From IMG/VR virus record IMGVR_UViG_3300037519_000052, positions 1 through 32,565 of that record: a stretch of DNA of 32,565 bases. The stretch is one strand, 5' to 3'. Under the pieces are notes generated by a model. That model saw nothing but the letters and a program-made list of their open reading frames with translations. It made no database searches and had not been told where the DNA came from. The position numbers and the translations under genes are program-made. Positions within the stretch are counted from its first letter, which is position 1. Each line of letters opens with the position of its first letter. This document shows, piece after piece, positions 1 through 32,565 of this stretch. This DNA comes from a virus. Lineage: Duplodnaviria > Caudoviricetes.

Positions 1-700
1 CTCCAAATTGAAATTGATAAGTAGGATTAGAACCGCCAGAAATTCTATTAGCGTAGTATTTCATTACAACCCTATCAGTATCTAAAAATACACCATCATT
101 CCATATAGCAGTAGCACTAAATTCAATATAAACACCGCCATCGATTACAGGAATAGTATTGTCGCTAGTTGCAATTAATGTTTCAACCCCCGCACTTGTA
201 CGCTTGTAAACCTTAAAATAAAAAGACGCTTCTCCACTTCCCGAAATCCTTCTTATATTACCGATTGTGGTAATATTGAAAACACCAGGATTACCTACTA
301 TAATATTTGGCGTTGTTGCTAAACTACTAATTAACTGGTCCGTTGTTGTAATCGCTCCCGTTGAAATATCTACTGCTGTAGTGTTATAACTTGGGTCTGT
401 AATGCTAGTTACTATTTTAACATAGCCACCAATATCACTCGCTACATTTGTAGGGTAAAAAATAATATTTGAAGGTAAATCTTCTAAAGTAATAAAATGT
501 GAAATTCCATTATCTCCATCATTAACAAGTTGACTTGTTTTGGTTAAATCAATTCCTGTAACTTCTTTAATTTCGTTGTTAATGTGAATTTTTAATTTGT
601 TGTTGCTTAAATACATTGCACCATTCTCGATATTAATATCGCTTTCATTTTCGATTATATCGGTTTGCACTCGGTAAGTTGTATCTTTAAATGTTGCCAT
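1..700 (-). CDS. Virion structural or tail-fibre-associated protein, 5' part (continues at 32565; 283 aa if joined)
   Basis: Not in the ORF track. ATG at 700 (MATFKDTTYRVQ...), open to base 1 (...NPTYQFQFG); T/S/G/V-rich beta-type composition; follows the adaptor gene. Confidence 0.75.
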   Translation of the reverse strand, partial: MATFKDTTYRVQTDIIENESDINIENGAMYLSNNKLKIHINNEIKEVTGIDLTKTSQLVNDGDNGISHFITLEDLPSNIIFYPTNVASDIGGYVKIVTSITDPSYNTTAVDISTGAITTTDQLISSLATTPNIIVGNPGVFNITTIGNIRRISGSGEASFYFKVYKRTSAGVETLIATSDNTIPVIDGGVYIEFSATAIWNDGVFLDTDRVVMKYYANRISGGSNPTYQFQFG

Positions 701-791
701 TGTTATTTGGTTTAAATGGTTTATTTTTTTCTAACTTAATTAAAAATTTCTTTAATTTTTTTTCATTCTCGACTTGAGAAATTAACTGCAT
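687..791 (-). CDS. Small basic hypothetical protein (34 aa)
   Basis: Hand-translated MQLISQVENEKKLKKFLIKLEKNKPFKPNNNGNI; fills the gap between two genes. Confidence 0.5.
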   Translation of the reverse strand: MQLISQVENEKKLKKFLIKLEKNKPFKPNNNGNI

Positions 792-799
792 TTTTCTTA

Positions 800-1300
800 C
801 TATAAAACCCATCCTATAAAACTTGCGTCGTTATCTGGAAACATATCCCCGTTAGAATTTGTATTGTATTCAGGAAAACTAGATTGGTTATAACTCATAT
901 AGTCGATAAATCTAGTAGTATAATGATTTGCAACGCTTCTTTCTTTCTCAACTAAATAATCAATTTCACTTTTATCTACACTTGTAGCATTTTCAGATGT
1001 ATGTTTGAAAACTCCTTTATTTGCAATAGTGTAAGCGCTGAAAGGCAAAAACTCTACCAACGCCCAATGTATTAGCATCGGTTTAATATAGTCGCTTAAA
1101 AGGTCTTTATATGTTTGCGTTAAATTATTTGCTACAATTCCATCGTTAAACTTTTTAAATAATTTAGTTCCCAAATAGGTTTGTATATGAATGTCTTGAG
1201 AAATTGAAATAAATTGAATAAAGCGATCCGTATCAATATTTCCGTTTAATGCGGTAAATTTAACTAAGTCATCTCGTGTTATAAAAAGTGCTTTTGCCAT
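800..1300 (-). CDS. Putative head-tail adaptor/connector protein
   Basis: 166 aa helical protein directly after portal with 1-nt overlap; size and position typical of adaptors. Confidence 0.6.
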   Translation of the reverse strand: MAKALFITRDDLVKFTALNGNIDTDRFIQFISISQDIHIQTYLGTKLFKKFNDGIVANNLTQTYKDLLSDYIKPMLIHWALVEFLPFSAYTIANKGVFKHTSENATSVDKSEIDYLVEKERSVANHYTTRFIDYMSYNQSSFPEYNTNSNGDMFPDNDASFIGWVL

Positions 1301-3069
1301 TATTGTTTGTAATTTGGGTGATGTCCTCTATTTGGCATATCTATTGGCGCTATTTGCGCTTCTGCCCATCCACTTGGATTTGGATTATAACCAGCAATTG
1401 AATTTACTTCTTCACTTGAGCTTAATGCTTTATCAGGATATGGAGTTCCGTCTGTTTTAGTTTTTAATCTATAAAGACTTTCATTAAATACATGACCACA
1501 ATTAACACCGCCTTTAAATTTGAACAAAGAATAATTTTGACCATTATGTCCAAATTCAATATTTACACCTTGAAAACTTGCTTGGTCAATATCTTCTTTT
1601 CTGTAAACAACTCCGTTAGCAGTTCTTGCCATCATTTTTTTACAGAAATCTCTTGAATTTCCGCTTGAATATTTTTCAGCATATTCATAACGTACTTTGT
1701 AATTATCTTTATCTAATGAACTTTTTGCACTAGGAGAAGATTTTATAACTCCAGCAAATTTTTGTAATAAATTTTTTTTATCTTTTATTTTAGAATTTGC
1801 CCATTCATCTATAGAAATATTAGTATCTGAATATTCTCTTTTATCTACCAACTCCCATTCATCTGTTATATTTTCGCCTTTTAATAATTCAAGTATATTA
1901 TTTCCTTCTGCATCCGTTAAATCTTTACTTAAACAAGTATGCGAACTTAATTGAGTAGGAGTTTCAACCGATTTTGTTAATTCTCCTTCTGCATCTAATG
2001 GTTGTAATTGATTAAATTTTAAATCCAAACTAATTTCATTAAATGCTAAAACTTTATCTAAACCATCGCAAATAGTTTCTTGAAACGGCTTAATAACCAT
2101 ATTTTCAAAAAGAATATAAGAATTTTTTAATTCATCCGCATTTGCTGAAAATCCTGTTGAGGTTGCAATTCCAAAAAGTAACGGACTTGTTACATTGTGC
2201 GAAAGCATTATTTTAGCTAAACATTCATCTGACAAATATTTGTAATGTTCCGGAGCGTCGTTTAAAGGAATATCGTCAACGGTAGTCTTTTTAGTTTCGT
2301 CACTATTAAAAGCAACAATTACCTTTTTACCTTTTGAACCTGTTAACGTGGCTTTTACTTTATTTTGTATAATTGTTTGTTGCTCCGGAGTTGGAACGCC
2401 ATTATTAAAATTTACAATTTTAGTTCCCGAAAATCCGTTTTGAACTTCGTTAATTAAATAAGCGCTAACTTCCTGCTCTAAAGTTGCATATTCTAAACCA
2501 CCAATGTAGTCAATATTTGAATAATATTTTTGTCCAATAGTATAATTGCCCACCCGCAAAACCTCTAATTTTTCGGACTTACTTCCGTAGCCAAATAAAG
2601 GGATTCTTTTAGGTGGGAATTTTTTAATATCTTGCCAGTTATCGGAGTAGTAAATTGCATTTATAACTCCATCTTTGTCGCATTTTTCAGAACGTACTAA
2701 ATTAGTCGGTAAATGTTCAACTCTTACAATTTTACTTTTTTGCTCGTTGTAGATTAATTGCAAATTATACTCTCCCAATAATTTCAAATCTTTTGCTATT
2801 TTCTTAATTGTGTCTTTTGAAAATAACATTTTCATTTGTGCGTACTCATTCGGTTTGCGATTTGCATCATTTGCCGTTAACCCTTTGCCGTAAATTAATT
2901 TAGAAATATTATTTATTACTGCATTATTTGTAGTAGAACCATTATAACGGTCTATTAAAAATTGGTAATAATTGTTTTCCTCTCCAAAATCTACCCATTC
3001 CTCGCGTTTATTTTCAGTAATTTTAGGAGCTTGGTAGTCCGCTAATTGTATAAAGTGTATATTACTCAT
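1300..3069 (-). CDS. Portal protein with C-terminal Cys/His (MuF-like) extension
   Basis: N-terminal ~360 aa with portal-like motifs (WVDFGEENNY, NGFSG, IMLSHNVTSPLLFGI, VIKPFQ); C-terminal SRDFC...KGGVNCGH. Confidence 0.8.
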   Translation of the reverse strand: MSNIHFIQLADYQAPKITENKREEWVDFGEENNYYQFLIDRYNGSTTNNAVINNISKLIYGKGLTANDANRKPNEYAQMKMLFSKDTIKKIAKDLKLLGEYNLQLIYNEQKSKIVRVEHLPTNLVRSEKCDKDGVINAIYYSDNWQDIKKFPPKRIPLFGYGSKSEKLEVLRVGNYTIGQKYYSNIDYIGGLEYATLEQEVSAYLINEVQNGFSGTKIVNFNNGVPTPEQQTIIQNKVKATLTGSKGKKVIVAFNSDETKKTTVDDIPLNDAPEHYKYLSDECLAKIMLSHNVTSPLLFGIATSTGFSANADELKNSYILFENMVIKPFQETICDGLDKVLAFNEISLDLKFNQLQPLDAEGELTKSVETPTQLSSHTCLSKDLTDAEGNNILELLKGENITDEWELVDKREYSDTNISIDEWANSKIKDKKNLLQKFAGVIKSSPSAKSSLDKDNYKVRYEYAEKYSSGNSRDFCKKMMARTANGVVYRKEDIDQASFQGVNIEFGHNGQNYSLFKFKGGVNCGHVFNESLYRLKTKTDGTPYPDKALSSSEEVNSIAGYNPNPSGWAEAQIAPIDMPNRGHHPNYKQ

Positions 3070-3406
3070 AAATTATAAATTCGTTGCTTGTATGGTTCGC
3101 TACGTAGTCACCATTGTTAATTGTATAATCTTGTATTGGTTGATTTGTACACATAATTTTATCACGATATAAAGGAAATCCTTTTTTATCGAAACAATTT
3201 AATCGGTATGTATGTCCATCAATTAAAAAACTAAATGTTCTACTCGATAAAAATTTAACATAATATTTTTCAGTTACTAAAACGGGGTTGGTTATAGTAG
3301 TTGAAGTATTGGTTAATTCGTCGATAAATACCATCGAAGTAATATCTTTACTTCTTGGCATAAACTTGAAATTTTGTGTAAATGTATAGTCTTTCAATAT
3401 TATCAT
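3062..3406 (-). CDS. Hypothetical structural protein (possible head closure)
   Basis: 114 aa beta-rich ORF behind a late-promoter motif, overlapping the portal start. Confidence 0.55.
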   Translation of the reverse strand: MIILKDYTFTQNFKFMPRSKDITSMVFIDELTNTSTTITNPVLVTEKYYVKFLSSRTFSFLIDGHTYRLNCFDKKGFPLYRDKIMCTNQPIQDYTINNGDYVANHTSNEFIIYE

Positions 3407-3439
3407 ACTTATATAACGTAAAAGATGCGTTTTTGTTTC
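3407..3439 (-). promoter_or_regulatory. Putative late (ECF-sigma-type) promoter, copy 1
   Basis: Minus strand GAAACAAAAACGCATCTTTTACGTTATATAAGT-ATG; AAC-N16-CGTTAT; C of CGT is 12 nt before the ATG. Confidence 0.75.
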
Positions 3440-3442
3440 TAT

Positions 3443-3472
3443 AAAAAAAGCCTACTATTAAAGTAGGCTTTT
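3443..3472 (-). terminator. Rho-independent terminator after tail tube gene
   Basis: AAAAGCCTAC-TTTAATA-GTAGGCTTTT with continuing T run on minus strand. Confidence 0.85.
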
Positions 3473-3493
3473 AAAACAATATGAAAACAATTA

Positions 3494-4021
3494 TTAAGTA
3501 CCAGAAACAATTGTAAATCCTAAAGAAACTAAATCGTCACCCAAGAAATTAGCAGCCGTTTTTTCCATTCCTTTAAGCTCTAAAGTATAACCAGAAGCGT
3601 CACCCATATTTACACCAGAAGTAATAGTTCCAGAAGTTAATTCCATTCCGTGCTCTAAACCACAAAGGAATAAATTTCCGTTGTTCATCTCTACAATTAC
3701 AACTGGTCTACCATACGCCAAAAGTTTAATTTCCTTGTGCATTGTAGCAGTTAATTTCTTTAAACTTAGTTTTAAACTTTGTTCAAAGAAAGTAGTTCCA
3801 TTTTCTCTTGAAGAGGTTATAGTTTGGTCTAAACTATTTGTTCCTTTCAATTCGTATTTGTAAGCGGTTGGTGTTCCCGTTACCGTATCAATTACATCAG
3901 TGTTAGTTACATTGTAAGTAACTCCTGTCATATCCCCAAAATTAACAAAGTAACAAGCTTTTAAACCCGCTACGTTATCCTTACATGGTTCTAAATATCC
4001 CAAACTTAAATCGCACGCCAT
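3494..4021 (-). CDS. Major tail (tube) protein
   Basis: 175 aa, MACDL...C...GLK start, SRENGTTFFEQ and GDASGYTLEL motifs; follows capsid gene; flanked by terminators. Confidence 0.7.
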   Translation of the reverse strand: MACDLSLGYLEPCKDNVAGLKACYFVNFGDMTGVTYNVTNTDVIDTVTGTPTAYKYELKGTNSLDQTITSSRENGTTFFEQSLKLSLKKLTATMHKEIKLLAYGRPVVIVEMNNGNLFLCGLEHGMELTSGTITSGVNMGDASGYTLELKGMEKTAANFLGDDLVSLGFTIVSGT

Positions 4022-4061
4022 CTGTATTTTTGTATTAAATTATTAATAATCAGTTAGTTAT

Positions 4062-4092
4062 AAAAAAAGGTGGTGTTTATTGCACCACCTTT
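4062..4092 (-). terminator. Rho-independent terminator after major capsid gene
   Basis: AAAGGTGGTG-CAATAAA-CACCACCTTT with continuing T run on minus strand. Confidence 0.88.
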
Positions 4093-4112
4093 AATCTTTT
4101 TATTTTCAGCTA

Positions 4113-5075
4113 TTAATTAGCTGAGTTTGTAATTCCGTAAGTAACGATGTCCTCAATTGCAGCGTATTGAACACCTGCAGCCATTCTCATCACAATTCTT
4201 ACATTATTAGATCCATCAGTTTCTGACATGTCTATAACTTTTACTTCTTGTAAATCTGAATTTAAAGAAAGTCCAAAAAACAAGTTAGATTTTGTAGTAG
4301 CTACTGCCTGTGTAGCAGTTAATCCATTTGCAACAAAAATCTTAACCCCGTCAAAAGTTAAACTTCCATTGTTGTACCATTGTGTACCCATTGCATTAGT
4401 ACCATTCGCACCTAAACCACTTGCACCAAATCCACCCAAAGCACGAACGTAAGCTCTTGCAGTTGCTTGAGAAACATACAAATACAAATCTTCTTTTCCG
4501 TAAAGTGTTGCAGGAATAGCATCAACGATTTTTCCTAATTCTGTGATTACTGTTGCAGCAGCAGTAATGTTAGTTGAAGTAGCAGCAATTTCTTGAGCTG
4601 TAGGCAAACCAGCATCTAAAGCAATTTTAGTTACAAATCCATCAAATTGTCCACTTGTAGCAGTAGCACCATTCCAGATAGCAACTTCATTTTGTGCAGC
4701 AACTTTAGAAGCTACATATCCAATTAAGTATTCTTGAAAAGATGGAGGCAAAGTATCAAAAGATGAATAACCTTGCTCAATTCCTTGCCAAGTTGTATGG
4801 AAAGTTTTTTTACATAATTCTAAATTTACTTGCAAATCTTTTACAGTCAAAACTCTTTCAGTCAAAGTAACTGTAGAAGTTGAAGTAAAGTCACAAGTAG
4901 CATCTTTTAATAAACCATCAGTCGCAATTTTCTGTAAAACTTGTTTGTATTTTACATTTGGTAATACTTCAACACCACCATTTTCGATAGTTGGAGAAGA
5001 AAGTAATGCAGCCGCCACATATTTAGAAGCGAATTCACCTGCATAGGTTGTTGTTAATGAAAGCGTTGTAGCCAT
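4113..5075 (-). CDS. Major capsid protein (HK97 fold inferred)
   Basis: 320 aa, follows protease and scaffold; EVAIWNG...FDGF motif; followed by a terminator. Confidence 0.85.
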   Translation of the reverse strand: MATTLSLTTTYAGEFASKYVAAALLSSPTIENGGVEVLPNVKYKQVLQKIATDGLLKDATCDFTSTSTVTLTERVLTVKDLQVNLELCKKTFHTTWQGIEQGYSSFDTLPPSFQEYLIGYVASKVAAQNEVAIWNGATATSGQFDGFVTKIALDAGLPTAQEIAATSTNITAAATVITELGKIVDAIPATLYGKEDLYLYVSQATARAYVRALGGFGASGLGANGTNAMGTQWYNNGSLTFDGVKIFVANGLTATQAVATTKSNLFFGLSLNSDLQEVKVIDMSETDGSNNVRIVMRMAAGVQYAAIEDIVTYGITNSAN

Positions 5076-5093
5076 TTTTTAAATATTTATTAG

Positions 5094-5651
5094 TTAGTTT
5101 TTAAATAATTTTGCGAAAACTACGTCTTCTGTAGTTCTTTCACGTTTTGATGCAATTTGAAAAGAGTTTTTTTCAACTACATTTTCAGGGTTATGCGTAA
5201 TAATTGAAGCAGCAGGAACATTACTCGCTAATTCAACTTTTAATGCTTCAATTTCAGCTTTTAATGCAGCGTTAATTGTTGCGAAATTTTCAACCTCAGC
5301 AAAGAAAGTTTCTTTAGATACTGTTTCAACTACTTTTTTAGCTGTAGCTTCTGCCATAACAGGTTCGGTTGCTTCTGTTTTAGGTGCTTCCTCTTCTGTT
5401 TCTGCTTTTGTAGGTGCAATTGAAGCAATAATTCCTTCAACTTCTACCACCAATACATCCCCATTTGCTAAAGTATATTCTCCAACAGGCATTGGTATTG
5501 CACCCTCTGGTGTAACTATTCCAATAGAATAATCTGGAGCAAACTCCTCTGCTTCAACGGTGGTAACCCCATCCATTAAAGTTTGTTGAGCCAACTTAAT
5601 TTCCATAGAAAGTAGTTGCTTAACATTGTTTAGTACATTTTTGTAAGTCAT
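5094..5651 (-). CDS. Putative capsid scaffolding protein
   Basis: Acidic, PVGEYTLANG motif, C-terminal coiled coil; sits between protease and capsid. Confidence 0.65.
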   Translation of the reverse strand: MTYKNVLNNVKQLLSMEIKLAQQTLMDGVTTVEAEEFAPDYSIGIVTPEGAIPMPVGEYTLANGDVLVVEVEGIIASIAPTKAETEEEAPKTEATEPVMAEATAKKVVETVSKETFFAEVENFATINAALKAEIEALKVELASNVPAASIITHNPENVVEKNSFQIASKRERTTEDVVFAKLFKN

Positions 5652-5657
5652 ATTTAA

Positions 5658-5843
5658 TTAATTGTTAGTAATTACTCGTGTTGTGTTCGTGTTAACCACG
5701 TTTGAAATTGTTTGCTCAACTAATGATCCAATCCCTTGAGCTAATGTTTCTCCCGTGCAACATTCTTTTTTATATTTGCCATCTTTACAAAGGCATCCTC
5801 TTTTGCCACCTACGGGGCTTGTTTTACTTTTACTTGTTGCCAT
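5658..5843 (-). CDS. Small Cys-rich hypothetical protein
   Basis: 61 aa with RGCLCKDG...ECC...AQGIG; overlaps the protease stop. Confidence 0.65.
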   Translation of the reverse strand: MATSKSKTSPVGGKRGCLCKDGKYKKECCTGETLAQGIGSLVEQTISNVVNTNTTRVITNN

Positions 5844-6399
5844 TTAATAACTCTTTTAGTTGTTGAATTAACTCCTTATTTTTAGAACTCATTTCTGCCT
5901 TATCTGCAAAATACCCCTCTATTGAAAATCCTTTAATTTCTCCAGCTTTTACTTTGCTCCAAATTTCATCGTTATTGCATTTCATCGAAATCATCCAGGT
6001 ACCTTTTGGCAAACTAAAACCATACTCTTTTGACTTGTCCATTTCGGGATTATCAATTATCCAACTTTCAACTACCGACATATCTTTTATTGCTTTGTCG
6101 TGCATTAAAGTTGCATTGTTTTGATTTCCGTTTATTAAGAATAATTCAGATGCTTGTTTAATTGTTTCAGAAGAAAAATAAACATAAAATTCATCTTTGC
6201 CATTCTTGCGAAATATTTGTTTATTTGGAATTAAAGCCGCACCCATTAAAATACGTTTGTCGTTATCGACTTCTGTAAATTCAATTTTTATGTGCTCTTT
6301 TAATGCAATCCAATCGGATTCAATAGCGGGTTTGTCGACTACACTAATTGCATCGACTCCGTCCGTTTCTTTGTTTAATACTAATTCAAATATTTGCAT
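5830..6399 (-). CDS. Prohead protease (XkdF-like serine protease)
   Basis: AISVVDKPAIE, TLMH, VESWI, GTW, VKAGEIKGFSIEG motifs. Start moved to the second ATG (6399) because the first ATG lies within the promoter motif. Confidence 0.85.
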   Translation of the reverse strand: MQIFELVLNKETDGVDAISVVDKPAIESDWIALKEHIKIEFTEVDNDKRILMGAALIPNKQIFRKNGKDEFYVYFSSETIKQASELFLINGNQNNATLMHDKAIKDMSVVESWIIDNPEMDKSKEYGFSLPKGTWMISMKCNNDEIWSKVKAGEIKGFSIEGYFADKAEMSSKNKELIQQLKELLNGNK

Positions 6400-6432
6400 A
6401 CTCATATAACGTTATTTAATTTGTTTTGTTTC
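6400..6432 (-). promoter_or_regulatory. Putative late (ECF-sigma-type) promoter, copy 2
   Basis: Minus strand GAAACAAAACAAATTAAATAACGTTATATGAGT-ATG; same N16 spacer and 12-nt distance to ATG. Confidence 0.75.
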
Positions 6433-6457
6433 TAAATCGTGTTTAAAGCATTGATAA

Positions 6458-8320
6458 TTAACCTAATGTAGCGTTAGAAACTATATTTCTATTCAACCCT
6501 TGAGCCGTTGTTACGTCGCCAGCAGTTACATAAGTTTTTAAAACAGGCGCGCCTTGTTGTTGCATAACTCCAGCAATTTGATTTACACCACTATTACCTA
6601 CTACATTGAAACTTGGTGCAGCGGGTGCAGAAGGAACGCCGCCAGCACTTGGAGCACTGCCACCTCCAGCACTAACAGAACCACCTCCAGATAATAATTG
6701 TTTCGCTTTTGATATATTAGAAGCTACAGACATAGCAGTAGTAGCATAAGAAATAACTCTTGCAATTGTACCAATACCAGGTACTAATGGAAATGCTAAT
6801 TGAGCAGCGACACCCTCTGCATTTGCTAAAGTTGAAGCTTTAGATAATGCGACTGCTGAGTCAATTCCAATTTGAGTTAATGCAATAGTTTTAGATAGCA
6901 CTTGACCTGCTTTTGTTTTTGCTAATCCTGTAGATTCTAAACCCGAAATAATACTTGTAAGATTTTCTTTTGAAGTAGCAATTGCTAAATCTTTATTTTT
7001 TTGAAGCTCCTCCTCTTCTTTTGCGTTTTTTCGTAATTTATTTAATTTATCCGCAGCTATTCCATCAGTTAGAATAGCATCAGCTTCATCAAATGCTTTC
7101 TTATCTTCGAAATCAGTATTTTTTTGATTTGTAGCAATTTCTTTATATTTATTCCAATAATCACTATTTTCTTTTTCAATTCTTTCTTTTTCTTCTTTCG
7201 CGAATTTTGCTCTTTGTTCAGCTTTCTTTTTATCAGCTTCAATTTGTTTTTCTAATAAATCATCGTGATGTTTCTTTGCATCATCTTGAGCCTTTTTATT
7301 TGCATCGGTACGCTCTTGAACTATTGCAACCTCGTTATCAGTTATTACTTTTCTTCTATCTTTATAGCTTGCGTATAAACCCTCTCTTTGTTTATCAAAA
7401 GAAGTATAAGCAGCTTTTACCAATTTATCTTGTGCGGCAATTACTTCATCACTTGCTCCATTTGCTTTTAACGCTGCTAATGTATCGGCTTCACGTAAAA
7501 AAGTCGAACGAGCTAACATTGTATTTTTTTTATTTAAAGCAATAGTTTCTTCTGCGTGCTTTAAAGATAGTTTTCGGAGTTCTTCTGCACTTGCTCCACT
7601 TGCTTTAGCCAAAGCATATTGTTTGTCGTTATTTTCTTTTAATGCTTCGCTATTTGATTTGGTAGATTTCTCTTGTTCTTTTAAAGCATTTGTATTTTTT
7701 TTAGTTGCAGCCATAGCGGTTTCATTTGCTGCTGCTGATTCCATAAAAAATGAAATCAATTTATATCCCGCTGCAATAACTGCAGCAATAACTAAAACAA
7801 TTGCGCCTAATGGATTTGCCGACATTGCTGCATTCCATAACCATTGAGCAGCAGTTGAAATTTTTTGTACTAATGTATAAGAAGAAACAACTGCTCTTAA
7901 TTGTTTAAAAGAGTCTACGCTTTCACCTACTGCTTGAAGTCCAGAAGATAAAGCCATTGCAGATTGAACTTTTAAAATAAGTCCTTCTACTTCTTTTGAT
8001 TGTCCACCAAGTAAACCATAAGCACCAGTTACAGCAGCTAAACCACCAGCCGCACCACTTAAAGAAGCTGTTAACGATTTAAACTTTGCATCTGGATTAA
8101 AAGCATCGGTTAACGCTTTCGCATCTCCAATTTTATCCTTTAATTCTCCAGCTTTTTTTGCTGCTTCAACTGCTTCCTTTGAAGTTGCTCCAAACTTGTC
8201 AGATAAAGCAGCGACTTCATTTTGCGCCTCACGCAATTGTGATTTTAAACTACCTACAGATTTCTCCGCTTGGTCAATATTAGTCTGTAAATCTAACGTT
8301 ACTACTTTATTTTCCGCCAT
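6458..8320 (-). CDS. Tail tape measure protein
   Basis: 620 aa Ala/Lys-rich helical protein; AAQWLWNAAMSANPLGAIV motif; Gly/Ser/Pro linker before the C-terminus. Confidence 0.85.
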   Translation of the reverse strand: MAENKVVTLDLQTNIDQAEKSVGSLKSQLREAQNEVAALSDKFGATSKEAVEAAKKAGELKDKIGDAKALTDAFNPDAKFKSLTASLSGAAGGLAAVTGAYGLLGGQSKEVEGLILKVQSAMALSSGLQAVGESVDSFKQLRAVVSSYTLVQKISTAAQWLWNAAMSANPLGAIVLVIAAVIAAGYKLISFFMESAAANETAMAATKKNTNALKEQEKSTKSNSEALKENNDKQYALAKASGASAEELRKLSLKHAEETIALNKKNTMLARSTFLREADTLAALKANGASDEVIAAQDKLVKAAYTSFDKQREGLYASYKDRRKVITDNEVAIVQERTDANKKAQDDAKKHHDDLLEKQIEADKKKAEQRAKFAKEEKERIEKENSDYWNKYKEIATNQKNTDFEDKKAFDEADAILTDGIAADKLNKLRKNAKEEEELQKNKDLAIATSKENLTSIISGLESTGLAKTKAGQVLSKTIALTQIGIDSAVALSKASTLANAEGVAAQLAFPLVPGIGTIARVISYATTAMSVASNISKAKQLLSGGGSVSAGGGSAPSAGGVPSAPAAPSFNVVGNSGVNQIAGVMQQQGAPVLKTYVTAGDVTTAQGLNRNIVSNATLG

Positions 8321-8459
8321 TTTTTATAAATCTTTTAAGTTGTTTAAATCCTTTTTTCCACGTTTTTGGAATTTCATTTTTACCTTTTGCAATTTCTATA
8401 TTTTCAGAAATTCCGTAATGTTCGTGTAGCTGTAATAGTTGTATTATATTTTTAAGCAT
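8307..8459 (-). CDS. Small hypothetical protein (50 aa)
   Basis: Hand-translated MLKNIIQLLQLHEHYGISENIEIAKGKNEIPKTWKKGFKQLKRFIKNGGK; overlaps both neighbours. Confidence 0.65.
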   Translation of the reverse strand: MLKNIIQLLQLHEHYGISENIEIAKGKNEIPKTWKKGFKQLKRFIKNGGK

Positions 8460-10656
8460 TTTGTATGATGTTTATAAATTGTGAATTTCTAGGATTTGTA
8501 TATTGGATTTCAATTTCTTTAAATGCAACATCTCCTGTAGTGTTAGCTGCAATTGGAATTAAAAAAGTGCCGTCGCTTGTTACGTCTGCGTATAAAGTGC
8601 CACCATAAATAACGTCGTATTTTTCAGCGTTCAATTTTAAAATAGTAATTTCTAAATCTTGAGCCGTATTATCAATATTGAAAACAGATTTTAACGCAAA
8701 CTTTCCACTTCCAATATTAGCCACTTCTCTAAAATCTGAAATCAATTCCAAATCTACTTCTCCACTTGTTAAGTCTGTAGTGAAAGAATTAATGATATAT
8801 TTTTTATCCTTATAAATTAGTTTGTCATTCAGTTTAATATCGGACAGCATGGTAATTGGCATAATTGCCTTTAGTTTAACAATTCGGCAGCGGATGTTAT
8901 ATAGTGCCGAAATATAGTTTTGATACCACAAAGCGAATAATGAATTATTTGTATAGCCATTCATTAACCAACTGCTCTGCTCGTTTCCAAAGTTCAAACT
9001 TGCAATATCATTATTAATAAATAGTTCGTTTGAAAATCTTTGATAATCAAAAACGCTATCGTAGGTTGTTCCGTTAAAAAATTGAATAGTATTCACAAAT
9101 GGCGTTGTTAAACCATTCTTATACATAAGTATCGGCTTGGGTTTATAGGGCTTTAAATCCTTGTCTATTAACGTTGCAGTGATAAAGTTTTCGTCAATAG
9201 TTTTTTCCCACATTACGTCCTCAAACGGACTTTTAATTTCATAAGTTGCACTCTCATTCGAAAGATTGTCCTCGTACAATAAATCCCCATAATCGAACCC
9301 ACGATTAAAGGTGTTTCTAAAAGCATTATTTAAAATGCTTTCCGATTTTTCGTGTGCAAAACTTAATTTTTTATAAAGTTTAGTTCGGTCGAAATCTACG
9401 CTATCATTTATTACGAAATTATTAATATCGGTATATTTTCCATAGCTGTAGAAAAATTCCAAAGGCTCTAGATTAAAAGAAGTTTCTGAAGTTGCAGTAA
9501 TTGTAAGATTAAATAATTTAATAATTCCATTGAAAAAATCTACTACTTTTATGTCTGGAACAATAGCAGATAAATTAATGTCAGATGTTGTCGATGCAGA
9601 TATAGCAGCATAGTCATTTACTTCAATATACTGTTGACTTTGGTCATCATATTCTATTGTAGTTATTATTCTTTCTCCCGTAATTGTTAATGCTCCTAAA
9701 GTTTCAACATAAATATAAATTGGGTCAAAACCTCCAGTATTATATGCAGAAAAAATGTTAATTGATTGAATACCTATTATGTTATCAAATACATTTACAA
9801 CTAACCCAGTTGCGTTTTTTACTATAATTCTGTAAGGCACTAATAAATCAGAAGGACTACAATAAATTGTTATTATAGTATAGTTAAAATCATACGAAAA
9901 ATCATATTCAAATAAAAATATTGGCGGTGAATAAACATTTTGTTTTTTCTCACTATTCTTGCAATACAAATAAAGTTCACTCCAATACGAAGTATCAAAC
10001 AAAGTGCTTGTAAAAGTTATGTCATATCTATTCTCTATAAACTCAAATACTTTGCTTACCGGTATAGCAGGAAACAAATCGGAATAAACTACCGAAGTGT
10101 CAGGGCTTGACCCAATAGTTACATCATAAGCTCCACCATTCCCGTATGTGTATTGGTGTTGATTGCCTACTATTGGATAATAAACATTGTCTGTAGTTGT
10201 GCCATCAATTCTATTTTTAACCTCTGTAGGCGTATAATTATGATTAAGTGAAGTGTAATCTAATATTGATAATTTTTCCTCTTTAAATAGGTCTTTAATC
10301 TGTTTTACTTTTCCGTAAAATGTAATCGAATAGCTTTCTAAACGATTGTTTTTTTCGTTTGCTTTCTCAATTTGTATCTTACCACTTTTAAAAGGAATAG
10401 AATTCAACTCAATTATTGCGTCGTATCTAATACGTTGGTCAAATCCATCATTAACTCCGCTTTCGTTCCAATAATTGAAAATAATATTATTATTTTTGGA
10501 TGCAGGAATAGTGAAACTTTGCGTATAGTCTGTAAATACTTTCGAAAGGTCGTTAATGTTTTGAACGCTTGAAGTCAAAGAAATTTTTTCGTCCTTGAAT
10601 AAATCAATTCTTTTTAATTCCGTGCCTAATTTTATGTAAATTTCTACGCTTACCAT
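8452..10656 (-). CDS. Tail tip/baseplate hub-like protein
   Basis: 734 aa; N-terminal IDLF...ISLT..VQNINDLSKVFTDYTQSFTIPASKNN; adjacent to tape measure gene. Confidence 0.7.
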   Translation of the reverse strand: MVSVEIYIKLGTELKRIDLFKDEKISLTSSVQNINDLSKVFTDYTQSFTIPASKNNNIIFNYWNESGVNDGFDQRIRYDAIIELNSIPFKSGKIQIEKANEKNNRLESYSITFYGKVKQIKDLFKEEKLSILDYTSLNHNYTPTEVKNRIDGTTTDNVYYPIVGNQHQYTYGNGGAYDVTIGSSPDTSVVYSDLFPAIPVSKVFEFIENRYDITFTSTLFDTSYWSELYLYCKNSEKKQNVYSPPIFLFEYDFSYDFNYTIITIYCSPSDLLVPYRIIVKNATGLVVNVFDNIIGIQSINIFSAYNTGGFDPIYIYVETLGALTITGERIITTIEYDDQSQQYIEVNDYAAISASTTSDINLSAIVPDIKVVDFFNGIIKLFNLTITATSETSFNLEPLEFFYSYGKYTDINNFVINDSVDFDRTKLYKKLSFAHEKSESILNNAFRNTFNRGFDYGDLLYEDNLSNESATYEIKSPFEDVMWEKTIDENFITATLIDKDLKPYKPKPILMYKNGLTTPFVNTIQFFNGTTYDSVFDYQRFSNELFINNDIASLNFGNEQSSWLMNGYTNNSLFALWYQNYISALYNIRCRIVKLKAIMPITMLSDIKLNDKLIYKDKKYIINSFTTDLTSGEVDLELISDFREVANIGSGKFALKSVFNIDNTAQDLEITILKLNAEKYDVIYGGTLYADVTSDGTFLIPIAANTTGDVAFKEIEIQYTNPRNSQFINIIQNA

Positions 10657-11738
10657 TATACAACGTTATTTATTAATTGTGATGCAACCTCAAACTCAAA
10701 TTCGTAGTTAATTACTTTCTCGTTAAGATTTGTTTTTAAAAGTTGTGAGCTTGTTTTTAAAGTAACTGCCTTTGTAACCGTTGCTCCTTCTTCCGTGTAA
10801 GTCAATAATAGATTTTCAGAAAGCAAAATATCTTTTACATTTTCGTTTTCGCTTTCGTTAACCCATCCCGAATTACATTTAATTGATTTACTTCCATTTT
10901 TATTGAAAACTCTTTTTTGTCCTAAAGAAGCGTCATAAATTGGATAAGTAGTAAAAGTATTAGTATTGTATTCTGAACCCTTAGCTTCGATATTTTGAGT
11001 TGAATTTTTAAAGAAAGTCATTGATTGCAAACCGCCATATCTATTTACATAATCTAATTTAATCGGAGTGTATTTTGGCTCGCAAAGGTTAACTAAACGA
11101 ATTTGAAAAACCTTTTCAATTTCTGGATCAACTCCTAAAGGAATTTTAAATATTTGAAAGTAATTTTTTACATTATAATGAATAGAGCTATTTGTAAGTT
11201 CTAACCTTTTAAATAAATAGGATGAATTATTAGAAATTGTTTCAGAATCTGAAAATACACCATCGGAAATAATACATTGATAGTCTCCATTAAAATCAGT
11301 AAAGTCAAAGATAAAGTCTAAGGTAGGGAAATTTAAACCCCTTGTGTAGTTAATATCATAAGCAACCTCTTTTGATAATGCAATAAACTCTTTATCTTCT
11401 ATGTCGTTTGGATTTAAGTAATCAGAATATCCGTTAGTAGAAACAAATAGTGCTGTATCAAATTGGGTGTATGTAGTTCCGTCAAACCAAAATTTAGTTA
11501 TACCTACAACACATCCCCACATATCTGTATTTAACGTATTTAAAACATCGAAAACAAACGGACTTATATTATAATAATTTATTCTATTAGTAGGAGAAAA
11601 CATTTTTTTTTCAATTTCCTTAACTAAAAGCGTGTTGCTATCTTGAGCAAAAACCTCAATTACTAATTTCGTTCCTACCTGGTCAATGTCGCCATCTACC
11701 TCAACTATAAAAGGACTTCTGCAATTAAATCTATCCAT
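10656..11738 (-). CDS. Tail protein (distal-tail-like)
   Basis: 360 aa; CEPKYTP...VNRYGG...NSGWV...ILLSE C-terminal domain; translationally coupled in tail operon. Confidence 0.6.
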   Translation of the reverse strand: MDRFNCRSPFIVEVDGDIDQVGTKLVIEVFAQDSNTLLVKEIEKKMFSPTNRINYYNISPFVFDVLNTLNTDMWGCVVGITKFWFDGTTYTQFDTALFVSTNGYSDYLNPNDIEDKEFIALSKEVAYDINYTRGLNFPTLDFIFDFTDFNGDYQCIISDGVFSDSETISNNSSYLFKRLELTNSSIHYNVKNYFQIFKIPLGVDPEIEKVFQIRLVNLCEPKYTPIKLDYVNRYGGLQSMTFFKNSTQNIEAKGSEYNTNTFTTYPIYDASLGQKRVFNKNGSKSIKCNSGWVNESENENVKDILLSENLLLTYTEEGATVTKAVTLKTSSQLLKTNLNEKVINYEFEFEVASQLINNVV

Positions 11739-12274
11739 TATTTTATATCTTTTAGTGTGTATTTCATTAAGTCCTCAACATCTAAACCAAATTGGTTTAT
11801 TAAATCGTCATCAATGTATTTTTTGTATCCAGCCTCAAATGGTTTTGTAAAGAATAAACTCGGTCTTAATCCTTTCATATAAATGCTACGACTAATTAAA
11901 AATGCAGTATTTTTATAACTCATAAATTTACCGCTTTCTTTATCCCGAAATTGAAAACCTTTTCTTTTAACCCAGCTTTCAATTCCTTTTGTTAACCCGC
12001 CTTTCTGCCCTGTACCGCTTCCAAATTTAAACGGACTATTGGGTGCTTTCATACTTGAAAATTTACCCTTTACCCCTTTATCTTGAAACTGTCCGTACAT
12101 TGGCATTTCAAACCCTAATTCAAAACTATTCTTTGATGCCTTTACGTTTCCTTTAATTTCCGAATATAGTCGTTTAGTATCGTTGTGACCGCTTTTAGTC
12201 AAGTTACTACGTGATTGTTGTATCACGTAATCCCTAAATTTTTCAAGTGTCTTTTGTGTGTGTTCTAAATTCAT
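11738..12274 (-). CDS. Neck/tail-completion protein (HK97 gp10-like)
   Basis: Basic 178 aa; YGQFQDKGV, WVKRKG, ISRSIY.KG..P..FF motifs. Confidence 0.6.
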   Translation of the reverse strand: MNLEHTQKTLEKFRDYVIQQSRSNLTKSGHNDTKRLYSEIKGNVKASKNSFELGFEMPMYGQFQDKGVKGKFSSMKAPNSPFKFGSGTGQKGGLTKGIESWVKRKGFQFRDKESGKFMSYKNTAFLISRSIYMKGLRPSLFFTKPFEAGYKKYIDDDLINQFGLDVEDLMKYTLKDIK

Positions 12275-12735
12275 TTACAAATAGTCATATCGTTACCACA
12301 TTCAACTCCGAAAGTTAAAGTCCATCCTACTATTTTATTTTCAAATCTGTCGCTGAAAGCTTCAAAATTTACATTGCCATTTAATTCATAACCTAAATCG
12401 CAAAGCGCACCTCTACGCAAAGAAGCAATTAACCTATTACCTATTTCAAATTGACTATTTAAAATATCCGCTTCGTTATCGTTATTATAAAAAACGTCAT
12501 AATTTGCATCTTTTGATATATCACAAACGTCCATTAATAAAACAGAAACGTTAAATACATTTGTGTTACCGCTTTCGCTTTGTGTTGCTGTATTAACAAC
12601 GATGTGAGCCAAAGGGAATATTGTGGCCTTATTTACATCGACGTTGAATATATCGCCTTGTGAAACGTTATTAATTATTCCATCCTGTAAAAGTGAGTCT
12701 TTTAAAACTTCGGTTATTTGATAATAGTTATTCAT
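12271..12735 (-). CDS. Putative tail terminator protein
   Basis: Acidic 154 aa; IFPLAHI and F.DRFEN...GW motifs; position in tail operon. Confidence 0.6.
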   Translation of the reverse strand: MNNYYQITEVLKDSLLQDGIINNVSQGDIFNVDVNKATIFPLAHIVVNTATQSESGNTNVFNVSVLLMDVCDISKDANYDVFYNNDNEADILNSQFEIGNRLIASLRRGALCDLGYELNGNVNFEAFSDRFENKIVGWTLTFGVECGNDMTICK

Positions 12736-12982
12736 TTTTCTTGAGCATTGATTGTTCTATTTCTATTTTTTCCTTTTCAAATGTTAGGAACGTTAAAGCA
12801 CTTGTAAGTTGTAATTTGGAAACTTCATCAAATCTTCTAATGTCAGCTTGAGAGAGAGCATAGTAAGAGCTATACCATTTCCACTTAGCTCCGAATTGTG
12901 CTTGTCGATTAAAGCTTTCACTTGCGGGTTCTCCTCCAAATAATTCAGAGAACTGAGTAATAATTCGTTGCTTAAATTGTAA
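12728..12982 (-). CDS. -1 frameshift extension of tail assembly chaperone (gpGT-like; fused product about 247 aa from 13470)
   Basis: Frame entered at the G-TTTTTTTTT-AC run (12981-12989); protein-like FGAKWKWYSSYYALS...LTFLTFEKEK only downstream of the run; overlaps next gene start. Confidence 0.7.
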   Translation of the reverse strand, partial: LQFKQRIITQFSELFGGEPASESFNRQAQFGAKWKWYSSYYALSQADIRRFDEVSKLQLTSALTFLTFEKEKIEIEQSMLKKNE

Positions 12983-13470
12983 AAAAAAACCATCGCACCA
13001 AAAACTACATCCATTGGCATATGTTTCATTACATCGCAATAGGTTATAGTTCCGTTGTATTGTTCAATTAAATATTTATCTTTTGACTTGCCGGTAATAG
13101 GACGGTATAAAACAGACATTGCATTGTGCATCTTGTCAATTTTACCAAAGTAATTATCCAAGTCGCTAAACTCTCCTAAACTAATTTCGTCAAGGTTCGG
13201 AATAAAACCAAAGTTAGTATTTCCTAGTTTAAAAATAGTTTGCAGTTTATGGTCTTGAGTAAACATCGCATTAATACTTGTAGTAATTTCGTTTACATCT
13301 TTTAATGACATATTAGACGCAACACTCAAAGGTATGTTGCAGAATATCTCTAGCATTTTTAATTGTAGAAAATTGCCCTCCTCGTTCTTTTCAGATATAG
13401 AAACAAATCTTTGGTACTGCTCCAAAGTGATTTCATTTAACGAGGTTGGAATAGTGATTTTAACTTTCAT
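12793..13470 (-). CDS. Tail assembly chaperone (gpG-like), 225 aa
   Basis: Start at 13470 (MKVKITIPTSLNEITLEQYQ) directly behind late promoter copy 3; contains the slippery run. Confidence 0.7.
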   Translation of the reverse strand: MKVKITIPTSLNEITLEQYQRFVSISEKNEEGNFLQLKMLEIFCNIPLSVASNMSLKDVNEITTSINAMFTQDHKLQTIFKLGNTNFGFIPNLDEISLGEFSDLDNYFGKIDKMHNAMSVLYRPITGKSKDKYLIEQYNGTITYCDVMKHMPMDVVFGAMVFFYNLSNELLLSSLNYLEENPQVKALIDKHNSELSGNGIALTMLSLKLTLEDLMKFPNYNLQVL

Positions 13471-13500
13471 ATTTATATAACGTTTTAATTGTTTTTTTGT
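13471..13500 (-). promoter_or_regulatory. Putative late (ECF-sigma-type) promoter, copy 3
   Basis: Minus strand ACAAAAAAACAATTAAAACGTTATATAAAT-ATG; AC-N16-CGTTAT; 12 nt to ATG. Confidence 0.7.
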
Positions 13501-13504
13501 AGTA

Positions 13505-14713
13505 CTAGTAGATGAAATAACTTCCTTTGTTTGGATTTGATAGGTTAAAAAATACATTGTAACGGATTGCATCGATAGCATGGTTAAAGTTATCTATTAC
13601 TAACCCGCTTTTTTTATCTGAATAAATGTAATTGTTTAACTCCTTTGCTATGTTTGTCGAATTTGGCTCAACTATTAATTCATAATCTTGCATCAAAGCA
13701 ATACCAGCGCTTATACTTCCTGCTCCCTTTTCAGTTGCTTTAATATTACATCCGTTGTTTTGCATTTCAGCAATCAAACGAGGCTCAGCACTATCCGCAA
13801 TAATTAATTTATCACCGCAAATCCTTTTATTTATAATTGATATTTCTGACGTTGTTAATTTTGGTTTATAAAGATGTTCGAATAAATATATTTTCTTTTT
13901 ATTTTTATCAATTGCAACTTCGATAAGTGTAGTTGGGTCGATACTAAATCCAAAATCTTGACCGAAAGAAGTTTGTAAATTGTCGGGGTTAAATTCTCCA
14001 AAACTCCAATTTGTAAAAACAACTCCTTCAGCTTTATCTAACCAACCGCCTAGAATAACGTGTTGAAACTTTTTGGGGTTGCTTTGCTTTGTAAGTTCGA
14101 TTTGATTTATAAAACTTTCCGAAAGGTTTTCTTTATTATCCAAATAGGTTGTATGGATATAAGAAGTATCGCCATTGATTAAATTAGAACCCTCTTTAAT
14201 TCCTTTGCTTTCGTAGAAACGATTATAAATAAAATGTTCTTTTGTCGTTGGATTTAGAATTAAGATAACTCTATTTTGTTTTTGTTGGTGCCGTATTGAT
14301 AAATCAATTTTATCGAATATGCTTTCATCTACCAATTCCTCAGCTTCATCGAGTACCCAAGTAGTAACCCCCGAAATAGATTTTAAGTTTGCCGTTTGAG
14401 TTCCGGAACTTGTTTTAATACCTCGAAATATTATTTTACTTCCAGTTCTTAAATTAATAATTTCATCTTTTGTAATACTAAAATCGTGATGCAAATCTTG
14501 TGTTTCAATTTTATCAATAAATTCTGGAATAATAGAAATGTGCGCTGAGGTTAAAGTGTAACGAGTAAACAAAATAATATGTCCAACCTCGTAAGTAAGC
14601 ATAAGTAAAAAGGAGTTCACGGAATATGATTTTCCCGAACCCCTTCCCCCTGAAATTATAAAGTATCTACTATCAGAAACGAGTAGACTATATTTATTGT
14701 TTAGGTTTATCAA
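13505..14713 (-). CDS. terL: Terminase large subunit, PBSX family
   Basis: Walker A GGRGSGKS, Walker B WVLDEAEE, LNP motif, nuclease DFG and NHAIDAIRY. Confidence 0.95.
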   Translation of the reverse strand: MINLNNKYSLLVSDSRYFIISGGRGSGKSYSVNSFLLMLTYEVGHIILFTRYTLTSAHISIIPEFIDKIETQDLHHDFSITKDEIINLRTGSKIIFRGIKTSSGTQTANLKSISGVTTWVLDEAEELVDESIFDKIDLSIRHQQKQNRVILILNPTTKEHFIYNRFYESKGIKEGSNLINGDTSYIHTTYLDNKENLSESFINQIELTKQSNPKKFQHVILGGWLDKAEGVVFTNWSFGEFNPDNLQTSFGQDFGFSIDPTTLIEVAIDKNKKKIYLFEHLYKPKLTTSEISIINKRICGDKLIIADSAEPRLIAEMQNNGCNIKATEKGAGSISAGIALMQDYELIVEPNSTNIAKELNNYIYSDKKSGLVIDNFNHAIDAIRYNVFFNLSNPNKGSYFIY

Positions 14714-14981
14714 AAGAGAATAAAGATTTAATATCGAAATCGTTTATATTATGCGTCGTTTCGATTGTTTCCTTTGGCTTACCGAATAAATGTTCAGCTA
14801 TAAAAATCTGACCTCTTTGGCTATTGTATAAATCCTTTGCTAATTCTATTCTTGCCTCTTCATCTGTTTCGACATTTTTTACTTGTTTAATAGCAGACAA
14901 AAAAACAGTATTTGTTTTTTCAAAATCTTGTTTGCTTTTATTCCCTGAGTTAGGCCTTACCCCTCCATGTCCATTTGCCAT
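14694..14981 (-). CDS. Putative terminase small subunit
   Basis: Directly upstream of and overlapping terL; HGGVRPNSG N-terminus and FGKP motif. Confidence 0.6.
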   Translation of the reverse strand: MANGHGGVRPNSGNKSKQDFEKTNTVFLSAIKQVKNVETDEEARIELAKDLYNSQRGQIFIAEHLFGKPKETIETTHNINDFDIKSLFSFDKPKQ

Positions 14982-14998
14982 CTTGAAAAAAAATTTGG

Positions 14999-15373
14999 TT
15001 ATTCAACTTCTTCTTTGTATGTATCGTAAACTTTTCTCAATTCATTAACTCTATCTCTCCAGCAACTAGCGCAACTCGATTGTTCTAATTTAGTACCGAA
15101 AACTCTTTCGTAAATTTCGATTAACTTATATTGTTGATTTATGGAAAGTTCGTTTAGAAACTTACTAAACAAAATCGTTAGATAATTGTAATCGTCCTCT
15201 ATTAAACAATTTGGTTTTGCGTATGGAAACAATCTGTTTAACGCTTCTTTGCGCTTACTACATCCGCAGTCAAATCCACTTAACTCTACAAGCTTTTTAA
15301 TTCCTGTAGCTTCGGTAATCTTTTCGATTGTATCACCTAATCCTATTGATTTTTTTTGTCGTCCTTTTGCCAT
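14999..15373 (-). CDS. Conserved-type phage protein with Cys motifs
   Basis: GLGDTIEKIT..TGIK, DCGC..RK..LN and CASC motifs; function unknown. Confidence 0.7.
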   Translation of the reverse strand: MAKGRQKKSIGLGDTIEKITEATGIKKLVELSGFDCGCSKRKEALNRLFPYAKPNCLIEDDYNYLTILFSKFLNELSINQQYKLIEIYERVFGTKLEQSSCASCWRDRVNELRKVYDTYKEEVE

Positions 15374-15510
15374 GTTATATTTTCTTTATTTATATTATTT
15401 AATAAATCAAATTCAAATGAATTATTATTTTTTTCTAACCATTCACCATCCCATAGATGATTTTCAGTTAAATATTTTGGGCACATAAAAGGTAATGTAT
15501 ATTTTTTCAT
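15343..15510 (-). CDS. Small hypothetical protein (55 aa)
   Basis: Hand-translated MKKYTLPFMCPKYLTENHLWDGEW...; fills intergenic gap. Confidence 0.45.
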   Translation of the reverse strand: MKKYTLPFMCPKYLTENHLWDGEWLEKNNNSFEFDLLNNINKENITWQKDDKKNQ

Positions 15511-15522
15511 AGTTTTTTATAG

Positions 15523-15762
15523 TTATTTACTATTAATAGCATCTAAATAATCTTCTTTTGAAATATAAGAATTAAATTTAGAATTAATTAATTTACTTTT
15601 ATCTACATTTCCAAATATATCATTATCTTTTTCTTTTAATTTATTTTCAAACATCATAAATCTAATAAATTGAGATGTATTCATACCTTTATAAACTGCA
15701 GCAATTTCAATTTGAATTTTTTCTGCTTTAGTTAATCTAATTAATAATGTTGTTTTTTCCAT
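15523..15762 (-). CDS. Ribbon-helix-helix DNA-binding protein
   Basis: TTLLIRLT..EK..IE.AA...GMNTSQFIR pattern. Confidence 0.65.
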   Translation of the reverse strand: MEKTTLLIRLTKAEKIQIEIAAVYKGMNTSQFIRFMMFENKLKEKDNDIFGNVDKSKLINSKFNSYISKEDYLDAINSK

Positions 15763-16172
15763 TTTTCTTTTATTTTAGTGTTACACTTTTGTATTGTCGT
15801 GAAAATAGTTTTTAAACTTATTTTTGTTTCTTTTGCTATTTTGCGCATTGTCATTTTTTCATCATAATAGAGAAAGAAAATCTCTTTATCAAACCAATGA
15901 AAATCGTCTACTATTTCCAAAACCTCGTTTTGTTGTTCTATTTCTGAAATTATATTGACCTCGTCAATTGATACTTTTATAATCTTTTTTTGCTTTCGGT
16001 GTAAATCCATTGCTAAACTTCGCAAGGTTAAAAAGAAATAGCTTTCGTTTACTCTTTCTTTTTCTAGACATTTTATGTATGCCTCTTGTACTACATCCTC
16101 AGCATAGTCGGTTATCCCAAATTGCTTAACAATATTTATCCAGCGATTATGTTGTTTACAAATTTCTTTCAA
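15741..16172 (-). CDS. ECF-type RNA polymerase sigma factor
   Basis: Region 2 AEDVVQEAYIK...YFFLTLRSLAMD; region 4 HTH MTMRKIAKETKISLKTIF; TTG start. Confidence 0.85.
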   Translation of the reverse strand: MKEICKQHNRWINIVKQFGITDYAEDVVQEAYIKCLEKERVNESYFFLTLRSLAMDLHRKQKKIIKVSIDEVNIISEIEQQNEVLEIVDDFHWFDKEIFFLYYDEKMTMRKIAKETKISLKTIFTTIQKCNTKIKEKWKKQHY

Positions 16173-16335
16173 TTATTCTCATATTACAGAAATTTAAATA
16201 TTCTTTGGCTATTCTATGCGCTTCTTTTAGTTGTCTAATTTCTACAAAGTTAGTGACTTTTATGTTTACTTCGACATTTTTTGTATAATGAATATAAATC
16301 TGCACAATGCAAATCATACTTTCTATGCTATCCAT
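16156..16335 (-). CDS. Hypothetical protein (59 aa)
   Basis: Hand-translated MDSIESMICIVQIYIHYTKNVEVNI...; overlaps both neighbours. Confidence 0.6.
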   Translation of the reverse strand: MDSIESMICIVQIYIHYTKNVEVNIKVTNFVEIRQLKEAHRIAKEYLNFCNMRIIERNL

Positions 16336-16606
16336 TGGTGAACAACTCGTGTGTATCTATACCTGTAAATCTGAAAATAGTATTTCGCAACTCCTCACCT
16401 AAATTCTTAGCCATTAGTTCGCAATCTTTATTTGGCATTTCTTGTTCCGTTTGCAGTTCAAACATTTTGTCCATTAATGCAGACTGAAATATAAAGATTG
16501 CAGCGCGAAAACCCTCCTTTGTGAATTCGGGTTTATAGGCAGCAAACTCCAATAAGCTGTTTTCAATTTCTTCTAATATTGGGGATAATTCTTTTCCTAT
16601 TGCCAT
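16328..16606 (-). CDS. Hypothetical protein
   Basis: 92 aa ORF, translationally coupled. Confidence 0.65.
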   Translation of the reverse strand: MAIGKELSPILEEIENSLLEFAAYKPEFTKEGFRAAIFIFQSALMDKMFELQTEQEMPNKDCELMAKNLGEELRNTIFRFTGIDTHELFTNG

Positions 16607-16830
16607 TATAAATTTATTTTTATTTTTCTTGTTTCACAACTTAATTTATGCACTCCATCTTTTTGTCCGCAATTAGGACAACTTATTTCCCAAAAGTAAC
16701 TGCAACTATATGCGTCTTCTTCCCTGTCAAAAGTTCCGTAAGATTGCCATTTACCAACTGGAGCTATAAATCTATAACATTTGTCTTTTGAAGGACAAAG
16801 AAAATCCATACATTTTGATATATCTGCCAT
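16606..16830 (-). CDS. Cys-rich (zinc-binding-like) hypothetical protein
   Basis: MADISKC...CP.K..CYRF and CPNC...H..SC. Confidence 0.65.
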   Translation of the reverse strand: MADISKCMDFLCPSKDKCYRFIAPVGKWQSYGTFDREEDAYSCSYFWEISCPNCGQKDGVHKLSCETRKIKINL

Positions 16831-16831
16831 A

Positions 16832-16921
16832 TTAATTTCCTTTTTCGATTAAATAATACCACAACCAAATCAATTTTTTTCTTATAAACTCGTATGCAAT
16901 TAGTAATAAAATGTAATTCAT
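16832..16921 (-). CDS. Small hydrophobic peptide (29 aa)
   Basis: Hand-translated MNYILLLIAYEFIRKKLIWLWYYLIEKGN; ATGA overlap with upstream gene. Confidence 0.5.
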   Translation of the reverse strand: MNYILLLIAYEFIRKKLIWLWYYLIEKGN

Positions 16922-17079
16922 AATTGATATGTTAAATAATAATATTCAAAGTTTTTTTTAAAAGTTACCCATTGAGAATAACTAATTATTTTTTCAAAGG
17001 TAATAAAAGTTTTTTTATGCGTTGCAACTAATTTTAATTTTGTATCTGGATGCAACGCAAATTGATTATTCTTTGCCAT
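16918..17079 (-). CDS. Hypothetical protein
   Basis: Likely start MAKNNQF at 17079, overlapping the ninG stop region. Confidence 0.5.
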   Translation of the reverse strand: MAKNNQFALHPDTKLKLVATHKKTFITFEKIISYSQWVTFKKNFEYYYLTYQL

Positions 17080-17668
17080 ATTCTTTGATTTTAATATCGT
17101 ATTGCATTTTTTTAGCAATTAATTCCTCTTTGGTGTACTTTTTAACTCGGTTAATGTCGCAAATGTTATCTAAATTAGTAACATAATCTAAGCCATATCT
17201 TTCAATTAATCCCTTGCGAAAGTTTAATTCATTACCATTCATAAACCTATTACATTTTCTGCATTGTTTGTGGCAATTATTTTCGTTAAAAATTAATCCA
17301 GAATAAACCTCAGCTTTATAAAAGTGGCCGCCATCAAATGTATCCGCTTGGGTGCTTCCACAAGAAACGCAAGGCTTATCACTATCACGTAATCTTATCC
17401 ACTTTTGAAATGATTTTCTTGCGTCCGATTTATATTCTCCTAACGTTTTAAGTTTTGCCCTTAAATCGCTTTTAAATGCTTTCGCTGTATCTGATTTAAC
17501 CTTTAAGTTAATTTTATTAAATACAACTTTACCGGCATCGGAGTTAAAAAGAAAATCTGAAAGGCAGGAACTGCATAAACCAAACGTACGATACATAGTT
17601 AATTTACCGCAACCATCTATCATTCGAGCTTTATTTATTCCTTTGCAGGATTTTTCTTTTAAAATCAT
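17066..17668 (-). CDS. ninG: NinG/Rap-family HNH-type recombination nuclease
   Basis: FQKWIRLRD..KPCVSCG...DGGHF...FNENNCHKQC..CN....GN. Confidence 0.88.
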   Translation of the reverse strand: MILKEKSCKGINKARMIDGCGKLTMYRTFGLCSSCLSDFLFNSDAGKVVFNKINLKVKSDTAKAFKSDLRAKLKTLGEYKSDARKSFQKWIRLRDSDKPCVSCGSTQADTFDGGHFYKAEVYSGLIFNENNCHKQCRKCNRFMNGNELNFRKGLIERYGLDYVTNLDNICDINRVKKYTKEELIAKKMQYDIKIKEYGKE

Positions 17669-18096
17669 AATTCTAATATTAAATTCTCGTTTGGTAATGG
17701 AGCGACTACGTTAAACCACTCTTTTAAAAATTCTCTAATTTGTAAATGATATTCTTCTTGCTGCGTTGTTGTATTTTCAGTTGTGGATTTTGGTAGTTTA
17801 ATTACTTGCCCCGTTTCCTCGTTTACTTTTTCAATTACGTTAAATTGTATTTTATAAAAATCATGTACTTTCTCGATATTCCAAACCTCGCCCCATTCAT
17901 TTTTAATAGCATTTTGTGTAATTGGATAAAGTACACTCCAAAGATAACTATTTTGTGGGTTGCTCCTTTTCTTCTTTGGTTTATCAAAAGTAATTATAAT
18001 ATCCTTACCCTCAAAACTTTCTATTGCATTTTTTATTAAAGTTCGGTTTTGATTTAGATTTCCATTCTGAACAAATGATTTAATTTGTATTTTCAT
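17665..18096 (-). CDS. NinB/Orf-like recombination protein
   Basis: KRSNPQNSYLW, VH..YK, KST motifs; adjacent to ninG. Confidence 0.65.
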   Translation of the reverse strand: MKIQIKSFVQNGNLNQNRTLIKNAIESFEGKDIIITFDKPKKKRSNPQNSYLWSVLYPITQNAIKNEWGEVWNIEKVHDFYKIQFNVIEKVNEETGQVIKLPKSTTENTTTQQEEYHLQIREFLKEWFNVVAPLPNENLILEL

Positions 18097-18659
18097 TATA
18101 ATAATAATTTAAAAATATTTTTATTTAAATCTATTTTCCAAAGATTAATATCAGCACTTGCTTTAAAACCAACATGATTTATTTTTCCTTTTTCCCAAGT
18201 ACCATAATTTTCAAACCCTAAATTTTTCCAAAACATATTACTATCTAAATCAGTTCTGCATCTTAATGTAAATCCAACCCTAGCAAATGTTTCGCAAAAA
18301 TCTCTACAAACCTCTATAAGTGCTTTTCCATAATATAATCTTCTTGCATCATTTCTAACGGCTATTTGTTGAATTTTAGCATATTTATAACTCCCTCTTG
18401 CTGGAGTTATTAAAACATATCCTACTGCTTCATTATTAGCTTCACAAATTAAAACTATAAAATTTCTTTTACCTCCCCATACATAATCCTCCCAAATAGT
18501 TTTTTGAATAAAACCAACTGCATAAGAATTTTCCTTTTGCAATTTATCTACTAATAACATATCTTTTATTGTTGAAGTTCTAACAGATATATTTGCTAAA
18601 TTATCATTATAAAGAATATTTATTAAACCTGTGCTACAATCAAATTTTCCTAATTTCAT
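18096..18659 (-). CDS. GNAT-family acetyltransferase
   Basis: Motif A IQQIAVRNDARRLYYGKALI; motif B LRCRTDLDSNMFWKNLGF. Confidence 0.85.
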   Translation of the reverse strand: MKLGKFDCSTGLINILYNDNLANISVRTSTIKDMLLVDKLQKENSYAVGFIQKTIWEDYVWGGKRNFIVLICEANNEAVGYVLITPARGSYKYAKIQQIAVRNDARRLYYGKALIEVCRDFCETFARVGFTLRCRTDLDSNMFWKNLGFENYGTWEKGKINHVGFKASADINLWKIDLNKNIFKLLL

Positions 18660-18922
18660 AACAAATTAAATTTTCTCCAATCGTTTGTATTCCATTGTCT
18701 AACCGATTTGTTCCAAAGTTCGTGTTTCATATCCTTGCGTAAGGTATCTAAAATTTCGTTTATATTTAAAGTTCGTTTTATTGGTTCCGATTTTATTTCT
18801 TTTGCTTTTACAATTATACCTTTGCTTTCTAAATATTTTATTTTTCTGTATGCTGAAAGTTTCTCTTTATTTTTATAATAATTATTTAAAGAAATTCTAG
18901 CAAGTTCCTCTTTTGTTTTCAT
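18656..18922 (-). CDS. Basic hypothetical protein
   Basis: Likely start MKTKEE with ATGA overlap; YYKNKEKL motif. Confidence 0.55.
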   Translation of the reverse strand: MKTKEELARISLNNYYKNKEKLSAYRKIKYLESKGIIVKAKEIKSEPIKRTLNINEILDTLRKDMKHELWNKSVRQWNTNDWRKFNLL

Positions 18923-19776
18923 AATTCTAACCAATTTTCTGATTTTATTTCTGGTAAATCTTCTCTAGGTAACCAATCATTACCAACTTTAAAAGATATG
19001 TCTTTAAATGCAATATTACGGCTATACTCGCATTTTGCGATAGTTAGTTCTTCTTCTGAAGAAACGAAAACAACCGTTTCAGCTTTCTTTAAAACGCTAC
19101 TTCCAACATGGCCAACTGGTTTTGATGTTCCGAAATTCTTATGTAATATTCCTGTGCAGTGCATCATACCTTTTGCAGTCCATTGAAGTAGTTTTTCTGT
19201 TAGTCCTGTCGCTTGTTCTAAGCTATTAAAATCGGTAACTAAATCTACATACCCATCAATTGACATTAAGCCTATTTTATCCTTGTATTCGCTTTCAAAT
19301 ACTACCCAATCAATAAAATCAAAACGTTCCTTTGGTGCATATTGTCGCAGCGAAAATGTTTTGTATTTATCTGAAGCGCTACCATACATTTCTAAAACTC
19401 TCCTTTGTACTCTTTGCGTGTGAAAAGTACTTTGTTCCGTATCAAATGAAATTACAAATTTATCGTTTTGATTGTGTCCTTGAATTGATGGAGAGTATTT
19501 ATTTGAATTACCCCCTAAGTAACTCGCTTCTATCATGGATTTAAAAAAAGTCTTTTTTGATTTTGACGCTCCAACTATGCAGGAAAAATCTCCATAACTT
19601 CCAAAAGGTGTAGGGTAATTAGTTCCTTTATATTCTGAAAATCCAATTGATAAAGCGATAGGCTGAGGTTTAATTTCTTCACTCGAATCAATTAAAGCCT
19701 CTTTAAAAATTGCTTTAAAATCAACTCCAACTATTAACTCGGGTTGTTGATCAATTATTTCAATTTGTTTAAACAT
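18919..19776 (-). CDS. P-loop ATPase (RecA/SF4-helicase-like, AAA_25 type)
   Basis: Degenerate Walker A GASKSKKT, SFDTEQ, Walker B MSIDG, ILHKN...GHVGS; in replication module; start MFKQIE inferred. Confidence 0.75.
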   Translation of the reverse strand: MFKQIEIIDQQPELIVGVDFKAIFKEALIDSSEEIKPQPIALSIGFSEYKGTNYPTPFGSYGDFSCIVGASKSKKTFFKSMIEASYLGGNSNKYSPSIQGHNQNDKFVISFDTEQSTFHTQRVQRRVLEMYGSASDKYKTFSLRQYAPKERFDFIDWVVFESEYKDKIGLMSIDGYVDLVTDFNSLEQATGLTEKLLQWTAKGMMHCTGILHKNFGTSKPVGHVGSSVLKKAETVVFVSSEEELTIAKCEYSRNIAFKDISFKVGNDWLPREDLPEIKSENWLEL

Positions 19777-20254
19777 TTTTAAATTCGTTAAGTGCAAAGG
19801 TTATCATTGCGTTTAAATTGGTTTCAGTTTCTGCGTAATCCCAAGTCTGGCAAACATCGTTAAATTCGATTGGATTAATTGTGGCGGCTAAATTAGAATT
19901 TAATTTTATATTTTCGCTTGAGTAAGGCTCTTTAAATCCTTTATTATTAAAATAATCTTTTATTTCAACTACATTTACATCCATTCTTGCGTGTTCATAT
20001 AGCGTTATCAATTTCATTTTTAAAATTCTGTTCACATTCTTTTGTGCCAAATCTAAATTAGAAGTTAAACGCAATTGCATGATAAAATTAGAAACATAAA
20101 GTTTAGCAAATAACTCGTTTTCGTGTACTTCTTGTTTTGTCGTTTGATTTATAAAGCTAATAACCTCGTTTAGAGCATTTACGTCGCTTGTATTTGGTTT
20201 ATTTTGGTTTTTAATAGTATAGCTTAATCTATTAATACTTTGTGCAATTGTCAT
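19769..20254 (-). CDS. Hypothetical protein (replication module)
   Basis: 161 aa helical ORF, coupled to neighbours. Confidence 0.6.
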   Translation of the reverse strand: MTIAQSINRLSYTIKNQNKPNTSDVNALNEVISFINQTTKQEVHENELFAKLYVSNFIMQLRLTSNLDLAQKNVNRILKMKLITLYEHARMDVNVVEIKDYFNNKGFKEPYSSENIKLNSNLAATINPIEFNDVCQTWDYAETETNLNAMITFALNEFKNV

Positions 20255-20514
20255 AGTTTATCAATTTTAGGGTCTATATGGCATCTTATCCAGTAACAAA
20301 CAACTTGAGTTGTTAATTTATAATTAACTCCAAATTTTCCAAGTGAACCAAGTTTAACCGCTTCGATTACTTGTTCAATACTTCTTTTTTGAAATTCATT
20401 TTTAATATCATTAAACATTTTATCAACGTTTTCAATATTACAATCTAATCTTTCGGCTGCTATTAAAAGCATTGTTTTTAATTTAAAGGTCGGGGAATTG
20501 TTTTCTAAGTTCAT
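20251..20514 (-). CDS. Hypothetical protein (replication module)
   Basis: 87 aa ORF overlapping the initiator 3' end. Confidence 0.6.
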   Translation of the reverse strand: MNLENNSPTFKLKTMLLIAAERLDCNIENVDKMFNDIKNEFQKRSIEQVIEAVKLGSLGKFGVNYKLTTQVVCYWIRCHIDPKIDKL

Positions 20515-21112
20515 CTATATTATATTTTTTTATGTTATTATTTTTAGTTTGTTGATTTAGCCATCTTACAAAATGGGTTGTAAATTCTTTTTTTTGTTGT
20601 TTAATATCTAATTTTAAATTCAAATCATTTTTAAATATTAATAGTTTTTCTTTTATTTCTTCAATATTAAATTTTGGTTGGTTTTGCATTGCGCAAGTTT
20701 CTAACCAAGTTTCAGAATTTATTAATTCTTTATAATAAATATCATTAACATTATCATTTACATTAACATTAACATTATCAGTTGGATTTGTTAAAGATTG
20801 TTCAACACTTTCAACACTTGTTGAATTTGTTAAATTTAATTCATCACTTTTTAATGCTCTTAATTCTGCTGAACGCTTTCCAGCATCACTTCTTTTTGAT
20901 TTAACTTCTTCGAATTTAATTAAATCACGCTTTAATTGTAATTCAATAGGTTTCCAAGCTGTTAAAATTAGCCTATCTTCTAAAATTGGATTATTATCAT
21001 TTACATATTCAAGCAAATGATTAAATAAAATTCCTTTTTCTTCATTTGTAAAATGTTCAATACTTTTAATTAAGTCTGAATACAATACAAAAGATTTTTT
21101 GTTTTCTGCCAT
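20483..21112 (-). CDS. Replication initiator/replisome organizer-like protein (DUF6291-type N-terminus)
   Basis: KKSFVLYSD...EEKG.LF..L.EY; RS.AGKRS; DNVNVNVNDNVND linker; C-terminal HF.RW. Confidence 0.7.
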   Translation of the reverse strand: MAENKKSFVLYSDLIKSIEHFTNEEKGILFNHLLEYVNDNNPILEDRLILTAWKPIELQLKRDLIKFEEVKSKRSDAGKRSAELRALKSDELNLTNSTSVESVEQSLTNPTDNVNVNVNDNVNDIYYKELINSETWLETCAMQNQPKFNIEEIKEKLLIFKNDLNLKLDIKQQKKEFTTHFVRWLNQQTKNNNIKKYNIDELRKQFPDL

Positions 21113-21206
21113 TTTTTTAAAAAGTTAATGCCTTACTACAAGCGGTGGACGTCGCAAGTAATAAGGCATTTATAATATTTTTTTAGTAGCGTCCACTCTA
21201 CAGATG
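21113..21206 (-). ncRNA. Structured 5' leader with kissing loops, copy A (before initiator gene)
   Basis: P1 GTAG-[AGTGGACG]-CTAC; P2 AATGCCTTATTAC..GCG-[ACGTCCAC]-CGC..GTAGTAAGGCATT; loops pair GTGGACG/CGTCCAC. Confidence 0.75.
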
Positions 21207-21236
21207 CAAATATAATACTTTTTATTTAATATCAAA
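21207..21236 (-). promoter_or_regulatory. Bacteroidota primary-sigma promoter
   Basis: TTTG-N18-TATATTTG, directly after a terminator. Confidence 0.75.
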
Positions 21237-21243
21237 CATAAAT

Positions 21244-21275
21244 AAAAAAAAACTTCCTAAATTAATAGGAAGTTT
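21244..21275 (-). terminator. Rho-independent terminator after SSB-like gene
   Basis: AAACTTCCTA-TTAATT-TAGGAAGTTT with continuing T run. Confidence 0.8.
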
Positions 21276-21285
21276 AATTGTAATA

Positions 21286-21579
21286 CTAGAACGGTAAGTC
21301 CGATTCGCTTACTACATCGCCCGGAGCAACTTCTTCAATTACTGGGGTGCTTTCCTTAAGGTTTCCAAAATAAAACTTGTCCTCTTTAGTTGCACCTTTA
21401 AAGCTGCTTTGAAAACTCGCAATGTTTCCGAACTTATCTAGTTCATCGTTTACCCAAACTTTTACGTTTAAGTAAATTTTTCCGTTTTCGTTTTTAGTAA
21501 ATGCTTTGTTTCCAGCTTTGGCTTGTTCCATCAATTTAGAGAAATCAATTGATCCGTAGTAACTTGTTTTTTCTGACAT
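21286..21579 (-). CDS. Putative single-stranded DNA-binding protein
   Basis: 97 aa beta-rich, GKIYLNV.VW, acidic tail ending SDLPF; near ERF gene. Confidence 0.65.
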   Translation of the reverse strand: MSEKTSYYGSIDFSKLMEQAKAGNKAFTKNENGKIYLNVKVWVNDELDKFGNIASFQSSFKGATKEDKFYFGNLKESTPVIEEVAPGDVVSESDLPF

Positions 21580-21586
21580 AATTTAA

Positions 21587-21988
21587 TTATTTAAGTATTA
21601 TTGGTAAATTTGCTTCTGTTGGTACGTATACCGTTTTATCTGATTTATATTTATACATTCCCTCAATCATTTGGAATTTTAAATATTCTGGATTGCTTTT
21701 TAAAGAGTTGCCCACAACTTCAATTGCTTTTGATTTTGCGTTAGCTTCTATTAATTTAGCTTTTGCCAATGCTTCTGCTTCAATTATTCTTGTGTCAGCT
21801 TCTAATTTTGCGCTTTCAAAATCCGCCTTAGCTTGTTCAACTTTAGCTTTTTTAGAAAATTCAGCTTTAAATAAAATAGATTTACCAGCAGTAACCGCAT
21901 CTTTTTCTGTTTGTTCTCTGTCAAAATCATAACAAGAAGTTAAACCTAATGCTACAAATAAACCTAGTGTAATCGTTAATTTTTTCAT
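21587..21988 (-). CDS. Lipoprotein with prohibitin/HflC-like coiled-coil C-terminus
   Basis: Signal peptide with lipobox LTSC; AEA-rich coil; NPEYLKF and VYVPTEANLPI. Confidence 0.7.
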   Translation of the reverse strand: MKKLTITLGLFVALGLTSCYDFDREQTEKDAVTAGKSILFKAEFSKKAKVEQAKADFESAKLEADTRIIEAEALAKAKLIEANAKSKAIEVVGNSLKSNPEYLKFQMIEGMYKYKSDKTVYVPTEANLPIILK

Positions 21989-21992
21989 AATT

Positions 21993-22091
21993 TTAAAATT
22001 TGTTGTTAAATAAATATTTGATAATTTTTGCCGATATTATGTAAAAAATTATTAGAATCGGCACTGCTAATAAAAAGATTGCTATTTTCAT
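21993..22091 (-). CDS. Small single-TM protein (32 aa)
   Basis: Hand-translated MKIAIFLLAVPILIIFYIISAKIIKYLFNNKF; fills the gap almost exactly. Confidence 0.55.
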   Translation of the reverse strand: MKIAIFLLAVPILIIFYIISAKIIKYLFNNKF

Positions 22092-22093
22092 AT

Positions 22094-22588
22094 TTAAAGG
22101 GTTAAAAATTCTGATTCTTGTTGTTTAGTAGTTGTGTATTTTGATTTAATCTGTTCCAATGAAAAACCGCCATCTTTGGCTTTCTTTAATATTTCAGTAG
22201 TTGCATTTGGTTTAGGTTGCATTGCTTTTTGTCCATCGTCATCGTCTGCGCCAACGCAAACAAATGATTGTAAACTATAACGACGTGCGTAGCTAATACC
22301 AGAACCTTGAGCCTGTGCGTCATTTATTTTATTATAAATGATTTCAGTAAGTGATTCCATTAATTCGCCTGATTCGTGCAGTAAAATAGTTTTTACAAAG
22401 TTTTTATTGTCTACGTGTACAATTGGTTGTAATACGCTTATTCCGTTGGAGTTTAATATTGGAATAACCGCCTCACGTATTGAGTTTAAATCTGCGTATT
22501 TTGATTTAAAGAAGGGATTTGTAGCACCTTTTTTTGGGTTGCTCATTTCGGACTGTGCTTTAAGTAAAGCTGTTGCAATTTGTTTCAT
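22094..22588 (-). CDS. erf: ERF-family ssDNA annealing protein
   Basis: NPFFKSKYADL, HESGE, QAQGSGISYARRYSL, DDDG. Confidence 0.92.
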   Translation of the reverse strand: MKQIATALLKAQSEMSNPKKGATNPFFKSKYADLNSIREAVIPILNSNGISVLQPIVHVDNKNFVKTILLHESGELMESLTEIIYNKINDAQAQGSGISYARRYSLQSFVCVGADDDDGQKAMQPKPNATTEILKKAKDGGFSLEQIKSKYTTTKQQESEFLTL

Positions 22589-22631
22589 AAGATAAGATAT
22601 TTATTTGTTTAAGATTTGTAAAGATATTGAT

Positions 22632-23069
22632 TTAAAATGAAATAGCCAAACTTGACTTTCTCGGAGTTGTTGAAACTCTTGGCACTTGATTCCCATAAGC
22701 GTCGAACGTGTCCTGTTTTAAAGCCATTTTAAGGACTTCTGCACGTTCATCTAAACAACGTTTAAGTTCGGTATAGATTTCATCATCTGAATAGTTTATA
22801 GTGTCTCCACCGCTTCTAAATGTTCCCTTTAATCCGTACGCTTCGAAGTTTTCTTGTGGGATGACTTTTAAAAGTTCGGTGTTAATTACATCGAGTGCTT
22901 CAATCATTCTTTTAGCCTGTGCCAATAACTCGAATTTGTCGGTTTCTCCAGCTTCTAAAATTTCAGTAATAAACTTTTTACTACTTGACTGAATTTCTTT
23001 TTTTGTAGGTACGAAATTTGATGTTTGAACTTCCTGTTCACGCATCATTAAAAATAGGTCTTTAGACAT
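22632..23069 (-). CDS. Hypothetical protein (recombination module)
   Basis: 145 aa ORF upstream of erf. Confidence 0.65.
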   Translation of the reverse strand: MSKDLFLMMREQEVQTSNFVPTKKEIQSSSKKFITEILEAGETDKFELLAQAKRMIEALDVINTELLKVIPQENFEAYGLKGTFRSGGDTINYSDDEIYTELKRCLDERAEVLKMALKQDTFDAYGNQVPRVSTTPRKSSLAISF

Positions 23070-23220
23070 TTTCAGTAGTTGTTAAAGCGTTATGTTTTTC
23101 GTACCAATAAAAACTCGTTTTTTCCTTTTCAGAAATTGTTGCGTCTTTCGCTATTAATTGGCTTTCTAGTTGCTCAATTAACAACATTTTTTCTTGTAAA
23201 ATTTTTAATAATGTTTCCAT
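23062..23220 (-). CDS. Small coiled-coil protein (52 aa)
   Basis: Hand-translated METLLKILQEKMLLIEQLESQLIAKDATISEKEK...; first ORF after leader copy B. Confidence 0.6.
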   Translation of the reverse strand: METLLKILQEKMLLIEQLESQLIAKDATISEKEKTSFYWYEKHNALTTTENV

Positions 23221-23325
23221 AATAATTTTTTTTAAAAAATATCCCGACTAAAATCTAGTAGGTCAGTACTAGCATAGTCGGGAATAAATAATGTTTTTTT
23301 AAATACCCTGACCGATATTGTTCTG
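23221..23325 (-). ncRNA. Structured 5' leader with kissing loops, copy B (before recombination operon)
   Basis: P1 AATATC-[GGTCAG]-GGTATT; P2 TCCCGACTA..CTAGTA-[CTGACC]-TACTAG..TAGTCGGGA then TATTTTTT; loops exactly complementary. Confidence 0.78.
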
Positions 23326-23336
23326 CAAATATAATA
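23318..23336 (-). repeat. 19-bp direct repeat containing TATATTTG promoter element (copy 1)
   Basis: Plus strand TTGTTCTGCAAATATAATA, identical to 25622-25640. Confidence 0.85.
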
Positions 23337-23340
23337 AAAA

Positions 23341-24135
23341 TTATATATTTAATCCACACATTTCTAAACAATTTTCACATTTACCTAAAAAGGCTTTTTT
23401 ATTAAATTTGCTTACTAATGCTTTTGTTTTCATAAAAGCCATTTTTTTAACTTTTATAATTTCTTTTACTACAAATTCATTTTTTGAACTTGGTCTAAAT
23501 ACTGTATCAATTATATTTTCATTTTTTAATAATTCATTTTGCATTAAACTCATTTCTAAACCTATTGAATTTTTTATATTAAAATCACAAGTAATAACTC
23601 TTAAAATTGATTTGCAATAAGGTTTTAAACGATTATATTCTTTTAATGAATTATCTATTAACTTTTTATTATCTAAAGCTGAAATAGATGTATTTATACA
23701 AATATTATATTTAGATATTTCTTTTAATTGTAAATCTGTTAAGGTTTTCCAATGTCTTGTTATAATTACAATTTGTTTTTTAGATGAAATATCAAATAAA
23801 GATAATTGACTATTTTCTTTAATTTGTTTTATAATATTTAGTGTATGTTCCCAATTTTCCGAAGGATCTCCAGTACATCCAATTCTTATAAAATCCATAT
23901 CAATTTTCTCAATTTGTTTTACTATTTGTAATCGATGTGCTTCGTTTAAAAAACTTCTTTCAATTGACTTACTAAAATCTATTCCATAACGTTTAGCGGT
24001 TTTTAAAGAATAACAATCATTATAACACCCTTTAGGGTTTTCTAATAATCCACTTTCACAACCTTTAATAGTATCTAAATCCCAAATACCCCTACCATTT
24101 TTAGATAGGGATATTATTTTTTTATAGGTTTTCAT
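23341..24135 (-). CDS. Radical-SAM-like Fe-S protein (SplB-like), non-canonical Cys spacing
   Basis: C26-x10-C37-x3-C41-Y, RIGCTGDP, IITR, NTSISALD, C-terminal CxxCxxxC; internal QLSLF. Confidence 0.65.
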   Translation of the reverse strand: MKTYKKIISLSKNGRGIWDLDTIKGCESGLLENPKGCYNDCYSLKTAKRYGIDFSKSIERSFLNEAHRLQIVKQIEKIDMDFIRIGCTGDPSENWEHTLNIIKQIKENSQLSLFDISSKKQIVIITRHWKTLTDLQLKEISKYNICINTSISALDNKKLIDNSLKEYNRLKPYCKSILRVITCDFNIKNSIGLEMSLMQNELLKNENIIDTVFRPSSKNEFVVKEIIKVKKMAFMKTKALVSKFNKKAFLGKCENCLEMCGLNI

Positions 24136-25526
24136 TATAAACGCCCTATATTTGGATAAAGATCTTTTATTTTTGATGTATCACCTTTATAAAAAACATA
24201 AATACGTTGTTCACATTTTGGATATTTACGAGAGTTTAATGTTTTTTTAGCTGTTGCACGTCTTGTAAATTCACTTTCTAAATAAATAATTTTATTATAA
24301 ACATGTAATCCTTGTTCTTTAAAAAACAATTCATGTTCTGCATCAGAACAATAATAACCGCCATCTTTATTTCTACTGTCTCCAGTCATTACAACAAAAA
24401 AAGTATTATCATTCATTACTGAAATAGCATTTTTGTAACCCTCAAAAAGCATGTCTCTAAATTGCTCATAAGTAGATAATGAATTTAGTTCACCTTCAGG
24501 ACTTTTACCATCATAATCTAAATAAGTTTCTACTTTATAATAAGGTGGACATGAAAAAATTAAATCATAATTTTGTTTAGGCACAAATTTTGAAGTATCA
24601 GATTTTAACCATTTTACATTAACAAAGTCTTGACAAAGTGCATTATTAGCATCACATTGATTTTGTCTAATTTCACTTGAAAGGTATTCAAAATTACAAC
24701 CCCCAGCAACAAAACCCATTTGAACACCACCGCCAAAAGGATTATAAATTCTACACCCATTTGTAGGCATAAACATTCTAGCTATAATTTCACAAGCAGT
24801 AGGATCAAGAACCGATGCGTTTCCGTTTAAATCTTTTGTTTTATCTGTTATAATTTCACCATCTACTACAGTTTGTTTAGATAAAACAACATTTGACATT
24901 CCAGCCTTACCTTGCCAACAACCTTCACGACTTGCGAATTTAGGATTAGGTATATTATATTTTAAACCAGCTTCCTCTAATTGAGCATTCCAAGCTCTTT
25001 TAACTTTTAACCATTCACCAGAAGTAGAGTTCCATAAATTAGTCATTGCCATATGGCATAATCTTTTAACTCTTACTTGTTCTTCTTTTCCATAATAAAT
25101 ATAAGTAAAATCATTTTTAGCTAAATTAATTTTAAACCCTAAGGCTAAAAATACTTTTGGATTTTCTAATTTATGTTTATTAGAAACTGTCATAACCATA
25201 TGATAATCATTTATATTTTGATCAATAATTTTTTGCACCATCATAGAATAAATTTCTTTATCCTCTTTCCCGGGATACATAGCTGATTGAAGTAAACAAA
25301 ATTCTTTTACGTTATGATTTACTTCATATGTAAAAAATCCACTAAACTCATCATTAATTTTTAAAATTATAGCTGAATGTTTTTGCATGTTTGCTCTTGC
25401 AGCACGATAAGCAATTTTATCAATTAATGCTAATTCTGCTACTTTTGTTTCATAACCTGATCCGATAACGCTATCCACTTGGATAAGTTCAATTTTTTCT
25501 TCAAATAAACTTTGTTGTTTTTTCAT
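24135..25526 (-). CDS. DNA amino-methyltransferase with N-terminal GNAT-like domain
   Basis: Motif I YNPFGGG, EIRQNQ, motif IV DLIFSCPPYY; N-terminal ~150 aa with GNAT-like pattern (FSGFFTY, LLQSAM, FLALGF); starts MKKQQSLF. Confidence 0.8.
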   Translation of the reverse strand: MKKQQSLFEEKIELIQVDSVIGSGYETKVAELALIDKIAYRAARANMQKHSAIILKINDEFSGFFTYEVNHNVKEFCLLQSAMYPGKEDKEIYSMMVQKIIDQNINDYHMVMTVSNKHKLENPKVFLALGFKINLAKNDFTYIYYGKEEQVRVKRLCHMAMTNLWNSTSGEWLKVKRAWNAQLEEAGLKYNIPNPKFASREGCWQGKAGMSNVVLSKQTVVDGEIITDKTKDLNGNASVLDPTACEIIARMFMPTNGCRIYNPFGGGVQMGFVAGGCNFEYLSSEIRQNQCDANNALCQDFVNVKWLKSDTSKFVPKQNYDLIFSCPPYYKVETYLDYDGKSPEGELNSLSTYEQFRDMLFEGYKNAISVMNDNTFFVVMTGDSRNKDGGYYCSDAEHELFFKEQGLHVYNKIIYLESEFTRRATAKKTLNSRKYPKCEQRIYVFYKGDTSKIKDLYPNIGRL

Positions 25527-25629
25527 AATATTTTTTTAAATAAATACCCGAACTAAAAGAGGTAAGGCACTCTTAAAATTCGGGATTTGTTTTTTTTCGT
25601 TCGACCGCCTTACTTGTCGTTTTGTTCTG
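25527..25629 (-). ncRNA. Structured 5' leader with kissing loops, copy C (before methyltransferase)
   Basis: P1 CGAC-[AAGTAAGGCG]-GTCG; P2 CCCGAAT..AAGAG-[TGCCTTAC]-CTCTT..GTTCGGG; loops pair GTAAGGC/GCCTTAC. Confidence 0.75.
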
Positions 25630-25640
25630 CAAATATAATA
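25622..25640 (-). repeat. 19-bp direct repeat containing TATATTTG promoter element (copy 2)
   Basis: Identical to 23318-23336; its core TGCAAATATAATA also occurs at 21205. Confidence 0.85.
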
Positions 25641-25667
25641 CTTTTTTTTAATTAAATGCGTTTTTAT

Positions 25668-25862
25668 TTAAAATCTTTTTTTATCTAACCAACATAATAT
25701 TGATAAAATAATAATAACTATAATACACATTCTTAAAAAAATAAAAGAAATACTTATTTTAATAATGCTTAAAGTTACAAAACAAGCTCCTAAATATAAT
25801 GCAACACCTATTACTAAAGGTACCATTAAAAAAAATAATAAAATTGATAAAAATTCTTTCAT
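25668..25862 (-). CDS. Small membrane protein
   Basis: 64 aa, two hydrophobic segments, basic C-terminus. Confidence 0.6.
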   Translation of the reverse strand: MKEFLSILLFFLMVPLVIGVALYLGACFVTLSIIKISISFIFLRMCIIVIIILSILCWLDKKRF

Positions 25863-25978
25863 AATAAATTCATTTTACTTTCAATAATATAAAATCCGTA
25901 TTCAATTTTCACGTCTGGCAAAGATTTTATTTCTAGTTTTTCCTTTGCTTTTTTTGCTTGTTCCTTTGTGTATTTCAT
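25859..25978 (-). CDS. Small hypothetical protein (39 aa)
   Basis: Hand-translated MKYTKEQAKKAKEKLEIK...; ATGA overlaps at both ends. Confidence 0.55.
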   Translation of the reverse strand: MKYTKEQAKKAKEKLEIKSLPDVKIEYGFYIIESKMNLL

Positions 25979-26187
25979 AATTTCTCGATTTCGGTTTCAA
26001 CTTCTTTCCAGTATTCTGCATCGAAAATATTTTCGCAATTATCTAATATTTCATTAACGCATATTAATGCGCATTGTTTGGCATTAATAGTCATTTTTTC
26101 TTGTTCTGTAAAACAATCATCTCCTTCATAGTCTACAAAATCTTTAAACTTATCAACTAATTCGTCACATTTCTCTTTCGGTTTCAT
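25975..26187 (-). CDS. Hypothetical phage protein
   Basis: MKPKEK..EL...AKQCALI.V.EI...YWKEV..EIEKL pattern. Confidence 0.7.
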   Translation of the reverse strand: MKPKEKCDELVDKFKDFVDYEGDDCFTEQEKMTINAKQCALICVNEILDNCENIFDAEYWKEVETEIEKL

Positions 26188-26375
26188 ACTCCTTTTTCTT
26201 TTTTATAGATTTCTAATAGTTCATTTGATGAAATATGTTTTTGTAATACATAATCATTAATATCTAAACCATTTAACCACTCCGCAAATCCAATAGCAAA
26301 ATCATCAAGGTATTTTTGTGAATGTAATACTATTCTTTCATCGGGTTGATAATCAAAATTTTCTTCTAGTGTCAT
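26184..26375 (-). CDS. Hypothetical phage protein
   Basis: FAIGFAEW...ELLEIYKKEKG. Confidence 0.65.
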   Translation of the reverse strand: MTLEENFDYQPDERIVLHSQKYLDDFAIGFAEWLNGLDINDYVLQKHISSNELLEIYKKEKGV

Positions 26376-26713
26376 TACCTATTAATTTTATTTACAATTC
26401 CTTCTATACTCTTTTGGTCCTTTCGGTATGCGTCTATGATATGACAAATATTTTCCATATCATAAATTGCAATTTCACTAACTTTTTTGATAAACGTATC
26501 GAAAACTGAATAAACCGCATCGGTTGCATTATCATCACGTTCGAAAAACTTGTCATAGTGGTTTGCTTCTACTTTGATTAACTCTACTAAAACGCTGTTT
26601 AATTTGTTTTTAAGAGCTTGTTTATAGTATGGTGTATATTTTATCTGCTCAAGTTGGTTTAGTGCAATCTGGCAACTCATAACGCTGTTGGTAATTTTAT
26701 CCTCTATTTTCAT
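26375..26713 (-). CDS. Hypothetical protein
   Basis: 112 aa helical ORF, coupled. Confidence 0.65.
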   Translation of the reverse strand: MKIEDKITNSVMSCQIALNQLEQIKYTPYYKQALKNKLNSVLVELIKVEANHYDKFFERDDNATDAVYSVFDTFIKKVSEIAIYDMENICHIIDAYRKDQKSIEGIVNKINR

Positions 26714-26957
26714 CTTGGTAAATTTCTAAAAGTTCATGTATATTTTTGCTATAATAAATGCAGGGAAAATTTATTCTTTGAATATCTAAAAATCTACTAA
26801 AACTAATTGCAAATTCTTTTTTATCATTATAGCTATTTTGTTGTTGCAATTTAGCACCTGCTATAAAACCGTTTATGTAAGAAATTCTATCATTATCTGA
26901 CATAGAGTCATCGTTAAGCCAAAAATTTTCAGCAGCTTCTTTTATATTTTTTCCCAT
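26697..26957 (-). CDS. Hypothetical phage protein
   Basis: KEAAE...GFIAGAK.QQ and FAISF...ELLEIY motifs. Confidence 0.6.
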   Translation of the reverse strand: MGKNIKEAAENFWLNDDSMSDNDRISYINGFIAGAKLQQQNSYNDKKEFAISFSRFLDIQRINFPCIYYSKNIHELLEIYQDENRG

Positions 26958-27169
26958 ATTCTTGACCAGTTTGTTTCTTTAATTTCTTTTAATAACTCCT
27001 CGCAAGTCGCATAAGTTTTTTTGCTTAAATAGGACTTTCTACCGTCCTGTCCTAAACATAAACTTCGCTCCTGTGAAATTTCCCATCTTTCGTAAACGCT
27101 TAATTTAGTGTAACGCATTACATCGGCTTCGTATTTCAATACTTCTGTAAATTCTAAAAATGATATCAT
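26942..27169 (-). CDS. Hypothetical protein
   Basis: 75 aa ORF, coupled. Confidence 0.55.
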   Translation of the reverse strand: MISFLEFTEVLKYEADVMRYTKLSVYERWEISQERSLCLGQDGRKSYLSKKTYATCEELLKEIKETNWSRIWEKI

Positions 27170-27351
27170 AATTGTACTTCTATTTGGTTAATTTTATCTT
27201 GTTCTAAAAGCGATATTAATCGGTTATCGCTTCGCTTTTTAATTTCAATTTGATTGAAGGCTTCCATCATTTGTTCGTTGTTTGAAATGTCACCGCCTAA
27301 ATTAGAAAACCATGTTTGGAAACGCGCGCACTCATTTATCCACTCTTCCAT
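27166..27351 (-). CDS. Hypothetical protein
   Basis: 61 aa ORF, coupled. Confidence 0.55.
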   Translation of the reverse strand: MEEWINECARFQTWFSNLGGDISNNEQMMEAFNQIEIKKRSDNRLISLLEQDKINQIEVQL

Positions 27352-27848
27352 TATTCTTGATTTAAAGTTAATAAATATGCTTTACAAGCGTTAAAAACTG
27401 CTTGAATTTGCTTAAATTCTTCCGTACCTCTTTCGGTAGTTAATTTTTCATCACTTGCAAAAAATAAATCCCAATTTTCAATAGTTCTTTTTTCACATCC
27501 TATTTTAATTTGATTTCCAATAACTGAAAAATTCCATTTACAAAATAAAGGTAAATATGCAGTTTCTTTGTTTTTAGCCGAACGCAAATCAGCCGAACTC
27601 AAATTAGCCGAATACAAATTAGCCGAACTCAAATTAGCCGAACGTAAATCAGCCGAACTCAAATTAGCCGAATACAAATTAGCCGAACGCAAATCAGCCG
27701 AATACAAATTAGCCGAACGCAAATCAGCCGAACGTAAAGAAACTTTTCCTTGAACTGCTTTTTCAACTGCATCTTTTATAGTTGCGTTTTCCGATTCGTA
27801 AGTAAATAGCAAATCGCCATAAATACTTTTAATTTCTATTTTAGTCAT
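27351..27848 (-). CDS. Pentapeptide repeat protein
   Basis: Ten SA[D/N]L[R/Y/S] repeats; C-terminal IKIGCE..TIENW. Confidence 0.92.
   Translation of the reverse strand: MTKIEIKSIYGDLLFTYESENATIKDAVEKAVQGKVSLRSADLRSANLYSADLRSANLYSANLSSADLRSANLSSANLYSANLSSADLRSAKNKETAYLPLFCKWNFSVIGNQIKIGCEKRTIENWDLFFASDEKLTTERGTEEFKQIQAVFNACKAYLLTLNQE
27576..27738 (-). repeat. 15-bp tandem repeat (about 10.5 units) encoding the pentapeptide repeats
   Basis: Units TCGGCTGATTTRCGT, TCGGCTAATTTGTAT, TCGGCTAATTTGAGT. Confidence 0.95.
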
Positions 27849-27849
27849 C

Positions 27850-28086
27850 TTATTTTAAATTATTGATTATTTGATTAATATTATTTTCAAAAAAAGTTTT
27901 TTCTGTTTGCTTTGCTACACTATAAAGCAATTGCAAAGCTATTTTAGCCTCTCTAATTTTCTTTTCGAGTTCGTTTACATATTCTTTCGCTTCGTCGCTC
28001 TGGTCGTCTTGTGATAGCCAAAAGTTATCAGATGCACTTGGCTCGTAGTCGTGTTCCTCTGTTGGGTCATTTTTATATTTTGTCAT
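27850..28086 (-). CDS. Hypothetical protein
   Basis: 78 aa, acidic N-terminus and coiled coil. Confidence 0.6.
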   Translation of the reverse strand: MTKYKNDPTEEHDYEPSASDNFWLSQDDQSDEAKEYVNELEKKIREAKIALQLLYSVAKQTEKTFFENNINQIINNLK

Positions 28087-28222
28087 TTTTATAAGTTTTA
28101 CAAATTACGTCGATTGCTTTTAATATTTCTGGCATTGCTTTTAAAGGTAAAAATCTGTGAAATCTTTTTAATTCCGTTTGTTCCTTCCATTTGTAAGGTC
28201 GACCTACTGGGTTTGTTTTCAT
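28073..28222 (-). CDS. Small basic protein, possible DNA-binding regulator (49 aa)
   Basis: Hand-translated MKTNPVGRPYKWKEQTELKRFHRFLPLKAMPEILKAIDVICKTYKNDKI; GRP motif. Confidence 0.55.
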   Translation of the reverse strand: MKTNPVGRPYKWKEQTELKRFHRFLPLKAMPEILKAIDVICKTYKNDKI

Positions 28223-28308
28223 ATTCTTGTAATTTGGATTAATAAATAAGTTAATACTATCCCCGCAAAAATCAATTGAGGGCGTTTGTGTTGTAGAAAA
28301 TGTTTCAT
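28219..28308 (-). CDS. Small membrane peptide (29 aa)
   Basis: Hand-translated MKHFLQHKRPQLIFAGIVLTYLLIQITRI; ATGA overlap with next gene. Confidence 0.55.
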   Translation of the reverse strand: MKHFLQHKRPQLIFAGIVLTYLLIQITRI

Positions 28309-28320
28309 TTTAATTGGTTT

Positions 28321-28503
28321 TTAATTACAGTATTCAAATTCTTTTACTTCACTTGGCAAATTATCGTAAATTGTATAACCAAATTTATTAGCATAATTTT
28401 TAGCTTTTCTAATTGTATCAAATCCTTTTATAGAATAAATTTCTTTTGAATTAAAAAAGTTTAAAAAAACTGTGTTTGATAATGTTGTGATTGTAGCTTT
28501 CAT
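28321..28503 (-). CDS. First early gene, hypothetical (60 aa)
   Basis: Start moved to MKATITT (28503) because the longer ORF overlaps the promoter; F.T.RKAKNYA motif. Confidence 0.6.
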   Translation of the reverse strand: MKATITTLSNTVFLNFFNSKEIYSIKGFDTIRKAKNYANKFGYTIYDNLPSEVKEFEYCN

Positions 28504-28537
28504 AATATTTGTTTTTTTATTTGTTGTTATCTGAGTA

Positions 28538-28568
28538 CAAATATAAAACAATTAATTAAATGCACAAA
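28538..28568 (-). promoter_or_regulatory. Early promoter, Bacteroidota consensus
   Basis: TTTG-N19-TATATTTG, full match to the -33/-7 consensus, downstream of the late-operon terminator. Confidence 0.85.
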
Positions 28569-28579
28569 TATTATTGCTA

Positions 28580-28598
28580 ATTTATATTAATTCTAAAT
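28580..28598. promoter_or_regulatory. 19-bp imperfect palindrome, Fur-box-like operator candidate
   Basis: Minus strand ATTTAGAATTAATATAAAT, 11 nt upstream of the -33 element. Confidence 0.4.
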
Positions 28599-28650
28599 AA
28601 TAATATTACACAATTACGTAATATCTTAATTTATTACACTTTTTGGTAAT

Positions 28651-28677
28651 AAAAAAACCACCCTAAAAGAGTGGTTT
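28651..28677 (-). terminator. Rho-independent terminator ending the late operon
   Basis: AAACCACTC-TTTTA-GGGTGGTTT with continuing T run. Confidence 0.8.
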
Positions 28678-28680
28678 GAT

Positions 28681-28770
28681 TAATCATTAAGGGACTCGAA
28701 CCCTTATCTATTGCAGGACTTGCAACATGCTACCCTTGCCGCTATTCATTCACGGTTACACCAAACGATT
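28681..28770 (-). ncRNA. tRNA-like RNA (non-canonical; no assignable anticodon)
   Basis: Acceptor AATCGTT/AATGATT, D stem GTGT/GCAT, stem TTGCA-[AGTCC]-TGCAA, T arm AAGGG-TTCGAGT-CCCTT; enlarged D-loop; no encoded CCA. Confidence 0.75.
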
Positions 28771-28930
28771 AACTTAATTTGTGAGCAAACATTTTTATTA
28801 TCGTTGTAGGCTTTATAAACTTACAAACTAAACGTAAAAAGAAACCCGCATTCGTTGTGGCTGGACTACTTGCGTAATCCGTTGCTACTGCATCTAAAGC
28901 ATTTTTGATTGGTTCTGGAATATTATTCAT
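28769..28930 (-). CDS. Small protein with basic amphipathic C-terminus (53 aa)
   Basis: Hand-translated MNNIPEPIKNALDAVATDYASSPATTNAGFFLRLVCKFIKPTTIIKMFAHKLS. Confidence 0.6.
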   Translation of the reverse strand: MNNIPEPIKNALDAVATDYASSPATTNAGFFLRLVCKFIKPTTIIKMFAHKLS

Positions 28931-28932
28931 AA

Positions 28933-30147
28933 TTAAAATATAAAATGGTTAATTGTTTTTTGTGTTTCGTAATAATTGAACGTTGTAAAGCTGCTCAAAG
29001 TGTTCTTAAAATTTGTTTTCACCCAGTCAGATGGCGGACTAAACGCGCCAAAATTTTGATATTCAAAAGCCGTGCTACTTGTATGGTCAAATAATAATTG
29101 ATGGCTGTCACCTTTGCTAAATTCAATTTTGTAGTTATGCAATTTATACTCATCAATATAGTTTTTTATTTTCTCGATTTGGATCGCGTCAAGTTTTGGT
29201 TTAAATCCAAACTTTAAATTTGCATTGTCTTTGCCATGGGTTAATATAAAGCATCTATTGTTAATAATGTAATGATCTATGAATTTTCTTTGATTAATTA
29301 CCTCAATATTATTTGGATATTTCAACTCGATGTAAGTTTTAAAAGCTGAATTAACAATATAGCCAAAACTTCCCGCGTGGTTATCGTTACAAATATTTAC
29401 AAACTTAATAAAATTGTAATGATGCAGTAAAGCATCTACTAAACGAATTTTAAAAATCAATGCAACGTCAAAGGCTTTTTGGTTATCCATATTTTGAGGT
29501 AATTTATGACCGCCTCGTGTTGTTTCTGCATCCCAACCGTCCAGAAAGTCTGCTAAATCATTCAGGAATAAAGTATTCGACTTTTTATTTTTGATTATTT
29601 CGTTTACAAATATTTCAAGCCGTTTAAAGATTTCGCTTTCATTCCATAAACCATCGTACAAAGAAAATCCATCTTTGTTGACATCCATTCCAATGTGCGT
29701 ATCGGTAAAAACTGCCCTGTCAAATTTTGCTATATTTTTAGATTTGTGTTTTATTACAATAGGCTCGATTTTATCTTTGAAAATACTTAAAAAATCAATT
29801 TCCTTTTCAACATCCACAACCTTTATCGGCTCAGTAATAACCCATTGTTGGTTTGTAGCTACATTTGTACTAACTCTTTTGATTTGATGGTTAGAAGGAA
29901 TTTCTATTAACTCCTTTGAGGTTAGTTTTTCAACTTTTGTAATTACCTCACCGTCTTTATTTAAAGTTCTTTTGACTTCTTTAAATTCCGATTCGTGTAA
30001 ATTTCGGAGTTTTAAAAGTTCGCGCTCCTCTTGACTATTTAAGTAATATTTTGGGTTACTTTCCCATTTATCTGTATCGTTATTTTTAATTTCTAAACCT
30101 AGTGCAATTGCTTCAAATGGCTTCAACCTATAAGCTGGTTTTTTCAT
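28933..30147 (-). CDS. Calcineurin-like metallophosphoesterase with N-terminal extension
   Basis: DTHIG, LADFLDG, NDNH, THG, GDSH metal-binding motifs. Confidence 0.8.
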   Translation of the reverse strand: MKKPAYRLKPFEAIALGLEIKNNDTDKWESNPKYYLNSQEERELLKLRNLHESEFKEVKRTLNKDGEVITKVEKLTSKELIEIPSNHQIKRVSTNVATNQQWVITEPIKVVDVEKEIDFLSIFKDKIEPIVIKHKSKNIAKFDRAVFTDTHIGMDVNKDGFSLYDGLWNESEIFKRLEIFVNEIIKNKKSNTLFLNDLADFLDGWDAETTRGGHKLPQNMDNQKAFDVALIFKIRLVDALLHHYNFIKFVNICNDNHAGSFGYIVNSAFKTYIELKYPNNIEVINQRKFIDHYIINNRCFILTHGKDNANLKFGFKPKLDAIQIEKIKNYIDEYKLHNYKIEFSKGDSHQLLFDHTSSTAFEYQNFGAFSPPSDWVKTNFKNTLSSFTTFNYYETQKTINHFIF

Positions 30148-30540
30148 CTATTCGATTGTAAGGTAAACTTTACCGTTATTCAAACCCGTTTTTAATTTTT
30201 GCACAAATTTTACTAATGTCATTTTTGAATTACCGATAAAATCAATATTTCTGTTTTGTCCTAATAAGATACAGCCCTCGGTATCTTTTGCGGAGTTCCC
30301 TGCATGGATGCGAACCCCCTCGAAATTTGGTACATTAAGCAATAATGGTAGTACTACTTTAAATCGGTTACTCATAGTCATTACTATTTCGTAAGTTCCT
30401 TTAGGTATTGCAGTTTTCCCGTATATTTTCGACTCTCTTTCTACGTCCTCAAGTGTGTAACACTCGAATTTTCCATTAATTGAAAGCTCTCCGATTGTGG
30501 AGTTACTTGTTTTATGAAGTCTTTTTAGTAGTATTTTCAT
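30148..30540 (-). CDS. DUF5675-type protein, putative endolysin
   Basis: TLED, AIPKGTY, VPNFEGVRIHAGN...DTEGCILLG; follows holin-like genes. Confidence 0.75.
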   Translation of the reverse strand: MKILLKRLHKTSNSTIGELSINGKFECYTLEDVERESKIYGKTAIPKGTYEIVMTMSNRFKVVLPLLLNVPNFEGVRIHAGNSAKDTEGCILLGQNRNIDFIGNSKMTLVKFVQKLKTGLNNGKVYLTIE

Positions 30541-30734
30541 TTTTTAAATTTTTTATGAATAAAAGTTGCAAATAATTTTCCGAAATACCCCACAATTCCA
30601 CCAATAAAACCAAATAAAATAACTTTAAACAGTTGCATTCCGTCGGTTAATAATGGATTCTCGGCAATGTAGGAAAATATACTTAAAACTGCGCCCGAAA
30701 ATATACTTAAAAAACTATGATTGTGGCTATTCAT
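30537..30734 (-). CDS. Holin-like two-TM membrane protein
   Basis: Likely start MNSHNHS (30734); two hydrophobic segments and basic C-terminus. Confidence 0.6.
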   Translation of the reverse strand: MNSHNHSFLSIFSGAVLSIFSYIAENPLLTDGMQLFKVILFGFIGGIVGYFGKLFATFIHKKFKK

Positions 30735-30900
30735 TGCTTTGCTTTTTAGAATTTCCAAAATAATAACCAATAACCGAACCCATTAAACCAACCACAGCTA
30801 TTTTAACGTCGTTTTCTGGAGCTGTCCATCCTAAAATGTATAAACCAACGGCAATTATTATTAAGGCTATTACGCCTTGTATATTAGTTTTTTGTATCAT
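30727..30900 (-). CDS. Holin-like two-TM membrane protein (57 aa)
   Basis: Hand-translated MIQKTNIQGVIALIIIAVGLYILGW...GLMGSVIGYYFGNSKK; YYFG.S motif. Confidence 0.65.
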   Translation of the reverse strand: MIQKTNIQGVIALIIIAVGLYILGWTAPENDVKIAVVGLMGSVIGYYFGNSKKQSNE

Positions 30901-31165
30901 ATCCTAAAAATCCGTGCTTTGGGTTGTTAACTACTATTTCATTCTCTTTAAAATCAATTTCTTGCTCAGACATAACATCGTAGTGATACCCATCAGCAAA
31001 TATAGGCTTAATTTCTTCGGTCGGTTGGTTTATACAAATTTTACCAAGTTCAACAATTGCGTGAATACCCTCTCCAAAAGATAAATCCTCTGTATAAACT
31101 CCTTTGTCTAGTAAATTAGCTATTGCAGTTTCTTTGTCTGAGTATTTTAATTTGTATATTTTCAT
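30884..31165 (-). CDS. Hypothetical protein, possibly tail-fibre associated
   Basis: IYKLKY, AIVELG, GYHYDVM, NPKHGF.G; directly follows the fibre gene. Confidence 0.6.
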   Translation of the reverse strand: MKIYKLKYSDKETAIANLLDKGVYTEDLSFGEGIHAIVELGKICINQPTEEIKPIFADGYHYDVMSEQEIDFKENEIVVNNPKHGFLGYDTKN

Positions 31166-31167
31166 AA

Positions 31168-32154
31168 TTATAAAGTTGTTAGAGCGGTCATTTCTGTATC
31201 AGTTAAATATGTTTTGTAAAGTTGAACTTGCTTGACTTTTGCAAAAAGAGGGAAACTACCATCTCCAGAATCAAATCCAAATTTACTTAAATTCAATGGT
31301 ATTGCTTGTGTGGTAATATCAGTTCCTCTTTTAACTCCATTTACCCAAAGACTAATATCATTTACTCTATATCTTACAGCCATTTTTGCAAATTGAGTTT
31401 CATCCGTTAAAGTAAACCCAATTGTGTTTGTAAAAGCAACACCGTTTACAGTTCCTAAAACTAATAAATTATTTGAACTATTATTATAACGCATTACAAT
31501 TCTATTGCTTAAAGTTCCATCTGATATACAAATTGCTCTTGAAATTAATTCATTAAACAAAGCAGCACTTTCAATAAACATAACTCCCTCTGTTTGCCCT
31601 ATTAAATCGCTTATTCCACTTTTACTACTTACATCTGCGTTTCTTGTTAATGCCGTAGTAGTAGTTGGGATGTAAGAGGTTGGATATGCTCCTGTTTCAA
31701 GTTGCCCTTTTGTAACGCTTCCTGTAACGGTTAAAATTAAACTTCCTGTAGTTGGTGTAAAAGTTAAAGAAACCCTATTATTTACGCCTGTTCCAACTAA
31801 AGTGCCAATATAAGTACCACTAAATACAATTGTTCCTGTTCCATAAAATGAAACCGTACAAGCTACTCCTGTAGTTGCTATCGTCTGAGTAACTACTACG
31901 GCACTATTTAATAGTCTATTCATTCTCTGCGGTTCTAACAATAAACTCGGACAACCTCCAACGGTATCATAGTTCAATCGTGGAATAGTTGTTAAAACAT
32001 TTTCAACATTTCCTAAAGAATTTATCTGAGTTGCAGAAGTATCTCGAGTAAAAGTTAAATCTCCATTGCCATTACTCGGAATAATAGAATAGACTTTATT
32101 GGATTTTATAGCGTTTGGTGTCATAACCAAAGATGCTTTTGTAAGTAAACTCAT
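31168..32154 (-). CDS. Tail fibre/receptor-binding-type protein with LamG/ConA-like C-terminal domain
   Basis: FTR...AT, PRLNY...CPSLLLEPQR.N, PTSYIPT...TRNAD, LWVNG, LTDTE...LT. Confidence 0.7.
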   Translation of the reverse strand: MSLLTKASLVMTPNAIKSNKVYSIIPSNGNGDLTFTRDTSATQINSLGNVENVLTTIPRLNYDTVGGCPSLLLEPQRMNRLLNSAVVVTQTIATTGVACTVSFYGTGTIVFSGTYIGTLVGTGVNNRVSLTFTPTTGSLILTVTGSVTKGQLETGAYPTSYIPTTTTALTRNADVSSKSGISDLIGQTEGVMFIESAALFNELISRAICISDGTLSNRIVMRYNNSSNNLLVLGTVNGVAFTNTIGFTLTDETQFAKMAVRYRVNDISLWVNGVKRGTDITTQAIPLNLSKFGFDSGDGSFPLFAKVKQVQLYKTYLTDTEMTALTTL

Positions 32155-32403
32155 TTATATGTTATTTAAAGCGGTTAATGTTGAAATTTGACAAGCATCT
32201 GCGGAGTATGTTCCTGAGTCGGTTGCTACTCTAATTTTGAAAGCGTTTATTAAAACGGTTACTAAATTTCCGATTATATTAGTTTCTCCGCTATAACTTG
32301 TAAATTGAGCAGAACCCCAACCAATTGAGTTATTAACCGCACCTTGACCCCAACCTATTGTATTATTTACCGAACCATCACCCCAACCTATTGAATTTGC
32401 CAT
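32155..32403 (-). CDS. Small virion-associated protein with N[S/T]IGWG repeats
   Basis: Three 11-aa repeats (NSIGWGDGSVN, NTIGWGQGAVN, NSIGWG). Confidence 0.65.
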   Translation of the reverse strand: MANSIGWGDGSVNNTIGWGQGAVNNSIGWGSAQFTSYSGETNIIGNLVTVLINAFKIRVATDSGTYSADACQISTLTALNNI

Positions 32404-32413
32404 ATTTTTTTTA

Positions 32414-32565
32414 TTATATTACTACTTTTGCGTTTCCTGCTGTGTGGTATAAATTACCAACTTTTAAACCTGCAGCTAATGCGGCTGCATTGTTTGCATA
32501 TTCTTGAATTATTAATAATGGTATCACTGCTACAGGAATAGGCACTAATGTACGTACCGGTGTAG
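32414..32565 (-). CDS. 3' part of the ORF starting at 700 (circular join)
   Basis: G(1)+CT(32565-32564) gives GCT, then TPVRTLVPIP...EYANNAAALAAGLKVGNLYHT...TAA. Confidence 0.75.
   Translation of the reverse strand, partial: TPVRTLVPIPVAVIPLLIIQEYANNAAALAAGLKVGNLYHTAGNAKVVI

What the first reader, a model, noticed from the sequence alone, without database searches (positions are those of the whole stretch)
21113..25637. Three 5' leader RNAs with the same kissing-loop fold but different loop-pair sequences
Seen: three intergenic regions (21113-21214, 23221-23333, 25527-25637) share one layout on the minus strand. It runs TATATTTG promoter element, small hairpin P1 5-9 nt later, A-rich linker, long hairpin P2 with an internal loop, U-rich tract, A-rich tract, ATG. 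In each, the P1 loop is complementary to its own P2 loop: GTGGACG/CGTCCAC, GGTCAG/CTGACC, GTAAGGC/GCCTTAC. Stems and loops differ largely between copies while pairing is kept, so this is covariation within one genome. The leaders precede the replication, recombination and DNA-modification operons. Established analogies: the IncI-alpha repZ pseudoknot and the two-hairpin put antiterminator RNA of HK022. Inference: a cis-regulatory RNA class (attenuator, antiterminator or translational switch) in Bacteroidota phages. I do not recognise a matching Rfam family but cannot exclude one.
Basis: partly seen in the sequence, partly recalled or inferred. Interest (0 to 1): 0.9.

Follow-up and report, generated by a model that had tools for sequence, protein, structure and literature searches.

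The report
Kissing-loop gate RNA of Flavobacterium phages
This phage starts its DNA-replication, recombination and methylation genes with three copies of an uncatalogued leader of about 85 bases, in which two hairpin tips always match each other although the letters differ from copy to copy; it likely works as a transcription gate whose loop-to-loop pairing would hold a stop-signal hairpin open.

Summary
Three minus-strand leaders (21214-21113, 23333-23221, 25637-25527) each have a TATATTTG box, a small 5' hairpin P1, an A-rich linker and a long interrupted hairpin P2. Each P1 loop matches only its own P2 loop (6-7 bp; 2 bp across copies).

The family is wide: 117 distinct members with 58 loop-pair strings in related viral contigs, plus six cultured Flavobacteriaceae phages. 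Covariation passed two searches blind to the pairing (20 of 20; 42 of 42, against 3.6% for swapped pairs). Rfam 15 gives no match.

The leader heads replication, recombination, methylase and homing-nuclease genes. It is absent from early promoters, interchangeable between genes, and sometimes missing. P2 ends in a U-rich tail about 18 nt before the ATG.

Best reading (0.5, untested): an attenuator in which the kiss hinders closure of the terminator base, as proposed for the guanidine-IV riboswitch, but without a conserved ligand pocket. Main rival (0.2): a 5' mRNA stabiliser. No expression data were available. The scan noted this family before on other genomes.

The parts
25630..25637 (-). Copy C: TATATTTG -7 promoter box (primary sigma factor consensus TAnnTTTG); predicted start about 25625
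   Evidence: box position -12 to -5 and 4-5 nt spacing from PMC9723704 and PMC6847099; start site not measured
25602..25619 (-). Copy C: hairpin P1; loop carries GTAAGGC (25613-25607)
25546..25586 (-). Copy C: hairpin P2 with internal loop; apical loop carries GCCTTAC (25568-25562); tail TATTTATT after the last G-C pair
24135..25526 (-). First gene after copy C: 463-aa DNA methyltransferase, followed by a 264-aa gene with no family match (23341-24135)
   Evidence: PHROG 498, E 1e-37; PF01555 weak, below cut-off
23326..23333 (-). Copy B: TATATTTG promoter box; predicted start about 23321
23302..23319 (-). Copy B: hairpin P1; 6-nt loop GGTCAG (23313-23308)
23242..23283 (-). Copy B: hairpin P2 with 2x4 internal loop; 6-nt loop CTGACC (23266-23261); tail ATATTTTT
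21286..23220 (-). Operon after copy B: 52-aa and 145-aa genes, Erf-like annealing protein (22094-22588), 133-aa gene, 97-aa SSB-like gene
   Evidence: the SSB-like label is inferred from its acidic C-terminus and position, with no family match
21250..21275 (-). Ordinary intrinsic terminator ending the recombination operon, just upstream of promoter A
21207..21214 (-). Copy A: TATATTTG promoter box; predicted start 21202/21201
21186..21201 (-). Copy A: 5'-terminal hairpin P1; loop carries GTGGACG (21196-21190)
21171..21185 (-). Copy A: 15-nt A-rich unpaired linker
   Evidence: family linker 60% A
21127..21170 (-). Copy A: hairpin P2 (13-bp base, 2x2 internal loop, 3-bp cap); loop carries CGTCCAC (21151-21145); weak tail ATTAACTT
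20483..21112 (-). First gene after copy A: 209-aa DUF6291 protein, likely a replication initiator; heads the replication operon (NinB, NinG downstream)
   Evidence: PF19808, E 5e-16; 76% identical over 111 aa to 'replication protein' of Olleya phage Harreka_1

Best explanation
Each copy is a promoter-proximal leader of about 85 bases whose 5' hairpin loop is complementary to the loop of a longer, U-tailed hairpin, and it likely acts as a transcription attenuator in which the loop-loop pairing would hinder closure of that terminator-like hairpin and let polymerase read into the DNA-metabolism operon.

Shown: the layout, the covarying loop-loop helix, the position between promoter box and an unstructured initiation region, the U-rich tail, and the gene context.

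Inferred: (1) transcription starts at or just before P1; (2) the base of P2 plus its U tract terminates part of the transcripts; (3) the P2 loop leaves the polymerase about 10 nt before the termination point, so the kiss can form first; (4) the stacked P1-kiss-P2 cap, tethered by the A-rich linker, slows zipping of the P2 base; (5) the result is damped or delayed expression of replication, recombination, methylase and homing-nuclease genes from otherwise consensus host-type promoters. What tips the balance (speed, pausing, Mg2+, temperature or a shape-reading protein) is not identified. A small-molecule ligand is unlikely.
For: Terminator-like P2 base: uninterrupted basal stem of median 8 bp, and at least 2 G-C among the basal 4 pairs in 69 of 76 members. 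T at positions 1-5 after the last G-C pair is 56/88/92/82/74%, mean 5.5 of 8 (n=85), against 2.5 of 8 at the same distance before 444 leaderless gene starts. The tails resemble those of obvious operon-end terminators in the same contigs.

P2 is split into a short cap (mostly 2-6 bp) and a base by an internal loop or bulge in 76 of 78. The kiss target ends a median 17 nt before the last G-C pair. In truncated folds of A, B and C the long-range pairing is the minimum-energy state at about 60-72 nt, before full P2 takes over at 72-78 nt.

Precedent: for guanidine-IV a kissing loop between a 5' hairpin and the terminator loop hinders the full terminator stem; a stretched linker is the proposed cause (PMC11611296 passages; PMC7736828 Discussion).

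Context: leader at 32 of 34 promoter-like sites within 3 kb downstream of erf, 18 of 29 just upstream, and 0 of 16 in the early region. Downstream genes are initiators, primases, helicases, methylases, ParB and HNH or homing nucleases (16 of 38 had no PHROG match). The same 147-149-aa gene has a bare promoter and an 18-19 nt UTR in five contigs, so the leader is an optional insert.
Against: There are no transcript ends, probing or reporter data. Copy A and its close relatives have a poor tail (4 T in 8). A simple terminator scan does not call any of the three P2 hairpins, because their stems are interrupted. The T-rich tail could merely pair with the A-rich linker. Kiss and full P2 are not exclusive in secondary structure. 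A rough straight-rod estimate uses only a median 0.61 (10-90%: 0.46-0.90) of the linker's maximal reach (assumed 2.8 A per bp and 5.9 A per nt). Linker length does not track helix length (rho -0.10, p 0.44, n=57). No early protein shared by all carrier phages was found that could serve as a trigger.
Confidence: 0.5

Rival explanations
1. 5'-end stabiliser or expression enhancer. The folded kissing structure does not terminate; it shields the 5' end and blocks nuclease scanning, so middle-gene mRNAs last longer, while the initiation region stays free.
For: P1 starts within 5 nt of the box end (about +2 or earlier) in 69 of 88 members. P2 stops about 18 nt before the ATG, the same length as a bare UTR. 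The kiss and full P2 look sterically compatible. Copy A has a weak U tail. The unrelated DUF805b motif ends a similar distance before an ATG in the same phages. That 5' hairpins and pseudoknots stabilise bacterial mRNA is recalled, not read here.
Against: It does not explain the strong T bias right after the last G-C pair. It also does not explain why potentially toxic homing nucleases carry the leader while early promoters lack it.
Confidence: 0.2
2. Self-addressed feedback in trans. Terminated short RNAs accumulate, and their free P2 loop captures the P1 loop of nascent transcripts of the same copy. This prevents the cis kiss and shuts that operon down, with the loop sequence acting as an address. 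It is loosely like phage P4 CI RNA (recalled).
For: Loops of the three copies do not cross-pair. There are 58 different loop strings. In 3 of 89 members the P1 loop string recurs at the start codon, giving the P2 loop a second possible target; the larger Riemerella-phage element shows a similar echo.
Against: With a position-matched control, lack of cross-pairing is not beyond chance: 0 of 28 within contigs against 19 of 756 between contigs. An intramolecular kiss should outcompete a trans partner unless full P2 excludes it.
Confidence: 0.1
3. The short terminated RNA is the functional product (decoy or protein-binding small RNA). The kiss stabilises it or favours termination, and downstream genes live on leak-through.
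For: Promoter, compact fold and U tail form a self-contained unit that is interchangeable between genes.
Against: It sits just before a same-strand start codon, 13-22 nt away in 54 of 81. Several different copies per genome suggest one per operon rather than one product. My sampling is gene-centred, which weakens this objection.
Confidence: 0.08
4. put-like processive antiterminator: the folded RNA binds RNA polymerase and makes it ignore distant terminators.
For: Two hairpins lie directly after a phage promoter, in more than one copy per genome, as for putL (PMC9378689 passages).
Against: putL and putR share sequence and form a V shape with nucleotide-specific contacts; the passages read describe no loop-loop helix. 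Here no column exceeds 60% identity. Each operon has its own promoter, including one right behind a terminator. Single nuclease genes also carry it.
Confidence: 0.06
5. repZ-type translational switch: the pseudoknot opens or closes the ribosome site, coupled to a leader peptide and an antisense RNA.
For: Copy A contains a 14-codon ORF through P2 (sequence). A few members repeat the loop string at the start codon.
Against: P2 ends outside or at the edge of the -20 to +20 low-structure region. 29 of 76 leaders have no upstream ATG. Antisense promoter boxes occur in 4 of 76 against a 15.9% background.
Confidence: 0.04
6. Ligand-sensing riboswitch of the guanidine-IV kind.
For: Same two-hairpin, kissing, terminator-containing architecture.
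Against: No conserved nucleotides to form a pocket. The gene context is phage DNA metabolism, not transporters.
Confidence: 0.02

Closest known systems
Guanidine-IV (GGAM-1 / mepA motif) riboswitch (PMC7736828, PMC11611296)
   Same: A 5' hairpin loop kisses the loop of a hairpin that is itself the intrinsic terminator; a flexible linker joins them; the kiss is proposed to hinder the terminator base during transcription.
   Different: Guanidine-IV has nucleotides conserved at 97% in its loops, binds guanidine, precedes sugE, MATE and PnuC genes, and is listed from six phyla that do not include Bacteroidota. This family has no conserved column, 58 loop strings, and precedes phage DNA-metabolism genes.
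HK022 putL/putR (PMC9378689)
   Same: About 70-85 nt, two stem-loops, phage-encoded, putL directly after a promoter.
   Different: put is a V-shaped RNA with shared sequence that binds the beta-prime zinc-binding domain and acts over kilobases; the passages read report no loop-loop helix. Polymerase binding was not testable here.
IncI-alpha repZ pseudoknot (recalled; no paper read)
   Same: A hairpin loop pairs with a distant leader sequence upstream of a replication gene.
   Different: repZ control is translational and needs a leader peptide, a Shine-Dalgarno region and an antisense RNA. None of these is a general feature here.
Lambda pR'-6S RNA-tR' and leader intrinsic terminators (recalled)
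   Same: Strong promoter, short RNA, terminator, then an operon that needs read-through.
   Different: No kissing loop is known there, and read-through needs the Q protein. No shared candidate factor was found here.
DUF805b RNA (Rfam RF02914)
   Same: A structured cis-regulatory candidate in the same phages, ending about 18-22 nt before an ATG; in one subfamily it lies directly behind the kissing-loop leader.
   Different: A 33-35 nt conserved-sequence motif with a different fold. It does not overlap the leader and was not found in the window.

Membership tests
Any Rfam 15 family | Match at the family's gathering score | tested here: not met
   0 in the window; only weak unrelated matches at E up to 10 in 20900-25900; none on the leader in 13 and 15 further loci covering other subfamilies, where only DUF805b and one tRNA were hit. 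I did not verify that Rfam 15 holds a guanidine-IV model.
Guanidine-IV riboswitch | Kissing loop between a 5' hairpin and the loop of a terminator-type hairpin | tested here: met
   Covariation and blind tests; terminator-like base and tail by sequence only
Guanidine-IV riboswitch | Highly conserved (97%) loop nucleotides that bind guanidine | tested here: not met
   No position above 60% across 58 loop strings, aligned on the ends of the kiss, which is an approximate register
Guanidine-IV riboswitch | Upstream of guanidine-related transporter genes | tested here: not met
Guanidine-IV riboswitch | Ligand-dependent read-through | not testable with these tools
   Needs in vitro transcription
HK022 put antiterminator | Two stem-loops downstream of phage promoters | tested here: met
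HK022 put antiterminator | Sequence similarity among copies, reflecting polymerase-contacting residues | tested here: not met
   The three copies differ in stems and loops; no conserved column. I did not align them to put itself.
HK022 put antiterminator | Binds RNA polymerase and suppresses distant terminators | not testable with these tools
   No experiment possible
IncI repZ pseudoknot control | Pairing partner next to the ribosome site, leader peptide, antisense RNA (features recalled) | tested here: not met
   The target lies in the P2 apex, 33-41 nt before the ATG in the window; no upstream ATG in 29 of 76; antisense boxes in 4 of 76
Intrinsic terminator / attenuator | G-C-rich stem base followed directly by a U tract | tested here: inconclusive
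   Met on family average (5.5 of 8 T) and in B and C (6 of 8); weak in A (4 of 8); not called by the simple scanner
Intrinsic terminator / attenuator | RNA 3' ends at the U tract, with condition-dependent read-through | not testable with these tools
   No RNA run could be laid on the region

The most novel reading that the evidence does not exclude
A ligand-free, sequence-agnostic RNA timer. Any matching loop pair sets up a race between a kissing loop and terminator closure, and the terminated RNAs feed back in trans on transcripts with the same loop 'address'. Flavobacteriaceae phages and their homing endonucleases would thereby get operon-specific, protein-free temporal control, and possibly specificity against co-infecting relatives.
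Probability: 0.12. Interest if true: 0.88.

Novelty: new variant of a known kind. Interest (0 to 1): 0.62.

Why it matters
How lytic Bacteroidota phages time their genes is poorly known, and here early and DNA-metabolism genes appear to use the same host-type promoter box. This leader marks the DNA-metabolism promoters and not the early ones, so it is a concrete candidate for the missing timing or damping layer. It is testable now, because six cultured phages carry it.

It would also give dozens of natural, ligand-free versions of the steric kissing-loop antitermination proposed for guanidine-IV, a mechanism its discoverers left open. Mutually non-cross-pairing copies could serve as control parts for Bacteroidota engineering.

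Tried and rejected
- Chance or artefact: rejected.
- Selection for non-cross-pairing loops within a genome: 1 of 94 looked striking against 10.4%, but with a position-matched control it is 0 of 28 against 2.5%, so it is not supported.
- Linker-helix length coupling: none.
- A conserved loop-E motif in P2: only 11 of 76.
- Universal leader peptide or antisense promoter: not found.
- A shared phage-encoded trigger protein: only the DUF6291 protein is common to all six compared genomes, two of them partial, and it is also in the two without the standard leader.
- Host chromosomes: model searches of 151 and 61 genomes gave 0, but only 24-60 of up to thousands of candidates per genome were scored and a known prophage variant was missed, so they are uninformative.
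- Expression: no RNA holder listed, which is no evidence either way.
- The swapped-pair control had an indexing error and was redone.
- Published transcriptome of phage phi18:3: the paper is not held.
- Fremin 2023 candidate RNAs: six short motifs were not found in the supplements that could be searched. Files 1, 2 and 4 were not searched and three further files are unreadable, so an entry there is not excluded.
- The Weinberg 2017 supplement was unreadable.
Full report
Setting. The window is a 32.6-kb virus record with its genes on the minus strand: portal, terminase, tail, Erf, NinB, NinG and methylase. No integrase matched among the 40 proteins scanned. The closest named relatives are Flavobacterium phage 11b (Erf, 62%) and Olleya phage Harreka_1 (DUF6291 protein, 76% over 111 aa), so a Flavobacteriaceae host is inferred. 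TAnnTTTG is the primary promoter box of these bacteria, at -12 to -5 (PMC9723704 section 15 part 1; PMC6847099 passages). That places the predicted starts at or up to 6 nt before P1.

Observation. The three elements are as described (coordinates under parts). They fold with z -4.3, -3.8 and -2.9, leaving both loops open, whereas the three other minus-strand TATATTTG sites do not fold unusually. One of these (28545) is the plain promoter of the small upstream genes. Own-loop pairing is 7, 6 and 7 bp, and cross-copy pairing is 2 bp. My descriptor fired on 0, 3 and 0 of 500 shuffles.

Family. I fetched 24, 80, 20 and 80 viral loci; some are the same contig. In a first unbiased pass over 2905 TAnnTTTG sites, 559 had a strong downstream hairpin. 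Of these, 75 had at least 7 bp between the 5' region and their own loop (13%), against 0.9% for swapped pairs. A stricter descriptor gave 122 hits in 70 of 105 sequences, 114 on the loci's plus strand, against 5 on reversed sequence; a few hits are duplicates or spurious. After keeping five promoter spellings and sense-strand hits and dropping one evident false hit, there are 117 distinct members, 85 non-redundant, with 58 loop strings.

Covariation. In 14 copy-A-like leaders all 7 kiss pairs are kept, 3 with changes on both sides. In 18 copy-B-like leaders all 6 are kept, 2 with such changes. Those sets were picked by complementarity, so two blind tests matter more. First, a pattern fixing only the promoter and P1, with three loop letters free, found 20 stretches. 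All 20 carry the exact 7-base complement downstream, in 6 different loop versions (five are contigs seen before). Second, a covariance model built from subfamily A without the kiss found 56 matches in 1.03 Mb, including copies B and C (the 61 sources were mostly loci with known hits). All 42 non-training matches have at least 6 bp, against 55 of 1546 swapped pairs. No column is conserved above 60% across the 58 strings.

Range. Copies lie in the replication module of cultured phages 11b, Harreka_1, lillamy9-1, elemoA_7-9A, phi18:3 and phi13:2. A variant with an extra hairpin precedes the DUF6291 gene of a prophage in genome G180, and three-way-junction variants precede some methylase genes. 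None was found in a 42.5-kb human-gut phage record. A 30-kb part of Riemerella phage PJA1 has a larger element with a 14-base long-range match. In 400 kb of G180 the descriptor gave 1 hit at 503 sites, without the two-hairpin fold, and missed the prophage variant. Absence from host genes is therefore suggested only weakly.

Context. Among 119 promoter-like sites in 80 erf-centred loci, the leader is at 32 of 34 within 3 kb downstream of erf, 18 of 29 within 1.5 kb upstream, and 0 of 16 in the early region 1.5-3 kb upstream. Of 38 first genes scanned (of 64 distinct), 22 had a PHROG match at E 1e-5. The named ones are replication initiators, primases, helicases, a methylase, ParB and HNH or homing nucleases. 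The leader is not tied to a gene. Of the 32 closest methylase orthologues examined (of 80), 5 have a descriptor-detected leader with 4 different loops, 5 have a bare promoter, 3 have the three-way variant, and the rest show neither. The loop of copy C precedes the 52-aa gene in other contigs. Five contigs express the 147-149-aa gene from a bare promoter with an 18-19 nt UTR. This argues against gene-specific feedback or metabolite sensing, and for a generic, optional control module.

Mechanism. P2 has a short cap, an internal loop (76 of 78) and a G-C-rich base of median 8 bp. A T-rich tail follows (5.5 of 8, against 2.5 at matched positions). The 30 hairpins found just upstream of the same promoters average 4.2, but that set mixes clear terminators (tails of about 4-7 T) with noise. 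P2 ends 13-22 nt before the ATG in 54 of 81, at the edge of the -20 to +20 region that F. johnsoniae keeps unstructured, so ribosome-site occlusion is unlikely. The kiss target ends a median 17 nt before the last G-C pair. With roughly 12-14 nt hidden in polymerase (general knowledge), the kiss can form about 10 nt before termination. In truncated folds the long-range pairing is the favoured intermediate. This matches the model for the guanidine-IV riboswitch, where a kissing loop hinders the full terminator stem and a stretched linker is the proposed cause. I therefore favour a ligand-free attenuator in which the kiss promotes read-through (0.5). Against it: the weak tail of copy A, no call by a simple terminator scan, a linker that looks long enough for both states, no linker-helix correlation, no shared trigger protein and no expression data. 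A 5' stabiliser is the main rival (0.2). Trans feedback by terminated RNAs (0.1), a stand-alone small RNA (0.08), put-like action (0.06), repZ-like control (0.04) and a riboswitch (0.02) follow.

What is known. No Rfam 15 family matches the leader. Four full-text searches combining kissing or loop-loop, Bacteroidetes, phage leader, DUF805 or Flavobacterium term-seq terms returned nothing. Others listed general motif surveys, none describing this RNA in the parts I saw. Subscription journals are mostly not covered. What I saw of each paper: PMC9723704, abstract, section 19, part 1 of section 15 and passages; PMC10690425, part 1 of 5 and a partial supplement search; PMC5737381, passages, supplement unreadable; PMC9378689, PMC6847099 and PMC11611296, passages; PMC7736828, passages and Discussion; PMC2864571 and PMC5335546, listing only. 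An unannotated entry among the 10,006 Fremin candidates cannot be excluded. repZ, P4 CI, lambda pR' and 5'-hairpin stabilisation are recalled.

Earlier scan notes. The same design was reported on several other genomes. These are unchecked notes and not evidence. Two of them pointed to guanidine-IV, which I then read. Sequence and place look-ups returned nothing.

Verdict. This is a real, well-supported, uncatalogued structured leader family. It works most plausibly like the guanidine-IV expression platform but is not a member of that family. Its function is untested. Novelty: new variant of a known kind. Interest 0.62.

Noticed in passing
L042:4962-4994, L063:2111-2143, L065:3531-3563; similar motif after the box at L115:13744 (minus): The Rfam DUF805b motif ends about 18-22 nt before an ATG in these phages. 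In L042 it lies directly behind the kissing-loop leader, and in elemoA a look-alike follows the promoter of the recombination region. Its loop GCC could pair with its 3' GGC as a small pseudoknot.
   Followed up: partly
L009 (box near 8943), L012 (near 5246), L015 (near 1600); L116:4590-4773 (minus): The P1 loop string recurs at or next to the start codon (3 of 89 members; about 0.1% expected). A larger leader in Riemerella phage PJA1 shows the same echo, so the P2 loop there has two possible partners.
   Followed up: partly
L174, L176, L177 (about 150 nt upstream of the methylase); L109:1360-1500: Longer variants in which P2 is a three-way junction and the kiss target sits in a side hairpin or junction strand (5-7 bp).
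   Followed up: partly
window 28655-28790 (minus): An intergenic run of hairpins with a tRNA T-arm-like GGTTCGAGTCCC, ending in a clear terminator (28677-28655), upstream of the early promoter. ARAGORN and Rfam call nothing; folding z -2.2.
   Followed up: partly
window 27351-27848 (minus): 165-aa gene with tandem 15-nt repeats encoding a pentapeptide-type repeat.
   Followed up: no
window 23341-24135 (minus): 264-aa gene after the methylase with several cysteine clusters and no Pfam or PHROG match; it may be an iron-sulfur enzyme of a DNA-modification pathway.
   Followed up: partly
window 18919-19797 (minus): Protein with a Walker-A-like motif in the replication operon, 37-39% identical to hypothetical proteins of phages 11b and Harreka_1; probably the helicase; no family match.
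   Followed up: partly
window 15741-16172 (minus): 143-aa protein with a weak sigma-factor or helix-turn-helix match shortly before the terminase, in the position of a late-gene activator.
   Followed up: no

Follow-up and report, generated by a model that had tools for sequence, protein, structure and literature searches.

Two overlapping genes of a tailed phage raise the question of what a GNAT-like domain, a methyltransferase-like domain and a putative radical-SAM protein could make together, and on which substrate. A preliminary description, drawn from the letters of the DNA, had placed the two enzymes in one pathway and held that its chemistry cannot be read from sequence. Our analysis shows that the cassette is real and conserved; it is apparently unstudied, and apparently belongs to the phage DNA hypermodification systems.

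The Locus and Its Two Genes

The window, by which we mean the whole stretch of DNA analysed, is a tailed-phage contig of 32,565 nt and about 30% GC, which carries portal, terminase, Erf, NinB and NinG genes. The two genes of interest, gene 1 and gene 2 (Table 1), sit among small genes, upstream of recombination genes. They had been described as translationally coupled and, indeed, both open reading frames lie where they had been placed and overlap by a single base, 24135, common to the gene 1 stop and the gene 2 start.

Table 1. Positions in the window of the two genes and of the features discussed in the text.
Feature	Position	Strand	Remarks
Gene 1	24135-25526	-	463 aa; clamp-like motif, GNAT-fold domain and CPPY-family amino-methyltransferase-fold domain
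QQSLF, beta-clamp-binding-like pentapeptide	25503-25517	-	gene 1 residues 4-8
GNAT-fold domain	25080-25502	-	gene 1 residues 9-149; without acetyl-CoA pyrophosphate loop
SAM-binding motif I, YNPFGGGVQMG	24714-24746	-	gene 1 residues 261-271; remodelled, most members of the family having DPFAGGSVRG
Motif IV, CPPY	24540-24551	-	gene 1 residues 326-329; hallmark of the family
Gene 2	23341-24135	-	264 aa; spore-photoproduct-lyase-like radical-SAM-fold protein (predicted)
C26-x10-C37-x3-C41	24013-24060	-	predicted [4Fe-4S] ligands
QLSLF, exact beta-clamp consensus	23794-23808	-	gene 2 residues 110-114, inserted loop
C253-x2-C256-x3-C260, C-terminal CxxCxxxC	23356-23379	-	predicted second metal or cluster site
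15-nt direct repeat, copy 1	25624-25638	-	upstream of gene 1; contains TAnnTTTG
15-nt direct repeat, copy 2	23320-23334	-	immediately beyond the gene 2 stop

The pair is bracketed by a 15-nt direct repeat that occurs twice, without mismatch, in the window (0.04 expected). The TAnnTTTG within it is presumably the Bacteroidota promoter -7 element, which makes the repeats candidate promoters; read in this way, gene 1 and gene 2 would form their own transcription unit. In the window, the generic TAnnTTTGCA is no commoner than expected (5 vs 5.2); upstream of gene 1 homologues it is modestly enriched (15/99 vs 36/584 coding windows). Low GC and this putative promoter element are the sole grounds on which a Bacteroidota host is suggested. 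Four other studies each contain 0.22-0.45 of the words of the cassette (one of freshwater, one of industrial waste and two of lake water), and no RNA dataset is among those listed with such words. The window holds a second GNAT gene (18096-18659), which has no homologue at cassette loci.

Folds of the Two Proteins

The structure of gene 1 was modelled from 35 sequences (pLDDT 79.5, pTM 0.82). In this predicted model, the N-terminal domain takes the GNAT fold: residues 11-147 superpose by VIA on NatC (7l1k) with a Z score of 16.1 and an rmsd of 2.2 over 130 aligned positions, and RimI and Ard1 both follow at Z 15.4. In GNAT enzymes, the acetyl-CoA loop bears the motif R/QxxGxG/A. We found this glycine-rich loop in 0/123 gene 1 homologues, in agreement with the earlier claim of a GNAT-like domain of about 150 aa devoid of a clear acetyl-CoA motif. 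The loop is degenerate throughout the cassette clade, as judged from the aligned sequences, and the conservation of the domain comes close to that of the remainder of gene 1 (mean column identity 0.74 vs 0.81, 122 sequences). A relative that has no radical-SAM partner (L179) retains a canonical loop (Pfam Acetyltransf_1, E 2.4e-7). Since a conserved domain persists without its CoA loop, and since Mom acylates DNA from an aminoacyl-tRNA, it is plausible by analogy that this domain uses another donor than acetyl-CoA or serves in binding.

The C-terminal domain is modelled as a class I SAM fold with a motif I. Its nearest structures by VIA are aTrm11 (Z 16.7, rmsd 2.6, 180 aligned), followed by Trm14 and TrmN; the three, with Z scores of 14.7-16.7, are all tRNA m2G methyltransferases. 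The amino-methyltransferase motifs reported earlier for gene 1 are both there, in the order motif I then motif IV, i.e., YNPFGGG at residues 261-267 and FSCPPYY at residues 324-330. CPPY was found in 123 of 128 distinct cassette proteins, and the pattern matched nothing in the remaining five. The domain belongs to phrog_498 (PHROGs search, E 9.6e-38), and its match to PF01555 is weak (Pfam, E 3.4e-4, 21.1 bits, under the cut-off of 26.7). In N6-adenine and N4-cytosine DNA methyltransferases, motif IV reads (D/N/S)PP(Y/F/W), which the CPPY of gene 1 does not fit.

For gene 2, the model (76 sequences, pLDDT 95.2) shows a partial TIM-barrel radical-SAM fold. Spore photoproduct lyase (SPL, 4fhc) ranks first by VIA, with a Z score of 11.9 and an rmsd of 3.9 over 222 aligned positions, and ranks 1-39 are all, as far as we judge from their titles or names, radical-SAM enzymes. 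The ESM Atlas places gene 2 next to clusters named GP88, Radical_SAM and DUF5131 (0.92-0.94). No match at E <= 0.001 came from Foldseek, run against PDB and BFVD, and gene 2 was assigned no family by sequence searches of Pfam, NCBIfam, PHROGs and PDB. Pfam Radical_SAM gave nothing above its cut-off for gene 2 or 40 close homologues, a distant homologue (P0368) reaching E 0.0029, below the cut-off, and a PDB sequence search with the gene 2 profile found no match, SPL included. Rows for EIF3I and pyruvate kinase were dismissed as chance.

The C-x10-C-x3-C of gene 2, the GDP (residues 89-91) and the C-terminal CxxCxxxC that had been noticed at first sight are all present. All six cysteines are invariant across 41 close homologues; in the 76-sequence alignment, which goes down to 21% identity, the first three remain invariant and the last three are conserved in at least 90%. 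Gene 2 has C-x10-C-x3-C in place of the canonical CX3CX2C cluster motif; in an alignment, this stretch falls opposite the CX3CX2C stretch of a canonical partner found at a related locus (L135). We predict from the model that gene 2 is a radical-SAM enzyme. Absence of a GNAT or a radical-SAM fold from the models had been named beforehand as a ground for giving up the proposal; both folds appear in them.

These folds bring to mind a route in which the transferase would N-methylate, or finish, the product, while gene 2 would join a GNAT-handled acetate or other acyl group to the base, yielding a carboxymethyl-type base. A radical-SAM and a GNAT domain in one chain is indeed the Elp3 arrangement, at least in the accessible part of its description (bioRxiv 10.1101/2025.05.07.652618), the L179 relative keeps a canonical GNAT loop, and the transferase fold is nearest true N-methyltransferases. 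On the other hand, the acetyl-CoA loop is absent from the radical-SAM-partnered clade (0/123), yet is present in the relative without a partner, and gene 2 is nearest SPL. We hold such a route to be unlikely.

Pairing of the Two Genes across Phages

Both gene families are large, homologue searches giving 1,333 and 2,350 matches at 90% clustering; in the INPHARED set, gene 2 has no match among cultured phages. Starting from gene 2, gene 1 lies directly upstream in 67/68 loci, and the remaining locus begins inside gene 2. Starting from the transferase, our own-locus set comprises 128 distinct proteins (66 clusters at 90% identity, 19 at 80%). The radical-SAM gene is directly downstream in 96, upstream in 2 and nearby in 4, and it is fused to the transferase, in the order rSAM-GNAT-MT, in 18 (P0273 being another example of this fusion). 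Two more end at a contig edge, and six have no radical-SAM match. Among these six, one has a canonical enzyme (L112), one an 88-aa remnant of such an enzyme (L166), two start at a contig edge (L180, L203), and two lack a radical-SAM gene and have SNF2 upstream (L179, L181), the N-terminal domain of the L181 protein yielding no identification.

As these loci depend on our queries, a less query-biased sample was drawn from IMG/VR by the pattern YNPFGGGVQ (119 matches, about 240 stretches estimated). Eighty had flanks, 2 already known loci were left out, and in 73 of the 78 analysed the radical-SAM partner is adjacent or fused, the other five being cut by contig ends. The co-occurrence of the two genes in other genomes, on which the proposal hung, is borne out by these counts. 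The folds, the obligate pairing and the three-domain fusions support the view that the two enzymes act in one pathway; the caution that sequence does not give away its chemistry also stands. No third conserved gene accompanies the cassette: the commonest neighbours vary and resemble replication or recombination genes. The top three neighbour clusters turned out to be opposite-strand shadows, and a link to DpdA was seen in one locus only.

At three loci (L112, L135, L172), the gene 2 slot is occupied by a CX3CX2C Radical_SAM protein (Pfam Radical_SAM, E 1.2e-6 to 2.6e-11). This canonical partner is homologous both to the gene 2 family (hhalign 91.6%, E 8e-7) and to the radical-SAM gene of phi_M6 (92.2%, E 6e-7), which is annotated 'DNA repair photolyase' and is presumably gp53, to judge by its place after the PLP gene (PMC8989533, in the portion available). 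Aligned directly, gene 2 and the M6 enzyme show no match (0.2%), so the link is only transitive, the canonical partner bridging both. According to the same portion of that paper, the substrate of gp53 is a DNA-attached amino acid, the PLP product of phi_M6 decarboxylates such an amino acid, and SPL and gp53 were the only radical-SAM enzymes on DNA named there in 2021 (PMC8989533).

What the CPPY Domain May Transfer

Gene 1 carries the hallmark of the phage CPPY family (phrog_498), F[ST]CPPY-x3-E-x-Y, and its distant homologues in cultured phages carry CPPY, or SPPY in one case. We opened 12 cultured-phage loci and looked at the neighbours of the family. An AdoMet decarboxylase is the next gene in two (ZRG1, P2559S), a PLP enzyme is the next gene in two others (Mae-JY30, Vincenzo), and a PLP domain lies inside the same gene in two more (Pam4, R6L). 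The annotation of the other six (B054, HCTV-2, phiCTP1, phiFL3A, G, Funu2) gives no decarboxylase or PLP partner.

The same association was then counted in IMG/VR, where a DNA pattern drew 120 CPPY matches (about 2,800 stretches estimated) and 120 DPPY controls. With flanks, 80 CPPY and 79 DPPY loci were analysed by an identical Pfam test (E <= 1e-4), and all 80 CPPY open reading frames match the gene 1 domain profile. The CPPY loci gave 130 neighbours, of which 3 were left out (two being already identified radical-SAM partners) and 127 counted. Tailoring-type neighbours make up 14/127 for CPPY vs 0/122 for ordinary DPPY methylases (Fisher 8.6e-5); this P value overstates the support, because partners are clade-bound and the independent classes of partner number about three. 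The control, moreover, comes from another methylase family. The 14 are four AdoMet decarboxylases, six PLP enzymes (three of these rows falling under Pfam's own cut-off), three Asp/Asn beta-hydroxylases and one GNAT; 3/122 of the control neighbours are SAM synthetases. A count with local HMMs (25/80 vs 0/79) was set aside as biased, as its seeds came from the CPPY set. One PLP partner of the family matches the PLP gene of phi_M6 (E 7e-5), the neighbour of the phi_M6 radical-SAM gene.

Motif I varies along with the partners. DPFAGGxVRG, with its Arg kept, is found in 13/13 members linked to a PLP enzyme or hydroxylase, and the same three key residues in 49/53 partnerless members. In 10/10 decarboxylase-linked members the motif reads DxFAGDxxFG (Asp gained, Arg lost), and in 126/128 of the cassette clade NPFGGGVQ[MFL]G (Asp-to-Asn, Arg lost). 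The residues that vary would touch the amine and carboxyl of SAM. On the tree, partner classes follow clades (one change for GNAT, two for AdoMetDC), and the cassette members form their own clade with a support of 1.0.

These observations suggest that the CPPY methylase domain may transfer the amino-acid arm of SAM and no methyl group, since a methyl would give a decarboxylase, a hydroxylase or an acylating partner nothing to act on. Some phage AdoMetDC homologues decarboxylate ornithine or arginine instead, as stated in the part of PMC10407285 available. As the cassette clade has no decarboxylase partners and a motif I unlike both other classes, the aminocarboxypropyl reading is carried over to it from relatives.

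No tailoring partner was detected within 1.5 kb at 55/80 CPPY loci, where plain methylation fits too. Gene 1 could be an ordinary m6A or m4C methylase, tethered to the clamp and equipped with a GNAT-fold reader, and gene 2 a co-travelling SPL-type enzyme that repairs DNA or removes adducts. The sub-threshold PF01555 match and the best fold match of gene 2, a repair enzyme, go in this direction; on the contrary, gene 2 was not found apart from gene 1 (67/68 loci) and is fused to it in 18/128, and its slot can be taken by another SPL-type enzyme, whereas a general repair gene would need none of such linkage. We consider this combination quite unlikely.

The hallmark cysteine itself invites another idea. 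In RlmN and Cfr, an S-methylated Cys is turned into a methylene radical, which C-methylates the base. A split relay of this type, in which Cys326 of CPPY would be S-methylated and gene 2 would generate the methylene radical, would account for an invariant Cys at the active-site motif, and RlmN is among the weak Foldseek rows (E 0.05). CPPY is, however, family-wide and mostly without a radical-SAM partner (present at 4/80 CPPY loci), and we find such a relay scarcely probable.

Clamp-Like Motifs and DNA as the Target

Both proteins carry a pentapeptide resembling the beta-clamp-binding motif, whose consensus is given as QL(S/D)LF in the part of PMC9690074 available. A QxxLF-type motif occurs in 93/103 gene 1 homologues (shuffled sequences: mean 15, max 24), nearly always at the N terminus. 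The QLSLF of gene 2 sits in the least confident segment of the model. A naive QxxLF count for this protein (98/103) was discarded, since it captured Q199-x-x-L-F in a structural helix, and the motif was recounted on the loop and tail. Of 101 gene 2 homologues, 44 have a QLxLF-type motif in the inserted loop, 28 have it in the C-terminal tail, 29 at neither site and 0 at both (shuffled mean 2.9). This shifting between exposed sites fits the behaviour of a short binding motif, and the sequences do carry the exposed QL(S/D)LF-type motif of beta-clamp-binding proteins. At one locus (L222), the gene immediately upstream of the cassette encodes a clamp. On these motifs, both proteins likely bind the beta clamp and thus act on freshly replicated DNA.

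The transferase fold leaves room for another target. Its top matches being the tRNA m2G methyltransferases aTrm11, Trm14 and TrmN, the unit could modify RNA or protein (e.g., tRNA, as do Trm11 and Elp3), or drain or alter the host SAM. Against this stand the clamp-like motifs of both proteins, the frequent fusion of the CPPY family to ParB and its frequent place beside terminase genes, and the lack of a THUMP-type tRNA domain in the gene 1 model ranges, and we regard such targets as very unlikely. Because of the clamp-like motifs and the ParB-fused relatives, DNA is likely the target of the cassette.

A Proposed Pathway

Whatever the route, the gene pair probably makes a DNA base beyond simple methylation. 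The folds, as modelled, and the pairing are well supported; for a chemistry other than methyl transfer, we reason from relatives. Our main reading, to which we give a probability of roughly 0.45, is that a clamp-docked pair puts the 3-amino-3-carboxypropyl arm of SAM, or a derivative of this amino-acid arm, on a base, which is then reworked by radical chemistry. Its starting point is what was observed, i.e., the two modelled folds, the near-obligate pairing and the three-domain fusions. As their motifs suggest, the gene 1 and gene 2 proteins would dock on the host beta clamp and meet freshly replicated DNA. There, the CPPY domain would alkylate an exocyclic base amine with the SAM arm, a step suggested by the partner genes across the family. 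By analogy with SPL and M6 gp53, gene 2 would abstract a hydrogen from the attached arm, and rearrange, cleave or decarboxylate it. In the last and weakest step, the GNAT domain would cap or hold the amine by means of a donor other than acetyl-CoA, unless it became a binding module. The purpose is likely protection from restriction.

More generally, and with a little less than even confidence, CPPY enzymes could be aminocarboxypropyl or aminopropyl DNA transferases (wybutosine-like), to which this clade would add a radical-SAM enzyme that rides on the clamp and has a cluster motif of a new type, as well as a CoA-independent GNAT domain, leaving an undescribed base behind the replication fork. 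If so, a common phage family annotated 'DNA methylase' decorates DNA with amino-acid side chains derived from SAM, and the cassette, as the radical-SAM branch of this family, makes a new DNA base larger than methyl. Gene 2 would then join the few radical-SAM enzymes with DNA as substrate, in a modification coupled to the host clamp.

Comparison with Known Systems

A literature search, mostly outside subscription journals, found no description of the cassette, of a CPPY enzyme or of aminocarboxypropylated phage DNA. ParB-methylase neighbourhoods of this kind may reportedly be listed by Iyer et al. 2013 (NAR) or in its supplement.

Among the closest known systems are the ParB-fused CPPY methylases (phrog_498; Listeria B054 gp77, Croceibacter P2559S gp66, ZRG1, Vincenzo gp1, Pam4_70), which share the homologous transferase domain and CPPY. 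Compared with them, the cassette has GNAT in the place of ParB, a remodelled motif I and a radical-SAM partner instead of a decarboxylase. Methylases of the ParB-terminase locus are mentioned in the part of PMC4738411 available.

Mu Mom is also a phage GNAT fold that modifies DNA without acetyl-CoA; within the part of its description available, Mom uses Gly-tRNA and has an HTH-like insertion and the catalytic residues R111 and S124 (PMC13219725). Mom is a single enzyme, whereas the GNAT domain of gene 1 shares its chain with a SAM-dependent domain and has a radical-SAM protein as partner, and the family searches with gene 1 and gene 2 (Pfam and PHROGs among them) gave no Mom family match. Elp3 also joins radical-SAM and GNAT domains for nucleobase modification, but uses acetyl-CoA and tRNA, as far as the available text goes (bioRxiv 10.1101/2025.05.07.652618). 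In the cassette, these two domains share one chain only in the fused relatives; the GNAT domain has lost its CoA loop, a transferase domain comes in addition, and the clamp-like motifs suggest DNA as the target.

For gene 2, SPL (4fhc) is the best fold match across nearly all of the protein. Gene 2 differs from SPL by an identity of 14%, its non-canonical cysteine spacing, its extra C-terminal CxxCxxxC and its obligate link to a transferase. Finally, gp51-gp54 of Pseudomonas phage M6 likewise couple an SPL-like radical-SAM enzyme to a group transferase on phage DNA: in the available part of PMC8989533, they carry out thymidine hypermodification, with gp53 as an SPL-like radical-SAM isomerase and gp52 as a PLP decarboxylase. 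The cassette differs from M6 in that it has no hmdU kinase or aGPT transferase, its transferase being the SAM-binding CPPY domain, and in the C-x10-C-x3-C that gene 2 carries.

Genes Associated with the Cassette and the Wider CPPY Family

The CPPY family, i.e., the phage transferases that share the methyltransferase-fold domain of gene 1 and its motif IV CPPY, is accompanied by a variety of enzymes. An Asp/Asn beta-hydroxylase, adjacent or fused, was found in four loci (L248, L256, L267, and L283), and a sulfotransferase in another one (L286). On visual inspection, the partner ORFs of L227 and L237 show a motif, FSGGKD, that resembles a PP-loop. In two other loci, the transferase domain is interrupted by a whole inserted PLP enzyme (L140:3012-5501, Pam4_70; and L219:3138-5375). 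In Mae-JY30, XAI96327.1 (L138:4828-5538) matches PALP (E 4.6e-12), although it is annotated as a "DNA modification methylase".

A gene 2-like domain is joined to an ATP-dependent DNA ligase domain in P0354, a protein of 701 aa. In L181, a locus with the transferase and an upstream SNF2 gene, the N-domain of the relative at 5326-6100 looks, by eye, like a putative FemAB/DUF2156-like domain. Upstream of the L181 transferase relative lies an 889-aa ORF (L181:1124-3793), whose N-terminus appears Cas9-like on visual inspection.

Some homologues are broken or shortened. The fused gene of L184 (5149-7404) is split into several pieces, and the gene 1 homologue of L009/L102 is devoid of about 32 internal residues; these could result either from assembly error or from decay.

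Other Features of the Window and Neighboring Genes

No homologue of the second GNAT gene of the window was found among the cassette loci. A repeat protein resembling the pentapeptide-like product of the window sits immediately upstream of the cassette in L166.

Features of the window and genes flanking the cassette in related loci
Feature	Coordinates	Strand	Position	Match
Second GNAT gene, canonical	window 18096-18659	-		Pfam Acetyltransf_1, E 1.7e-8
Promoter-like core TATATTTGCA, third copy	window 21205-21214	-	intergenic	
165-aa protein, pentapeptide-like repeats (ADLRS/ANLYS)	window 27351-27848	-		
DpdA (7-deazaguanine system)	L203:865-1686		directly downstream of cassette transferase	PF23859, E 1e-43
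Phage-encoded DNA polymerase III beta clamp	L222:1336-2418		directly upstream of cassette	

The proximity of DpdA to the cassette transferase is restricted to a single locus. In phiCTP1, a beta clamp gene is located two genes past its CPPY family member.
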